Origin: Poseidonia sp.
GTDB taxonomy: Archaea; Thermoplasmatota; Poseidoniia; Poseidoniales; Poseidoniaceae
Assembly: GCA_049617635.1 (NCBI GenBank)
Contig: JBMZJQ010000005.1
Span: 1 to 58,110, forward strand
Length of the DNA: 58,110 nt
Reading direction: 5' to 3'
The position numbers and the translations under genes are program-made. The notes beneath the pieces are model-generated. The model saw nothing but the letters and a program-made list of their open reading frames with translations, was not told the DNA's origin and searched no databases. Shown in pieces: positions 1 through 58,110 of the stretch. How positions within the stretch are numbered: position 1 is the first letter of the stretch; the number at the start of each line of letters is the position of its first letter.

Positions 1-63
1 AGAACCTTCATGTGCCCTCGTCAACTTCCTCAAACTCCAGCGTAAGCCATGGAGGGCACATGC

Positions 64-2706
64 ATGACCAAACGCGGAATGATGGACCAGTTCTTTGACA
101 TCAAAGAACAACATCCGGATACCGTGTTGTTCTTCCGAATGGGGGACTTCTACGAACTGTTCCACGAAGATGCAGAACTGGCAGCCGATGTCTTGGGGCT
201 TGCCCTCACATCGAGGGACAAAAACGCTGAGAAGCCCATTCCGATGGCCGGTTTCCCATGGCACGGTCTGGAAGAACACCTGCGCACGATGCTCAGGGCA
301 GGGTACAAAGTCACCGTGGCCGAGCAGGAAGAAGAACTGCGCGAGGGAGCAAAACTGCTGGAGCGGGTGGTGACGCGAGTTTACACTCCCGGGAGTCTGT
401 ACGAGGAAGGCTTGCTTGAAGGCGATGAACAATCGCTGCTCGCCGCCGTTGCGCTTTCCAGCGACAGCCTTGGACTGGCTGTCCTCGATGCCTCCACGGG
501 GAAGGCATGGGCGAGCACCCATGATGGTCCTGATCGCTTTGCAAAACTGCAAGATGACCTGCAACGGTGGCAGCCTCAGGAACTCGTGCTCTCGCCAAAG
601 GATGCAGAACACGAACAGATGGGGCCGTTGTTCCTCCACCTTCATGGGACGATGATCAGTCAGCACAACATCACCAACGCCAAGCGTGAGGAACGTCTCC
701 GCACCATGTTGGACGTCGCCGACTTGGGGCATCTTGATTTGGATCACGCACCCTTGGCGATATCTGCGACCGGCCTTGCAGCTGATTACGTCGCCACCGT
801 GCACATGCGAAGTGAAATCCCTCTCCAGGACGTTGAAGTTGTGGAAGAAAGCGGTCACCTCTTGCTTGACCAAACCACCCTAAGAAATCTTGAGTTAACA
901 AGCACCTTGGCCGGAGAATACGATGGTAGTTTGCTCTCAACACTGAACCGATGCCGGACCGCCATGGGCCGCCGCCTTCTCAAAACCTGGATCCTCCATC
1001 CGCTTGCCGAAGTTTCGGCCATTGAAACCAGACACAAAGCGGTCGGGACGCTGGCAAAATCAGCTCGACGCCTTGACGGGTTGAGAGAATCGCTCAAAGG
1101 CATCAGGGACATGGAACGGCTCGCCACGCAATTGGCCTATCAGCGAAGCAACGCACGGGATTTGGTCGCCACCGCCCATGCGCTTGAACGCATGCCTGCC
1201 CTGATTCGGTGGTGCCAAGACAGTCAAGACCCACTGCTCATCCTTCTCAGTCAAGAATTGGATGCCCTCCATGAGATGACGCAGATGATCCAAGGGACGC
1301 TGCAAGAAGCCCCGCCACTCGGGTTAAGGGATGGGGGTCTGCTCAAGGCAGGCGTGGATGATGAAGTGGACGAATTGCGAACCATCACGTCCGAAGGAAA
1401 AGCGTGGTTCTCAAACCTTGAACTGCAGTTGCGTGATTCGTTGTCCATCCCTTCGTTGAAGGTCAAGCACAACCGCCAGGTTGGTTGGTTCATCGAAGTC
1501 ACACAAACCCACCTCGACAAAGTCCCTGAAGAATGGCGACGTAAGCAACAACTGACCAATGGTTCTCGCTACGTGACCACAGAATTGTCCGAGCGTGACG
1601 ATTTGTTGTTGACGGCGGATTCAAAATTGAAGGAATTGGAATACAGGCGCTTTTTGGAACTTCGAACCTACTGTGCACAGCACGCCTCCACCCTCGCCGA
1701 CATTGCTCGACGAGTGGCCGCCATTGATGTTCTGCAGTGCTTTGCCTCGGTCAGCCGTGAGCGGCAATGGACCAAACCTGTCATGTCAACCACCTCCGCA
1801 CTGCATCTGACCGATGCGCGCCATCCCGTCCTTGAAACGCAGCAAGGGTATGTACCCAACGACGTCCTCATCAACCCGAAACGGTCGTTTTTGCTCATCA
1901 CCGGACCAAACATGGGTGGGAAATCCACGTATTTGCGAACCGTAGCCCTCACCACCATTTTGGCACAAGCAGGTTGTTTTGTTCCTGCAAAAACAGCCAA
2001 AATCGGTCTCGTTGATCGAATCTTCACCCGTGTTGGAGCCAGCGATGACCTGAAACGAGGCCGGTCCACCTTCATGATGGAAATGATTGAGGTCGCACAT
2101 ATTTTGAAGCGGGCCACGAAGGACTCGCTGGTTCTTCTCGATGAAATCGGTCGAGGAACATCGACGTTTGACGGTCTTTCCATCGCTTGGTCGGTGACCG
2201 AAGACATCTGTTCTCGCATTGGCTCACGCACGCTTTTCGCCACCCACTACCACCAGTTGATCGGTCTCGAGGGCGATGTGCCAGGATTGTGCAACGTCCA
2301 CGTTCAGGTAGCCCATGCCGAAGGTCAACTTCGCTTCTTGCACAAGGTGGCTGACGGACCTTGCGATGACTCATACGGCGTTCAAGTTGCTGCTCTCGCT
2401 GGACTGCCGCGAAACGTGGTTGAACGGGCCACGGACCTGCTTGCGTTCCTTGAGCAACAGGCAGGGGGTGCCAAAGCCGGTGAAGAGGGCACTCCACAAT
2501 CCCGAGAAGCAGGGCAAGCCAGCCTGATGGGCTACTTCGCTGCAGCGGCGCTGTCAACACAGGCTCAAGTGACCCAAGAGGTCATTCCCGCCCACATCGT
2601 GCAGTTGATGACCCATCTCTCGGAAACACAAGTGGACGAACTCTCACCCAGGCAGGCCCTCGATGTGTTGTACCAACTCAAGGCCATGCTGGAGGTGGAC
2701 CGGTGA
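64..2706 (+). CDS. mutS: DNA mismatch repair protein MutS (MutS1, bacterial type)
   Basis: Mismatch-binding motif FFRMGDFYELF, PMAGFP, Walker A TGPNMGGKST, STFMMEM, LLDEIGRGTST, FATHYH, SYGVQVA, and C-terminal LSPRQALDVLYQLK tetramerisation helix. The start may be 49 or 64. Confidence 0.97.
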   Translation: MTKRGMMDQFFDIKEQHPDTVLFFRMGDFYELFHEDAELAADVLGLALTSRDKNAEKPIPMAGFPWHGLEEHLRTMLRAGYKVTVAEQEEELREGAKLLERVVTRVYTPGSLYEEGLLEGDEQSLLAAVALSSDSLGLAVLDASTGKAWASTHDGPDRFAKLQDDLQRWQPQELVLSPKDAEHEQMGPLFLHLHGTMISQHNITNAKREERLRTMLDVADLGHLDLDHAPLAISATGLAADYVATVHMRSEIPLQDVEVVEESGHLLLDQTTLRNLELTSTLAGEYDGSLLSTLNRCRTAMGRRLLKTWILHPLAEVSAIETRHKAVGTLAKSARRLDGLRESLKGIRDMERLATQLAYQRSNARDLVATAHALERMPALIRWCQDSQDPLLILLSQELDALHEMTQMIQGTLQEAPPLGLRDGGLLKAGVDDEVDELRTITSEGKAWFSNLELQLRDSLSIPSLKVKHNRQVGWFIEVTQTHLDKVPEEWRRKQQLTNGSRYVTTELSERDDLLLTADSKLKELEYRRFLELRTYCAQHASTLADIARRVAAIDVLQCFASVSRERQWTKPVMSTTSALHLTDARHPVLETQQGYVPNDVLINPKRSFLLITGPNMGGKSTYLRTVALTTILAQAGCFVPAKTAKIGLVDRIFTRVGASDDLKRGRSTFMMEMIEVAHILKRATKDSLVLLDEIGRGTSTFDGLSIAWSVTEDICSRIGSRTLFATHYHQLIGLEGDVPGLCNVHVQVAHAEGQLRFLHKVADGPCDDSYGVQVAALAGLPRNVVERATDLLAFLEQQAGGAKAGEEGTPQSREAGQASLMGYFAAAALSTQAQVTQEVIPAHIVQLMTHLSETQVDELSPRQALDVLYQLKAMLEVDR

Positions 2707-4727
2707 AACCGCAACGCATCCAGCAACTGGATGATGCCACCATCGGCCACATCGCCGCAGGAGAGGTCGTTGAGCGGCCTGCTCAAGTCGTCAAGGAACT
2801 GGTCGAAAACAGCCTGGATGCCGGGGCCACCAACATATCGGTCATCATTGAGAACGGTGGTTTTGACCGGATGATCGTCGAAGACAACGGCGGAGGCATT
2901 GCAAAGGATGACCTCAGCTTGGCGCTAGACCGTCACGCAACCTCAAAACTCACCACGAAGGACGACCTGAACGCCATCGTGTCCTTGGGTTTCCGTGGTG
3001 AAGCGTTGGCCAGCATCGGCATGGTCTCAACCTTGACCATCGAAAGCCAGCCAAGGGGCGAAGAAGGCGCCCGTGTCTCAATGGAAAACGGCATCAAATC
3101 GGATGTTCAACCTGTCGGCATGCCCGATGGAACACGAATCTCCGTTGAGCATTTGTTCCAAAACACCCCCGCTCGATTGGCGTTCCAACGCCGACCCGAG
3201 ACGGAAACGGCTCGTATCGTGGACGTCGTGGTGGACCACGCCCTGGCTCATCCTCAATGTGGATTCCACCTCAAATCCGAAACACGAACCCTGCTCAATG
3301 TACCACCAACCGACGACATGATGGATCGCTTGTACGACTTGATGGGGGCACAGGCCACGGAACTCATCCCGCTTGAACACCCTCCAATCGACGAGGATGC
3401 CCCCGGTGAGGAACGATGGGACGGCTGGATCAGCACACCCGATATCACGCGTGGAAAGGGAGATGACATCCACATACTGATCAATCATCGCCCGGTTGCA
3501 CCCGGTCCATTTTTGCAAGCGATTCGTCGTGGTTACAAAACGCGTTTGATGCACGGAAGGCATCCGCTTGCGGTCATCAACCTCACCTGCCCTCCGGGCG
3601 AAGTGGACGTGAACGTCCATCCCACAAAACGGGAAGTCCGACTCAAACACTCTTGGCGGGTCCTGGAGCGACTGGAACGAGCGATTTCCCACACCCTTGA
3701 ATCCATCCCCACTGAGCCCGATGCCACCGGAGGCATCCCTGCACTGCAAGGCTTGGCGTCCGCTGACCGGGTTAAGTCGGTTGAAACTTACTTAACGCCT
3801 GAGGCCCCCTCGCCAAACGACCAACAAGAACGAGCGCTGACCAGTGCCGCAGGGCTCTCGGTTGCTCCTCCTCAGCCACCCGCTTCAACCGCACCAGCGC
3901 CACCTGCCTGGGCGGTGGCAGCCGGACGCCAATTGAACCTCGTGGGGACCGAGGCCGAACAGCCTGAAGCCCCATCCAAACCACGCCCTGTCTCTGCATC
4001 ACCGCTGGGTCAATCGGTGTTACCGAACCTTGAGCAGAACCCGGTCGCCTCCCACTTGTCGACCGCAGAACGTGCGCTTCACCGGCATGCAGGCGCAGCA
4101 CCGACCACGATGCCGTCACAAGAGGAACCCCTTGGTGGCGCCATCAACGACCTGCCCCCTATGGAACCTCTCGCTCAGTTTGCAGACTCCTACATTTTGG
4201 TTCAGGCTGAGGATGAATTGCTGCTCATCGACCAACACGCCCTTCACGAACGCGTCCGATATGAACGGCTTCGTCACAGCGGGCAGGCTTGGGAGCCGCA
4301 GCAACGCTTGACGCCGCTTGACTTGGCGTTGGACCCTCGGCAATCTGCGGTGGTTGATGCACACCATGAACGCCTGTCTGCTCTTGGTTTTTCATTGCAA
4401 AGGGAAGAAGGGGAGTGGAGCCTGCTTGCAGCACCACGATTGTTGAGCGGTGAAGAACTGAAACCCTTCTTTTTGGACCTGCTTCAAGACCTTGCAGAGG
4501 ACGGTGGCCCGCTGGAAACCATTGAGGCAAAAAAAGACCACATCGCCTTCATGAACGCCTGCCGGGGAGCGGTGAAGGCCAACGAATCGTTGTCCCTTCC
4601 CGAGATGAGGCGGCTTCTCGACGACATGCGCCGCATCCCCAATCCATGGGCCTGTGTCCACGGTCGGCCCACTTCACTGAGGATTCCAATCGACAGTTTG
4701 GACCATCATTTTGGCCGACACGGTTGA
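2703..4727 (+). CDS. mutL: DNA mismatch repair endonuclease MutL
   Basis: IAAGEVVERPAQVVKELVENSLDAGA, HATSK, LGFRGEALASI and DVNVHPTKREV motifs. C-terminal endonuclease motifs DQHALHERVRYE, ACR and CVHGRP. GTGA overlap with mutS. Confidence 0.97.
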   Translation: MKPQRIQQLDDATIGHIAAGEVVERPAQVVKELVENSLDAGATNISVIIENGGFDRMIVEDNGGGIAKDDLSLALDRHATSKLTTKDDLNAIVSLGFRGEALASIGMVSTLTIESQPRGEEGARVSMENGIKSDVQPVGMPDGTRISVEHLFQNTPARLAFQRRPETETARIVDVVVDHALAHPQCGFHLKSETRTLLNVPPTDDMMDRLYDLMGAQATELIPLEHPPIDEDAPGEERWDGWISTPDITRGKGDDIHILINHRPVAPGPFLQAIRRGYKTRLMHGRHPLAVINLTCPPGEVDVNVHPTKREVRLKHSWRVLERLERAISHTLESIPTEPDATGGIPALQGLASADRVKSVETYLTPEAPSPNDQQERALTSAAGLSVAPPQPPASTAPAPPAWAVAAGRQLNLVGTEAEQPEAPSKPRPVSASPLGQSVLPNLEQNPVASHLSTAERALHRHAGAAPTTMPSQEEPLGGAINDLPPMEPLAQFADSYILVQAEDELLLIDQHALHERVRYERLRHSGQAWEPQQRLTPLDLALDPRQSAVVDAHHERLSALGFSLQREEGEWSLLAAPRLLSGEELKPFFLDLLQDLAEDGGPLETIEAKKDHIAFMNACRGAVKANESLSLPEMRRLLDDMRRIPNPWACVHGRPTSLRIPIDSLDHHFGRHG

Positions 4728-4728
4728 T

Positions 4729-6147
4729 TCACCAAGGTTGATGCAGTCGAGCCTCAATCTCCACGCCACACGCCCTCAATCGCTCAACGGCGTCTGGATC
4801 GGCCACGGTGTGCAGGCTCGGCCCTTCCACCAGAACCTCTTCCTCGCAGGCTGCGGCAAGAATCAGGGCCGTCATTTGCATGCGGTGGTCGCTGTAGGTT
4901 TGGACGGGAGCGGTTGGCGTCGACAGGCGTTGGCCTCCCGGCACACGTAAACCATCTCCTTCAACATTGGATTCAAGACCAAATTGCTTCAGAAGGCTCA
5001 CCGTTCCTGTGAGCCTGTTGGTTTCTTTGTGGGCGGCGTGCGGCGCCCCGTGGATGAGTCCACCTGCCCCCAAAGCCAACGTGGCCGCAAGCGGCGTGAT
5101 CAAATCGTTGGCATCTCGCAGATCGATGTCGATGCGCTTGGCGTTCGGTGTTGGTTTGAGATGCGTGTCGGAGACGGTGATGCCCAACGAGGTCGCGATG
5201 TCAAACAACAGCTCGTGGCCCAAACTGTCCTCTGGCAGCGGCATCGCTTCAACCAACACCTCCGATTGCAGGGCTTGGACGGCGAGGAAGGCAAAACCCA
5301 GCATCGAACAGTCCCGTGGAACGATCACCTCGTTGGTGGGAAAGGTCGGCTGCCAAGGACGAAGGGCGCCTTCAGAAAGTGGACCTGAACCGGTCGCTTC
5401 GCACATCTCCATGGTCAACGCAGCGTGACGACGTGAAACAGGGTCGCCCTCGAAGTGGACCTCCAACGCCGAAGAAAAACCGGGAGCTGCCAAACACCAT
5501 GCTGTGGTGGGTTGACTGGATGAGCCCACGTCGAGATGAAGAGGAACGTCTGCGTTGATTGGCCCTTGAATCAGGAACGGCAAGCCTTCTGCATCCGTTC
5601 CTTTCGAGCAAGCAACGCGCAATTGTTCGAAGGATGAGAGCATCGCATTGTACGACCGTGAGCGAAGCGACGCATCGCCGTCCACCATCACCGGCGCATG
5701 GTGCAACGATACCAACGCCATGAGGATTCGCAGGCTCGTACCCGAGTTCCCTGCATGAAGAACGCTGATGGGAGGGTGCAGGCCGTTTGGGCCAACGCCG
5801 GTGACCTTCCATGAAGCCGTTCCGTTTGCGGGTTGATCGTCATCGTTGGTGGACACCGTAAGTGGTTGACCATCACGGTCAAGGTCGCTCACGCTGACGC
5901 CCATCTGGACCAAACAGCGACGCATGGAAATCACGTCTTGTCCGGCGTGTTCCATCCCTCGCAACACGACCTCTTGCTGGGATTGAGCGGCGAGGGTGAG
6001 CCATCGAATGGCGTGGCTCTTCGACGGCGGTAGGCTCCATTGCATCTTTTCTATAGAGGTCTTTCGGTGAATCGAAAGCACCGGAACAAGGCTCCCTTTG
6101 CCGCCATTGCGGTGAGGCGACCAGCGCTTGACCCAGGCCTTCCCCAT
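4729..6147 (-). CDS. aroA: 3-phosphoshikimate 1-carboxyvinyltransferase (EPSP synthase), divergent
   Basis: PPSKSHAIR, AGNSGTSLR, DGDASLRSR, SSSQ, HKETNRL and YSDHRMQM match the EPSP synthase motifs. Confidence 0.85.
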   Translation of the reverse strand: MGKAWVKRWSPHRNGGKGSLVPVLSIHRKTSIEKMQWSLPPSKSHAIRWLTLAAQSQQEVVLRGMEHAGQDVISMRRCLVQMGVSVSDLDRDGQPLTVSTNDDDQPANGTASWKVTGVGPNGLHPPISVLHAGNSGTSLRILMALVSLHHAPVMVDGDASLRSRSYNAMLSSFEQLRVACSKGTDAEGLPFLIQGPINADVPLHLDVGSSSQPTTAWCLAAPGFSSALEVHFEGDPVSRRHAALTMEMCEATGSGPLSEGALRPWQPTFPTNEVIVPRDCSMLGFAFLAVQALQSEVLVEAMPLPEDSLGHELLFDIATSLGITVSDTHLKPTPNAKRIDIDLRDANDLITPLAATLALGAGGLIHGAPHAAHKETNRLTGTVSLLKQFGLESNVEGDGLRVPGGQRLSTPTAPVQTYSDHRMQMTALILAAACEEEVLVEGPSLHTVADPDAVERLRACGVEIEARLHQPW

Positions 6148-6219
6148 GAACCAAGGTGGTGCATGGGTGTCATCAACCCTTGCTTACAAGTTCAAGAACC
6201 CGTGCGTGGTCCATCCGAC

Positions 6220-7227
6220 ATGACCCTCGTGGACCGCCGAATGCGTCCACTGAAAGACCTTCGAATCTCCGTAACCGACCGATGCAACTTCCGGTGTTCC
6301 TACTGCATGCCAAGGGAACATTTTGGAACCGACCATCCGTTCCTTCCAAGAGAAGACCTGCTCAGTTACGAAGAGATTGTCCTCGTGGTTCGCTCACTGC
6401 TACCTGTAGGACTGGAAAAGGTGCGTTTGACCGGCGGTGAGCCGCTGCTGCGCAACGATTTGGTGAACCTGATTCAAATGATCCGACAGGCGGCTCCGGA
6501 CATTGACCTGGCCATGACGACCAACGGTGCGTTGCTGGCAAAACATGCAACCTCACTCGTTGAAGCAGGGCTCGACCGCGTCACCGTGAGTTTGGATGCC
6601 ATCGAGCCAGAAGTGTTCGCCACCATGGCCGATACCGACCAGTTCACGCCTCAACACGTGGTGGAAGCCATCGATGCAGCGCTTCACGCAGGGTTGAAGG
6701 TCAAGGTCAACGCCGTGATTCGCAAAAATGTCAACGAAGATCAAATCCTTGCGTTGGCAGAGATGTGCACCCATCGAAGCGTACCGCTTCGGTTCGTTGA
6801 ATACATGGACGTAGGCAACACCAACGCTTGGAAACTGGACGAGATCGTCAGCGGCCGTGAGGTCCGAGCAACACTTGAGCAACGGTTCGGCCAGCTGTCT
6901 CCCGAAACTGGACAAAACATCCACGAAGTGGCCCGACGGCATACCACGCAAAACGGGGATGTTTTTGGATTCATCAACTCCGTCACGGAGCCCTTTTGCG
7001 GTGATTGTTCGAGAGCAAGGCTTTCGGCAAACGGTTCTGTGTACACCTGTTTGTTTGCCACCAACGGCCACGATGTACGGGGGCTGCTTCGAATGGGAGC
7101 CTCACTGGCCGATATTCAACAAGCCATCGCCAGCATTTGGTCCCAACGAACCGACCAGTATTCGGTTGAACGTGGCAAGAACAACACCGAGGCCTCCAAA
7201 GTGGAGATGTCCTTCATCGGTGGATGA
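6220..7227 (+). CDS. moaA: GTP 3',8-cyclase (molybdenum cofactor biosynthesis, radical SAM)
   Basis: LRISVTDRCNFRCSYCM, RLTGGEPLLR, second cluster FCGDCSRARL...TCLF, C-terminal MSFIGG. Start moved to ATG 6220 to avoid overlap with aroA. Confidence 0.95.
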   Translation: MTLVDRRMRPLKDLRISVTDRCNFRCSYCMPREHFGTDHPFLPREDLLSYEEIVLVVRSLLPVGLEKVRLTGGEPLLRNDLVNLIQMIRQAAPDIDLAMTTNGALLAKHATSLVEAGLDRVTVSLDAIEPEVFATMADTDQFTPQHVVEAIDAALHAGLKVKVNAVIRKNVNEDQILALAEMCTHRSVPLRFVEYMDVGNTNAWKLDEIVSGREVRATLEQRFGQLSPETGQNIHEVARRHTTQNGDVFGFINSVTEPFCGDCSRARLSANGSVYTCLFATNGHDVRGLLRMGASLADIQQAIASIWSQRTDQYSVERGKNNTEASKVEMSFIGG

Positions 7228-7229
7228 GG

Positions 7230-7721
7230 TCAACGCATCGCCGGAAGGGTCACATCGATGAGCAAGACGCCAACGGATTCCTCGACCAACTTGAAGCTCC
7301 ATGTGCCGTCGGTTGAACCAATCGTTTGCGAATCGATCACGAAGTAATCACCCTGGGTCACCGAATAGCCCACATCCCGGTCGTGGAACGAAACGTTGGA
7401 CCCGATAACCCCGTAGACGTTGGAATCAGAAACATGCCCTGCAATCGGCAAGGACGATGTCAGGTTGGCCGGCTGCACGGTGTATTCCAAGCGAGCAGGG
7501 TCGATGGATTGGTCGAGGCTGGTGATGCGAACCACGTGGAAACCGTTGTCCAGTGCACGGACGGACACGGTGGCCTGAGGTGCAGATTTCTCAACGGTGG
7601 TCAAGGCGCCCTGCATCAACACGAACACCATGCTCGAAAGCATCACGGTGATGGCCAAGAGAAGCACGGTGGCAATCACGGGGCTCACAGCCTCGTCGTT
7701 GCGCCGAAGCGTGCCTCGCAT
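7230..7721 (-). CDS. Archaeal type IV pilin-like protein (class III signal peptide)
   Basis: Short charged leader RRNDEA followed by VSPVIATVLLLAITVMLSSMVFV, the archaeal pilin N-terminal signature, then a beta-rich domain. Confidence 0.88.
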   Translation of the reverse strand: MRGTLRRNDEAVSPVIATVLLLAITVMLSSMVFVLMQGALTTVEKSAPQATVSVRALDNGFHVVRITSLDQSIDPARLEYTVQPANLTSSLPIAGHVSDSNVYGVIGSNVSFHDRDVGYSVTQGDYFVIDSQTIGSTDGTWSFKLVEESVGVLLIDVTLPAMR

Positions 7722-7744
7722 GGGAGCACGACACGGTCAAATCA

Positions 7745-7750
7745 CTTGAA
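7745..7750 (-). promoter_or_regulatory. Candidate TATA-like box (TTCAAG) for the pilin gene
   Basis: TTCAAG on the minus strand about 23 nt upstream of ATG 7721, with no SD. The spacing fits an archaeal leaderless or short-leader transcript. Confidence 0.4.
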
Positions 7751-7812
7751 CCAACCGATGCGAGACGGTTCATTGCACGCCTTTGGAACCAATCAAGTGG
7801 TCGGCGGCCTCA

Positions 7813-8964
7813 TCAGAGCACCCACAACGGGCGGTCGCATTCCATGGCTCGTTTGATGCCTCCGATAGGGCCAAGGCAACGCAGGATGAGTTCGGTCATG
7901 ACATCGCCTCGCATGAACGCATACCCCATGTTTTTGCTACGCAGGGAATTTCGCAACGCCGGACCCATGGAGGCACGAACCCTTGCCTCATACGAGGAAA
8001 GCGGCGTTCCATCCTCCATGTGTTGAAGAATCGATTCGGCTGCAAAGCACCCCGAGATGATGGCTTGACTGATGCCGCCGCCGTTGCTGGGCATGACCAA
8101 ACCTGCCGCATCGCCCACGGCCAGCGTGGTCCCATCAACCATGGTTTTGACGGGACCTCCCATCGGAATCCAACCACCGCCAATCGATAGGATCTCGAGA
8201 TTCAAGTCCTTGCAAAATTGCTCGAGATGGCCTTTGAGGGAGCCTTTCAATTTGCCAGCACGGACACCCAATCCAACATTGGCAAATCCTTTGCCTTTGG
8301 GGATGATCCATGCGTATCCCGAAGGGGCCACCGACCCGAGAAAGACGTCGAAGGTCTCCGGGACCTCTCCTTTGACTTGAGCGTAGACGGTCGGCACCTG
8401 GTCGTCGGGGCGATAAGCGGGGTCTTGGCCGTGGCGTAACCGTCCGATGTGAGCCAAACTACCGGAGGCATCGATGAGGTAGTCGCAGGTGTACCTTCCG
8501 TCGCTGGTCACCAACAATTCTCGGTTGGCCTTGCGTTGTTGTTGAAGTCGCTTCAGCGGCGTGGAGGTGCGGATTTCGGCCCCTGCCCGAACCGCTTTGT
8601 CAGCGAGGTATCCATCGAATTGCAAACGATGACCTGCAAAAGCATCCAGTTCAAAGTCGAACGATTTTCCCGATGGCAAGAAGACGCGCATGTTGTCAAG
8701 ACGATGCAGTATCAACCGTTCTGGGAAATCAAAGTAGGTCTTCAACCACGTGTGGTTCTCGAGGTTTCGGAACGTGCCAACCACCTCCCCCCAGTTGGGA
8801 ATGCATTCGCCGCATTGTGCAGGGTTGCCCACGATGTTGCGCCGTTCAAGCACCAGCACGTCCACGCCAGATTCAGCAAGACGCTGTGCTGCAGCACTGC
8901 CGGCAGGACCGGCCCCGACGATGATGACGGTGCGATGTTCAATCGGTTTGCTTGCCACCTGCAA
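7813..8964 (-). CDS. Geranylgeranyl reductase family FAD-dependent oxidoreductase
   Basis: IIVGAGPAGS dinucleotide-binding motif, QCGE, APSGYAWIIPK (PxxYxWxxP), VGDAAGLVMPSNGGGI. Confidence 0.9.
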   Translation of the reverse strand: MQVASKPIEHRTVIIVGAGPAGSAAAQRLAESGVDVLVLERRNIVGNPAQCGECIPNWGEVVGTFRNLENHTWLKTYFDFPERLILHRLDNMRVFLPSGKSFDFELDAFAGHRLQFDGYLADKAVRAGAEIRTSTPLKRLQQQRKANRELLVTSDGRYTCDYLIDASGSLAHIGRLRHGQDPAYRPDDQVPTVYAQVKGEVPETFDVFLGSVAPSGYAWIIPKGKGFANVGLGVRAGKLKGSLKGHLEQFCKDLNLEILSIGGGWIPMGGPVKTMVDGTTLAVGDAAGLVMPSNGGGISQAIISGCFAAESILQHMEDGTPLSSYEARVRASMGPALRNSLRSKNMGYAFMRGDVMTELILRCLGPIGGIKRAMECDRPLWVL

Positions 8965-8967
8965 CCC

Positions 8968-9951
8968 TCATGTGTGTCGTTCTTTGACAAAATCGGTGAT
9001 GTGAAGCATCATCCGTTTCGCTTCGCTTTCAGGGAAGGTCTCGAGCGCTGCTTGTGCGCGTTCAAGATGGGTTCTCACGAGAATTTCGGCATACTCCATG
9101 CTGTTTGACCGGTCAAGGAGGGCCATCAACTCATCAAAGTCATCGTCGCAGAACGCTTCGATCAATTCCGACAAGCGCTCGCGGTGACGGCCGTGTGACA
9201 AGGTAAGAGCGTGAATCAAGGGCAGCGTCATCTTTCCTTCGTACACATCGGCGCCTCTCGGTTTACCCATACGCTCATCACCCCTCAGGTCGAGTAAATC
9301 GTCCACGAGTTGGAACGCAATCCCCAACTCCATGCCGAAGGTTTCGAGGGTGCGGGCCTGGTCGTCTGGAAGCCCAGCGACCAAACCTGCGCTGTAGCAA
9401 CCAGCGGCAAACGGTCCGGCGGTTTTTCCACGAACGATGGAAAGGTAATCCTCTGGTGAAGTCGCCAGATTCAGCACGTGGTCGAGCTGGTGGAATTCAG
9501 AGACGGCAATGTTGGCACAACAACGAGCGATGACGGTGACGATTTGTTCGCTGTAACGTCCTCCGAGCCCAAAGCCCTGTACGAAGAGCCAGTCCCCGGC
9601 GATCACGGCTTTGGCCTGACCTGCTTGGGCATGGATGGTTGGAATGCCTCGTCGGTGTTGCGCCTCGTCGTTGATGTCGTCGTGAACCAAGGTGGCCGTG
9701 TGAATCAATTCAAACGCCAAGGCCAAGGGCATGACGTCGTCTTGTTGGGTGCCGCCAGCCAATCGATAGGCGAGAAGAAAGAGGATTGGACGAAGGCGTT
9801 TACCACCGGCATTCAGAACGCGCCCGGCCTCGAGGGCCACTTCGCCTGCTCCCAGCGCCACCTCGTCTTCAATCAACTGCGCCAAGGCCTCGTTGACCTC
9901 GTCGCGCATGGATTGGAGCGCCAGATTCAGCCCCTCGACATCGCTCTGCAC
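8968..9951 (-). CDS. Trans-polyprenyl diphosphate synthase (probably medium/long chain)
   Basis: GGKRLRP, first aspartate-rich motif HTATLVHDDIND...RRG, GKT, second motif FQLVDDLLD, GKP..D..EGKMT. Confidence 0.93.
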   Translation of the reverse strand: MQSDVEGLNLALQSMRDEVNEALAQLIEDEVALGAGEVALEAGRVLNAGGKRLRPILFLLAYRLAGGTQQDDVMPLALAFELIHTATLVHDDINDEAQHRRGIPTIHAQAGQAKAVIAGDWLFVQGFGLGGRYSEQIVTVIARCCANIAVSEFHQLDHVLNLATSPEDYLSIVRGKTAGPFAAGCYSAGLVAGLPDDQARTLETFGMELGIAFQLVDDLLDLRGDERMGKPRGADVYEGKMTLPLIHALTLSHGRHRERLSELIEAFCDDDFDELMALLDRSNSMEYAEILVRTHLERAQAALETFPESEAKRMMLHITDFVKERHT

Positions 9952-10032
9952 ACCCCTCCCACAACGGTGGGCTTCTTAACCGGTCGTCCACGCCCTTAAC
10001 CCGTGGGGGACGACCCTCACCGAGGTGAATGG

Positions 10033-11142
10033 ATGGAATTCGGCGAGCGTCTCGTCATTCTCACAACGTCCACACGGGACGACGGTGTCCGCCTTCACAT
10101 CGAGCGAACCGTTGAGACACAAGGGCAGCGGCGAGACCTCCGACTCAAACAACTCCCCCACATGGAAACCGCCCTTGAGGCACTTCGCGATGGACACGGC
10201 GATTTGGTCGCCATGAGTGCCTTTGATTGGGAACAGCACGACGTTGAGGGGTTGATCATCGCTGGTGTTTTGCCCCGCAAAGAACCGACCTGGGTGCTGG
10301 TTGCCGAAGACAAGCCGGAATACCTCAAACAAGGAGCCATCGTGATGTGCGACCACGAACTCGTCCGGCGACAAATGATGAGAATGAGGAACGATCTGAC
10401 CTTGATGACGATGAGGGAAACCCTCGCCCACATCGGTGCCATCGATGCGTTCGAAAGCCTTCCTGAGGACGAACGGTGGCCGTGGTTTGAGCAACAGATG
10501 ATGGAGGGCCACATCGATGGCTTCATCGTGCCGAGAGCCGTTCACGCTGGACATCGCATGAAAAGCAGGAGGCACACCCTCGGCCTGCAGCGAGACCAAT
10601 CCGAAAACGAACGCGAACGCTTCGTCCCACCTCCGCTCCACGGTTTTACCTTGCTCGTTGGACGAGAAGGCTTTCCAAGGGCCACGCTGAAAGAAATGGT
10701 CGATTCAACGGCGGAACTTGCTTATCGCCTCGAAACAGCCATGCTTGAGAGCCTTGACCCGTCGCTTCACCCCATCACGGGAATTTTTGTCGAACAACGC
10801 AAGATGACGACCTTCCTGAAAAAAGCCCAAGAAGAGGGTGATGAGACCTTGATGCTCTCCTTGGTCGACCCGAACAAGAAGAAAGGCGTCTACAAAAGCG
10901 GGCCGCGTGTTGAAATGTTGATTGAAACGTTGAACCCGCGAGGAACGGTCACAGCCTCAGCCGAGCGCATCGTTTTACCAGAAAACAGCCACATAGGCAT
11001 GGTCAACCTCCTGCGAGAATTCATGGAATTGCTCACCGTCATGACCACCGCCCACGAAGGGAGCAAGCGGACCATTCACGGCATGCCTCCAGGATTTAAC
11101 GACCCCAGTCCGAGGCTGATGGACCTCAACGACGAGGATTAA
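10033..11142 (+). CDS. Divergent hydroxymethylbilane synthase (HemC)-like protein, probably catalytically inactive
   Basis: ALRDGHGDLVAMSAFD, LPRKEPTWVLV, LKQGAIV, RQMMRMRNDL, GHIDGFIV, FVPPPLHG and AYRLETAML are collinear with HemC. SD GAGGTGA at 10022-10028. Confidence 0.65.
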   Translation: MEFGERLVILTTSTRDDGVRLHIERTVETQGQRRDLRLKQLPHMETALEALRDGHGDLVAMSAFDWEQHDVEGLIIAGVLPRKEPTWVLVAEDKPEYLKQGAIVMCDHELVRRQMMRMRNDLTLMTMRETLAHIGAIDAFESLPEDERWPWFEQQMMEGHIDGFIVPRAVHAGHRMKSRRHTLGLQRDQSENERERFVPPPLHGFTLLVGREGFPRATLKEMVDSTAELAYRLETAMLESLDPSLHPITGIFVEQRKMTTFLKKAQEEGDETLMLSLVDPNKKKGVYKSGPRVEMLIETLNPRGTVTASAERIVLPENSHIGMVNLLREFMELLTVMTTAHEGSKRTIHGMPPGFNDPSPRLMDLNDED

Positions 11143-11245
11143 ACGGCGAATCACGAGAGGGGCAAGAACCGCCCTGCAAGTCCTCATTGGACTGCGAAGA
11201 CCTATAACCTTTGAATGTGGCAAAACGCCCCAAGGTGGGGCGAAC

Positions 11246-12940
11246 ATGGACCGGTCTGCATTGTTAGCCGAACTCTATCAAGCCCGCTTTGAGGACTTGA
11301 AGGAGATTGCTGGCGCTCACAATCTGTCCAAAACAGGCCCCGTTGAGTCGTTACGAACCCGATTGATTCGAGACCTTGTCCTCAACGAGTGGGACCTCTC
11401 ACCGTCAGGCATCAAAGCCATCTCAAACAACGACCTCGGTGAATTGTTGGGCTTGTTCGGTATCAAAAAATCCGGTTCCATCAAAGCCCGTCGCCAACGT
11501 CTCTTTTTACATCTCAACCACGATCCAAAAACGCTGACTGTCGAGACCCTTGACGCCATGACTCGTGACGATCTACACGGCCTGTGCAAAGACCTCGAAC
11601 TCCCGCTCTCTGGAAACAAGCAAAGCCTCCTTGCACGGGTTGCAGGCGTGTTGGCTTCCCAAGAAAATGCATGGGGCAAGGTCAAGAAGAGCCTTCGCAG
11701 ACCCAAGGACAAAATCACGGTGCCATCCGTTCCAGCACCTGTCGTCGCAGAACCATCCATCGAAGAGAGCGTAGGTTCGACCTTCACCGGAGTTGTTGAA
11801 CAACAGGACGAGGATTGGATGTTTGAAGAAGACGTCCCCGTGCAAGTCGCTGCGACAGAAGTGGCTGCTTCGTTTGAGCCCGAACCTGCACCAGCCTCGC
11901 CACCCCCGATGATTCAACATGTCGACATGGAGGTTCACAGCCTCGAAGTCGAGACGGCGTTAATGGAACTGAATGAGCGAATGGCCGAAGTCAGGGCTTT
12001 TGCACGTGATTTTTTGATGGTCAGTTCGACCACCAACCAAGACGACATGAACGCCTTCATCGCCTCCTTGCGCCATCAAGGATTTGCCACCGACCATCCG
12101 CCCGTTCATCAAGCGGTGGCCAACATCATCATGGAACTGGACTATCAAATCCAGAACGAATCGTCCGCTGCGACCGCCATGCCTCAATCGTGGGCAGAGC
12201 GAGAAGCCCTCCGACTCTTTGAGGAAGTCCGAAGCGGGCTTCGTGACCAACTGGAGAACATTCTTGCCCTCCACAAAGGGGACCCGATCAAAGCACGCAT
12301 GGCCTTCGAAGAAGAAGGACGGGCCATGGGACTCGACCTTCGCGTCCCGAGTGTTTCCGGTCGGCTGCACGCCTTGTTTGACCTGCACATCGAAATCGCT
12401 GAATCCCAAGCCCTTCACGACCCGGTCGTCCAACGGCGCCAACGCATGATGCGCATCCTGCATCGCGGCTCGGTTCACATGCTCGAGCGGGAGCGAATGA
12501 CCATCGCTCGTTTGGAGCGGAATATCGCAGCGTTTGAGGAACTCGTGCAGACCGTGCTTGAATCCGCAGAAGAGGGCTTTGAGGAAGCTGAGCAGGCGTT
12601 GGTGATTCGCTTCCTGGAATCAAAAGGCTACGAAGTCAACACCAGCAACCTCCGTCCACGAATCCTGGCTTGTGCTGGAATCCTCGGGGCTGAACTTGGC
12701 TTCCTTTCGCCCAGTGAGATTCCACGTATCGCACCTGGTGTTCTCGTCACAGAGACCGAAGTGGATGCCATTGTCACCGAACTCAAGGCCCTGGCGTCCA
12801 GTTTCAAACCCGAGCCAACGGCGGAAGAGGAAGATGAAACGATGGTCGCAGAGTCGGTTGTTGACGCGTCGGAAAACATTCAACGTGTTCGGGGGAAAAT
12901 CGACCGCATCGATGACCTTCTCAACCGCTTGAAAGGTTGA
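11246..12940 (+). CDS. SAP-domain protein (about three N-terminal SAP-like motifs, acidic linker, helical C-terminus)
   Basis: MTRDDLHGLCKDLELPLSGNKQSLLARV is a clear SAP motif. Two weaker copies precede it (FEDLKEIAGAHNLSKTGPVESLRTRL; NNDLGELLGLFGIKKSGSIKARRQRL). Confidence 0.75.
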   Translation: MDRSALLAELYQARFEDLKEIAGAHNLSKTGPVESLRTRLIRDLVLNEWDLSPSGIKAISNNDLGELLGLFGIKKSGSIKARRQRLFLHLNHDPKTLTVETLDAMTRDDLHGLCKDLELPLSGNKQSLLARVAGVLASQENAWGKVKKSLRRPKDKITVPSVPAPVVAEPSIEESVGSTFTGVVEQQDEDWMFEEDVPVQVAATEVAASFEPEPAPASPPPMIQHVDMEVHSLEVETALMELNERMAEVRAFARDFLMVSSTTNQDDMNAFIASLRHQGFATDHPPVHQAVANIIMELDYQIQNESSAATAMPQSWAEREALRLFEEVRSGLRDQLENILALHKGDPIKARMAFEEEGRAMGLDLRVPSVSGRLHALFDLHIEIAESQALHDPVVQRRQRMMRILHRGSVHMLERERMTIARLERNIAAFEELVQTVLESAEEGFEEAEQALVIRFLESKGYEVNTSNLRPRILACAGILGAELGFLSPSEIPRIAPGVLVTETEVDAIVTELKALASSFKPEPTAEEEDETMVAESVVDASENIQRVRGKIDRIDDLLNRLKG

Positions 12941-12961
12941 GCAAACGAGCCTGCAAGGCCT

Positions 12962-14203
12962 TCAGTGCTGTTGAGCATAGAAGTTCTGAACCACCGAGGT
13001 CACGGTTTGGATGTCGGAGATACCTCGCGAGCACAAATCTTCGATGATGGCTTGGCGTTGAGAGACGTGGCGCTCGAACACATCCGGAGTCACACCTGCG
13101 GCGTTGCAAATGGTTTCTCGGAGTTTGGAGGGGATACCGGTTTCTTCGATTTGGTCCGTGGCGGCGTTGTACTTCCAAATAGCGTTCAAACGAGGTTTGT
13201 CGCCTTCCATACCAGCGATTTCAGCCACCTCGGTGATCTTACGAGCCGTTTTCCCGTTGACGTGGAGGCGAGCTTGGATGATGATCAAATCCAAGCCGCT
13301 CAACATGATGGGTGGGACGTTCATGGGCGGGTTGATCATACGCGTCACCGTTTCTTGGGCCGTGTTGGCGTGCAGGGAACCGAACGAACCGTCGTGACCG
13401 GTGTTCATGGCCGTGAGTAAGGTTGCACACTCCGGTCCACGGACTTCACCAACGATGATGCGGTCAGGTCGCATACGCAAACTGGATTTCAAACAGTCGT
13501 TCATGTCGACTTCCGGCGTTCCGTCAGGTCGCTCTCGGCGAGTCTCCATGCGCAACCAGTGGTCGTGATACACCTGCAATTCAGCGGTGTCCTCGACCGT
13601 CAGGAGACGTCGAGACCACGGGATGTACATGCCCAAACAGTTCAGCGTGGTGGTTTTACCCGAACCGGTACCGCCAGCGATAACAAAGTTGGCCGGTCGG
13701 CTGTCGAGGCCCTCAATCCACACCCACATCATGGCTGCAAGTCGAGAATTAACCGTGCCGAAGTTAACCAGGTCAATCATCGTGAGCGGGTCTTCCTTGA
13801 ATTTACGAATGGTGAGGGTCGGCCCGTCTGGCGAGACAGGAGGGATGGTTCCGTTGACACGGGAACCGTCAGGAAGACGGCCGTCAAAGATGGGGACCAG
13901 GCCCGGGCCATCGCCAAGAGGGACATTGGTGAACGAGGCGATGTTTTTCGCAATTTGCAAACCGGAATCATCGTCGATCCAAATATTGGTTCGACACATC
14001 CCGTGGTTGCGATGGGCGACTTTCACGCATTGCGTGCCGCCGTTGTACATCACTTCTTCAAGCGCATCATCTTCAAACAACGCAGCGAGATCCCCGTAGG
14101 GATTGGCTTGAATATCGCCTTCCACATGGTAGATGGGCGAAGGGTGATTGGCTTCGGTGTAAATGGTCACGCGACCGTATTGTTCCAGTATTTGTTCTGA
14201 CAT
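12962..14203 (-). CDS. Type II/IV secretion (TadA/CpaF/ArlI family) assembly ATPase
   Basis: LEEVMYNG, GRLPDGSRVN, TLTIRKF, Walker A GGTGSGKTT, Asp box TVEDTAEL, LRMRPDRIIVGEVRG, His box TGHDGSFGSLHAN. SD GGAGGT before ATG 14203. Confidence 0.95.
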   Translation of the reverse strand: MSEQILEQYGRVTIYTEANHPSPIYHVEGDIQANPYGDLAALFEDDALEEVMYNGGTQCVKVAHRNHGMCRTNIWIDDDSGLQIAKNIASFTNVPLGDGPGLVPIFDGRLPDGSRVNGTIPPVSPDGPTLTIRKFKEDPLTMIDLVNFGTVNSRLAAMMWVWIEGLDSRPANFVIAGGTGSGKTTTLNCLGMYIPWSRRLLTVEDTAELQVYHDHWLRMETRRERPDGTPEVDMNDCLKSSLRMRPDRIIVGEVRGPECATLLTAMNTGHDGSFGSLHANTAQETVTRMINPPMNVPPIMLSGLDLIIIQARLHVNGKTARKITEVAEIAGMEGDKPRLNAIWKYNAATDQIEETGIPSKLRETICNAAGVTPDVFERHVSQRQAIIEDLCSRGISDIQTVTSVVQNFYAQQH

Positions 14204-14207
14204 GCGT

Positions 14208-14939
14208 TCAACCTCCAACGGCCTTCACAGCCCCAAGATACAGGCCCATCGAGACGGCCATCCACATCGGGAGCCACCACAGCGTGTCTTTGAAACGGCC
14301 CATCATTCGACCGGAAACACCGACACCGACGGCGGAGGCAGCTGCGAAAAAGAACGAGAATGTTTGATTGAACGAGGCGATTTGGAAACCCTTGCTGGCG
14401 GGTGCGAACAACCCCACGATGAAGGCAATCAACACAGGTAAGCCAACGCTTACAAAGATGATGATAAGCATGCCTCGGCCCGAAAGTTCGGATTCTCGGC
14501 GATTCATCAAATCGTTGAGGCGCTCGTAGTCACGGCTCAAATCCGAGAGGATGTCTCGCAAGGATGAGTCTTGCTGAAGCGCCGTTTCAATCAGCATCAT
14601 GACGCGCTGCACCTGACTGGAACGGGTCTTGGCGGCGAAGGCTGACAGACTTGCCTCAAAGGAGGAAGCGTGGGCTTCTCGAAGCGTTTCACGCAAGAGC
14701 ATGGCCAACGGCCCGTCACTTGCTTCGGACTGTTCTTTCATGGCTTCTTGCAAGCCACGTCCTGCACCCACGGAATCGGAAAGGGATTCCAAAAAGGACG
14801 GGAGTTCGTTTTCGATGGTGCGACGGCGACGGCGTTCAAGCATCGGTGGAATGCCACCTCCCGCACACGCCAGAGCAATCACCGTCAAGTAAAGCAGCAA
14901 CGGAGCGTCGTTGAACGATTCAAGGATGCCAAAAATCAT
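14208..14939 (-). CDS. Type II secretion system F-family (TadB/TadC-like) membrane platform protein
   Basis: TM segment, then RRRRTIENELPSFLESLSDSVGAGRGLQEAM (T2SSF pattern), then C-terminal TMs. Operonic with the ATPase. Confidence 0.88.
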   Translation of the reverse strand: MIFGILESFNDAPLLLYLTVIALACAGGGIPPMLERRRRRTIENELPSFLESLSDSVGAGRGLQEAMKEQSEASDGPLAMLLRETLREAHASSFEASLSAFAAKTRSSQVQRVMMLIETALQQDSSLRDILSDLSRDYERLNDLMNRRESELSGRGMLIIIFVSVGLPVLIAFIVGLFAPASKGFQIASFNQTFSFFFAAASAVGVGVSGRMMGRFKDTLWWLPMWMAVSMGLYLGAVKAVGG

Positions 14940-14942
14940 GTT

Positions 14943-15524
14943 TCACAACCCCGGATCCTTGGTGTGGGCCTTCAGCCCAATGAGTGCCATGCCAACGAGC
15001 GTGATCATCAAACCCATGTTCACAACGGCGTTGATGGTTGAGGGGGGAGGCAGTGACATGAACGCTCCGAGGTCGCCCGACATCAATTGAGGCACCAACC
15101 CAACGATGGCCAAGATAATCGGTCCAATCATTCCGATGGAGAGCAAGGTTTCAGGAACACCACCAAGTTCTTCGATGTACTTCTCCACCTCATCGCTTCG
15201 TTCTTCTTCCATTCGAGCGCCTTGCTTCTTGAGCGTCTCGACCAAATCCGTGTTCTGTGTCACGTTGGTATAGAGTGTGTTGAGCAAACGCTTGTACCCT
15301 GCAGATTCGGCGACTTTCATCAAATCCTTGAGTTCACGATCCAAGCCCTTGGAGCTCCCTTTTCGCAAGCGAACCATCATGGCGGAAAAGTCCTCCGAGA
15401 TGATGCCGTAGCCTCCCCTTCCAATGGTGTGGAGGGCCGCTTCCAAACCGACACCCGATGACATCAAGACGTCCATGGTACGAATCACATAGAGGAGTTC
15501 TCGCTTTTCCTCCAGTTTTCGCAT
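14943..15524 (-). CDS. Type II secretion system F-family (TadC-like) membrane protein
   Basis: ELLYVIRTMDVLMSSGVGLEAALHTIGRGGYGIISEDF is the archaeal T2SSF pattern, followed by two C-terminal TMs. SD GAGGTGA before ATG 15524. Confidence 0.85.
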   Translation of the reverse strand: MRKLEEKRELLYVIRTMDVLMSSGVGLEAALHTIGRGGYGIISEDFSAMMVRLRKGSSKGLDRELKDLMKVAESAGYKRLLNTLYTNVTQNTDLVETLKKQGARMEEERSDEVEKYIEELGGVPETLLSIGMIGPIILAIVGLVPQLMSGDLGAFMSLPPPSTINAVVNMGLMITLVGMALIGLKAHTKDPGL

Positions 15525-15534
15525 TGTGTTCACC

Positions 15535-15888
15535 TCAAATGACGTCTTCGAGCAACTCAAAATGGAAACTCTCGTTGGAGCTGTCGTATTCCATCACAGC
15601 GAAAATGACCTTCACGTCGCGTTCTTCAAACGGGTCGTGAATGTACGGCTGACCGGTCCGGAACATGGCCACAATGCGCTTGTATTCGTCGAGCGTAATC
15701 TCGCCGCGAACGGTGTACATGGTGGATTCCGACCCTTCGTCGTGAAGATCGTCACCTTCCTGGCCACGAATCACGGTTCGTGTCAAACGTCGCGTCATGC
15801 GGACTTTCATGTCTGCATTTGCAATGCGAACCCAATCTGAACTTGATGTACCCGTTGCGGGACGAATAAAGAAATCCATTCCTGCCAT
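15535..15888 (-). CDS. Small beta-rich protein resembling phage DNA-circularisation N-terminal / tail tube-initiator domain
   Basis: RRLTRTVIRGQEGDDLHDEGSESTMYTVRGEI...GQPYIHDPF...VKV resembles the RRxxxHExPGRDGxxxEDLGxxxRxxxxxG...GxLxHP pattern. It lies 10 nt upstream of the tadC-like gene. The family call is tentative. Confidence 0.5.
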   Translation of the reverse strand: MAGMDFFIRPATGTSSSDWVRIANADMKVRMTRRLTRTVIRGQEGDDLHDEGSESTMYTVRGEITLDEYKRIVAMFRTGQPYIHDPFEERDVKVIFAVMEYDSSNESFHFELLEDVI

Positions 15889-15943
15889 GTCTGACCCCTG
15901 TAGGTTCCACATCACGAGAAGGACTTGAATGTGTTGGGCCTAT

Positions 15944-16864
15944 TTATTCACCAGCGGCAATACGGAACCACCCAAATCGTGGTTCTGAAAGGCGCCCAGA
16001 TTCAAGCAATTCGTCAAGGCACGCCTCTGCCGTCTCACGCACATGACCTCGGGCAACGGCGTTTTTCAGAATGGTTTCGTAATCGACACCCTCGCCTTGG
16101 TCGAGTTGCCCAACCGCTTGAAGCAGGAATTCACTCAAGTTCTGCCCTCCTTCTTCCGTGTCCGAGGATGCCTCATCGGTGGTGGGGAGGGACATCATTG
16201 GGGGCGGTGTGGTCGCTGCTTCGATGCGTCCTTCAGCGATATCGAGTGCTTGCATCAAATTGAGTTTGAACGGCTCGACATCGATATCGCCGTAATGGTT
16301 GCGTGACACGAGAAGACTGTTTGGCAGTCCGGCTCGTCCGTAGGCATCCATGGTCGGCTCGACTTCCAAAGAGGAGGCGTAGGCATTCATTCGCTCCATG
16401 GTGCTCTCGCAGGCATCGAGAAGCCAATTGGCGTAAACGTCCCGAGAGACCACGCAGGCTTCCTCAGGTCGCAAGGATGTGTAAACGGCCCCTTCGTCGG
16501 TTTGATACCAGCGTGTTTTGGCCGTCATCATCACCAACAGGGGTTCGCCGTCCTCAAGTCGTTCAACCCACTGGTGAGCCAATTCTCGCATCATTTCTGA
16601 ATTGTATTCGCCGATGGAGAAGTAATGCAGGCCCGTGGGGTCCCGCAACTGTCCTTGGAACAACATCGAACCGTTGCTGGTGTCCCGTTGTTCGAGGCGC
16701 TCAAGCAGTCCGGCAGCAACCACGCGATTCACCTTGGCACCCAATTTGGTGATGATGAAGGAAGGATCGTATTCACCTGAACCCTTTTCGTGAAGGGTGG
16801 CGCTTCCAAACTCGGAAGCCAACAACAGGTGGGCCGGCTGCCGAGCAATGCGTGCCCGCTCCAT
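15944..16864 (-). CDS. RPA-associated / RPA32-like subunit (OB fold plus C-terminal winged helix)
   Basis: PSFIITKLGAKVNRVVAAG...LRDPTG...SLRPE OB fold and C-terminal LLESGRLSEPRFGWFR winged helix. TGATG coupling to rpa. Confidence 0.85.
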   Translation of the reverse strand: MERARIARQPAHLLLASEFGSATLHEKGSGEYDPSFIITKLGAKVNRVVAAGLLERLEQRDTSNGSMLFQGQLRDPTGLHYFSIGEYNSEMMRELAHQWVERLEDGEPLLVMMTAKTRWYQTDEGAVYTSLRPEEACVVSRDVYANWLLDACESTMERMNAYASSLEVEPTMDAYGRAGLPNSLLVSRNHYGDIDVEPFKLNLMQALDIAEGRIEAATTPPPMMSLPTTDEASSDTEEGGQNLSEFLLQAVGQLDQGEGVDYETILKNAVARGHVRETAEACLDELLESGRLSEPRFGWFRIAAGE

Positions 16865-18549
16865 CAAGCCCACCCCCACAGAGCCCGGAGTTCCGTCGCC
16901 CGGAGTTGGGCGTCCTGCTCAACAAGGCTCAACCCGTCTGCAAGAATCATCGCACCTTGTTCGTCCACGATGGTTCGTCCGGTAATGGCGACGTTCCGCC
17001 CCAGCAACCGTTCACGGACGAGTTGGACAAAGCCGAGATCGCCGTGTTCCTCAACCGAGGCCTGCATGCCATCCTCCGTCATCTCAAGGGAAGCGAGTGA
17101 GGCTTCTTTGTTGGTCAACACGGCCGTCGTTGCGCCTGCATCATCAACCACCAAACGAAGGCGTATGTCTTGCTCTCCATCGTTTGCACCGTGGTCGTAA
17201 CATGCACCGTCGCGCAGGACGCGACGGCATTCGGTGCAACGCATGATGAAACCAGAATCCTCACGAACACTGACGACCATGCCGCTGGTTTCAATGCCGA
17301 CACGACTCGCACCGGTGGCCAACTCAGCCAGTGGCACACTGACCGCATGGTTGGTCAAATCCATTGAATCGTCCCATGGAGGCGACTCAAGCACCTCCAA
17401 CTGGTCGGCGCTGTCAACCGTGATGTCGGGAATGCCCTGCCAGGCTCGTACCCGGGCACTCTTGATGCTCACCGTCACCGGCAGATCGGCCACATCGAAC
17501 GGCAAGGTGTCCCACAAACTGATGCGGCACCGGCCTGTGGGGTCTGCGATTTGACCGGACCAGAGGAATTTTTCTTCACCGTCGCGCTCAAATGTTCGTT
17601 TTATCAATTCGGTGATTTGAACCACAGCATCAACGTCCCTTGCTCCATCGGTCAAGCCTGAAATGGTGACGTTGGTCTGCTCAGAAAGGGTTTCCAGGTC
17701 GGCGAAGTTGGCATCGTGAAACACCTCAATTCGGGTGGTGCGGCCAAAATTCAATTCAGGCGTGTTACGGAAACTACGGATTTGAGCTCCGTCGATTTTC
17801 AACAAGGTGCCCACTTCGTGGTCAAACGGTTCCCAAGAGAGGAAACCAATGGTGCCTGAACCGTCGGCGAGACGACCTCTCACCACATCGATGGAACCTG
17901 AACCGTCCTTGCGGTGAATTTGGTCTGGCCGTGATGCCAGCACCCGACCGACGATGCAAGCGTACCCGTCGGAAGGGAGTTGGTCAATGTCGACGGGGTC
18001 GTTAGAGGATGGAACCGTAGCGACCCCTTCTTTCAGCACCACGATGCGCGTGGACTGGTTAATGTTGAGGGACATCTTTCCGTTGTATTCGTTGACGCTC
18101 CCGCCTTCGATTCGAACGATGCTTCCCGCAGCCAAGTTGGCATGCGGGCCCCAGTCTTTGTAGTCCCAGCGTGTGCGTTCGCCGTTTTCTTCCCAAGGAT
18201 TGTCTTCGAGCATACCAAACGCAATTTGTTTTTCTTCCCCTCGAATCATCTGGTCACGAACGTTGTGCGTGATGATGGCCACTTCGATTTCAACATCCCT
18301 GTCTGATCCGGTGAGTTCCGACAACGCAGCGACTTTCTTCGTTTGTCGGGGTGCTCGTTCGCCTGAAGCGGTCGGTGTAGGCGAGGTGCCGCTCTTGAAC
18401 CGACGCAAGACGGAACGCATGGCATCTTGAGGAGGAATGTAGAATTCCTTCTCGTACTTGGCAAAGGCCTCGGAGATTTCGCCTTCATCAGCATCCGGGC
18501 ACTCGGCGAGAATGGCCTTCACGTAATCGGCATATTTGTCATCAGCCAT
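16864..18549 (-). CDS. rpa: Replication protein A large subunit (multiple OB folds plus zinc finger)
   Basis: Repeated OB motifs (LADGSGTIGFLSW, IADPTGRCRISLW, VVDDAGA) and a Zn finger CTECRRVLRDGACYDH. Confidence 0.9.
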   Translation of the reverse strand: MADDKYADYVKAILAECPDADEGEISEAFAKYEKEFYIPPQDAMRSVLRRFKSGTSPTPTASGERAPRQTKKVAALSELTGSDRDVEIEVAIITHNVRDQMIRGEEKQIAFGMLEDNPWEENGERTRWDYKDWGPHANLAAGSIVRIEGGSVNEYNGKMSLNINQSTRIVVLKEGVATVPSSNDPVDIDQLPSDGYACIVGRVLASRPDQIHRKDGSGSIDVVRGRLADGSGTIGFLSWEPFDHEVGTLLKIDGAQIRSFRNTPELNFGRTTRIEVFHDANFADLETLSEQTNVTISGLTDGARDVDAVVQITELIKRTFERDGEEKFLWSGQIADPTGRCRISLWDTLPFDVADLPVTVSIKSARVRAWQGIPDITVDSADQLEVLESPPWDDSMDLTNHAVSVPLAELATGASRVGIETSGMVVSVREDSGFIMRCTECRRVLRDGACYDHGANDGEQDIRLRLVVDDAGATTAVLTNKEASLASLEMTEDGMQASVEEHGDLGFVQLVRERLLGRNVAITGRTIVDEQGAMILADGLSLVEQDAQLRATELRALWGWA

Positions 18550-18709
18550 GCAACGACCCTCCAACAGGCGTGTGTGTTCGTGGCCTGTTTGGAGTACAGG
18601 CGGCGGGCTTTCGTGCGGGTTGGTTAAGATTGGACACTCCCTTGACCTCCATGGGACACCTCACCCATGACGACAGGTCATAAAGAATGCCTCAGATGTT
18701 GATGAAGAC

Positions 18710-20119
18710 TCAAGCGGGGTTGACGCGCAGCCCACGCATAAGAAGCACATCCGGAACGTGCATGCTCCCAGAGGAATACGACCCCTGACGGCGGACATCG
18801 TCCCCAAGCAACACCTCGCCGGTCAGTGCCTTCGCAAGGTTTCCGGACAAGCCGGCTTGCTTGAGGGCACCCACCACCTCGCCATCCTGGACGCGAAGAA
18901 TGGAACTGGTGGTTACCGAGAAATCACCGCTGCTCGGGTTGGCCGTGTGCGCCCCCATCACGCTGTTCACGACGTACCCGTTGTCCATGGTGGCCAACAA
19001 ACGGTCCCAGTCGAGTGAGCCTTGCTGGCTGGTCAGGAACAACTCGGTGCAGCCTGTTGAAGGCGGTGACTGGTGACCGCCTGCCGAAGCCGAACCGGTG
19101 GAAGCAGCATGGTCGATACGACCCTCTGCAACTTGTTGCGCTGCATCACGCGTGGACCACAGCATGGTGGTGAGGCGACCTTCTTCGATCAGGCTCTGTT
19201 GCCTTCGAGGCACGCCCTCAGCGTCGCGTGAGCCCGAGGACATACCCCCTTCGAGCAACCCGTTATCGGTGATGCTGAGGGCTTCGTTGATGACCGTCTG
19301 ACCAAATTTCTCCGACCAAAACGATTCCTTGCGAACCATTTTTTCTCCGGTGATGGCAGGAGGAACCACCATCGAGAACAACGGTGAGAACCCTTCGCTG
19401 GTCAAGACCACCGGCGTGTCCACGGCTTCGCTTTCCACCTCGATGGGGTTTTGCGTGATCTGTGCCCAATGCACGGCTCGTTGAACGCAATCGGGGATAT
19501 CGGGCAAGAGGGTGCGACTGGAGGCTCCTTGATAGGAACTGGTCAACTCGCCGTCCACATCGATGGAAACCTGCAATCCCACCCCGTGGGAGGTGGTCAT
19601 ACCAACCGAAAGAATCCCTTCGCTGTTCATCAGGCATCCGGCGGTCGCAGAAACACCGACACCTCCTCCGGTTACCACGGCACGAGCGTCCAAACTTTGG
19701 ACTTCCGAAAGAATGCTGTCGGCTTGTTCCAACAGGGTTTCAGGACCGACGTCCAACAAGCGTTTGTCAAATCGCCCACCAACCTGTTGTGCAGGTTGCT
19801 CGGAGGGAAGAACGAAGCCGTTGACAGAGGGTGATTTCTTTGCGATTGCCAAGGCTTGTTGGACGGCACGCTCCGCTCCGCTCACGTCGACCAGGTGAGC
19901 AAATCCAAACCGACCTTGGTCAACGACGCGAACGCCAAAGCCACCTTCCCCTCCTCCGCCGGCCATGGTGATTTTTCCAGCCTCGATGTCGAGCTCGTGC
20001 CCGTAGGACTGGAAACCGACCAAATCCCATTGTTCAACACCGCTCGCCCTGCAGGCATCAGCGATGACGTTGGCGTTCGCCAACAAACGGTCTTCAGCAC
20101 CTTCAGGGAGCACGATCAT
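18710..20119 (-). CDS. pmbA: TldE/PmbA family protein
   Basis: GFGVRVV..GRFGFA, DAEGVP, LIEEGRL, MGAHTANPSSGDFS. It lacks HExxH and overlaps tldD by 4 nt. Confidence 0.88.
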   Translation of the reverse strand: MIVLPEGAEDRLLANANVIADACRASGVEQWDLVGFQSYGHELDIEAGKITMAGGGGEGGFGVRVVDQGRFGFAHLVDVSGAERAVQQALAIAKKSPSVNGFVLPSEQPAQQVGGRFDKRLLDVGPETLLEQADSILSEVQSLDARAVVTGGGVGVSATAGCLMNSEGILSVGMTTSHGVGLQVSIDVDGELTSSYQGASSRTLLPDIPDCVQRAVHWAQITQNPIEVESEAVDTPVVLTSEGFSPLFSMVVPPAITGEKMVRKESFWSEKFGQTVINEALSITDNGLLEGGMSSGSRDAEGVPRRQQSLIEEGRLTTMLWSTRDAAQQVAEGRIDHAASTGSASAGGHQSPPSTGCTELFLTSQQGSLDWDRLLATMDNGYVVNSVMGAHTANPSSGDFSVTTSSILRVQDGEVVGALKQAGLSGNLAKALTGEVLLGDDVRRQGSYSSGSMHVPDVLLMRGLRVNPA

Positions 20120-21525
20120 CCCACCAAGGCTTCACGAATGCGCATGACGGGGCCGCCGTCACCAACCGGCACCGTCTGGCCTTTGCCACAGAAGCCGGGG
20201 GAGGCGAGGGCCGCATCTCGGGTGAGACCGTCCACGTTTTTCAGAATCTGAAGGGTGAGGCCACTGACGCTCACGTCCTTGAGCGGACGGGTCAATTCAC
20301 CGTTTTCGATGAGCCATGCTTCCTGGGCCGCAAATTGAAACGAGCCTCGGCCCGTATCGACTTGACCGCCACGAGTGCCGCAGGCGTAAACACCGTACTG
20401 GATGTCTTCCATCAACTCGTCCATGTCGGCGTGCTTGCCACCTTGAATCATGGTGTTCGACATGCGAACAAGGGGGTGATGCAGCCCGTCTTGGGCACGT
20501 GCTCCACCGTTTGGATCCACGCCGAAATGGTGAGCCGTCTCTCGGTGATTGAGGTACTCGGTCAACACCCCGTTCTTGATGAGGACCTTTTCACGGGTGT
20601 CAACACCTTCATCGTCCACAGGGTAGGCGCCGTAGCCGCCCATCATCGTCGGGTCGTCGACCACGGTCACGAGTTCGTTGCCGATTTGGTGGCCCAACTT
20701 TCCATCGAGGCACGAGTCGCCTGCTGCGACGAGGTCAGCCTCGCAAGGGTGGCCCAATGCCTCGTGGATGTACACACCGGTAAGGTCGGGGTCAGCGATG
20801 AGAGGGAGTTTTCCTGATGGGGCTCGTTCTGCGTCAAGGAGGCGGAGAGCCGCACGCTGGGCCTGCTCGCCGAGGCCGACCAAGTCGCATGCCTGAATGA
20901 CTTCCAATCCACCTTGGCCGCCGTGACGGGTACGGTACGAGACCACCTCGCCTGAACGCCGAGCGGTGACCATGCCGTGAATCAACGACCGCTGGAAGGA
21001 CCACACGCGGTCCATGCCTTCGGTGGTCATCAACTCGGTGTGGAGGTGTTCGTCGCTCCAGCCCGTTCGCACCGAGACAATGTCGTCGTGTCCCGTCGCA
21101 CCCCTCAGGAGGTCGTTCATGAGGTCCATTTTGGTGTCCAATTCCGTGTGACGCACGTCCAAGACCGAACGCCAATGCTGCTCGTCCTGAATGACGGGCA
21201 CCTCCGCCAATCCAATGGGGCGTTCGCCGGCCGCACGTCGCTTAGCGACAGCTTTGGCCAGTCGAGTGGTGGACTCAATTTGGTCGGGCAGGGAGGCCAG
21301 ATCGGTGGTGGAATGCACGCCCCACGCCCCGTCAGCGAGCACCCGCAAGGTCATGCCCAATTCCTGCCCGGGGATGGCTCGTTCAAGAACACCATCACGC
21401 ATGGCAACGGTTGACTCGGTGAGCGCTACGACACGAACTTCGGCATAGGTTGCTCCGAAGTCCCTTGCAGCATCAAGGGCAGCGTTCACTTTTTCTTGGT
21501 CCAAATAACGACCCGTAGAGGGCAT
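20116..21525 (-). CDS. tldD: TldD family metalloprotease
   Basis: IHEALGHPCEAD, DDEGV, VRMSNT, GGQVD, CGKGQTVPVGDGGP. Confidence 0.93.
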   Translation of the reverse strand: MPSTGRYLDQEKVNAALDAARDFGATYAEVRVVALTESTVAMRDGVLERAIPGQELGMTLRVLADGAWGVHSTTDLASLPDQIESTTRLAKAVAKRRAAGERPIGLAEVPVIQDEQHWRSVLDVRHTELDTKMDLMNDLLRGATGHDDIVSVRTGWSDEHLHTELMTTEGMDRVWSFQRSLIHGMVTARRSGEVVSYRTRHGGQGGLEVIQACDLVGLGEQAQRAALRLLDAERAPSGKLPLIADPDLTGVYIHEALGHPCEADLVAAGDSCLDGKLGHQIGNELVTVVDDPTMMGGYGAYPVDDEGVDTREKVLIKNGVLTEYLNHRETAHHFGVDPNGGARAQDGLHHPLVRMSNTMIQGGKHADMDELMEDIQYGVYACGTRGGQVDTGRGSFQFAAQEAWLIENGELTRPLKDVSVSGLTLQILKNVDGLTRDAALASPGFCGKGQTVPVGDGGPVMRIREALVG

Positions 21526-21596
21526 GTGGCCTTCACCTTGCTTCGCTGCCATCACCATGGGCAAAAGGAGTCGGCGGTAGCCTTTGAACCCTCCCC

Positions 21597-22163
21597 CTAA
21601 CGGTGGGAGGAACTCTGGTCGTCGGCCATCAAGATGTGAGCAATCAACGCTTCTTGCAGACGCTCATCTGGCCAACCCTCGACATCGATTCCAAGCGTGC
21701 TCATTCCCTCTATAGAAAGCGTCATTGGAATCTCTTCGACCGTCCAACCCAGTTCGTTGACCAAAGCCGCCAAATCAGCCTCAAACCGTTCGGTCTCGGT
21801 GGCGGACGGTTGGAGGTGCCCGAGGTCGTTGGCAACCCCTTCGGCAACCGGGATGGAAGCAACCCATGCGTGTTGTTGTGTATCGGTCCATCCCGCACGG
21901 ACGAAGGCCTCGGAGATATGGTGTGTGCCTGCAAGGTAACGCAAAAATTCTGCATCAACCGAGCGAGCGACCATGGCTGAACGAAGTTCGTTTCTCGTGG
22001 CTTGAATCCAAGCCGTCCACACCTGGTCCAGCGACTGCACACTGTGTTGACCGAGCATCACCCATCGGTTGCTTGGTCGTTGGCGGATGAACGCATCGAT
22101 GGGCGATAGATCACCGGACGAGCCAAGGCGCACCGCTGCGATGGGAAACCGACCCTGCTCCAT
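21597..22163 (-). CDS. cgi121: KEOPS complex subunit Cgi121
   Basis: MVARSVDAEFLRYLAGTHHISEAF matches the Cgi121 ARSxxxExLLYxAGxRQIxxA motif. Lies next to hel308. Confidence 0.8.
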   Translation of the reverse strand: MEQGRFPIAAVRLGSSGDLSPIDAFIRQRPSNRWVMLGQHSVQSLDQVWTAWIQATRNELRSAMVARSVDAEFLRYLAGTHHISEAFVRAGWTDTQQHAWVASIPVAEGVANDLGHLQPSATETERFEADLAALVNELGWTVEEIPMTLSIEGMSTLGIDVEGWPDERLQEALIAHILMADDQSSSHR

Positions 22164-22188
22164 GGTTCAGCCACGCTGTTCCTGTTTT

Positions 22189-24777
22189 TCAAAGGTCGTC
22201 AGACCGTTCCCCTTCCAGCGGTGAATCATCATCTCGCAAGCCTCGTGGCTCAGGCTCCTTTCGACGCACCACACGTTGGATTTCCGCGTTGATTTTCTCC
22301 AGCAACAAAGGCCCCCATCCTCGAAGGCTGAGAAGCGACTCTCGTTGCTTGGATGACATGTGCAACACATCCTTCGGTTCGCGAAGCCCCATGGCGGCCA
22401 GCTCACGGGCTCGCTGACGGCCCACATGACGGATGTTCACGAGATTGAGCAAATCCGGCTTGCAACCGTGTCTGACGCGTTGTTGCAAGACGCTCAATTG
22501 CTGAACGATGCTCGAAACCACAGGAATGTGTTCCTCGGCGAACACATCATCGGTCAACAACACATGTTGCGCCCCTGCCAGCAACCACCCCATGAGGTCG
22601 ACGCGGTGGTGCACATCACCCGGCGAGACATCCAGGCGGCGTTCCAATTCCCGAAGAGTGGTTTCCTCGGTCCACTCTTCGATCATCCACGCACTCTTCA
22701 CGTCGCTCAACATCGCTTCAGCGTAACCGGGCTCAATGAGCAATTCGTCCTCGCTTGCGTTGGCCTTCAGCCATGTTGGTGAATTCATTTCCATGTCTGC
22801 GGTTTTGGCCCACAGCGAAGTGAAATCAGGTGTTGCAACCGAGAGATGGAGCAAGCCAAAGTCCGTCACGGGTGCATCACCCCGCACCATTCTCCGTACG
22901 GCACGCCTCAGGCCACGCCGCAGGATGGAGGCGGAAAGCGGATCGAGGTACAACTGCGTCACGCGTTCACCCATCGCCGTTGCTTCGTAACGCATGCTCG
23001 GGCCGTCCACAGCCACCGCCTCAACGCCGTGAGGGTGTTGGCGAAGATTTGACGCAGAAGAAAACCCGAACGTTGGCAAACCATGAGCCGAAGGTGGACG
23101 AGGAGAGGGTGTTGACGGGGGAGCCCAAGCCACACCCGCTGTGACCGAAGCCGAACTGGCCCAAACGGGAATGGAATCGTCCCAAGACTCCTCCTCGCTG
23201 TCCGAAAGGGCATTGCCTGCTCTGGGCGTGAAATGTTCGTCGTGTCCGCATCGACGAACAAAGCGCTCTTCCACCAACCAGTCAAGCATCGTCGTCAACC
23301 GTTCGTTCAGTTGGTGACGGGGCATGGTTGCGCCCAAAAACGTGGACATGAAGAAGTGTTCAAGATCGCCTTTGTGGAGCAAGCCGCCGGTCGCAATGCT
23401 GGCCAACAGATGCATCCGCATCGCAGGCTCGGAAGCCAATTTGGACGTGATGTCTTCGATGGGTCCGAAGAAGTAACGGTCAGCCACGGCATCAGCCACT
23501 TCCCAACCATCGGTGCCCTTGCAGTAAACCCACGCTTCACCCCGGGTGTCGTATTTTGGACGGCCGGCACGACCCAGCATTTGGTGAACCTCCATCACCG
23601 GAAGCGGACGGCTCATACCGTCGTCCCAACGTTTGAGGTCACGAACCAGCACCCGCCTTGCTGGAAGGTTGACGCCTGCTGCGAGGGTTGGGGTGGCCGT
23701 CAAGGCGACGAGAAGGCCTTGCTTGAACGCCGATTCCACCTCTTTTCGTTGTGCATGGGTCAAGCCAGCATGGTGGAAACCGACGCCACCGGCCAAGCAC
23801 GATGCCAATTGTTCTGCGAGGTTGGATTGCGACCGCCCAGTGAGGCCGTTTGCAAGGTCTTCAAGACGTTTCAAACGGTCAGGGTCTTCGACCGTGAGGC
23901 GCTTTTTCACCCGCTTTGCGAGATTCGTCGCTTCAGATTGTGCACTACGCCGAGTCCCAACGAACATCAACACTTGGCTGGCCTGGTCCAATCCATCGCT
24001 TACCACGCTCCACACAGGGTGACTTTTCAGACCCTCCAAGCGACGAGGCGCCCCCAATGGTGCCACGGAAGCATCATCTCCCGGTGACTGAATCTTCCTC
24101 GGTTCGACGTGAAAATCATGGAAGGTGGCGTATTCAAGAGCGACCGGTCGCCAATCCGATTGAACCAAGGTCGCATCCAGCCATTCAGCGAGTTGAGGGG
24201 CGTTGCCGACCGTGGCCGACAAGGCGATCAACTGCGCATCGGGTTTGATGTGCCGTAACCTGGTCAGGTTGATCTCCAAGGTTGGCCCACGGGTTCCATC
24301 GTTCATGAGATGGAATTCGTCCGCTACCACACAACACAGGTCTGCGACAAGTTCAGGCTGATGGCGCAACAGCGAGTCGAGTTTCTCCGAGGTGCAAACA
24401 AGAATGTTGCATTCTTTGATGTTCTTGGCTTCCGACGTGGCATCACCGATGCCCAAACCGACATCGTATCCCATGGCTTTTCCAATGGCGGAAAGGTCCT
24501 CAAATTTCTCCATGGCCAAGGCTTTCAACGGCACGATGTAGATGGCTTTGGAGCGTTCATGGCCCTCGCTGAGTCGCTTCATCATCCCCAAGTAAGCAAG
24601 AAGCGACTTGCCGGACGCTGTTGGAATCGCCACCAAGGTATTGCGCCCCGAAAGAATGCTCGGCATGGCATCTGCCTGCGGCGGATGAAGCCGTTCAATT
24701 CCCCATTCCTGACCGAGAAAATCGAGCAGTCGTTGGGGCAACGGCAACGACGAAACGTTCCGTTCTGCCGGCTCCAT
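22189..24777 (-). CDS. hel308: ATP-dependent Ski2-like DNA helicase Hel308/Hjm
   Basis: LHPPQ, PTASGKS, VPLKALA, DEFH, LSAT, WRPV, FHHAGL, TPTLAAGVNLPA, QMLGRAGRP, LYLDP, and HhH VGRQRAR. Start moved to ATG 24777. Confidence 0.93.
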   Translation of the reverse strand: MEPAERNVSSLPLPQRLLDFLGQEWGIERLHPPQADAMPSILSGRNTLVAIPTASGKSLLAYLGMMKRLSEGHERSKAIYIVPLKALAMEKFEDLSAIGKAMGYDVGLGIGDATSEAKNIKECNILVCTSEKLDSLLRHQPELVADLCCVVADEFHLMNDGTRGPTLEINLTRLRHIKPDAQLIALSATVGNAPQLAEWLDATLVQSDWRPVALEYATFHDFHVEPRKIQSPGDDASVAPLGAPRRLEGLKSHPVWSVVSDGLDQASQVLMFVGTRRSAQSEATNLAKRVKKRLTVEDPDRLKRLEDLANGLTGRSQSNLAEQLASCLAGGVGFHHAGLTHAQRKEVESAFKQGLLVALTATPTLAAGVNLPARRVLVRDLKRWDDGMSRPLPVMEVHQMLGRAGRPKYDTRGEAWVYCKGTDGWEVADAVADRYFFGPIEDITSKLASEPAMRMHLLASIATGGLLHKGDLEHFFMSTFLGATMPRHQLNERLTTMLDWLVEERFVRRCGHDEHFTPRAGNALSDSEEESWDDSIPVWASSASVTAGVAWAPPSTPSPRPPSAHGLPTFGFSSASNLRQHPHGVEAVAVDGPSMRYEATAMGERVTQLYLDPLSASILRRGLRRAVRRMVRGDAPVTDFGLLHLSVATPDFTSLWAKTADMEMNSPTWLKANASEDELLIEPGYAEAMLSDVKSAWMIEEWTEETTLRELERRLDVSPGDVHHRVDLMGWLLAGAQHVLLTDDVFAEEHIPVVSSIVQQLSVLQQRVRHGCKPDLLNLVNIRHVGRQRARELAAMGLREPKDVLHMSSKQRESLLSLRGWGPLLLEKINAEIQRVVRRKEPEPRGLRDDDSPLEGERSDDL

Positions 24778-24865
24778 ATGGCCGTACTTTGGCCAGCGGT
24801 TCAAAAGGACAGCGGAGGAACCTCTCGGCCGACACCCATAAGGCCCACCTTTGCGTGGTCGTTGC

Positions 24866-25483
24866 ATGAGCGATGATGTCGAATCCTTGGTTGAAGAACG
24901 CCTCTCGGTGTTTGATGATGAGCCAGACCTGAACGATTGGGTCGAAGTCATGTGCGGTGCGGCCATGGTCGTGCTCGGCGTGTTTCACCTCGTGGAACCC
25001 GGAGACCTCGTCGATGCCAACGTGATGCGTTGGTTTTCGGCGGCCATTGTTGCTGCGGGCGCTGTGTGGGCTGGCCACGGTCTGAAGGACATGGCCGTCA
25101 AGGAAGTGCGACGCTCCATCGCCTTGCTCGACATGGCCGAAGGAGGCACGGGTGTTGACACCGGCCTCATCCGTGATGTCTTGATGCATCAAGAAGCGTA
25201 CCGGGATTTCCTCGTCCATGCTTACGAATCTGCTTGGAAGGACGGCGTGATCACCGAAGAGGAATTGCGTGAACTCAAATCCTTCCAAACCGCATTGGGC
25301 ATCAGCGATGAAGACGCCGCTGACATGAACGTCAAGGCGGCCATCAAATCGGCAGCAGCAGACGGAGAAATCTCCGAATCCGAAGCGAAATCCATCGACG
25401 AGGCCGCAAAAGCTGCCAACATGACACCCGACGAAGTCTCGGATGCCGTGAACTCCGAATTGGAGAAGCAGGGCTCGTCCTGA
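24866..25483 (+). CDS. Membrane protein with TerB-like repeats
   Basis: Two TM segments, then AWKDGVITEEELRELKSFQTALGIS and AAADGEISESE (TerB-like ADGxIxxxE motif). Confidence 0.6.
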   Translation: MSDDVESLVEERLSVFDDEPDLNDWVEVMCGAAMVVLGVFHLVEPGDLVDANVMRWFSAAIVAAGAVWAGHGLKDMAVKEVRRSIALLDMAEGGTGVDTGLIRDVLMHQEAYRDFLVHAYESAWKDGVITEEELRELKSFQTALGISDEDAADMNVKAAIKSAAADGEISESEAKSIDEAAKAANMTPDEVSDAVNSELEKQGSS

Positions 25484-25485
25484 GC

Positions 25486-27558
25486 CTACTCCCACTGCCT
25501 ACGCTCGTTGCGATAGGTCTGAGCGAGTTGTTGGGCTTCCCGTGAACGGCGGAATTCCATGGAGGTCGCCAGCACACCAAGCAGCAGGCCGAGCCACATC
25601 AACATCGATGCATACGGAATCAATCCAGCGGCGTTACGAACATCCCACTGTGGTGGCACGTCACTCGCGTCAAATCCGTTGGATGCTGAGAAGGTGACGT
25701 CGAGCAGATCCAAATCGCAATCGCACAGACTGATGGAGATGCGTTCGGGAAAAAGCGAGCCTTGAATCCGCACCCAATCCGCCGAGGAGATACTCGTCGG
25801 CCGGGTGCTCCATGCAGGCGCTGCGTAGGAACCTGCAGCCTGCGTGGTCACCATGGTCGTGTCGATGTGGAACACCGAGGAGGTGGGTGCCTCATCGACC
25901 ACCAGCAGGGCCTCCAGCATGAGAAGGTCCAACAGCAAAGACCGCCCGGCCAACAACACGAACCTCACGGTTTGGCTCTCCAGCATCCCGGTGGAGGATT
26001 GCTGGGTTTGTGCCTCAGCAACTTGACCGAAGATGGCCTGGTCCAATCGGAGCGATTGAAGTTCGGGGACGACAAGCTGCCAACGTCCATCTTGAAGTGG
26101 AATAGCCTCATCGATGGTTAACTTGAGTTTCAACGACTCCCCATCAAGCATCCCCCATGTGGCTCCCGTGTGCGTGTACAATGTTTGTTCCGGCACGCCT
26201 TCGGCAGAAACATCCCAAAGTTGCTGCAGGCGCATATCGATGAGTTCGTCAAGGGTGATTTCATCGGCGTGCTGAACCTCATCTGCCATGGCCAAGAGAG
26301 GATGGATCACGCCCGCCAACAACAACAGGAACACGCCAGGTAGGAAGAGGCCAAAGCGGAGGCTGTAAGACGTTGTGGGTCGGAAGGCAACGAGCAGGAA
26401 CACCCCCAACATCACCACCGATAACAGCAACAAGGCGATGCCTTGGTCGTGCAAGACATACGGGTCATCGAGATTTCCAATCAAGGCGGCCCCCTGAGGA
26501 TAATAACTCGCTGAAGCAAAACCGCTGGGGTCGGTGGGGCCCATGCTTTCGTAGCCAAACACACCCGACCAGGCATACGGTTGCAACTTGTCGGGTGAAC
26601 CGTGCATACAAAGCGAATAGTCACCCGTGGACAAGGCCCTCCACCGATACGTCATCTTCAACGATGCTCCATCGTCGTCCACCAGCACTTCAGGGGCAGG
26701 TGCTCTTCGACCCGATGCTGTGATCAAATCCGGTACAGGATGGGGCTGTTCCAACTCAATGGGAACGTTTTCCCATTCCACCATGAGCCGCAAGACTTCG
26801 TGGGTTTCGACTTCAAACGACCAACAGTCGTGGTCTGCGCCAACAAGGGCCCCTCGATGAACGTCCTCAAACGCTGTTTCACGGGGTTGTGTCGTGGAAG
26901 AGGGCTCATCGAGGTCAACCGCTGCGGCGTCCATTGACCAAGGGATATCAAGTTCCATCCACGACGCCCCCCGCATGTACAGCGTCCACGTGCCCGGCCG
27001 ATCGAGCGTGGCCGAGATGACCAGTCGGATGGGTTCACCGTCCCAAAGCACACGACCCGCCGACAGGGACAAGGACTCGTCTTCCAGCACATAGGGCGAC
27101 GGTGTCGCCGATGGAAGCGTGGAGGCTTCAAACGTCCACGTGTTGACGTTTTGTCCAACGATGAGACGAACATCAAGTTCTGGCCGGAACAAACTTCCTG
27201 TTTCCGTTTGGTGACGAAAATCCACTTCGAGATGACGCAATTGCTCAGGAAGCAGAGCCACGTGTTCTTGAGCAGGGTCGGCGTTGAATTCGAACGTGAC
27301 CGTCTCCTGCTGGAAAAGATTGGCTGAGGATTGACCGGAGACCGTTTCTTCGCCGATTGGGGTGGGCGTTAACACGCAATCGTTGTCCGCTCGGCACGAC
27401 AGGTACAGGTCACCGCCACCGTCTTCAGCCGTCAGTCCGGCTGAGACGTTGCTCGCGAACATCGGATGAGAAACGAGCGCGAACAAGACCACGACGGTCA
27501 GGAGCGAACGGCGTTTCAACATCTCAACCGTTGCTTGGATTGAGCCCCAGTATATCAT
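25486..27558 (-). CDS. Hypothetical secreted/membrane protein (signal peptide, beta-rich ectodomains, three TMs)
   Basis: Long ORF with a RRSLLTVVVLFALV signal, two internal TMs and a C-terminal TM. ATGA overlap with the upstream gene supports start 27558. Confidence 0.7.
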   Translation of the reverse strand: MIYWGSIQATVEMLKRRSLLTVVVLFALVSHPMFASNVSAGLTAEDGGGDLYLSCRADNDCVLTPTPIGEETVSGQSSANLFQQETVTFEFNADPAQEHVALLPEQLRHLEVDFRHQTETGSLFRPELDVRLIVGQNVNTWTFEASTLPSATPSPYVLEDESLSLSAGRVLWDGEPIRLVISATLDRPGTWTLYMRGASWMELDIPWSMDAAAVDLDEPSSTTQPRETAFEDVHRGALVGADHDCWSFEVETHEVLRLMVEWENVPIELEQPHPVPDLITASGRRAPAPEVLVDDDGASLKMTYRWRALSTGDYSLCMHGSPDKLQPYAWSGVFGYESMGPTDPSGFASASYYPQGAALIGNLDDPYVLHDQGIALLLLSVVMLGVFLLVAFRPTTSYSLRFGLFLPGVFLLLLAGVIHPLLAMADEVQHADEITLDELIDMRLQQLWDVSAEGVPEQTLYTHTGATWGMLDGESLKLKLTIDEAIPLQDGRWQLVVPELQSLRLDQAIFGQVAEAQTQQSSTGMLESQTVRFVLLAGRSLLLDLLMLEALLVVDEAPTSSVFHIDTTMVTTQAAGSYAAPAWSTRPTSISSADWVRIQGSLFPERISISLCDCDLDLLDVTFSASNGFDASDVPPQWDVRNAAGLIPYASMLMWLGLLLGVLATSMEFRRSREAQQLAQTYRNERRQWE

Positions 27559-28091
27559 TGGGCGTCCTTGACGGCGATGTCCTCCAGAACGCACCGGCAG
27601 GTGCGACAGAGATAGCGCCCGGCCGCTTTTCGTTGTCGAGGGAATTCTTGCTCACACTGTGGACATCGCCACATCCAAGACGCCCGAGATGACCGCATGG
27701 CGTGGGTAAACGAAGGGCCCATTGCGGCTGCTTCTGCATGTGGCCAACAGGCTTCAAGGGCCCGAAACGCGGGGTCGTGCGCTCGCCAACCGAGGGCGTG
27801 CAGAAATTCGTGATACAGGACAAAAGCGGCATACTCCCACCACAAGGGTTGGAGAAGAACCGGGTGTAGTTCCACAGAATGGACCATCAACTGACCGTCT
27901 GGCAGACGATTCCAACGCGTCACCCCGTGTCGCTGCGTTGCGCTCTTGCGAAGCACCCCCAACGCTTGTTGGCGAAGTTGGTTCACCATCTTCAGGTCGA
28001 TGAAATCCATGGCTTCCATTTGACCCAGCACCTCCTCTCGCAAACGCTCCAGCGCTTGTGACTGTTCGGTATTGGGGCGCGCCAAGAACAA
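27555..28091 (-). CDS. SprT-like zinc metalloprotease with C-terminal zinc ribbon
   Basis: VLYHEFLHALGWRAHDPAF (HExxH...H), CPQC...YLCRTC. Confidence 0.75.
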   Translation of the reverse strand: MFLARPNTEQSQALERLREEVLGQMEAMDFIDLKMVNQLRQQALGVLRKSATQRHGVTRWNRLPDGQLMVHSVELHPVLLQPLWWEYAAFVLYHEFLHALGWRAHDPAFRALEACWPHAEAAAMGPSFTHAMRSSRASWMWRCPQCEQEFPRQRKAAGRYLCRTCRCVLEDIAVKDAQ

Positions 28092-28094
28092 CCC

Positions 28095-28571
28095 TCACGA
28101 CCATCGGTGATAGGCAGGGTGGCCTTCTTTGACAGCGACGAAGAGACCGCTTCCTGTAGCACACACCTTTCCTTCGGCCTCCAGGGTCAAGGTGACGGTA
28201 GCCCGGTCCTCCAACAACTCAACCACTTCGCTGGTCACGGTAAGGGGGGTGGATACGGGGGTTGGACGTCTCAACTTCACCTCGTAGGTGGCGGTGACCG
28301 TACAGGGCGGTTCGTCCAATCCCTGTTCATCCATCAGCGCCACGGCCGCTGTCCAGTTTCCGTGGCAGTCGAGCAGCGTACCGATGATGCCGCCGTTGAC
28401 CATCCCTGGAAAGGCCTGATGTTGGTCTTCTGCTCGAAATTCCATGACCAATCCTCCATCGATTCGGTGCGAATCGATTTGGAGGCCCTGTTCGTTCGCT
28501 GGCCCACAGCCAAAACAAATCGATGAGGGTGCATACATGCGCTGAACGCCAAGCTTGTCCATGGCCGTCAT
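28095..28571 (-). CDS. PaaI-family hotdog-fold thioesterase
   Basis: CFGCGPANEQGL, GMVNGGIIGTLLD, VTATYEVKLRRPTP. Confidence 0.88.
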   Translation of the reverse strand: MTAMDKLGVQRMYAPSSICFGCGPANEQGLQIDSHRIDGGLVMEFRAEDQHQAFPGMVNGGIIGTLLDCHGNWTAAVALMDEQGLDEPPCTVTATYEVKLRRPTPVSTPLTVTSEVVELLEDRATVTLTLEAEGKVCATGSGLFVAVKEGHPAYHRWS

Positions 28572-28647
28572 GGAGACACGACGCTTCATGGTTCTTCCCT
28601 CCCGAACAAGCGGAGCGTTGATGATGGAGGCGAGTGTGGCGAAAACC

Positions 28648-29961
28648 ATGGCAGGGCGGGGGAAGAAAACCGTCCGAAAGGTACGCGTGGCCCACGAACT
28701 ACCAAAACGGCGGCGCATGGCCATCGATGAGGCCATGAAGGCTCACCAAACCGAAGATCGCCCTGAGTGGGACAGGACCTCCGACTGGGGCGATGTGCGG
28801 TTTTATCGTAAGCGCATCAAACCCGGCACTTTGCGAACCATCCAGTTGCCGCTGTTGGACGTGAACCTTGGCGACCGCTGGCCCGTTCCGGTCACCATCA
28901 TCCACGGCTCGCGCCCGGGCCCCTGCATCACGATTTTGGGAGGTATCCACGGGGACGAGTTGACTGGACCTTCTGCGTGCACCCACCTGCTCAGCAACGC
29001 CTTCACCGATGAAGGCAAGCCGTTGGATCCCAAGACCATGGCCGGCACCTTGCGTATCGTTCCGGTGGTGAACCTACCAGGATACCGGATGAAATCACGG
29101 TATTTCCCCGACGGACGCGACCTCAACCGCCAATTCCCCGGCGACCCCGGTGGCTCAACCACCAAGCGGGTTGCGGACCAAATTTGGAAGAGCCTGGTGG
29201 AGGACAGCGACGCCATCATCGACCTCCATAGCGCTGCCAAAGGACGCACCAATATGCCTCAAGTCCGTGTCGACTTGACTCATACAAGTTCATACTTACT
29301 CGCGAAATCCTTTGGGATTGAAATCCTCCTTGATTCCGTGCCTCCCAAAGGAACCCTCCGCCGTACCGCCAACGCCGCCGACATTCCCGTCATCACCTAC
29401 GAAGGCGGCGGTGCTGATTTCCTCGGCGACCAATCGGTGAAGGTCGCCGTGCACGGTATCATGAACGCCCTTCGCTCCATGCGCATGGTGCCCGGAAACC
29501 CTCAGCGACCGAAATTCCGCATCATGGCCAGCGGCTCGATTTGGTTGCGTGCGGCCGAGGGAGGTCTGCTGGACATGTTCGTTTCTGCAGGCAGCGTGAT
29601 GCGAGAAGGCGAGGTTGTGGCCACCATTTCCGACCCAGCCACACCCGGCATGACCGTGGACATTGTTGCCCCAGAGGACGGGTTGATCATCGGGGCTGCA
29701 ACCAATCCGTTCACGGCTGCAGGTATGCCTGTTGGGCATTTCCTTCCGATTTCAAAGCACTTTTCACTGCTTGAAGAACAAATTGATGCGAACGGTCATT
29801 TCATCGTCAACGGCAGCCAAGAAGACAGGGTATGGCGCGAGGAACACGAAATCAACGAGATTTCCCTCGACGGGGAGTGGAGCGGTGGCGGTGTTGATTC
29901 CGAGTGGATTGGCTCGAAAATCACCAACGACGAGAAGGATTTCGAAGAAGAAGACGCCTGA
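28648..29961 (+). CDS. Succinylglutamate desuccinylase/aspartoacylase family (M14-like) protein
   Basis: GGIHGDELTG, DLNRQFPG, IIDLHSA, ITYEGG, and a C-terminal biotinyl-like hairpin. Confidence 0.88.
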   Translation: MAGRGKKTVRKVRVAHELPKRRRMAIDEAMKAHQTEDRPEWDRTSDWGDVRFYRKRIKPGTLRTIQLPLLDVNLGDRWPVPVTIIHGSRPGPCITILGGIHGDELTGPSACTHLLSNAFTDEGKPLDPKTMAGTLRIVPVVNLPGYRMKSRYFPDGRDLNRQFPGDPGGSTTKRVADQIWKSLVEDSDAIIDLHSAAKGRTNMPQVRVDLTHTSSYLLAKSFGIEILLDSVPPKGTLRRTANAADIPVITYEGGGADFLGDQSVKVAVHGIMNALRSMRMVPGNPQRPKFRIMASGSIWLRAAEGGLLDMFVSAGSVMREGEVVATISDPATPGMTVDIVAPEDGLIIGAATNPFTAAGMPVGHFLPISKHFSLLEEQIDANGHFIVNGSQEDRVWREEHEINEISLDGEWSGGGVDSEWIGSKITNDEKDFEEEDA

Positions 29962-31218
29962 TCACTGGCCAGCGAAGGCAGCAACGGCGGCGTGGATTTC
30001 TTCATCCAACATGTTTCGCTTCTGACCTTTGGCCACTTCGAACAAATGGGCCACGAGGTCGTCGTTGGCCTCGATACCGTTCTGTTCAAGCCACCAAACG
30101 ATGTTGGAACGTCCCGACATGTGGCCAATGCGGATCACCTGCTTGAGGCCGAAGTCACCGGCAGGGACGCCTGAATACACACGGTCTGCCAGCCAGTGGT
30201 CGCCCTTTCGCATGGCCTTGATGACCGCCGAGGCGTGCACACCTGTACCTGTTTCAAAGGCATCCTCGCCAAAGACAGGGTAGTTGCGTGGCAGCGGCAC
30301 TTCGATGTATTCGTTGGCCTTCTGCATGTAGGTGTCAAGCAAGGTCAGGTCGTTGTCGATAACGCCCATCAATTTCAGATTGACCAGGGTTTGGTCCAAT
30401 GGAGCGTTCCCGGCTCGCTCCCCTACACCAAGGGCGGTTCCGTGAATGACATCCGCTCCAGCCTCAACCGCTGCAATGTTGTTTGCAACGCCGAGGCCGC
30501 GGTCTTGATGACCGTGCCAGTTAACCTCGATCTCTCGGCGCTGGTATCCTGCGTCTTTGATGACTTCTTCGTCAATGAAGTGCAAGAGTTTCTTCACGCC
30601 GTTGGGCGTCACGTGACCGCAGGTGTCGCAAACGCACAAGCGACGAACGCCCAATTCCATGGCTCGCTGATAGATGGCTTTGACATCCTCTGGGTTGGAC
30701 CGTGTGGTGTCTTCGGTGACGAACATGACCGGCACGTCGTTTTCAACCGCATAAGAGACTGCGGCTTCCATCGTGGTCATGAGTTTCTCCATCGTCCACC
30801 CTTCGGTGTATTGACGGATAGGGCTGGTGCCAAGGAACGCCGAGGCTTGGATTTCCATGTCGTGTTTGGCCTGCATTTCCACCAGTGGCTCAATGTCGCC
30901 CATGAGGGTGCGGACCGCAGCGCCAGGACGAATGCTGTAGCCGTTGTCTTTGATGTGGGTGAGCATGGCGTCGATGTGGTCTCGGTGAAACGGTCCAGCC
31001 CCGGGGAGGCCGAGGTCGACTTTCTGAATGCCAAGTTGTTCCATGTAACCCAACAACTCAATCTTCTGCTCAATCGTAGGGTTTCGTGCGCTGGGGCTTT
31101 GCAAACCATCCCTCAACGTTTCGTCATCAAACCATACACCATGGGGGTGATTGGCTGCATTTCGGTTGAATTCGTACTCAATCGTGTTCCAATCGTATAT
31201 CAGTGAACGCTCGTCCAT
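29962..31218 (-). CDS. leuA: 2-isopropylmalate synthase / homocitrate synthase family (short form, no regulatory domain)
   Basis: DETLRDGLQ, EDTTR, CDTCG, HGHQDRGLGVAN, GVGERAGNA, GVHA. Confidence 0.8.
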   Translation of the reverse strand: MDERSLIYDWNTIEYEFNRNAANHPHGVWFDDETLRDGLQSPSARNPTIEQKIELLGYMEQLGIQKVDLGLPGAGPFHRDHIDAMLTHIKDNGYSIRPGAAVRTLMGDIEPLVEMQAKHDMEIQASAFLGTSPIRQYTEGWTMEKLMTTMEAAVSYAVENDVPVMFVTEDTTRSNPEDVKAIYQRAMELGVRRLCVCDTCGHVTPNGVKKLLHFIDEEVIKDAGYQRREIEVNWHGHQDRGLGVANNIAAVEAGADVIHGTALGVGERAGNAPLDQTLVNLKLMGVIDNDLTLLDTYMQKANEYIEVPLPRNYPVFGEDAFETGTGVHASAVIKAMRKGDHWLADRVYSGVPAGDFGLKQVIRIGHMSGRSNIVWWLEQNGIEANDDLVAHLFEVAKGQKRNMLDEEIHAAVAAFAGQ

Positions 31219-31330
31219 CAACATCACACCTGCGGCAGCGAGTTGCCCCCGCAATTGCTGAGAACATCCCTTCCCGTTTCAATGCGTCGCTTGCTTGCTG
31301 AAAGCAGGTGCCAGCACACCGCTTCGGTGG

Positions 31331-35993
<4,663 letters not shown>

Positions 35994-36083
35994 TCAATTT
36001 AGAAGGTGGAATCGGGGTGCTGCGGCGTGTTTTCGAACCGGAAAGATGCCCTTATCCTCCTACAAAAGAAAGACCCCTTGACA

Positions 36084-36099
36084 GGGTATAAACATACCC
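36084..36099. promoter_or_regulatory. Palindrome GGGTAT-N4-ATACCC overlapping a TTTATA box upstream of gyrB
   Basis: Perfect 6-bp inverted repeat in the gyrB/aroD divergent intergenic region. The minus strand reads GGGTATGTTTATACCC. Confidence 0.35.
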
Positions 36100-36270
36100 C
36101 TCCCCAAGGCTCAAAAACGATGTATTGCGCCGTAATTTCGCACCGCCACATCAACCAAACAACCCTCCAAAACGAGACTTCGAGTTTGAATGCGGAGCAT
36201 CCTTTCCTCGCCCTCGCCTCCGAGAGCATCAAGCGTGAGCGTTAAGAAGAGGTCGTCGGTGGGCCAAAAC

Positions 36271-37068
36271 ATGACTGGACCAAAAGTGTGCGTCTCGCTT
36301 GAAGGCACCACCGTAAAAGAAATGGCTGACGAGGCTGCTCGTGCCAACCTTGCAGGTGCTGATTTCGTTGAAGTCCGCTTTGACCGGTTGTACCTCAAAA
36401 AGCCCGAACCGCAAGAAGTTGAGGGCGAAGACGGTGAGGTCAAGCGCGTGATGCCTCCCGAAGAGGAGTGGGCCGTTCGTGATCTCGCCGACGTTGATGT
36501 CGAAGCCTCCATTCAATCGTTGAAAGAGAGCATCCCCCTCCCAGTCATCTTCACGGTACGCCCCAAGGACGAAGGCGGACACTACCCCAGCAACGAAAAA
36601 GACCGCCGGGCCATTTTGGAACAGGCTATTGATTCGGGCGTCAACAGCGTCGACCTTGAGCTCTCCATCGACACCAAGGCCCGTCAATCCATGGTTGAAA
36701 AGGCAGAAAAAGCAAACGTGAAGGTCATCTCTTCCATTCACAACACGACGACCACCCCGAGCGCAGAGGAACTCGTCAGCATGGTCAACGAGAACGCCAA
36801 GGAAGGTGAAATTTTCAAATTCTGTGGAACCGTTAACGACCATCAAGACGCCTTGCAAATTGTTGAGGCGAGTTACGAACTCAAGGATTCATCCCATGCA
36901 TTCTCGCTCATGGCTCTTGGCAACGGAGGCGACTGGGCTCGCCTTCATGCGCCCGTTCTCGGTCAAAGCCTCGTTTACGCCACGTTGCGAACGGAGTTCA
37001 AACTCTCGAACAAGGGCCTCGTGAACATCCGGGACCTCAAGAACGCCTGGACGCTCATGGAATATTGA
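36271..37068 (+). CDS. aroD: Type I 3-dehydroquinate dehydratase
   Basis: GADFVEVRFD, PVIFTVRPKDEGG, VDLE, ISSIHN (His), IFKF (Schiff-base Lys), MALG...R. TTAAG about 25 nt upstream. Confidence 0.9.
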   Translation: MTGPKVCVSLEGTTVKEMADEAARANLAGADFVEVRFDRLYLKKPEPQEVEGEDGEVKRVMPPEEEWAVRDLADVDVEASIQSLKESIPLPVIFTVRPKDEGGHYPSNEKDRRAILEQAIDSGVNSVDLELSIDTKARQSMVEKAEKANVKVISSIHNTTTTPSAEELVSMVNENAKEGEIFKFCGTVNDHQDALQIVEASYELKDSSHAFSLMALGNGGDWARLHAPVLGQSLVYATLRTEFKLSNKGLVNIRDLKNAWTLMEY

Positions 37069-37081
37069 GGCGTTCTCCGAA

Positions 37082-38173
37082 TCAGCCGCCCTCCGCCTCG
37101 GAGGGTGTTTGTTCAAGGTAGGGCACAGCCGTTGTTTCCTCACGGCTATCCGAGCCCAATCCAGCATTGTGATATCGCTTGTTGAGGACCAGCGGAACGA
37201 TGAACACCGCAGCCAACAAGGCAAACAGCACCAATGGTACCGTCCATGTCGGGAAGATGGCGTTTCTTGCTTCAGACAGCACCGTCACATCGGCAACGAC
37301 CACTTGTCCGCTGACACCTGCATCGTCATCGTGGGTGTTGTCCCATGCATCGATCACGAGATAGAAGTCTTGCCACTCGTCGTTTCCAAACAGCGAAGTG
37401 TAGACTTCGGGGGCGTCCATGGCGACTGAAAACGTCACCTCTGAACGGGATTCGTACTGATGGACGTCTCGGTAAGATTGCCAGCCGAGTGGATTGAAAC
37501 TTCGCCACTCCGGTGGGATATCGCTGAGCACATTGTTGTCGCCACCTGCCAAATCAATGTCATTCCACCACCACCCACCGTGAATCATTCTGTAGACTTC
37601 CTCGTAGCGGGTGTATTGGGACGAAGTCATCAGATAAACGTCAGCGTCAACGGGTTGAGATTCGCCCCCAGCCACGCTATAGAGGTTCACACAGAACGTG
37701 GTTCGATGGGCGCTGGAGAGATTGAAACGCAAGGCACCAGCACTGTCGTTACCAACGAGCATCGTGATGTAGTGGCCTTCCGTGAACGGGACCAAGGTGG
37801 GCAGAGGCCAAGTAGGGTTGTACATCCAAGGCTCCTCGGGATGAAGGGCTTCATCCCAATCACCGAGGATTTTTCCTGAACCTTCGTCCTCACCGAAGCC
37901 GTCATCGTCGCTGGCTCGCACGTCATCTTCGTAACCATAGTATGGCATTCCCCATGAAGAAAACGGGACGAGAGCGTGACGCTGGACGGTCTGGTTCCAC
38001 TCGGTGTTGACCACCTCGCCCTCGCATCCTGTGGCAGCTTGAGCGTTGGGGGCCAAGCCGCCTCCAAACGACATCACGGGGAGAAGGAACACCGTGAACA
38101 GTGCAAAAGCAGTCCATCGCATCCGTTGCACCGGCCTGATGGTGGAGTCGGCGGTTTTAGGAGATTCCCTCAT
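37082..38173 (-). CDS. Hypothetical membrane-anchored extracellular protein
   Basis: N-terminal signal-like segment, acidic beta-rich domain (FYLVIDAWDN), C-terminal TM. ATGA overlap with the PKD peptidase gene. Confidence 0.7.
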   Translation of the reverse strand: MRESPKTADSTIRPVQRMRWTAFALFTVFLLPVMSFGGGLAPNAQAATGCEGEVVNTEWNQTVQRHALVPFSSWGMPYYGYEDDVRASDDDGFGEDEGSGKILGDWDEALHPEEPWMYNPTWPLPTLVPFTEGHYITMLVGNDSAGALRFNLSSAHRTTFCVNLYSVAGGESQPVDADVYLMTSSQYTRYEEVYRMIHGGWWWNDIDLAGGDNNVLSDIPPEWRSFNPLGWQSYRDVHQYESRSEVTFSVAMDAPEVYTSLFGNDEWQDFYLVIDAWDNTHDDDAGVSGQVVVADVTVLSEARNAIFPTWTVPLVLFALLAAVFIVPLVLNKRYHNAGLGSDSREETTAVPYLEQTPSEAEGG

Positions 38174-41100
38174 CGTCGTCGCAACGGGCGGATGTATCCG
38201 CTGTCGTCGTTGCGACGCTCGTCCTTGGAGAGAATCTTCGGCGCTGGAGGCGGCTGGTGGTGATCCATGCCCAACAGTCCGCCTTGCGACTCAACGTGTT
38301 CGATATCGGTGTACGTTTCAGCCGCTTCCTTGGCCTCTTCTTCGAGCTCCGTTGGTTCACGCATCACCAACCAGCCCAAGATGAGGGCAACCACGATCAA
38401 AGCGATGAAGGTCGCCAGTTCAGAGCCAGCGTCAGCCAGCCAAGACTTCCACTCTTCAGCGCTAAAGTCCGACAGGGAAGGGGGACCCTCGGGCTCGGGA
38501 ACCACTTCGATGTCCTCGGTCAGCGTGGCACACTGGCCCATGCCGTCGCAGACTTCCACCATCACGGTGTAGTATCCTGTCGCATCCCACGTGTTGATGG
38601 TTCGCGTGGTTGACCCTGCGATGGGCGTGACCCAATCGTCCTCAGCGTTGCCGTTTTCATCTTCATCAACGTCGAGGTCAAAGTCCCATCGAACACTGTA
38701 ATCGGTGCCGATGCGCTCGTCTCGCTCGCTGATGGAACCATCCTCAACATCGAGGTCTCGATAAATCTCCATGTCGCTTCCGACCTCCATGTCATGGATA
38801 TCGGCATCAAAAGAAGCAGAAGAACCGCTGAAAATGCTCTCCGGAACGAAAATGGCCTTGACTTCGGGCGGATGGTCCACCACCACGGTGAAGGTCGAGC
38901 GGGACACATCGCCTGTTCCAAAGGCGTCCCTGACCGTGAGCGAAACGGTGTAGGTGCCCGGCAGGGTGTAGGCGTGCCACGGTGAGGCGCCATGCTCGAG
39001 TGGCGTGGCATCACCGAAGTCCCACGTGTACTCGACCAGACCGTTCCAGTCCGGCGATTCCGTTTCAAACGGCACGTACTTGCCTTCGAATTGTCGGTCA
39101 CCGTCTCGAGTTCCGCTTGAATCAAAGTACAACAAACGCTTCGGTGCGGTCACGACGGCGCCGTCTTCGTTGAAGGTGTGCGACCAATCATCGGGAAGGG
39201 AACCTTCGGGGAACACCGTGGACGTGGTGATCAATTCACCGTCCAACCAGCCATCGAGGATGCGAACTTGGATGATCGGCAAGGGGTTGGCAATGCGAAC
39301 GGTCATCGTTCGTGGGAAACTTTCCACGCCTTCCTTGTCCGTGACGACCAGGGTCACGGTGTGAATTCCGGGCGTCGTGAACGTGTGGGTGACTTGAGGG
39401 CGGTCGCCAAAGGTTCCATCCGAAAACGTCCAATTCCACACCTCAATGTCGCTTGAGTCGCCCACCACCCCGTCGGGGTCCCTGCTGTCCAATCCATCGA
39501 ACACATAGGCGGTGTCAACCTCTCCGTCCTCTTCACGGAAATCAATTTCTCGTGAGCCCATGGCGGAGAGCGTGCGAACGTCGAAGGTCGCCACCGGGAT
39601 TTGGTTCAGGACGACCACGTTCAACACAGCGGTTGCTTCGCTTCCGTCGTCATCAACCACGGTCAAGGTCACGGTTTTGTTGCCTGGGGTGTCCCACGCA
39701 AGAATCGGGTTGCTCTCGCTGCTTGAGATGATGGAATAATCGTCGGAGCGTACAGGGATTCCGGCGCCAACTCGAACGCCGTCTGAAAACGTCCACGTGT
39801 AGCCCACCAAGACTCCGTCGTCGTCTTTGAAGACATCCGGCATCACCAGCGAAGTGTAGGTCATCGTGGTCAGCGTTTCCGTAAAGATTTGAACGGGCAA
39901 TCGGTTGTTGATGTGAACGAGGAGGGTTTTGGTGCCGATGTTGATGCCGTCAGAAACGGTCAATGTCAAGTTGAAGGTGGCGTTTTCGCCGTCGATGTCG
40001 TTCCATTCATGCTGTTGGGAGTAGACCCCCATGCCGCCCGAGGTGGTTCCATCACCCCAATCCCATTGGAAGTCAAGGTACTCAAGGGGCACATTGTCAG
40101 CGGTTCGACCTGCTGAAAACAAGATGCGTTGGCCGGTCAACAAGGAAATGTCTTGGTCAATGACCACGTTGTTGACCGATATGATTGGAATCGGTTCGGA
40201 ATCGTCGGAGACGTTGATGGCATGCAGTTGGGTTTCCGACCATGAACCTCCACGATCTTGGACGCGCAAGGTGGCGTTGTAGGAACCCACATCGGTGTAG
40301 GCACGAAGCGGAGATTTCAGATTCGAAGAGCCGTTGTCTCCAAACACCCACGCGTAGGCGGTTGGCAAATCGAGGTAGGGCAACGTGTTGTTGTCAAGAG
40401 AAAGACCCCATGCGTCAAACCCTCCGCCCAAAAATTGGATGTTTTCCCAGGTTTGAACGTCGTTCATCGAGACCGTGCCGTTGGCTACGGGCTTCATGTT
40501 GTTGAGCAGTTGTGGGGAGGTTTGCAGCGTGTCCACAACATCACCCAGCATGTCCTTCATGACGAGGTCGAAGGCATACTGGTCGGTCAACGGTGCCGTG
40601 AAGTGAACCTCGCCGGGAACATCGACACCACCGCCGGCTGCGATGCGGTCGGTGATGGTGTCAACGAGTTGACCCGAGCTGTCTTTGACGCTGATTTCAA
40701 CGTCCAAGTCCTCGAAAAAGGCGTTTGAGAGAACACCGTAATTGATGTTCACCGTGTCGTCTGAACCGTCTCCATCCCGGTCGGAGAGGACGGTGTTGTT
40801 GAGCGAGAGGGTGGCGGGCGAAGTGATTCGAGCAGCCTCGATATCGATCACGCCGGTCGGGTAGGAAGGGCCGCAAGAGGTGTAGTCACAATCCGCCACG
40901 GTGCTGGCGTACCACGTGATGACCCAGACTTCATCGGTCAGGTTGCCAAATCCAGGCACAAGGCCGGTCGCCACGTTGTTCACGAAGTTGAGGTCGGTGA
41001 CGCTCCACAGGCCGTCCGTGGTGGCTTTGGTCACAATAACGCCGTCGAATTGGCTCTTATCGGCCGTCATACGGAGCGTCAAAGGTGCAGGAGAGGCTGC

Positions 41101-42402
41101 GCCCGGGGTGAATTTGAACGAACGAATGCCCCAACCTTCCAGCGTGTTACCCGTGGACGACCAAGGTCCGGACCAGTCGCTGTTGGTTTCCGTGGGCTGG
41201 GCGCGACAGAAGGCACCGCCTGTGCACACAGGATTGAGATCCAAATTTGGATAGCCGTAAATGCCCTGATCTGAATCCAAGGTGACGGCCACACTGAAGT
41301 TGGCAAAGGCCTCGTTCATCGTGCGACCAAGAAGGCCCACTTGGCCTGCTTGAGGTGAAAGAAGCAGGTTTTCAACGCCTCGCCCACCGGTCGCTGAGTC
41401 TTGAACGAGTTGCCGAACGGCTGGTCCACCGCCAAGGTGCTCGGCGAGGTACATGGTGAACAGGTAGCCTGCTCCGTAATCAGCAATGCGCTGATTCCAC
41501 CATCGCACGGATTGCTCGGGTGAGCCGGTCCATGCATTGACGTGTCCCCGCAGGGTTGAGTCAGCGCCGAAACAGAGGTAGATGGCGACGTCGGCGTTGC
41601 CTTCGTCAATCCACAGGTTTTCGTAAGGGTCCAGGGCATTGTGCAGCAGGTGCTCGAGTTCGTGGGCGAGAATGGATTTGCCCCAACTCAAGGTGATGTC
41701 GGCGAAATCAACGAACACGGCTTCCCTTGAGCTGGCGAAGGAGGGGGCAAAGTAGCCGCCAGTGTTGTAAGCACCATCGATGTCGTAAATGATGATCTGC
41801 ACCTGGCAGTTGTTGTCAACATCGGGAGGAGCAAGCCCACGGCCGTCTTGGTAGTCCTTCCCATAGTAGGTGGTCATGGTCGGGTAGATGGTGGAATCCC
41901 ACGTGCTGGCCAAATTGTTGAGGACGGTTGAGGTCAGCGTGCGCCCGCTTTGTACGATGAAGGCCACGCTGGTGGTCGTTTTGGCAACGTAGGCTGAAAT
42001 TTGGCCCCCCGCCGTGTTGACGGTGAGGGTGTCGCCGACCGAGTGTGGGGTGCATGCGCGCCCGGCCGAGCGGCCCATCGAAGGCTCAACCACCATCGAA
42101 TCAACACCAGGGCGACCGGCATCAATCCAGGCTTGACGCATGAAGGATGTGGCCGAAACAACGGGCTCTTCTTCGTGAATAAACAAATACTCACTTCCTG
42201 TGCTGGGGTCGAATTCTTCAAGATCACCAATGATGATGCCACCGGCCTGATAGGTCGTTGCTTCGGTGGTTGATGCGTTGCCTTCAGCACCGGCATGCAG
42301 GAACAAAGGCCCACCGCTGGCAAACACCATGAGGAGCATGAACAAAATCGCTGGACTAGAACGCCGTTCCGACAAATGAATCACCGTGGGGAATCGCAGC
42401 AC
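38170..42402 (-). CDS. Large surface zinc metallopeptidase (M30/hyicolysin-like) with multiple PKD domains and C-terminal anchor
   Basis: GGYF, ILAHELEHLLH, WIDEGNAD, DYGAGYLF, then repeated WxFGD/WDWGDG...HxY/F..PG.YTV.LTV.D PKD motifs and a C-terminal TM. Confidence 0.85.
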   Translation of the reverse strand: MLRFPTVIHLSERRSSPAILFMLLMVFASGGPLFLHAGAEGNASTTEATTYQAGGIIIGDLEEFDPSTGSEYLFIHEEEPVVSATSFMRQAWIDAGRPGVDSMVVEPSMGRSAGRACTPHSVGDTLTVNTAGGQISAYVAKTTTSVAFIVQSGRTLTSTVLNNLASTWDSTIYPTMTTYYGKDYQDGRGLAPPDVDNNCQVQIIIYDIDGAYNTGGYFAPSFASSREAVFVDFADITLSWGKSILAHELEHLLHNALDPYENLWIDEGNADVAIYLCFGADSTLRGHVNAWTGSPEQSVRWWNQRIADYGAGYLFTMYLAEHLGGGPAVRQLVQDSATGGRGVENLLLSPQAGQVGLLGRTMNEAFANFSVAVTLDSDQGIYGYPNLDLNPVCTGGAFCRAQPTETNSDWSGPWSSTGNTLEGWGIRSFKFTPGAASPAPLTLRMTADKSQFDGVIVTKATTDGLWSVTDLNFVNNVATGLVPGFGNLTDEVWVITWYASTVADCDYTSCGPSYPTGVIDIEAARITSPATLSLNNTVLSDRDGDGSDDTVNINYGVLSNAFFEDLDVEISVKDSSGQLVDTITDRIAAGGGVDVPGEVHFTAPLTDQYAFDLVMKDMLGDVVDTLQTSPQLLNNMKPVANGTVSMNDVQTWENIQFLGGGFDAWGLSLDNNTLPYLDLPTAYAWVFGDNGSSNLKSPLRAYTDVGSYNATLRVQDRGGSWSETQLHAINVSDDSEPIPIISVNNVVIDQDISLLTGQRILFSAGRTADNVPLEYLDFQWDWGDGTTSGGMGVYSQQHEWNDIDGENATFNLTLTVSDGINIGTKTLLVHINNRLPVQIFTETLTTMTYTSLVMPDVFKDDDGVLVGYTWTFSDGVRVGAGIPVRSDDYSIISSSESNPILAWDTPGNKTVTLTVVDDDGSEATAVLNVVVLNQIPVATFDVRTLSAMGSREIDFREEDGEVDTAYVFDGLDSRDPDGVVGDSSDIEVWNWTFSDGTFGDRPQVTHTFTTPGIHTVTLVVTDKEGVESFPRTMTVRIANPLPIIQVRILDGWLDGELITTSTVFPEGSLPDDWSHTFNEDGAVVTAPKRLLYFDSSGTRDGDRQFEGKYVPFETESPDWNGLVEYTWDFGDATPLEHGASPWHAYTLPGTYTVSLTVRDAFGTGDVSRSTFTVVVDHPPEVKAIFVPESIFSGSSASFDADIHDMEVGSDMEIYRDLDVEDGSISERDERIGTDYSVRWDFDLDVDEDENGNAEDDWVTPIAGSTTRTINTWDATGYYTVMVEVCDGMGQCATLTEDIEVVPEPEGPPSLSDFSAEEWKSWLADAGSELATFIALIVVALILGWLVMREPTELEEEAKEAAETYTDIEHVESQGGLLGMDHHQPPPAPKILSKDERRNDDSGYIRPLRRR

Positions 42403-42434
42403 GGATTCCTATTTTACCGAAGTAAAAGGAGGTA

Positions 42435-42440
42435 TTTAAG
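42435..42440 (+). promoter_or_regulatory. Candidate TATA box (TTTAAG) for the M28 peptidase gene
   Basis: TTTAAG 22 nt upstream of ATG 42463, preceded by a purine-rich BRE-like stretch. Confidence 0.45.
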
Positions 42441-42462
42441 AGTCCGTGGTGAAGGCATCACC

Positions 42463-43644
42463 ATGCATCAAGCGATACCTCGCACGCGTGGCGTTCCATT
42501 CGTGCTCGGTTTGCTGGTGATATTGAGCCTTACAGCACCGTTTGTCAACGGCAGCTCCAACGAAGATTCATGGCCCAGCACCTCGAATTCCATCTGTGCT
42601 GCAAGCGAACATCTCGCGTTCAACGGCACAAAGGCGAACCAATCCGTGCAGTGGCAGGTTGACCTTGGCCCTCGCCTACCGGGCTCCAACGCTTCCGCAG
42701 AATTCCGTCATCACCTCACCGCCACCCTGAACAACGAGGGGTGGGCGGTCACGCAAACCGTTCACCATCGACACGGCATGAACCTCACCAACCTCGAAGC
42801 ACGGTGGAGTGGTTCAGATCCCGATGCAGGTCAAGTCGTCCTTTCCGCCCATTACGATTCCCGCAACATCGCCGACCACGATGAAAACAAAACCAATCAA
42901 TCCTTACCGGTGCCGGGGGCCAACGACGGAGCAAGCGGCGTCGCCGTCCTCATCGAACTTGCAAATCACATCCCTGGGATGAACTTGCCCTACGACGTGG
43001 TGCTCTTTTGGAACGATGCAGAGGACCAAAACGACAACTACACGGTTGGGGCTGAAGCATGGGCTGAAAACCTCACGCAGGAAGAGATCAACGCCACCCA
43101 CGCCTTCGTGCTGTTGGACATGGTGGGCGATGCCGATTTGCAGCTGCAAAACATCAATCCAGGCAACAACACCCTCAAGGAGCGCATCGTGGTTTTGGGC
43201 ACCGCCCTTGGCTTGGTCGCCGACGAACCCGACTGTCACGGAAACAACGGGCTAGACATCATCCAGTACGATGTCGAAGTGGCTGTCATCGACGACCACG
43301 TCCATGCCCACAACCTCAACATACCCAGCATCGACGTGATGGACCCTGTCTATGGAGAGCCGAAGTTCAGAACCTTTGGCTCCTACTGGCACACCATGCA
43401 AGACACCCCTGACAAGGTCAGCGCTGAGTCGCTGGGCCATGTGGGTCGCTTGGTGGAATTGGGACTTCGGACCGATGCATTTGTTGATGTTTCGTCGGAT
43501 TTCGAAGAAGAGGCGAACCTGCCAACCACCATCGAACCCTCGACTGAAGACGAACAACGAACGTCCCAGTTGGTCTTCGCCATGGTTGGTCTGGGCGTGC
43601 TCGGTGTGCTTCTTGCGCTTGCAGAACGCGAGGTGAGGTCCTGA
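42463..43644 (+). CDS. M28 family peptidase (glutaminyl-cyclase-like), membrane anchored
   Basis: Signal peptide, GPRLPGS, SAHYDSR, PGANDGASGVAVLIE, NDAED, LLDMVGD, DDH, YWHT, C-terminal TM. Confidence 0.9.
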   Translation: MHQAIPRTRGVPFVLGLLVILSLTAPFVNGSSNEDSWPSTSNSICAASEHLAFNGTKANQSVQWQVDLGPRLPGSNASAEFRHHLTATLNNEGWAVTQTVHHRHGMNLTNLEARWSGSDPDAGQVVLSAHYDSRNIADHDENKTNQSLPVPGANDGASGVAVLIELANHIPGMNLPYDVVLFWNDAEDQNDNYTVGAEAWAENLTQEEINATHAFVLLDMVGDADLQLQNINPGNNTLKERIVVLGTALGLVADEPDCHGNNGLDIIQYDVEVAVIDDHVHAHNLNIPSIDVMDPVYGEPKFRTFGSYWHTMQDTPDKVSAESLGHVGRLVELGLRTDAFVDVSSDFEEEANLPTTIEPSTEDEQRTSQLVFAMVGLGVLGVLLALAEREVRS

Positions 43645-43656
43645 TGCACATGCGCG

Positions 43657-44571
43657 GTGGTTCGCCAAAGAGGTATTATCCGCGCACGGTATCGTCGGTT
43701 TGGAGGGGAGACCTTGGACGCTGACCGTGAGCAACGCATGAAGGCCCTCAGGGAGCGGGTCCAAGCGAAGAAAGCGGCCGGCGCACTGCCCCACGAACCC
43801 GAGGAACTCGTGGTGTCTTCCACCGACGTGGAGTTGACCGAGGTCGCCGCTGAACCAACAGAACGCGATGAATGGTTTGAGATGCTGGACAGGGACGCAG
43901 ACAGATGGCGAAACCTCGCTGCAACCCTGATTTTTATCGGCAGCATCCTCGGGATTGTCAGCGGCGCCCTCATTCTCCAAGGAAACCCCAGTGAACTCCT
44001 CAACACCTCGTTGTTTGCTGAACAAGAGTCCGTTGACATTTCTGGGACGGCCCTTGAGGACATCGATGGAAGCGGTGTAGCCAACGTCTCCGTGGAGTTG
44101 CTCGATGCCACATCCCGTGCGCTCCTCCAAAGCACAACCACCGACGGCTTCGGGTATTATGCCATGGAAAATGTTCAGCAAGAAGTCCACATCATCGTGT
44201 TCTCGAAAGAGGGGTACGAAACCGTGGAGCGAACCTTCATGCCCGATAACGTCGGTTTGGACCCTGTAACCATGAAGCCCGGCGACGGTGTGCGGCAAGA
44301 AAACGACGAACAAACAACCTCCGGTTGGACCTTGGACAACGCCGTCGGGCTCTCAAGTGCCATCGGGTTGCTGACCATCCTAACCGCACTCGCAGGTATC
44401 CAAGCAGGGGTTGAAATCCGACGCGGCAAACACTACCGACGCAGTCAATACTTTGCAGGCGTCGCCCTCTTCAGTCGGGGTCTCATCATCATCGGACCGG
44501 CCTTGATCCTGTTTGGAATGGTCGTCAATGTCTTTGCAAGGGACGATTTTGAAGACCGGCGAGAGGATTGA
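43657..44571 (+). CDS. Membrane protein with carboxypeptidase-regulatory-like (transthyretin-like) domain
   Basis: TM, then ISGTALED.DGSGVANVSV...TTTDGFGYY...FSKEGYET, then C-terminal TMs. Confidence 0.75.
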   Translation: MVRQRGIIRARYRRFGGETLDADREQRMKALRERVQAKKAAGALPHEPEELVVSSTDVELTEVAAEPTERDEWFEMLDRDADRWRNLAATLIFIGSILGIVSGALILQGNPSELLNTSLFAEQESVDISGTALEDIDGSGVANVSVELLDATSRALLQSTTTDGFGYYAMENVQQEVHIIVFSKEGYETVERTFMPDNVGLDPVTMKPGDGVRQENDEQTTSGWTLDNAVGLSSAIGLLTILTALAGIQAGVEIRRGKHYRRSQYFAGVALFSRGLIIIGPALILFGMVVNVFARDDFEDRRED

Positions 44572-44573
44572 CC

Positions 44574-45941
44574 ATGTACCTGATATCCGTTGAAGGCGGC
44601 GACGGTTCAGGGAAAGGGGAAGCTGCTCGCATCCTTGGCGAACTTCTACGGGATTTTCCGTTTCCGGATGTTGTGATGACGCACGAACCTCGTCGCCACA
44701 GTGAACTGGGCAAGTTGGCCCTCTCGTCGGTCAAACTCGGCAACAAAACACCGTTGGAAGAAGCTGGCCTGTTCGCTGCCGACCGCCTTGACCATTCGCA
44801 CACCTTTATCCGCCCGCACCTTGCCAGGGGGGCGATTGTCGTTTCCGATCGAAACATTCACTCCTCCCTGATTTACCAGGGTGTGGTCGGAGACTTGGGA
44901 CTTGAAAAAGTGGCCAGCATGAACGCTGCTGCCATGGTTCCCGACCTCGTGTTTTGGATCGACTGCGACCCTGAAAAAGCCATGAAGCGCATTCGATCAG
45001 GCACTCTTCGCATGACCAGTCAGAAGCAAGAATACTTCGAAACCGAAGAAATTCAAACATCGATTCGCCAAGGTTTCCATGAAATGTTCGGAAGTGAAGA
45101 CCCGGTTCCAGCCCCGTTCAACAGCTGCTTTGTGGTTGGTCCAATCATGAACGAAGGTGGATTGGACGAATTGAAAACAAAACTCCGCTCAGAACTTCGT
45201 CGATTTTTCAACAAAAAACCACTTCCGCTGAACGTTGACCGAGACGAAGTGGACCGAAACCTGCTGAACGCGTTGGTGCACGATGTGAAGAAACAGCGAC
45301 GTTTGCCGGGCGCACCGCAAGAACAATCCGCCATCCATATCGGATGGCTCGGAGGAAAATCGCCGGCGGAATGGATGCAAGACGCCGAAGACAATTGGCC
45401 TATCGATTCGGCCCAAGAAAACGACGTCCCTGCCTCACCGCTGGCCCATTCGTGTTGGTCCATCCTCGGCACCCTTTCGTTGATGGTCGGCTCAAGCGAA
45501 GTGCCGCGCCTCCACGCCTCTCTGGGCCCCGTGCGCATGGTCACACAGCGCCACACGCAGCGACTCATCAAGTGGCTCCTGGCGGAAAACTGGGTCCACA
45601 AGCAGCAACACCACACCCCCTTTACCGATGCGCAGTTGTTCAAACTGCGTGATGAGCGGCTTGGTTTTTCGCGATTGACGTTGGCGATGTGGCCCCTTCG
45701 CACCCACTTGGCGTCGTGGCGACGCGCCCATCCTTCCGAGCCGTGGCAGCGTGCTCTTCACGATATTTTCGCCGTTGAAGATGGCAAAGAACTCGCCGCT
45801 TCGCTGAAGAAAGCTGTCGACGACATTCACCACCGTCTGGCCATCTTGACCAGCGGCCATGATGGATGCCCTCTGCCGACCACCGCTGCTGAACTTGAGG
45901 TCTGGTGGTCAATGCGGCCTCCGAATCATTCTGATTCGTGA
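44574..45941 (+). CDS. tmk: Thymidylate kinase with long C-terminal extension
   Basis: ISVEGGDGSGK, THEP, LFAADRLDH, VVSDRNIHSSLIYQG, PDLVFWID, followed by about 240 extra residues. Confidence 0.88.
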   Translation: MYLISVEGGDGSGKGEAARILGELLRDFPFPDVVMTHEPRRHSELGKLALSSVKLGNKTPLEEAGLFAADRLDHSHTFIRPHLARGAIVVSDRNIHSSLIYQGVVGDLGLEKVASMNAAAMVPDLVFWIDCDPEKAMKRIRSGTLRMTSQKQEYFETEEIQTSIRQGFHEMFGSEDPVPAPFNSCFVVGPIMNEGGLDELKTKLRSELRRFFNKKPLPLNVDRDEVDRNLLNALVHDVKKQRRLPGAPQEQSAIHIGWLGGKSPAEWMQDAEDNWPIDSAQENDVPASPLAHSCWSILGTLSLMVGSSEVPRLHASLGPVRMVTQRHTQRLIKWLLAENWVHKQQHHTPFTDAQLFKLRDERLGFSRLTLAMWPLRTHLASWRRAHPSEPWQRALHDIFAVEDGKELAASLKKAVDDIHHRLAILTSGHDGCPLPTTAAELEVWWSMRPPNHSDS

Positions 45942-46774
45942 GCCTCTTGAGCCTCGTTCGTTTTGGCGAGCACAAACGAAGCGTTTCCGGGCAACAAAAC
46001 GCTTCCCGCACCTACGAAGGCTTCTGCGCGAGCAGAGAACATGGAACACACCAAAATCCCGAGGCCCAGACCAAAGGGAATGCCGGTGAGCACACGCTTG
46101 AGATTGGTTGATTCGTAGGAGGTGAGGAGTTGGAGGAAGCCATCGGCAATCAGGGGCAAACAGAGCAGCATCCCGCACGCCAACCAGAGCATGGTTCGTT
46201 GATTTCGCTGGTAAACGCCACCGAGCCAGTCGTCGGGGATCATGGAAAGGCACGTGTCCCGTACAGTCCATCGGTTCCATCCTCGACGGGTGAACAACGC
46301 ACCGCCGACAAACATCCCAAGGAAGATGCCGATGTCACGGGTACAGACTGGAAGTTGGTTGTTGTTAACTTCCCATGATCGCTCGTGTTTTTGGTGACAG
46401 TTGAGGTCACCGAAGGCATAAATGAAGCCAGCATATGGATTGATTTCGGACCAGTCAAACGCACCATGGCCGTGCATTTCTCCGTCGTGCTCGTGTTCAG
46501 CAACCGGGGTGTTTCCGTTGGACCCCCAACCGTCTTGACTGGCGTAATCAAAGGCATTGGCTCGTGCGGAAAGGGCAGGTACGGCTCCCGATTCAATGGT
46601 CATTGGAGCCAAGAAGAAGGAGAAAAAGAAGAAGCCGCATATTCCCATGACCCATCGGCCAACTTTCGCTTCTCGTTTCCGGTCAAGTAGGCCGTTGGGC
46701 TCCATGAGAGAACCATCGGCTAAGCGCACTTCATTCTTTTCACGGCAGAGCAAGCCTTCAATGCCGAGAGCCAA
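45926..46774 (-). CDS. DUF2085-like membrane protein
   Basis: CHQKHERS...QLPVCTRDIGIFLG and PLIADG..Q...YESTN..RVLTG are typical of DUF2085. The start is uncertain. Confidence 0.8.
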   Translation of the reverse strand: MALGIEGLLCREKNEVRLADGSLMEPNGLLDRKREAKVGRWVMGICGFFFFSFFLAPMTIESGAVPALSARANAFDYASQDGWGSNGNTPVAEHEHDGEMHGHGAFDWSEINPYAGFIYAFGDLNCHQKHERSWEVNNNQLPVCTRDIGIFLGMFVGGALFTRRGWNRWTVRDTCLSMIPDDWLGGVYQRNQRTMLWLACGMLLCLPLIADGFLQLLTSYESTNLKRVLTGIPFGLGLGILVCSMFSARAEAFVGAGSVLLPGNASFVLAKTNEAQEAHESE

Positions 46775-46785
46775 CAGGTCATGCC

Positions 46786-47418
46786 ATGCCCGAGGAGGTG
46801 CACCCGAGGATTGGCCTTCGGACCGGTGTGCAAGCCGGGGCTTTCATCGGCCTCTTCCTCGGATTCTCACTCGCCGTCGTCTCGGCCCTGACCCAGCCCG
46901 ATGCTCTGCTGAGATTGGTGCAACTGATGTGCATCACGCCCTTGGCGTGTGCCCTTGTGCTTGGACCGTTTCTCGGGTTGCGTCGAGCGCCCGTTCTGGC
47001 AACCGAAGATCCAGTGGATGAGGTGAGAGGCGTCCTGAATCCATACAACGAGGGTCAAGGAAAATGGCGCACGTTGAGCCATGTACGCAGCGATGGTCGA
47101 ACCGTCCGCATCGACTTGCACAATTCGACCCAACCTCTGGGAATCGTTGCCGCAACCTTGCCGTTCAGCGACCGCTTTCCGGTCCGCTACATCGTCGGAC
47201 GAGGCGAAGCACGAAGCAGAGAACCCTTGTTGCGCCAGCAGGTCCTTGGCTACATTGAACAGCACATTGACCTCAACCGCCGCAGGCGCACCTCTTCTTC
47301 GGTGGAAGTGATGCCAGCCTCCATCATTCAACACATGGAAGCCACTCATCGAATGCATCGACGACTGTTCTATCTGCTGCCCATCATCCTGTTTTTTGCG
47401 TGGTTGGAAATGCGTTAA
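46786..47418 (+). CDS. Membrane protein with Smr-like domain
   Basis: Two N-terminal TMs, RIDLHN...VRYIVGRGEARSREPLLRQQVLGYI (Smr-like), C-terminal TM. Confidence 0.6.
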   Translation: MPEEVHPRIGLRTGVQAGAFIGLFLGFSLAVVSALTQPDALLRLVQLMCITPLACALVLGPFLGLRRAPVLATEDPVDEVRGVLNPYNEGQGKWRTLSHVRSDGRTVRIDLHNSTQPLGIVAATLPFSDRFPVRYIVGRGEARSREPLLRQQVLGYIEQHIDLNRRRRTSSSVEVMPASIIQHMEATHRMHRRLFYLLPIILFFAWLEMR

Positions 47419-47462
47419 GTGAAACGCAACAGGGCTATGAGGGTCGGCGGTTTCGCCAGCCC

Positions 47463-48449
47463 ATGGCCAACGATGTTCGACGGGCGATGGCGTCCTTGAA
47501 ACATCGCGATGTACGAACCCGACGGCGTGCGGTAAGAACCCTGTTTGAACACGGCGATGAAACCGTTCTTGAAGCGTTTGAACTTCTGCTGGACGACGAG
47601 GACCCTTGGTTCGTCTCCAAGGCCTTGGACGCCTACCGAATGTGGAGTTCCTCCGCAGGGCCTTCCGCAGTGAGTACCTTGCTTTCCCACCCAAGTCTTG
47701 ACGTGAGGCGAGCAGGTGCCAACCTGCTGGAAGGGTTGGGTCAAGAGGGGAAAGCGTTGGGCATCCGCACCCTTGACGACACGGATTCCGTTGTCCAAAA
47801 ACAGGCTGCTCGGGCCCTGTCGTTGCTCAATGACGACGAGGTCAACGATGTGCTTGTTGCTCACCCATCGCCCACTGTGCGAAAACTTGCGGTTCAAGCA
47901 ACCAATGTCTCCCCTGAGCAGGTGGTTAATCTCCTGAACGATGATGTTGAAACCGTTCGCAACGCTGCACTTGAAGCGGCCTTGGTACGCGATTTGGACC
48001 TCAACATTGAGGACATCAAGCCCTCTCTTGCCGGCCACCTCCACACCGTCCCGCTCTTGATTTGGTTCGCAAACCACGCTCCTGAAGAACTCGCTGATGC
48101 GGTGGGCAACCTAACGGAACTCCACATCAAGGACGTGACCGACCATTTGCGCGCGCACATCACCTCGAGCAACGATGCCCTCATTCAGGCCCTGCTTCAG
48201 GCCCGATGTTTGGAACCCGTGGCGAGGTGGGTGCTCAAACAAGGCAAGGAGGAAGACGAGTTGCGATGGTCGCTCATCGCCAACACCCACCTGCCCATCA
48301 TCGAGCGGAGCAAACTCCTGGAGCGTTTGATCGGGCGTGCTGGTGAAGCAGACGTCCAGCGACGAACGGCTGAATTCTTAGAACAGACCTCTGAGGAGTT
48401 GCTGAGGGTGGCGTGCGAGAACCTATCAACCGCCGCAACCGAAGTTTGA
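47463..48449 (+). CDS. HEAT-repeat protein
   Basis: Repeated LxDxDxxV / HPSxxVR helical repeats (LKHRDVRTRR, LLDDEDPWFV, LSHPSLDVRR, LDDTDSVVQ, VAHPSPTVR, LNDDVETVR). Confidence 0.85.
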   Translation: MANDVRRAMASLKHRDVRTRRRAVRTLFEHGDETVLEAFELLLDDEDPWFVSKALDAYRMWSSSAGPSAVSTLLSHPSLDVRRAGANLLEGLGQEGKALGIRTLDDTDSVVQKQAARALSLLNDDEVNDVLVAHPSPTVRKLAVQATNVSPEQVVNLLNDDVETVRNAALEAALVRDLDLNIEDIKPSLAGHLHTVPLLIWFANHAPEELADAVGNLTELHIKDVTDHLRAHITSSNDALIQALLQARCLEPVARWVLKQGKEEDELRWSLIANTHLPIIERSKLLERLIGRAGEADVQRRTAEFLEQTSEELLRVACENLSTAATEV

Positions 48450-48451
48450 CC

Positions 48452-50263
48452 ATGAGCACGCCTTCTTCAGGCATCACCTTTCACGCCGATGCAACCAACG
48501 GAGCAGAACATCGCTTGGTGGCCGGGCTCACCATCGAGGGGCCCTTCACCGGTCGGTCGTTGGTGTTGCGGTTTCCCCGATGGGTGCCGGGATCGTATTT
48601 TCTTCGCGAACCCATCCAGCACATGTTTGACTTTGAGGCGTACGATGAGGACGACGACGCGTTGACATGGAAACGCGTCGGCGTGGACAGCATCACGGTT
48701 CGTTTGCGTCAAAACACCGCCAAAGTCCACCTTCGCTATCATTTGCTGGCCAATGAATTGACGGTTCGGTCAAACCACCTTGACGCCACCCATCTTCATC
48801 TCATGCCGCCATTTACCTGGTTTTGGCCCGAGAAAGGTGTGGAGCGTTCGCGCTTGGACGAGGTCCACAGTGTTGAACTGAAAGCCCCTTCAGATTGGAC
48901 CCCGGCCACGCAACTTCAAGCGACCAATGACGGAAAAAGCGATGGCGAGGCCAGAACATGGTCCTTTTCTGCCGCAGGACGGGACCTCTTGCTGGATAGC
49001 ATCATCGAAGTCAACGCCAACCCCGCCATCACCCACGTGGTCGACGGTCGAACCCATCATCTGAAGTGGTGGGACAGCGGAGGTCACCAACCCAACGCCG
49101 ACCGTCTCCAAGCCTTTGTTGAGGACATGGAGCGCATCATCCGAGAACACCATGCGCTGTTTGGCGTTCCCGATTGGCCGGATTACACCACCGTGCTTCA
49201 TCTCACCGAGAAGGGTCGTGGTGGCCTTGAACACATGAACTCCCAGACCTCGATGATGCCTCGCCAGTGCCTCTTCCCACACCATCCTGAAGAATATCGT
49301 GACCTCGTGAGCTTGTTTTCTCACGAATACCTTCACCAGTGGAACGTGAAACGCCTCCGCCCCAAATGCTTCCTCGACTACGATCTTCAATCCGAAGTCC
49401 ACACCGATTTGTTGTGGTGGTTCGAGGGGGGAACCTCGTGGCTTGGCGACATGATGTGTGTTCGTTCAGGAGCGTGGAGTGAAGAAGATTGGCGGTTGGA
49501 TTTTGAGCGCAAGATGAAGCGCCATACACAAGGCAACGGCATGCACCGAGAATCGTTGGCCGAATCGAGTCATGATGCGTGGATACACCTCTATAGAAGC
49601 GGCCCCTATACGAGAGAGAGTCAAATTTCCTACTACCTTGAAGGCGAGTTGGCTATGCTGTGTTTGGACGTTGAATTGCGCCGCCGAAACAACAACGAAT
49701 TTGGTGCCTGCGATCTGATGGCTGAAGTGGTGCGTCGGTTTTCCATCGCCTCCGACGAAGCCGTTGAACACGGCGTGGACTACAGGGACATCCGGACCAC
49801 GCTCAAAGCCTGCCCGGGCGGCTCGAGCATGGGCCCCTTCCTCGACCGGTTGGTCAAGCAGCGTGCCCTACCGAACATCACCAAAGCGATGTCGTTCTTC
49901 CGATTGAAATTGGCGCCTCCACCCAGCACCATCGAAAACCCAGGTTGGTTGGGCATCAACACACGGGACGGGACGGGAAGAGTGACCATCACAACCTATC
50001 ATGCAGGCTCTCCGCTACGAACCTTGAGTCAGGTTGGGGACGAGGTGTTGGCCGTTGATGGTGTTCGTGTTCACTCCTCCAAGCACCTCCAGCAACTGGT
50101 TGCAGGCCGTGCAGGAGAGAGCGTTGCGCTCGAATTGAGCCATGAGGGCATCCTTTCTTCGGTGGAGGTGACCATCGCACCTTCCCCCCAACACGGCGTC
50201 ACCCTGCAGGGCAAAGGAAACGAACGATGGAAAGGATGGATCACGACTCGTCAGGGCCAGTAA
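48452..50263 (+). CDS. M61 glycyl aminopeptidase family protein with PDZ domain
   Basis: PRWVPGSY, GGLEHMNS, SHEYLHQWNVKRLRP, LWWFEGGTS, ISYY, and PDZ motif WLGI...GDEVLAVDG. Confidence 0.93.
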   Translation: MSTPSSGITFHADATNGAEHRLVAGLTIEGPFTGRSLVLRFPRWVPGSYFLREPIQHMFDFEAYDEDDDALTWKRVGVDSITVRLRQNTAKVHLRYHLLANELTVRSNHLDATHLHLMPPFTWFWPEKGVERSRLDEVHSVELKAPSDWTPATQLQATNDGKSDGEARTWSFSAAGRDLLLDSIIEVNANPAITHVVDGRTHHLKWWDSGGHQPNADRLQAFVEDMERIIREHHALFGVPDWPDYTTVLHLTEKGRGGLEHMNSQTSMMPRQCLFPHHPEEYRDLVSLFSHEYLHQWNVKRLRPKCFLDYDLQSEVHTDLLWWFEGGTSWLGDMMCVRSGAWSEEDWRLDFERKMKRHTQGNGMHRESLAESSHDAWIHLYRSGPYTRESQISYYLEGELAMLCLDVELRRRNNNEFGACDLMAEVVRRFSIASDEAVEHGVDYRDIRTTLKACPGGSSMGPFLDRLVKQRALPNITKAMSFFRLKLAPPPSTIENPGWLGINTRDGTGRVTITTYHAGSPLRTLSQVGDEVLAVDGVRVHSSKHLQQLVAGRAGESVALELSHEGILSSVEVTIAPSPQHGVTLQGKGNERWKGWITTRQGQ

Positions 50264-50723
50264 ACGAAGGAAACACCTTCAACGTCTCGAGTGAGTAGAA
50301 AATCGGCGGCGTGTCGTTGGCGATGCTGTGGCGGCTCGTCTTTGGTGGAAAGAGTCCTCCCGACAAACTCATCTCGACCACCTCGCCCTTGGTGAGAGAT
50401 TGACGCCCGCAATGTGGCCAAACATCGACGTGAATGCTTTCGTCCTCAAGATAGTTCACGCACAAAGCGGGCAAGCGTTTGAGCCCCAAGAGAACGCCTA
50501 CCGAATGTCGGTGGTGTCCGTCGAGGATGGCTCCGGTGGCTACGTCAACGATGAGAGGCTTGGTGTAACCTCCCCATTTTTTGGTCATTTCCAAAAGTTT
50601 GTCTCTGTTTTTGACCTTGATTTCTTCATGGGGTTTCAACCATTGGAGGGGAACCAGCGTCACGTCTTCTTCCGTCCACTCCATGGCCTTTGGAGGGGGA
50701 CCTGTCCGATAATGCTTTTTCAC
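50241..50723 (-). CDS. ParB/Srx-fold protein, minimal SerK-like
   Basis: LKPHEE, KPLIVD, ILDGHHR, LTKGEVVEM...LFPPKTSRH. Confidence 0.75.
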   Translation of the reverse strand: MKKHYRTGPPPKAMEWTEEDVTLVPLQWLKPHEEIKVKNRDKLLEMTKKWGGYTKPLIVDVATGAILDGHHRHSVGVLLGLKRLPALCVNYLEDESIHVDVWPHCGRQSLTKGEVVEMSLSGGLFPPKTSRHSIANDTPPIFYSLETLKVFPSFTGPDES

Positions 50724-50757
50724 ATCCTGCCCCGCCTACAAAGCAGAGGCGTGGTCG

Positions 50758-52128
50758 ATGGGCAGTGATACGAGGTTTGTTCCAGGTGTGGAAGCCGACC
50801 TCGTTGGTGAACCGGTGCCTGCTCGGATGCGCGCATGGCTGCGTGGCTTGCCCGACGACCTTTGCGCCATCCTCAACAAACTGTGCACCAACGGTCACGG
50901 GGCTTGGTTGGTTGGAGGGGCCGTTCGTGACGCATGGGTCGGTGTGTCCGACGGTGAGATCGACATCGACGTTGCCACCACCCACCCCCCTGAAGAGGTC
51001 CTCTCGTTGTTTGGCACCGATGCAATCGATACCGGTTCAGCCTTTGGTACCATCACGGTCAAAGGCGAAGGCAACCACTACGAAATCACCACGCTCCGCA
51101 CGGAATCGCTGTACAGGGACGGTCGCCGACCGGAGCATGTCGAATGGGGAGATTCGCTCAAGGAGGACTTGAGTCGGCGCGATTTCACGTTCAACAGCAT
51201 GGCCGTGGACGCTGGGCGAGCCCTGCTCTACGACCCGTATGATGGCATTCAAGACCTGCACGACAGGACGGTCAGGGCTGTGGGCGACCCTGCGGTTCGT
51301 TGCGAAGAAGACGCATTGAGAATCTTGAGGGCGTACCGTTTTCTCAACCGGGAGACAGAAGCACTGTGGTCCATGGAAGACGAACTTCAACGCGCCGTCA
51401 TCAGCAGAAAGGACCGGCTTTCGATGGTCGCAGTGGAACGACGGTGGATGGAACTGAAGAAAATCATGGACGGGAATCATGCAGGAGCCATTTTGAGTCA
51501 GATGAAACGCGACGGCGTTCTCGCCGTCGTTTGGCCTTCGTCAACCACCGTTCGCCACGAACTGCTCGAAGCCCTGGATGAACCCCTTCTCCGAGGACTG
51601 CAGGCCCACCATCGGGTGGCGGTCCTCATGATTGAACAACCGACCAGTGCTTTGCTCAAACATCTCTCGGAGATGAAGAGTTCAAAGGAATTTCAACGTG
51701 GAAGCGCGCTGTTCCACGAACGATTGCCACATCTGCCCGCCACCACCATCGGCGAACTGCGGGTGTTTGACCTCGTGCTTGGTCCAGACGCCCCCCTCCA
51801 TCTCCATGTCCGAACGGTGCTTGAACCGCTTGGCCCCTTTTTCCACGGCGAGGTCAACCAACCTCCTGCTCGGTCAAACGAGACTTTTGAGGCTTGGAAA
51901 GCCATGCCACCACGTCAATCTCCCGGCGATTGCCTGGTTGACGGGCACTGGATTATGCAACGAACCGGCGTGCCGCAAGGCATACGCCTTGGCCGACTCA
52001 AACAATGGCTCCACCGGTTGCAAATCGAGCATGATTTCACATTGGTCAGCGAAATGGAGGCGTTGTTGAGCCGACTACCGTTCGAACACGGCGATCATGA
52101 GGGTTGGCCGAGCGTGGCCTTCCCCTGA
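50758..52128 (+). CDS. cca: Class II (bacterial-type) tRNA nucleotidyltransferase, CCA-adding
   Basis: LVGGAVRD, DIDVAT, EITTLRTESLYRDGRRP, EDLSRRDFTFNSMA, EDALRILRAYRF, VAVERRWMELKK. Confidence 0.88.
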   Translation: MGSDTRFVPGVEADLVGEPVPARMRAWLRGLPDDLCAILNKLCTNGHGAWLVGGAVRDAWVGVSDGEIDIDVATTHPPEEVLSLFGTDAIDTGSAFGTITVKGEGNHYEITTLRTESLYRDGRRPEHVEWGDSLKEDLSRRDFTFNSMAVDAGRALLYDPYDGIQDLHDRTVRAVGDPAVRCEEDALRILRAYRFLNRETEALWSMEDELQRAVISRKDRLSMVAVERRWMELKKIMDGNHAGAILSQMKRDGVLAVVWPSSTTVRHELLEALDEPLLRGLQAHHRVAVLMIEQPTSALLKHLSEMKSSKEFQRGSALFHERLPHLPATTIGELRVFDLVLGPDAPLHLHVRTVLEPLGPFFHGEVNQPPARSNETFEAWKAMPPRQSPGDCLVDGHWIMQRTGVPQGIRLGRLKQWLHRLQIEHDFTLVSEMEALLSRLPFEHGDHEGWPSVAFP

Positions 52129-52172
52129 TGTGCAGGCATCATCTTGATGATGAGGCGGGTGTTGGGAGGTGC

Positions 52173-53231
52173 ATGGCAGAAATTCGTTTGCCAGAAAAAG
52201 AAGCCTTCTACCCGGAAGTTCAGGCCATCTCAAACCGAATCAGCAGCATCAGTGAAAAAAACACCATGGCACGACTGCTTCATTCAAATTTCAAAAATTG
52301 GCTTCAAACCTCCTCTGTCTCACCTGTCCAACTGACCAAGGACCTTGATGCCGATAAAAACGGCATGATTTCGGGAGAGGAATTTGCAGGACTTCTCGGC
52401 GCAATGACAGGAGAACGCCCCCCTGATTGGGTGGTTGAACTCGTCTTCTCCTTCGTCAAAGCCGATACCAACAAAGGCATTCCTATCGTTGATTGGATGG
52501 CATTTTTGGCAGCAAGCGGCCTTGAAATTCCAAATGATTTGTTTGAGCAACCCGTCGTCATCACCGGATCCTTGTTGATTCATGAACACGAAGTCACCGT
52601 CGGCGATTCCATCACGGTCCACGCCTCGTTCAACGAGCCGGTTGACGCCTACGAAACCAAGGTGACCAACACGAACACCGGCCAAACCGAAGCTTTTGTC
52701 ACCAGCAGCGACGAAATGGACTCGCCGACCTTCGACGAATTCGTCCTTGAATCCGACGAAGAAGGCGTGTTTCGCGTTGAACTTCTCCACCACGGTGTTC
52801 GTCTCGACGAGGGCGAATTCACAGCCTTTGCGGCCCCTGAAGCACCTGAGGAGGTGGAGATTGTCGAACAGGTACACGATGAACACCAGATGCCAGCCAC
52901 CCCCGCTGTTGCTGTCGAAGAGGAGGGTTTCTCGGCCTTGCTTGAGCACCTGGCGGAAGCCAAACTGCGAAGCGATACCGAACAGATCATCGGCCAAACC
53001 TCTGCGTACGCTGTGAACTTCACCGTGAAGACCATCGAACGGACGTTGATGGGGACCGAGGCCTACACCGGAGGGTCAACCCTGACCTGCACGACCGATG
53101 ACGGCGCTGAATTTGCTCTCATGATGAGAAGCGACGAGCGTGTGTTTTCCAAAGGTCAGCACCTCCACGCCGTGGTGGTTCCTCACGCATGGTCGGTGGC
53201 CTTACGCCGCCTTGTTTGCCGAGAGCAGTGA
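52173..53231 (+). CDS. EF-hand domain protein
   Basis: LDADKNGMISGEEF is a canonical EF-hand loop. It is followed by an Ig-like segment and an OB-like C-terminus. SD GGAGGTG. Confidence 0.7.
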   Translation: MAEIRLPEKEAFYPEVQAISNRISSISEKNTMARLLHSNFKNWLQTSSVSPVQLTKDLDADKNGMISGEEFAGLLGAMTGERPPDWVVELVFSFVKADTNKGIPIVDWMAFLAASGLEIPNDLFEQPVVITGSLLIHEHEVTVGDSITVHASFNEPVDAYETKVTNTNTGQTEAFVTSSDEMDSPTFDEFVLESDEEGVFRVELLHHGVRLDEGEFTAFAAPEAPEEVEIVEQVHDEHQMPATPAVAVEEEGFSALLEHLAEAKLRSDTEQIIGQTSAYAVNFTVKTIERTLMGTEAYTGGSTLTCTTDDGAEFALMMRSDERVFSKGQHLHAVVVPHAWSVALRRLVCREQ

Positions 53232-54401
53232 TCACTTCAGCGCTCGTGCGATGACAATTCGCTGCACTTCTTGGGTGCCTTCGTAGATTTGCGTGATCTT
53301 CGCGTCTCTGAAGAACCGTTCAACCGGGAATTCCTTGGTGTAGCCGTACCCACCGAGCACCTGAATGGCTCGCTCGGACACCCACATGGCCGTGTCACCG
53401 GCGAACAACTTGGCCATGCTGGCTTCCTTTGAGTGGCGTGGTCCATCGGCGTGGTAGTGCTGTTCTTTGGTCCAAGCAGCTTTGTAGACGAGCAACCGGG
53501 CCGCTTCAATTTGGGTGGCCATGTCGGCCAAATACGCCATGATCATCTGGTGGTGAGCGATGGGTTTGCCAAAGGCTTCACGCTCGTGAGCGTACTGCAG
53601 GGCGGACTCGTATGCACCTTGGGCGATGCCAAGCGCTTGAGCAGCGATGCCGATTCGGCTGTTGTCGAGGGCGTTCATGGCGATGGGGAACCCGTTGCCC
53701 ACGCCTTTGATGACGTTCTCAACAGGGACTTTGCAGTCGTTGAGAACGAGGGTGCAAGTGTCAGAGGAACGAATGCCGAGTTTGTCCTCTTTCTTTCCAA
53801 CCGAATAGCCTTCAAAGTCTGCATCGACGATGAACGCGGTGGTGCCACCGTGCTTCTTTGAACCGTAATCGGGATGGTCGACATCCTTGGCAAACAGCAC
53901 CAGAATTTTCGCTTGGGCACCGTTGGTCACCCACATCTTCTCTCCGTTCAAGATGTAATGGGTGCCGTCGTCGGACAATTTCGCCTTGCACGACATGGCA
54001 GCGGCATCGGTTCCAGCACCTGCTTCAGAAAGTGAGTAGGCACCTACTTCGCCGGCTGCGAGACGAGGGAGGTAGGTGCTCTTCTGATGTTCATCGCCGT
54101 GGAGGGCGATGGTCATGGAACACAAACCGACATGGACACAGAACATCACGGCGAACGAAGGATCGACACGAGCCAGTTCTTCGATGATGATGGCTTCGGA
54201 TACATCGTCGATGGGTGAGCCACCGTAGGCTTCCGGAATCGTGATGCCGTGCAGACCGTATTCAAGGAAGGCTTGCCATTCCTCAGCGGGTGGAATTTGG
54301 TTTTGGTCCCGATGTTCGACCGTCGGAGCGAGAACGGTTTCAGCAAAGTCCCTAACCAGTTCTCGAATCATTTGCTGTTCGTCGGTTTCTCCGAAAATCA
54401 T
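53232..54401 (-). CDS. Acyl-CoA dehydrogenase
   Basis: YSLSEAGAGTDA, LNGEKMWVTNG, KLGIRSSDT, REAFGKPI, QVLGGYGY, QIYEGT. Confidence 0.96.
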   Translation of the reverse strand: MIFGETDEQQMIRELVRDFAETVLAPTVEHRDQNQIPPAEEWQAFLEYGLHGITIPEAYGGSPIDDVSEAIIIEELARVDPSFAVMFCVHVGLCSMTIALHGDEHQKSTYLPRLAAGEVGAYSLSEAGAGTDAAAMSCKAKLSDDGTHYILNGEKMWVTNGAQAKILVLFAKDVDHPDYGSKKHGGTTAFIVDADFEGYSVGKKEDKLGIRSSDTCTLVLNDCKVPVENVIKGVGNGFPIAMNALDNSRIGIAAQALGIAQGAYESALQYAHEREAFGKPIAHHQMIMAYLADMATQIEAARLLVYKAAWTKEQHYHADGPRHSKEASMAKLFAGDTAMWVSERAIQVLGGYGYTKEFPVERFFRDAKITQIYEGTQEVQRIVIARALK

Positions 54402-54519
54402 ACGCTCCCCAGCCTGCCGAGTGTGTGGAGTTTCTTAACCCGTTTGTTCGTTCAAAAAAACAGTTTCTTCCTCAGTATTCATATACCACCTGTGGAAGGC
54501 GCGTTTAGGAGGAAACAGA

Positions 54520-54945
54520 ATGGATGATGAAATCGTCGAGTTCGTAATCGCTCAAGACCGCAAATATTCGATGGACCACTTGTGGTTCCAACAAAAAGAA
54601 CAGAAACTCATGATCGGCGTGAGTGAGTTCCTCCGCATTGAAATCGGCGACATTCTCCGCGTGATTCTGCCTCAAGCCGAAACCGAGGTGGACGAAGGCG
54701 GCAGCCTCTTCTCGCTGTGGAGTGCTGACGAGAAGGTCTCTCTTTCCTCTCCCTTTTCCGGCGTCATCTCCGACGTGAACGGTGAAGTGGAAATCAATCC
54801 AGATTTGGTCAACGATTCCGCCTACAACGACGGTTGGATCATTCTGTTGGAACCCCATGAATTGCAGGTCAACCCTGAGGACAAGCAACTCCTCGAGAAC
54901 CTCATGGAGCACGACGAATACGTCGAGTACCTCGCAGAGCTTTGA
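54520..54945 (+). CDS. Glycine cleavage H-like protein lacking the lipoyl-lysine
   Basis: KYSMDHLW, IGVSEF...IGDI, SPFSGVISDVN, PDLVNDSAYNDGWI. The canonical ESVK is replaced by WSAD. Confidence 0.8.
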   Translation: MDDEIVEFVIAQDRKYSMDHLWFQQKEQKLMIGVSEFLRIEIGDILRVILPQAETEVDEGGSLFSLWSADEKVSLSSPFSGVISDVNGEVEINPDLVNDSAYNDGWIILLEPHELQVNPEDKQLLENLMEHDEYVEYLAEL

Positions 54946-55583
54946 CCCCGCCAACTGAGCGGGACCGCATCATCCCGAAGGATGATGAACTCACACCCTT
55001 TCCAAGACCCATGAGCGACGCCATGGCCCAACTCCGTGAGAGTCTCAAAGCAGCCCCCGTTATTTGGAAAGGCGAATATCCATACTTCATCCATCCCATC
55101 ACCGACGGCGTGCCTCGTATGCACCCCGATGTGTTGACCGCCATCACTGAACTGGTCGTTGAGCGGGTGGATTGGAACAACGTGGATCTCTTGCTAGGCA
55201 TCGAAGCCATGGGCCTTCCGCTCACGGCACCGCTGAGCATGGCCACCGGCATCCCGCTGGTCATTGCACGAAAACGCTCCTACGGCCTTGAAGGGGAGGT
55301 CGAAATCGACCAATCAACGGGCTACTCAAAGGGGGCGATGTACCTCAACAACCTCAAGGAAGGTGAACGCATTGCCATCCTCGACGACGTGCTCTCCACC
55401 GGAGGCACCCTTGAGGCCGTCATTGAAGGTGTTCGTCGAGCCGGTGCCCACGTCACCGAAATCATCGCTGTCGTGGAAAAAGGCGGCGGGCTCAAGCGCC
55501 TCCAGGGCTTGTACCCGGACATCAACATTCAATCGCTGGTCCGACTCGAAATGGACGGTGCCACGGTGGTTCTCCTCGACTGA
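54942..55583 (+). CDS. hpt: Archaeal-type purine (hypoxanthine/guanine) phosphoribosyltransferase
   Basis: GEYPYFIHPITDGVP, EAMGLPL, ARKRSYGL, TGYSKG, ILDDVLSTGGT. Confidence 0.85.
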   Translation: MTPPTERDRIIPKDDELTPFPRPMSDAMAQLRESLKAAPVIWKGEYPYFIHPITDGVPRMHPDVLTAITELVVERVDWNNVDLLLGIEAMGLPLTAPLSMATGIPLVIARKRSYGLEGEVEIDQSTGYSKGAMYLNNLKEGERIAILDDVLSTGGTLEAVIEGVRRAGAHVTEIIAVVEKGGGLKRLQGLYPDINIQSLVRLEMDGATVVLLD

Positions 55584-55638
55584 ATGTCAATGGGTGCCTT
55601 CATGAGGGAGCGGCCACGCCGCAGGGTTGAGGGAGAAC

Positions 55639-56748
55639 ATGGATCTCGACCGCCATGACTTCGAACTGGACGAGTTGATGGAGCGCATTCGCGCCAACGA
55701 CAACCGACTCATTGCTCTACAAGTGCCCGAAGGGCTCAAGATGCAAGCGCTTGAAATGATGGACACCATTGAAACCGAAACCAGTGCCCAAGTTGTGCTC
55801 GCCGCTGACCCCTGCTACGGGGCATGCGACCTGGTGCACGACAAGATGCAACTCATGGGTGTCGAGTTGGTCGCCCACATGGGCCATTCCCAAATGAACA
55901 TCGATTCAGGAATGCCGACGCAATTCATCAACGTCACCTACGACGGTGACCCCGAACTCAGTCCCGTCCTTCCGTGGCTGGAACAACATCGGGCCATGGC
56001 CCAAGCGCGCCTTGCTGACCAAGGCAACACCACCGAATTGACCGAGGAAGAGGCCCAAGAGCGGTTCATGGATGCTGTCGGGCGCATGGCACCGCTCACC
56101 GATACCAAACTCGGCTTGGTGGGCTCCATTCAACACCTCCATCTCCTACCCGACTTCCATGACCGTTTGGAGAAGGCGGGCTTCGACGTCACCATCCCCA
56201 TCGGCGGCGCACGCCTCTCGTTCCCCGGGCAAGTGTTGGGCTGCAACTACTCCGGAGACGACCCTTCCATCGGCCACTACCTCTTCCTTGGAAGCGGCGA
56301 TTTCCATCCCATCGGTCTGGTCCTTCACACGGGCAAACCGCTGGCGATGCTTGACCCGTACACAGGCGACGCTGAAGAAATGTCCCTTGAACGCATTGAG
56401 CGCATCCTCCGCCAGCGTTTTGGCCTCATCATGAGCGTCCAAGATGCCAACTCGTTTGGGATCTTGATCGGCGAGAAACCCGGCCAAATGCGGCGTACAC
56501 TCGCTTTGCGCATGAAGCGCATGTTGGCCAAGCACGGCAAGAAAGGCTACTTGCTCGCTCTCGAGCACGTTGGTCCTGAACTCATCGACTTCTATCCCGT
56601 GGACGCCTTCGTGAACACGGCTTGCCCTCGCATCGCCATCGATGACGCCGTCAAATACCGCAAACCGCTCATCACCCCCTTCGAACTCGAAGTGGCGCTG
56701 GGTGAAAAGCAGTGGGAGACCGGATATCAGTTCGACGAAATCCCTTGA
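55639..56748 (+). CDS. dph2: Diphthamide biosynthesis enzyme Dph2
   Basis: LQVPEGLK, PCYGACD, GQVLGC, GSGDFH, KPGQ, VNTACPRIAIDD. The three Fe-S Cys motifs are present. Confidence 0.95.
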   Translation: MDLDRHDFELDELMERIRANDNRLIALQVPEGLKMQALEMMDTIETETSAQVVLAADPCYGACDLVHDKMQLMGVELVAHMGHSQMNIDSGMPTQFINVTYDGDPELSPVLPWLEQHRAMAQARLADQGNTTELTEEEAQERFMDAVGRMAPLTDTKLGLVGSIQHLHLLPDFHDRLEKAGFDVTIPIGGARLSFPGQVLGCNYSGDDPSIGHYLFLGSGDFHPIGLVLHTGKPLAMLDPYTGDAEEMSLERIERILRQRFGLIMSVQDANSFGILIGEKPGQMRRTLALRMKRMLAKHGKKGYLLALEHVGPELIDFYPVDAFVNTACPRIAIDDAVKYRKPLITPFELEVALGEKQWETGYQFDEIP

Positions 56749-56837
56749 TTCGTGCGCTCTTGCCTGCCAAAAGGGCCGCTGGAAGCGAAATTGACAACCA
56801 CATCTTTTAGAACGGTTGACAACAGCATTCCCTTGAT

Positions 56838-58040
56838 ATGACGTGGTACTTGGACCGCATCGGCGCTGGGCTCATCATCGCCCATCCAGAGATGTTGGAT
56901 TTCGATTATGTTCCTGAGGAACTCGTTGGCCGAGAGGATATCCAAACCGAATTGGCCTCCAAGTTTACCACCGTAGGAACGCCGGAAGGGGCGGCTCGAG
57001 CCGTGATCACCGGCCCTGTGGGAAGCGGAAAGACGGTGCTCGCCAAAACCTTCTGTCGGGATTTACAACGCCACCTCTCGGGTAAACGCGAAATCAAGGT
57101 GGCTCATGTGAACTGCCGAAACGCTTCCACCAGCATGCGTGTTGCCCAGCGCATCCTCCACCAGTTTGACCCCGGTCACCCCGACCGTGGACTCTCGTTG
57201 GGAGAACTGCTGCTCAGTTTGCGGAAAATGCTGCGCAGAACCTCGACTCATCTCATCGTGGTGCTCGACGAGGTGGACCATATGCTGCGTCGTTCAGGGG
57301 ACGAATTGCTCTACCAGTTGCTCCGAATTGACGAGGACCAAGATGGAACGGGAACGCTCTCGCTCATCCTCATCAGTCAAGAGCAGGTGCTGGACGTCCT
57401 CGAAACGGCGGTGTTATCGAAATTTGGACAGTCCAACCATGTCCGGGTTCCCCCTTACACGGTTGATGGACTGGAAGCCATCGCCCGTCATCGAGCCTCG
57501 TTGGCATTGGTGCACGGGACATGGGACGATGGCATCATGAGGTTGCTGGCAGAACGTGCTGGTGACAGCGGTGATGCTCGACGAGTGATCGAATACCTGA
57601 GCAGCGCTGCGGAACGAGCGGAATTCCGTCAGGACGGCCACAGCGAACAAGCCATCACGGTGGACGACCTCCATGCGGTCAACGATATCTTGGCCACCGA
57701 TACCAGCCACCGAGTGGAAATCGTTGACGACCTTCCCGCCCAAGGCATGCTGGTGCTGCTGGCCATGTGTCGGCGCCTGCGAAACGAGGACACCATGACC
57801 ATGGGCGATGTTGAACAACTCTACGCCGTGGTGTGTGAAGAGTACGAGCAGAAGCCGAAAAGCCACACCACGTTGTGGAAATACGTCAAGGACATCGAAC
57901 AGGGAGGCATCATCACCACGCGCGTGGCGACCGTCCCCGGTGGACGGGGTCGAACCACCCACCTCAGCATGCCTCACTTCCTGCCCGCTGACCTCGCCAA
58001 CCGGTTGGAATTGCTTCTCCCCAAGCGCTTGCGGCGCTAA
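56838..58040 (+). CDS. cdc6: Orc1/Cdc6 replication initiator
   Basis: LDFDYVPEELVGRE, GPVGSGKT, HVNC, VVLDEVD, PPY, GDARR, and C-terminal winged helix with GRGRTT. Confidence 0.93.
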   Translation: MTWYLDRIGAGLIIAHPEMLDFDYVPEELVGREDIQTELASKFTTVGTPEGAARAVITGPVGSGKTVLAKTFCRDLQRHLSGKREIKVAHVNCRNASTSMRVAQRILHQFDPGHPDRGLSLGELLLSLRKMLRRTSTHLIVVLDEVDHMLRRSGDELLYQLLRIDEDQDGTGTLSLILISQEQVLDVLETAVLSKFGQSNHVRVPPYTVDGLEAIARHRASLALVHGTWDDGIMRLLAERAGDSGDARRVIEYLSSAAERAEFRQDGHSEQAITVDDLHAVNDILATDTSHRVEIVDDLPAQGMLVLLAMCRRLRNEDTMTMGDVEQLYAVVCEEYEQKPKSHTTLWKYVKDIEQGGIITTRVATVPGGRGRTTHLSMPHFLPADLANRLELLLPKRLRR

Positions 58041-58110
58041 ATGGCTCATCGTTGCAGACGATGGGGCTAAATACGGGTCTTGAGTCGGACAAATCCCGAG
58101 AGGTGCTCCT

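Follow-up and report, generated by a model that had tools for sequence, protein, structure and literature searches.

A small soluble protein encoded at the head of a minimal type IV pilus operon in the archaeon Poseidonia sp. is judged to be a genuine and novel accessory of a familiar type of machine. The reading that we favor, with a probability of roughly one half, is that the four genes of this operon and a pilin gene located 5 kb away make up one Tad/Epd-type pilus system, in which the small protein is an accessory specific to the order Poseidoniales. The stretch of DNA analyzed, henceforth referred to as the window, has a length of 58,110 nucleotides and corresponds to positions 1–58,110 of the forward strand of contig JBMZJQ010000005.1 (assembly GCA_049617635.1).

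The operon is located on the minus strand and begins with a small ORF of 117 aa with an ATG start (15535..15888), followed by two genes for T2SSF platform proteins, platform 1 (193 aa, 14943..15524) and platform 2 (243 aa, 14208..14939), and by a 413-aa secretion ATPase of the TadA/CpaF/VirB11 family (12962..14203). Intergenic spacings are 10, 3 and 4 nt, and the assignments of two T2SSF proteins and one T2SSE protein confirm the tight, co-directional four-gene arrangement described in an earlier note on this DNA. Platform 1, which is TadC/EpdJ-K-like, contains one T2SSF domain (Pfam, 6.8e-10) and two C-terminal hydrophobic segments with peaks at residues 126 and 166, and its orthologues show 41–74% identity. 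Platform 2, which is TadB/EpdJ-K-like, contains a hydrophobic segment at its N-terminus and one T2SSF domain (1.2e-9); it also matched the NCBIfam UpsF model at 1e-9, below the cut-off of that model. Both T2SSF matches exceed the cut-off of 25.2 bits. The ATPase matched T2SSE at 1.5e-41, and its best solved relatives are CpaF (1e-63), the Archaeoglobus GspE 2oap (1.1e-63) and FlaI (1.1e-43). It scored 253.8 bits against the FlaI model and 206.2 bits against the TadA model, both below the respective cut-offs, and its orthologues are 70–87% identical.

Shine-Dalgarno-like sequences were observed 5′ of platform 1 (GAGGTGA) and of the ATPase (GGAGGT), the two sites previously noted, and a third, AGGGGT (15894..15899, minus strand), also precedes the small ORF; most of the MGIIa loci shown have AGGGGT or AGAGGT at the same position. 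A conserved motif, CCAACACATTCAAGTCC (15921..15937, minus strand), lies ~33–50 nt 5′ of the start codon of the small ORF and may function as the operon's promoter or operator. Comparison of the upstream sequences of 15 loci showed that its core, ACATT[CG]AAG, recurs in MGIIa loci with variable flanking bases, and that the related forms ACGTTGAAG and ACCTTGATG occur in some MGIIb loci. Contigs from RNA libraries (two runs of a single study) span the boundary between the small gene and platform 1, which is weak evidence because only Logan contigs, with uninterpretable depth and uncovered parts, were available. The neighboring genes, encoding RPA (566 aa), a 311-aa Rpap-like protein, a SAP-domain protein, lipid enzymes and the pilin, recur at 6 orthologous loci.

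The small ORF is a real gene. Its longest form starts at a GTG codon at 15915 (126 aa), while the start Met of the 117-aa form, encoded by the ATG at 15888, is shared in the alignment, and most of the 120 homologues listed have a length of 117 aa. A total of 185 homologues were collected, represented by 58 sequences after clustering at 50%, and across the family Poseidoniaceae the gene is intact with 63–97% identity. The protein is acidic (pI 4.8), has a predicted secondary-structure order of beta-beta-beta-alpha-beta-beta, and is devoid of hydrophobic segments (highest Kyte-Doolittle mean over 19 residues 0.23), in agreement with the original description of an ORF without a transmembrane segment. 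The sequence motifs quoted in that description are present and fall in the most conserved alignment columns. The protein represents a new family without a Pfam model: no match was obtained in Pfam, PHROGs or NCBIfam, and a profile search of the PDB gave no sequence match. No fused or longer forms were detected among 8000 candidates scored, which is weak evidence. In a tree of 27 family members, 10 of the 24 inner branches were unresolved, and it gave no order of duplication.

The distribution of the small gene was compared with that of the motor in a sample of 121 Poseidoniales genomes. An orthologue of the ATPase was found in 78, all of which (78/78) carry the small gene, in 75 cases adjacent to the ATPase locus (same contig, within ~3 kb). 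All sampled Poseidoniaceae carry the module, as do 16 of 59 (about a quarter) sampled Thalassarchaeaceae genomes. In genomes without the ATPase, all four genes are absent together from between conserved flanks (4/4 examined), with the RPA/Rpap-like and SAP flanks only a few hundred bases apart. At seven of seven loci with mapped ORFs, the distance from the small gene to platform 1 lies between an overlap of 1 nt and a gap of 17 nt. The small gene is part of the pilus module and is gained and lost with the motor.

This linkage is specific to Poseidoniales, and related archaea have the three-gene motor alone. Among 237 sampled Thermoplasmatota genomes outside the order, an orthologue-level ATPase was detected in 13 and a homologue of the small protein in 7; both are present in a single genome (G243), in which they are unlinked. 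At six non-Poseidoniales motor loci, three genes are found without the small gene upstream. The expectation that the gene would be conserved beside tad-like genes in related genomes was thus borne out within Poseidoniales and failed for the other Thermoplasmatota sampled. Within the order, seven sampled genomes contain only a stand-alone copy of the small gene and no ATPase orthologue. From these unlinked and separate occurrences it follows that the family has a function independent of this motor and that the motor, in turn, can do without the family.

The separate occurrences also sustain the best of the competing explanations, which we nevertheless regard as unlikely: that the small protein merely shares the operon of the motor and has its own job, for example as a soluble chaperone or regulator of surface or secreted proteins. 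Such a function would be common to the stand-alone paralogues and the distant homologues, and the pilus machine would not physically include the protein. In accord with this explanation, both kinds of relative occur without type IV pilus genes, the motor occurs without the small gene at the six loci mentioned above, and 4 of 7 distant homologues, from two families, are encoded directly downstream of genes for giant surface proteins (S8-subtilase/CARDB, PKD/NosD or Big_13) with gaps of ~10–190 nt. Against it stand the complete co-occurrence with the ATPase, the loss as one cassette, and spacing of the translational-coupling type, kept in all seven loci. Furthermore, no alternative partner emerged: the remaining three distant loci have housekeeping neighbors, and the stand-alone paralogues (~50% identity) are located in unrelated neighborhoods in which no consistent partner gene was found.

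A candidate filament subunit for the motor is encoded in trans. The gene at 7230..7721 (minus strand), 5.2 kb from the ATPase, encodes a 163-aa archaeal type IV pilin with a class III signal peptide, identified by a Pilin_N match of 2.6e-10 and 41.4 bits (cut-off 25.2 bits). The pilin and ATPase distributions are the same, comprising 78 of 121 genomes, the same genera and the same 16 genomes of family f3, and in G243 a gene for a 30%-identical pilin precedes the orthologous three-gene motor by 2.6 kb. The cluster had been described as lacking a pilin and a prepilin peptidase, which holds for the four genes themselves and, as regards the pilin, not for the system. No match to the prepilin peptidase family PF01478 was detected in the genome from which the window was taken (85% complete), and none of the 121 order genomes had a match above cut-off; 17 of these genomes had weak matches (E 8e-5 to 9e-3), two of the weak matches lying ~2 kb from the archaellum ATPase. 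A divergent class III signal peptidase is probably present.

A separate archaellum-like locus was identified on contig C1, encoding a 571-aa T2SSE ATPase, a 600-aa T2SSF platform protein and further ORFs. Membership of the module in an archaellum was rejected on account of a difference in genus distribution: genera g9, g10 and g18 carry the pilus module without ArlI, and g16 and g21 carry ArlI without the module. Moreover, the module does not combine ArlI/ArlJ with ArlH, ArlF/G and archaellins in one locus.

The fold of the small protein is predicted to be of the tail-tube type, a superfamily comprising tube proteins, Hcp, tube initiators and hub N-domains. The AF2 model of the window protein (pLDDT 85.6, pTM 0.72) is a beta-sandwich with a flanking helix and a long beta-hairpin, and a second model, built for a distant subfamily, reached a pLDDT of 89.8. 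A Foldseek search of the PDB with the window model returned only tail, tailocin, contractile-injection and GTA chains, led by the monocin tube 8qhs_A (E 6.1e-4) and the Mu baseplate chain 9ki1_u; the top match of the distant-subfamily model was the Milano baseplate chain 8fqc_U1 (E 6.3e-5, TM 0.68). By VIA-align, 49 of the 50 matches listed for the window model were tail-tube-fold proteins, and the best scores were Z 9.3 for the window model (111 of 117 residues aligned) and Z 10.4 and 10.0 for the distant-subfamily model (rmsd 2.8 Å over all 105 residues), a Z of 9–10 being modestly above the level reached by unrelated models. Matches in BFVD included DNA-circulation-N, TP901-1 tube and Dit-like proteins, and the nearest named ESM Atlas clusters in a language-model search were Phage_P2_GpU and DNA_circ_N, at 0.90–0.91. 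The tail-tube-type beta fold proposed in the earlier note is thereby supported, and Mu-type hub N-domains and tube initiators are among the nearest structural neighbors.

It is very improbable that this assignment is a prediction artefact and that the protein adopts another beta-rich fold, such as a PilZ-like one. PilZ proteins are known binders of pilus ATPases in bacteria, and one PilZ-domain chain (3kyf_A) was matched at Z 6.7. The alignment behind the window model was also shallow and of low diversity (19 rows, 62–90% identity to the query), and the hairpin tip has a pLDDT of 64–72. Nevertheless, the two models, derived from non-overlapping subfamilies, agree in topology and in the kind of matches obtained, and the tail-fold chains that make up nearly all matches listed score 2–3 Z units above PilZ.

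At the sequence level, kinship with phage families would be remote. Neither the window protein nor 32 further distinct members gave a match to Pfam DNA_circ_N (PF07157) or Phage_P2_GpU (PF06995); the members scanned at E up to 1–10 included 21 of alignment A2 and 10 of alignment A7, with the window protein counted once. By hhalign, the Poseidoniales set was not significantly similar to the Mu gp43 N-terminal alignment (E 0.18–0.8), nor was alignment A2 to the Mu tube protein. The distant subfamily scored 24.5 against the Mu gp43 N-terminal family (P 0.0018), a score reached by 0 of 200 column shuffles. These comparisons are suggestive of a small family remotely akin to the Mu DNA-circularisation N-terminal domain and not a member of it. 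The motif resemblance to phage families noted at the outset is accordingly not significant for the subfamily of the window and weakly significant for the distant one.

Two further explanations are scarcely credible. One would make the small gene the third gene of the upstream RPA/Rpap-like single-strand-DNA-binding module, in the manner of RPA14, and can point to the gene order RPA (566 aa), 311-aa gene, small gene, which is conserved across Poseidoniales, and to a secondary-structure order that is OB-fold-like on paper. It is largely refuted by the deletion of the four-gene cassette: the pilus-less genomes keep RPA and the 311-aa gene without the small gene (4/4 examined). In addition, no OB-fold or SSB protein was among the 50 matches listed in any fold search, and the small gene is separated from the 311-aa gene by ~50–80 nt, with the conserved motif inside, compared with at most 17 nt from platform 1. 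The other, a functionless remnant of a prophage, tailocin or contractile injection system, would account for the tail-tube fold but is at odds with a gene that is intact and conserved across Poseidoniaceae, with the ~14 kb annotated between 6 and 20 kb of the window, where no sheath, tape measure, baseplate, spike, T6SS or other phage-like gene was seen, and with searches of IMG/VR (37 pattern matches, 0 confirmed as viral relatives) and of 50,697 phage records by tblastn (best E 3), in which no relative was found. The viral members of one ESM Atlas cluster that resembles the distant subfamily are to be regarded as a lead only. Of the original description, the statement that no other phage gene is nearby stands for the ~14 kb annotated, and the term "domesticated" phage protein is unsupported.

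Comparison with known systems places the small protein, by predicted fold, nearest to the N-domain of Mu-type baseplate hub proteins (Mu gp43, DNA_circ_N; Milano and 7-7-1 baseplate chains) and to tube-initiator/P2 GpU-like proteins. These have the same fold as that predicted for the small protein (Milano chain 8fqc_U1: Z 10.0, rmsd 2.8 Å over 105 residues), the Mu baseplate chains 9ki1_u and 9ki1_0 are also among the structural matches, and in the hhalign alignment the conserved motifs occupy equivalent places in the Mu gp43 N-terminus, at the hairpin tip and in the loop after the helix. In contrast to the Mu-type hub, the small protein is a single 117-aa domain rather than the head of a 400–500-aa hub protein, and it is cellular, encoded with pilus genes and with no tail genes nearby. 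Tail tubes and T6SS Hcp are of the same fold class and of similar size, and their scores (Z 8–9.3 for monocin, diffocin, SPP1, GTA and lambda tubes and Hcp1/Hcp5) are level with the scores of the initiator and hub domains, which leaves no subclass assignable. Unlike these systems, the Poseidoniales locus contains no sheath, spike or T6SS genes, and the likeness is known here from the predicted fold.

The motor itself resembles that of the bacterial Tad system (CpaF/TadA, TadB, TadC), with which it has in common a CpaF-like ATPase (1e-63) and two separate single-domain T2SSF genes. The archaeal Epd pilus, or "system 1", likewise has an ATPase and two platform genes; in Methanococcus maripaludis, too, the pilin gene is described as standing apart from those of the motor, and the two platform genes mark system 1 (PMC13705601, PMC4858521). 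The Poseidoniales locus differs from Tad/Epd in having no secretin, TadZ or dedicated peptidase and in carrying the extra tube-fold gene, which is not mentioned in the passages of the two papers that were searched. Other small soluble proteins of unknown role (arCOGs) are, like the small protein, encoded inside lineage-specific type IV pilus loci (PMC4858521); none is described as tail-tube-like in the corresponding section of that paper. The combination of a tail-tube-like protein with a type IV pilus motor operon is undescribed in the literature searched, while the supplements of the two type IV pilus census papers may list the locus or the family.

In the pilus-system reading that we favor, one CpaF-like ATPase and two half-size platform proteins would assemble a pilin supplied in trans. 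The small protein would have been co-opted from a small Thermoplasmatota family of soluble proteins with a tail-tube/tube-initiator fold. Having neither a signal peptide nor a membrane segment, it is expected at the cytoplasmic face, where it may act as an oligomer, possibly the six-fold ring that is usual for tube-fold proteins, docked to either the hexameric ATPase or the platform's cytoplasmic domains. In that position it might serve as a scaffold, symmetry adaptor or regulator of pilus assembly. The motor of related lineages works without it, and it would therefore be an add-on and not a core part. Prediction of the complex of the ATPase, platforms 1 and 2 and the small protein (966 residues, own 7-row alignments) gave a score of 0.00 and hence no answer.

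A bolder form of this proposal, which we consider rather doubtful, makes the small protein a structural pilus part of tail-tube/tube-initiator lineage. Placed at the cytoplasmic base as a six-fold ring, it would match the hexameric ATPase to the platform and perhaps nucleate or gate filament assembly, by analogy with tube initiators, which nucleate tail tubes.

Poseidoniales (Marine Group II), an uncultured group, rank with the most abundant archaea in surface ocean waters (Rinke et al., PMC6461757). Their attachment to particles or other cells is inferred from genes alone. The present analysis provides a candidate complete pilus system for this order, consisting of a pilin, two platform proteins, an ATPase and a new accessory, and distinct from the archaellum. 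The accessory is small, soluble and easy to express, and its role is therefore directly testable. To our knowledge, the tail-tube fold is rarely seen outside phages, tailocins, injection systems and T6SS. If the small protein turns out to belong to the motor, it would be a new kind of component for type IV filament machines and a new case of cells reusing tail-like parts. Should it also form a ring at the pilus base, it would provide the first structural link between tail-like tubes and type IV filaments, the two great families of microbial filament machines.

The small gene (15888..15535, minus strand) encodes an acidic protein of 117 residues (pI 4.8) devoid of hydrophobic segments and is the first of four tightly packed genes on that strand. 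It is followed by platform 1 (193 aa) and platform 2 (243 aa), each containing one T2SSF domain above the Pfam cut-off (E 6.8e-10 and 1.2e-9, respectively), and by a 413-aa secretion ATPase (T2SSE, 1.5e-41). The closest solved relatives of the ATPase are the Tad pilus ATPase CpaF (1e-63) and Archaeoglobus GspE (1.1e-63), with FlaI more remote (1.1e-43). The intergenic gaps are 10, 3 and 4 nt and Shine-Dalgarno-like sites are present, in agreement with the operon described in the earlier note. RNA-library contigs from two runs of one study bridge the small gene and platform 1 (15433-15724 and 15394-15647); because these are assembled contigs, they provide a weak hint that the two genes are co-transcribed.

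Homologues of the small protein numbered 185 in a 90%-clustered protein collection, the named ones being assigned to Poseidoniales or 'Euryarchaeota archaeon' and most of the matches listed being 117 aa long. When 1.84 billion representatives were searched exhaustively with HMMER, no more than 58 clusters were recovered, and many of these were fragments. Neither the small protein nor any of 32 further distinct members scanned was matched by a Pfam, PHROG or NCBIfam model, and comparison of the family profile with solved structures gave no sequence match. The best-conserved stretches are RRxTRTV...GEGDDLxDEGSES and GQPxIxDPFExR..KV. The small protein is the product of a real, conserved gene belonging to a family without a name.

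Linkage to the motor was assessed in 121 evenly drawn Poseidoniales genomes. The ATPase orthologue was found in 78 (70-99% identity) and the small gene in 85. All 78 ATPase-bearing genomes carry the small gene, in 75 of them at a distance of up to about 3 kb on one and the same contig, as had been expected of a gene conserved next to the tad genes. In the remaining three (G018, G094 and G071) the two genes are on separate contigs, at contig ends in G018 and G094. Spacing from the small gene to platform 1 ranged from a 1-nt overlap to 17 nt at all seven loci with mapped ORFs.

The earlier statement that no pilin is present holds for the operon but fails for the system as a whole. A rough genome screen for class III signal peptides identified a 163-aa pilin at 7230-7721 (minus strand; Pilin_N 2.6e-10, above cut-off) whose distribution is identical to that of the ATPase: each was found in 78/121 genomes, with matching genera and, in one family (f3), a matching set of 16 genomes. 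In Poseidoniaceae, 5-7 kb of a shared contig separate the pilin from the ATPase; in Thalassarchaeaceae the pilin is located elsewhere. A 30%-identical pilin is also located 2.6 kb upstream of the orthologous motor in G243, a genome from another family of the phylum. No Peptidase_A24 match above cut-off was obtained in the window's own genome (85% complete) or in the 121 genomes of the order. Weak matches occurred in 17/121 genomes, in proteins of 330-370 aa, two of which are encoded ~2 kb from the archaellum ATPase (G043 and G115); a divergent prepilin peptidase is likely.

Two further filament loci were observed in the window's own genome. One (C1:28238-34512) encodes a 571-aa T2SSE ATPase and a 600-aa T2SSF platform protein with four more co-directional ORFs, and from the ATPase and platform protein it looks like an archaellum operon. 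The other (C4:57500-62567) comprises two platform genes (339 and 527 aa), an ATPase of 516 aa and, at the contig end, a pilin-like gene of 153 aa. A role of the four-gene module as an archaellum accessory was ruled out, since the genus distributions of archaellum and module differ.

The association does not extend to the other Thermoplasmatota sampled. In a phylum sample of 301 genomes, 237 of them outside the order, a small homologue of ~100 aa was found in 7/237 and an orthologue-level ATPase (49-54% identity) in 13/237. Both occurred only in G243, where they are unlinked, and at six non-Poseidoniales motor loci the two platform genes and the ATPase gene stand without a small gene upstream. 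Within the order, some genomes contain a second small-gene copy (about 50% identity) whose surroundings are unrelated (ZnuA, NikR, TM2, SelO, fatty-acid hydroxylase), and seven sampled genomes carry the second-type copy alone without an ATPase orthologue. Stand-alone paralogues of this kind (38-57% identical) were recorded at loci L014 (9328-9720, minus), L015 (8654-8998, plus), L022, L023, L018 and L020, in varying neighbourhoods and in some cases in genomes without the pilus motor. The six loci without the small gene and the motor-free family members together indicate that the motor works without the family and that the family can work without the motor. The three-gene motor is therefore older, and one small-gene copy became the first gene of the operon at or near the base of Poseidoniales.

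Other arrangements of the motor were noted outside the order. At L087 and L088 (family f4, a sister lineage within the same class; G146 and G314) the three-gene motor follows genes for a 900-aa protein and a 235-aa membrane protein and precedes a 320-aa gene, a context common to both genomes and containing neither pilin nor small gene. In family f14 (G130 contigs C325 and C98, G140 contig C40), two ATPase-orthologue matches lie head to tail within single frames of 871-903 aa, which suggests tandem-fused TadA-like ATPases.

The main rival reading is that the small protein has a function of its own, possibly related to surface proteins, and is only co-expressed with the pilus. The contexts of the distant homologues hint at such a role: 4/7 are directly downstream of giant surface- or secreted-protein genes, at gaps of about 10-190 nt, and the other three are among housekeeping genes. 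The giant genes (L055 and L059 in f8, L057 and L058 in f36) encode S8 subtilases with CARDB (1243-1256 aa), a PKD/NosD protein (963 aa) and a Big_13 protein (863 aa). We regard this reading as credible, if on balance unlikely.

The flanks of the cassette were compared with those of cassette-lacking genomes. The order RPA, 311-aa gene, small gene, platform 1, platform 2 and ATPase, with a convergent SAP-domain gene, was found at 6/6 further loci from three families of the order. The gap between the 311-aa gene and the small gene is about 50-80 nt and in Poseidoniaceae holds a conserved CCAACACATTCAAGTCC-like motif. The 311-aa gene was sought in five ATPase-lacking genomes, of which four were compared and G023, with the gene in two pieces, was left out. 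In all four, the RPA/311-aa pair is a few hundred bases from the SAP/next-gene pair and the four genes are absent together. The small gene was therefore gained or lost with the motor and not with RPA, and it is very improbable that it encodes an RPA subunit. In the window the RPA homologue (566 aa; NCBIfam single-stranded DNA binding protein, 2.3e-72, below cut-off) and the 311-aa gene occupy 15944-18564 (minus). The 311-aa product has no family match and may be an RPA-associated protein; the pair is conserved across the order. The convergent SAP-domain protein (564 aa; 11246-12940, plus) aligns over its full length in cassette-bearing genomes, and its first ~150 residues alone match in four cassette-lacking genomes; either the 3' part was also deleted or the C-terminal region travels with the cassette.

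An AlphaFold2 model of the small protein from 19 Poseidoniales sequences (pLDDT 85.6, pTM 0.72) predicted a short strand, a long beta-hairpin, one helix and three further strands. All Foldseek matches listed against the PDB were chains of phage tails, tailocins, GTAs or contractile-injection systems, and the best of them came from a monocin tube (8qhs_A; E 6.1e-4 and TM 0.58), from the Mu baseplate and from diffocin (TM 0.63); the two DSR2-SPR matches contain a phage tail tube protein. Among predicted viral structures there were 49 matches at E <= 0.001, including DUF6046, 'DNA circulation, N-terminal', TP901-1 major tail and Dit-like proteins. In an independent all-against-all search of 48,161 chains, 49 of the 50 matches listed were tails, baseplates, necks, tailocins, injection systems or Hcp (best Z 9.3, 111 residues aligned), the sole exception being a PilZ protein (Z 6.7). 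A second model, based on 11 rows of the distant subfamily outside Poseidoniales (pLDDT 89.8), reproduced the topology of the first and was matched more closely, by Milano baseplate chain U1 (E 6.3e-5, TM 0.68; Z 10.0, rmsd 2.8 A, all 105 residues), the baseplate of cyanophage Pam3 (Z 10.4), the Mu baseplate chains 9ki1_0 and 9ki1_u, and tubes and Hcp (Z 8-9.7). Matches within one Z unit tie, so the structures do not decide between tube, initiator, hub domain and Hcp, and because unrelated models commonly reach Z 7-8, the case for the fold is the uniformity of the matches and the agreement of two independent models. The proposed tail-tube-type fold was thus borne out at the level of predicted structure, and we consider a wrong fold assignment highly unlikely.

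Kinship with phage families received partial support. Mu gp43 was taken from the public record, 54 relatives of its first 135 residues were gathered, and profiles were compared. The window's own subfamily did not match significantly (E 0.18-0.8), and this non-significant alignment pairs equivalent elements, namely the second hairpin strand, the helix and the GQP/GEL...HP..F loop. The distant subfamily scored 24.5 in hhalign (P 0.0018, 54 columns), a value that all 200 column-shuffled controls failed to reach (mean 12.4, sd 2.5, max 23.8; reversed control 11.2). The resemblance to Mu-like DNA-circularisation N-terminal proteins claimed previously is thus weakly significant for the distant subfamily and not significant for the window's own. 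As leads, Phage_P2_GpU and DNA_circ_N were the nearest Pfam-named clusters in a language-model search with both subfamilies (0.90-0.91); by sequence, the small protein does not qualify for either Pfam family. A distant shared origin with tube-initiator or hub N-terminal domains is plausible, not proven. In an unnamed ESM Atlas cluster of 51 members that resembles the distant subfamily (score 0.95), Uroviricota is the commonest phylum among the few members on record, which gives a lead towards possible viral relatives missed by sequence searches. That the small gene is itself a phage remnant we judge to have little chance of being correct.

According to Rinke et al. 2018 (PMC6461757), all Poseidoniaceae and half the Thalassarchaeaceae genera have an operon for archaeal flagella; no separate pilus is described in the passages found. 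In the sections of Makarova et al. 2016 (PMC4858521) considered here, numerous uncharacterised cytoplasmic proteins are recorded from T4P loci, and tail-like is not a term applied to any of them; 'Marine group II', 'Thermoplasmat' and 'Epd' do not occur in the text of that paper. Likewise, 'poseidon', 'tail' and 'tube' are absent from the main text of Sivabalasarma and Albers 2026 (PMC13705601). Full-text literature searches yielded no relevant paper on a tail-tube or Hcp protein with an archaeal type IV pilus, and supplements may list the locus. On the literature searched, this kind of type IV pilus motor is known and the variant with the small gene is new.

The small protein is soluble, has a predicted tube fold, is encoded at a spacing to the platforms resembling translational coupling, and is co-inherited with the motor and pilin. 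We read it as a pilus-motor accessory, with a probability of about one half. Such a protein would act at the cytoplasmic face, probably as an oligomer, where it may contact the ATPase hexamer or the cytoplasmic domains of the platform. The specific picture of a ring adaptor is doubtful; more generally, the accessory could serve the Poseidoniales pilus motor as a scaffold, symmetry adaptor or regulator.
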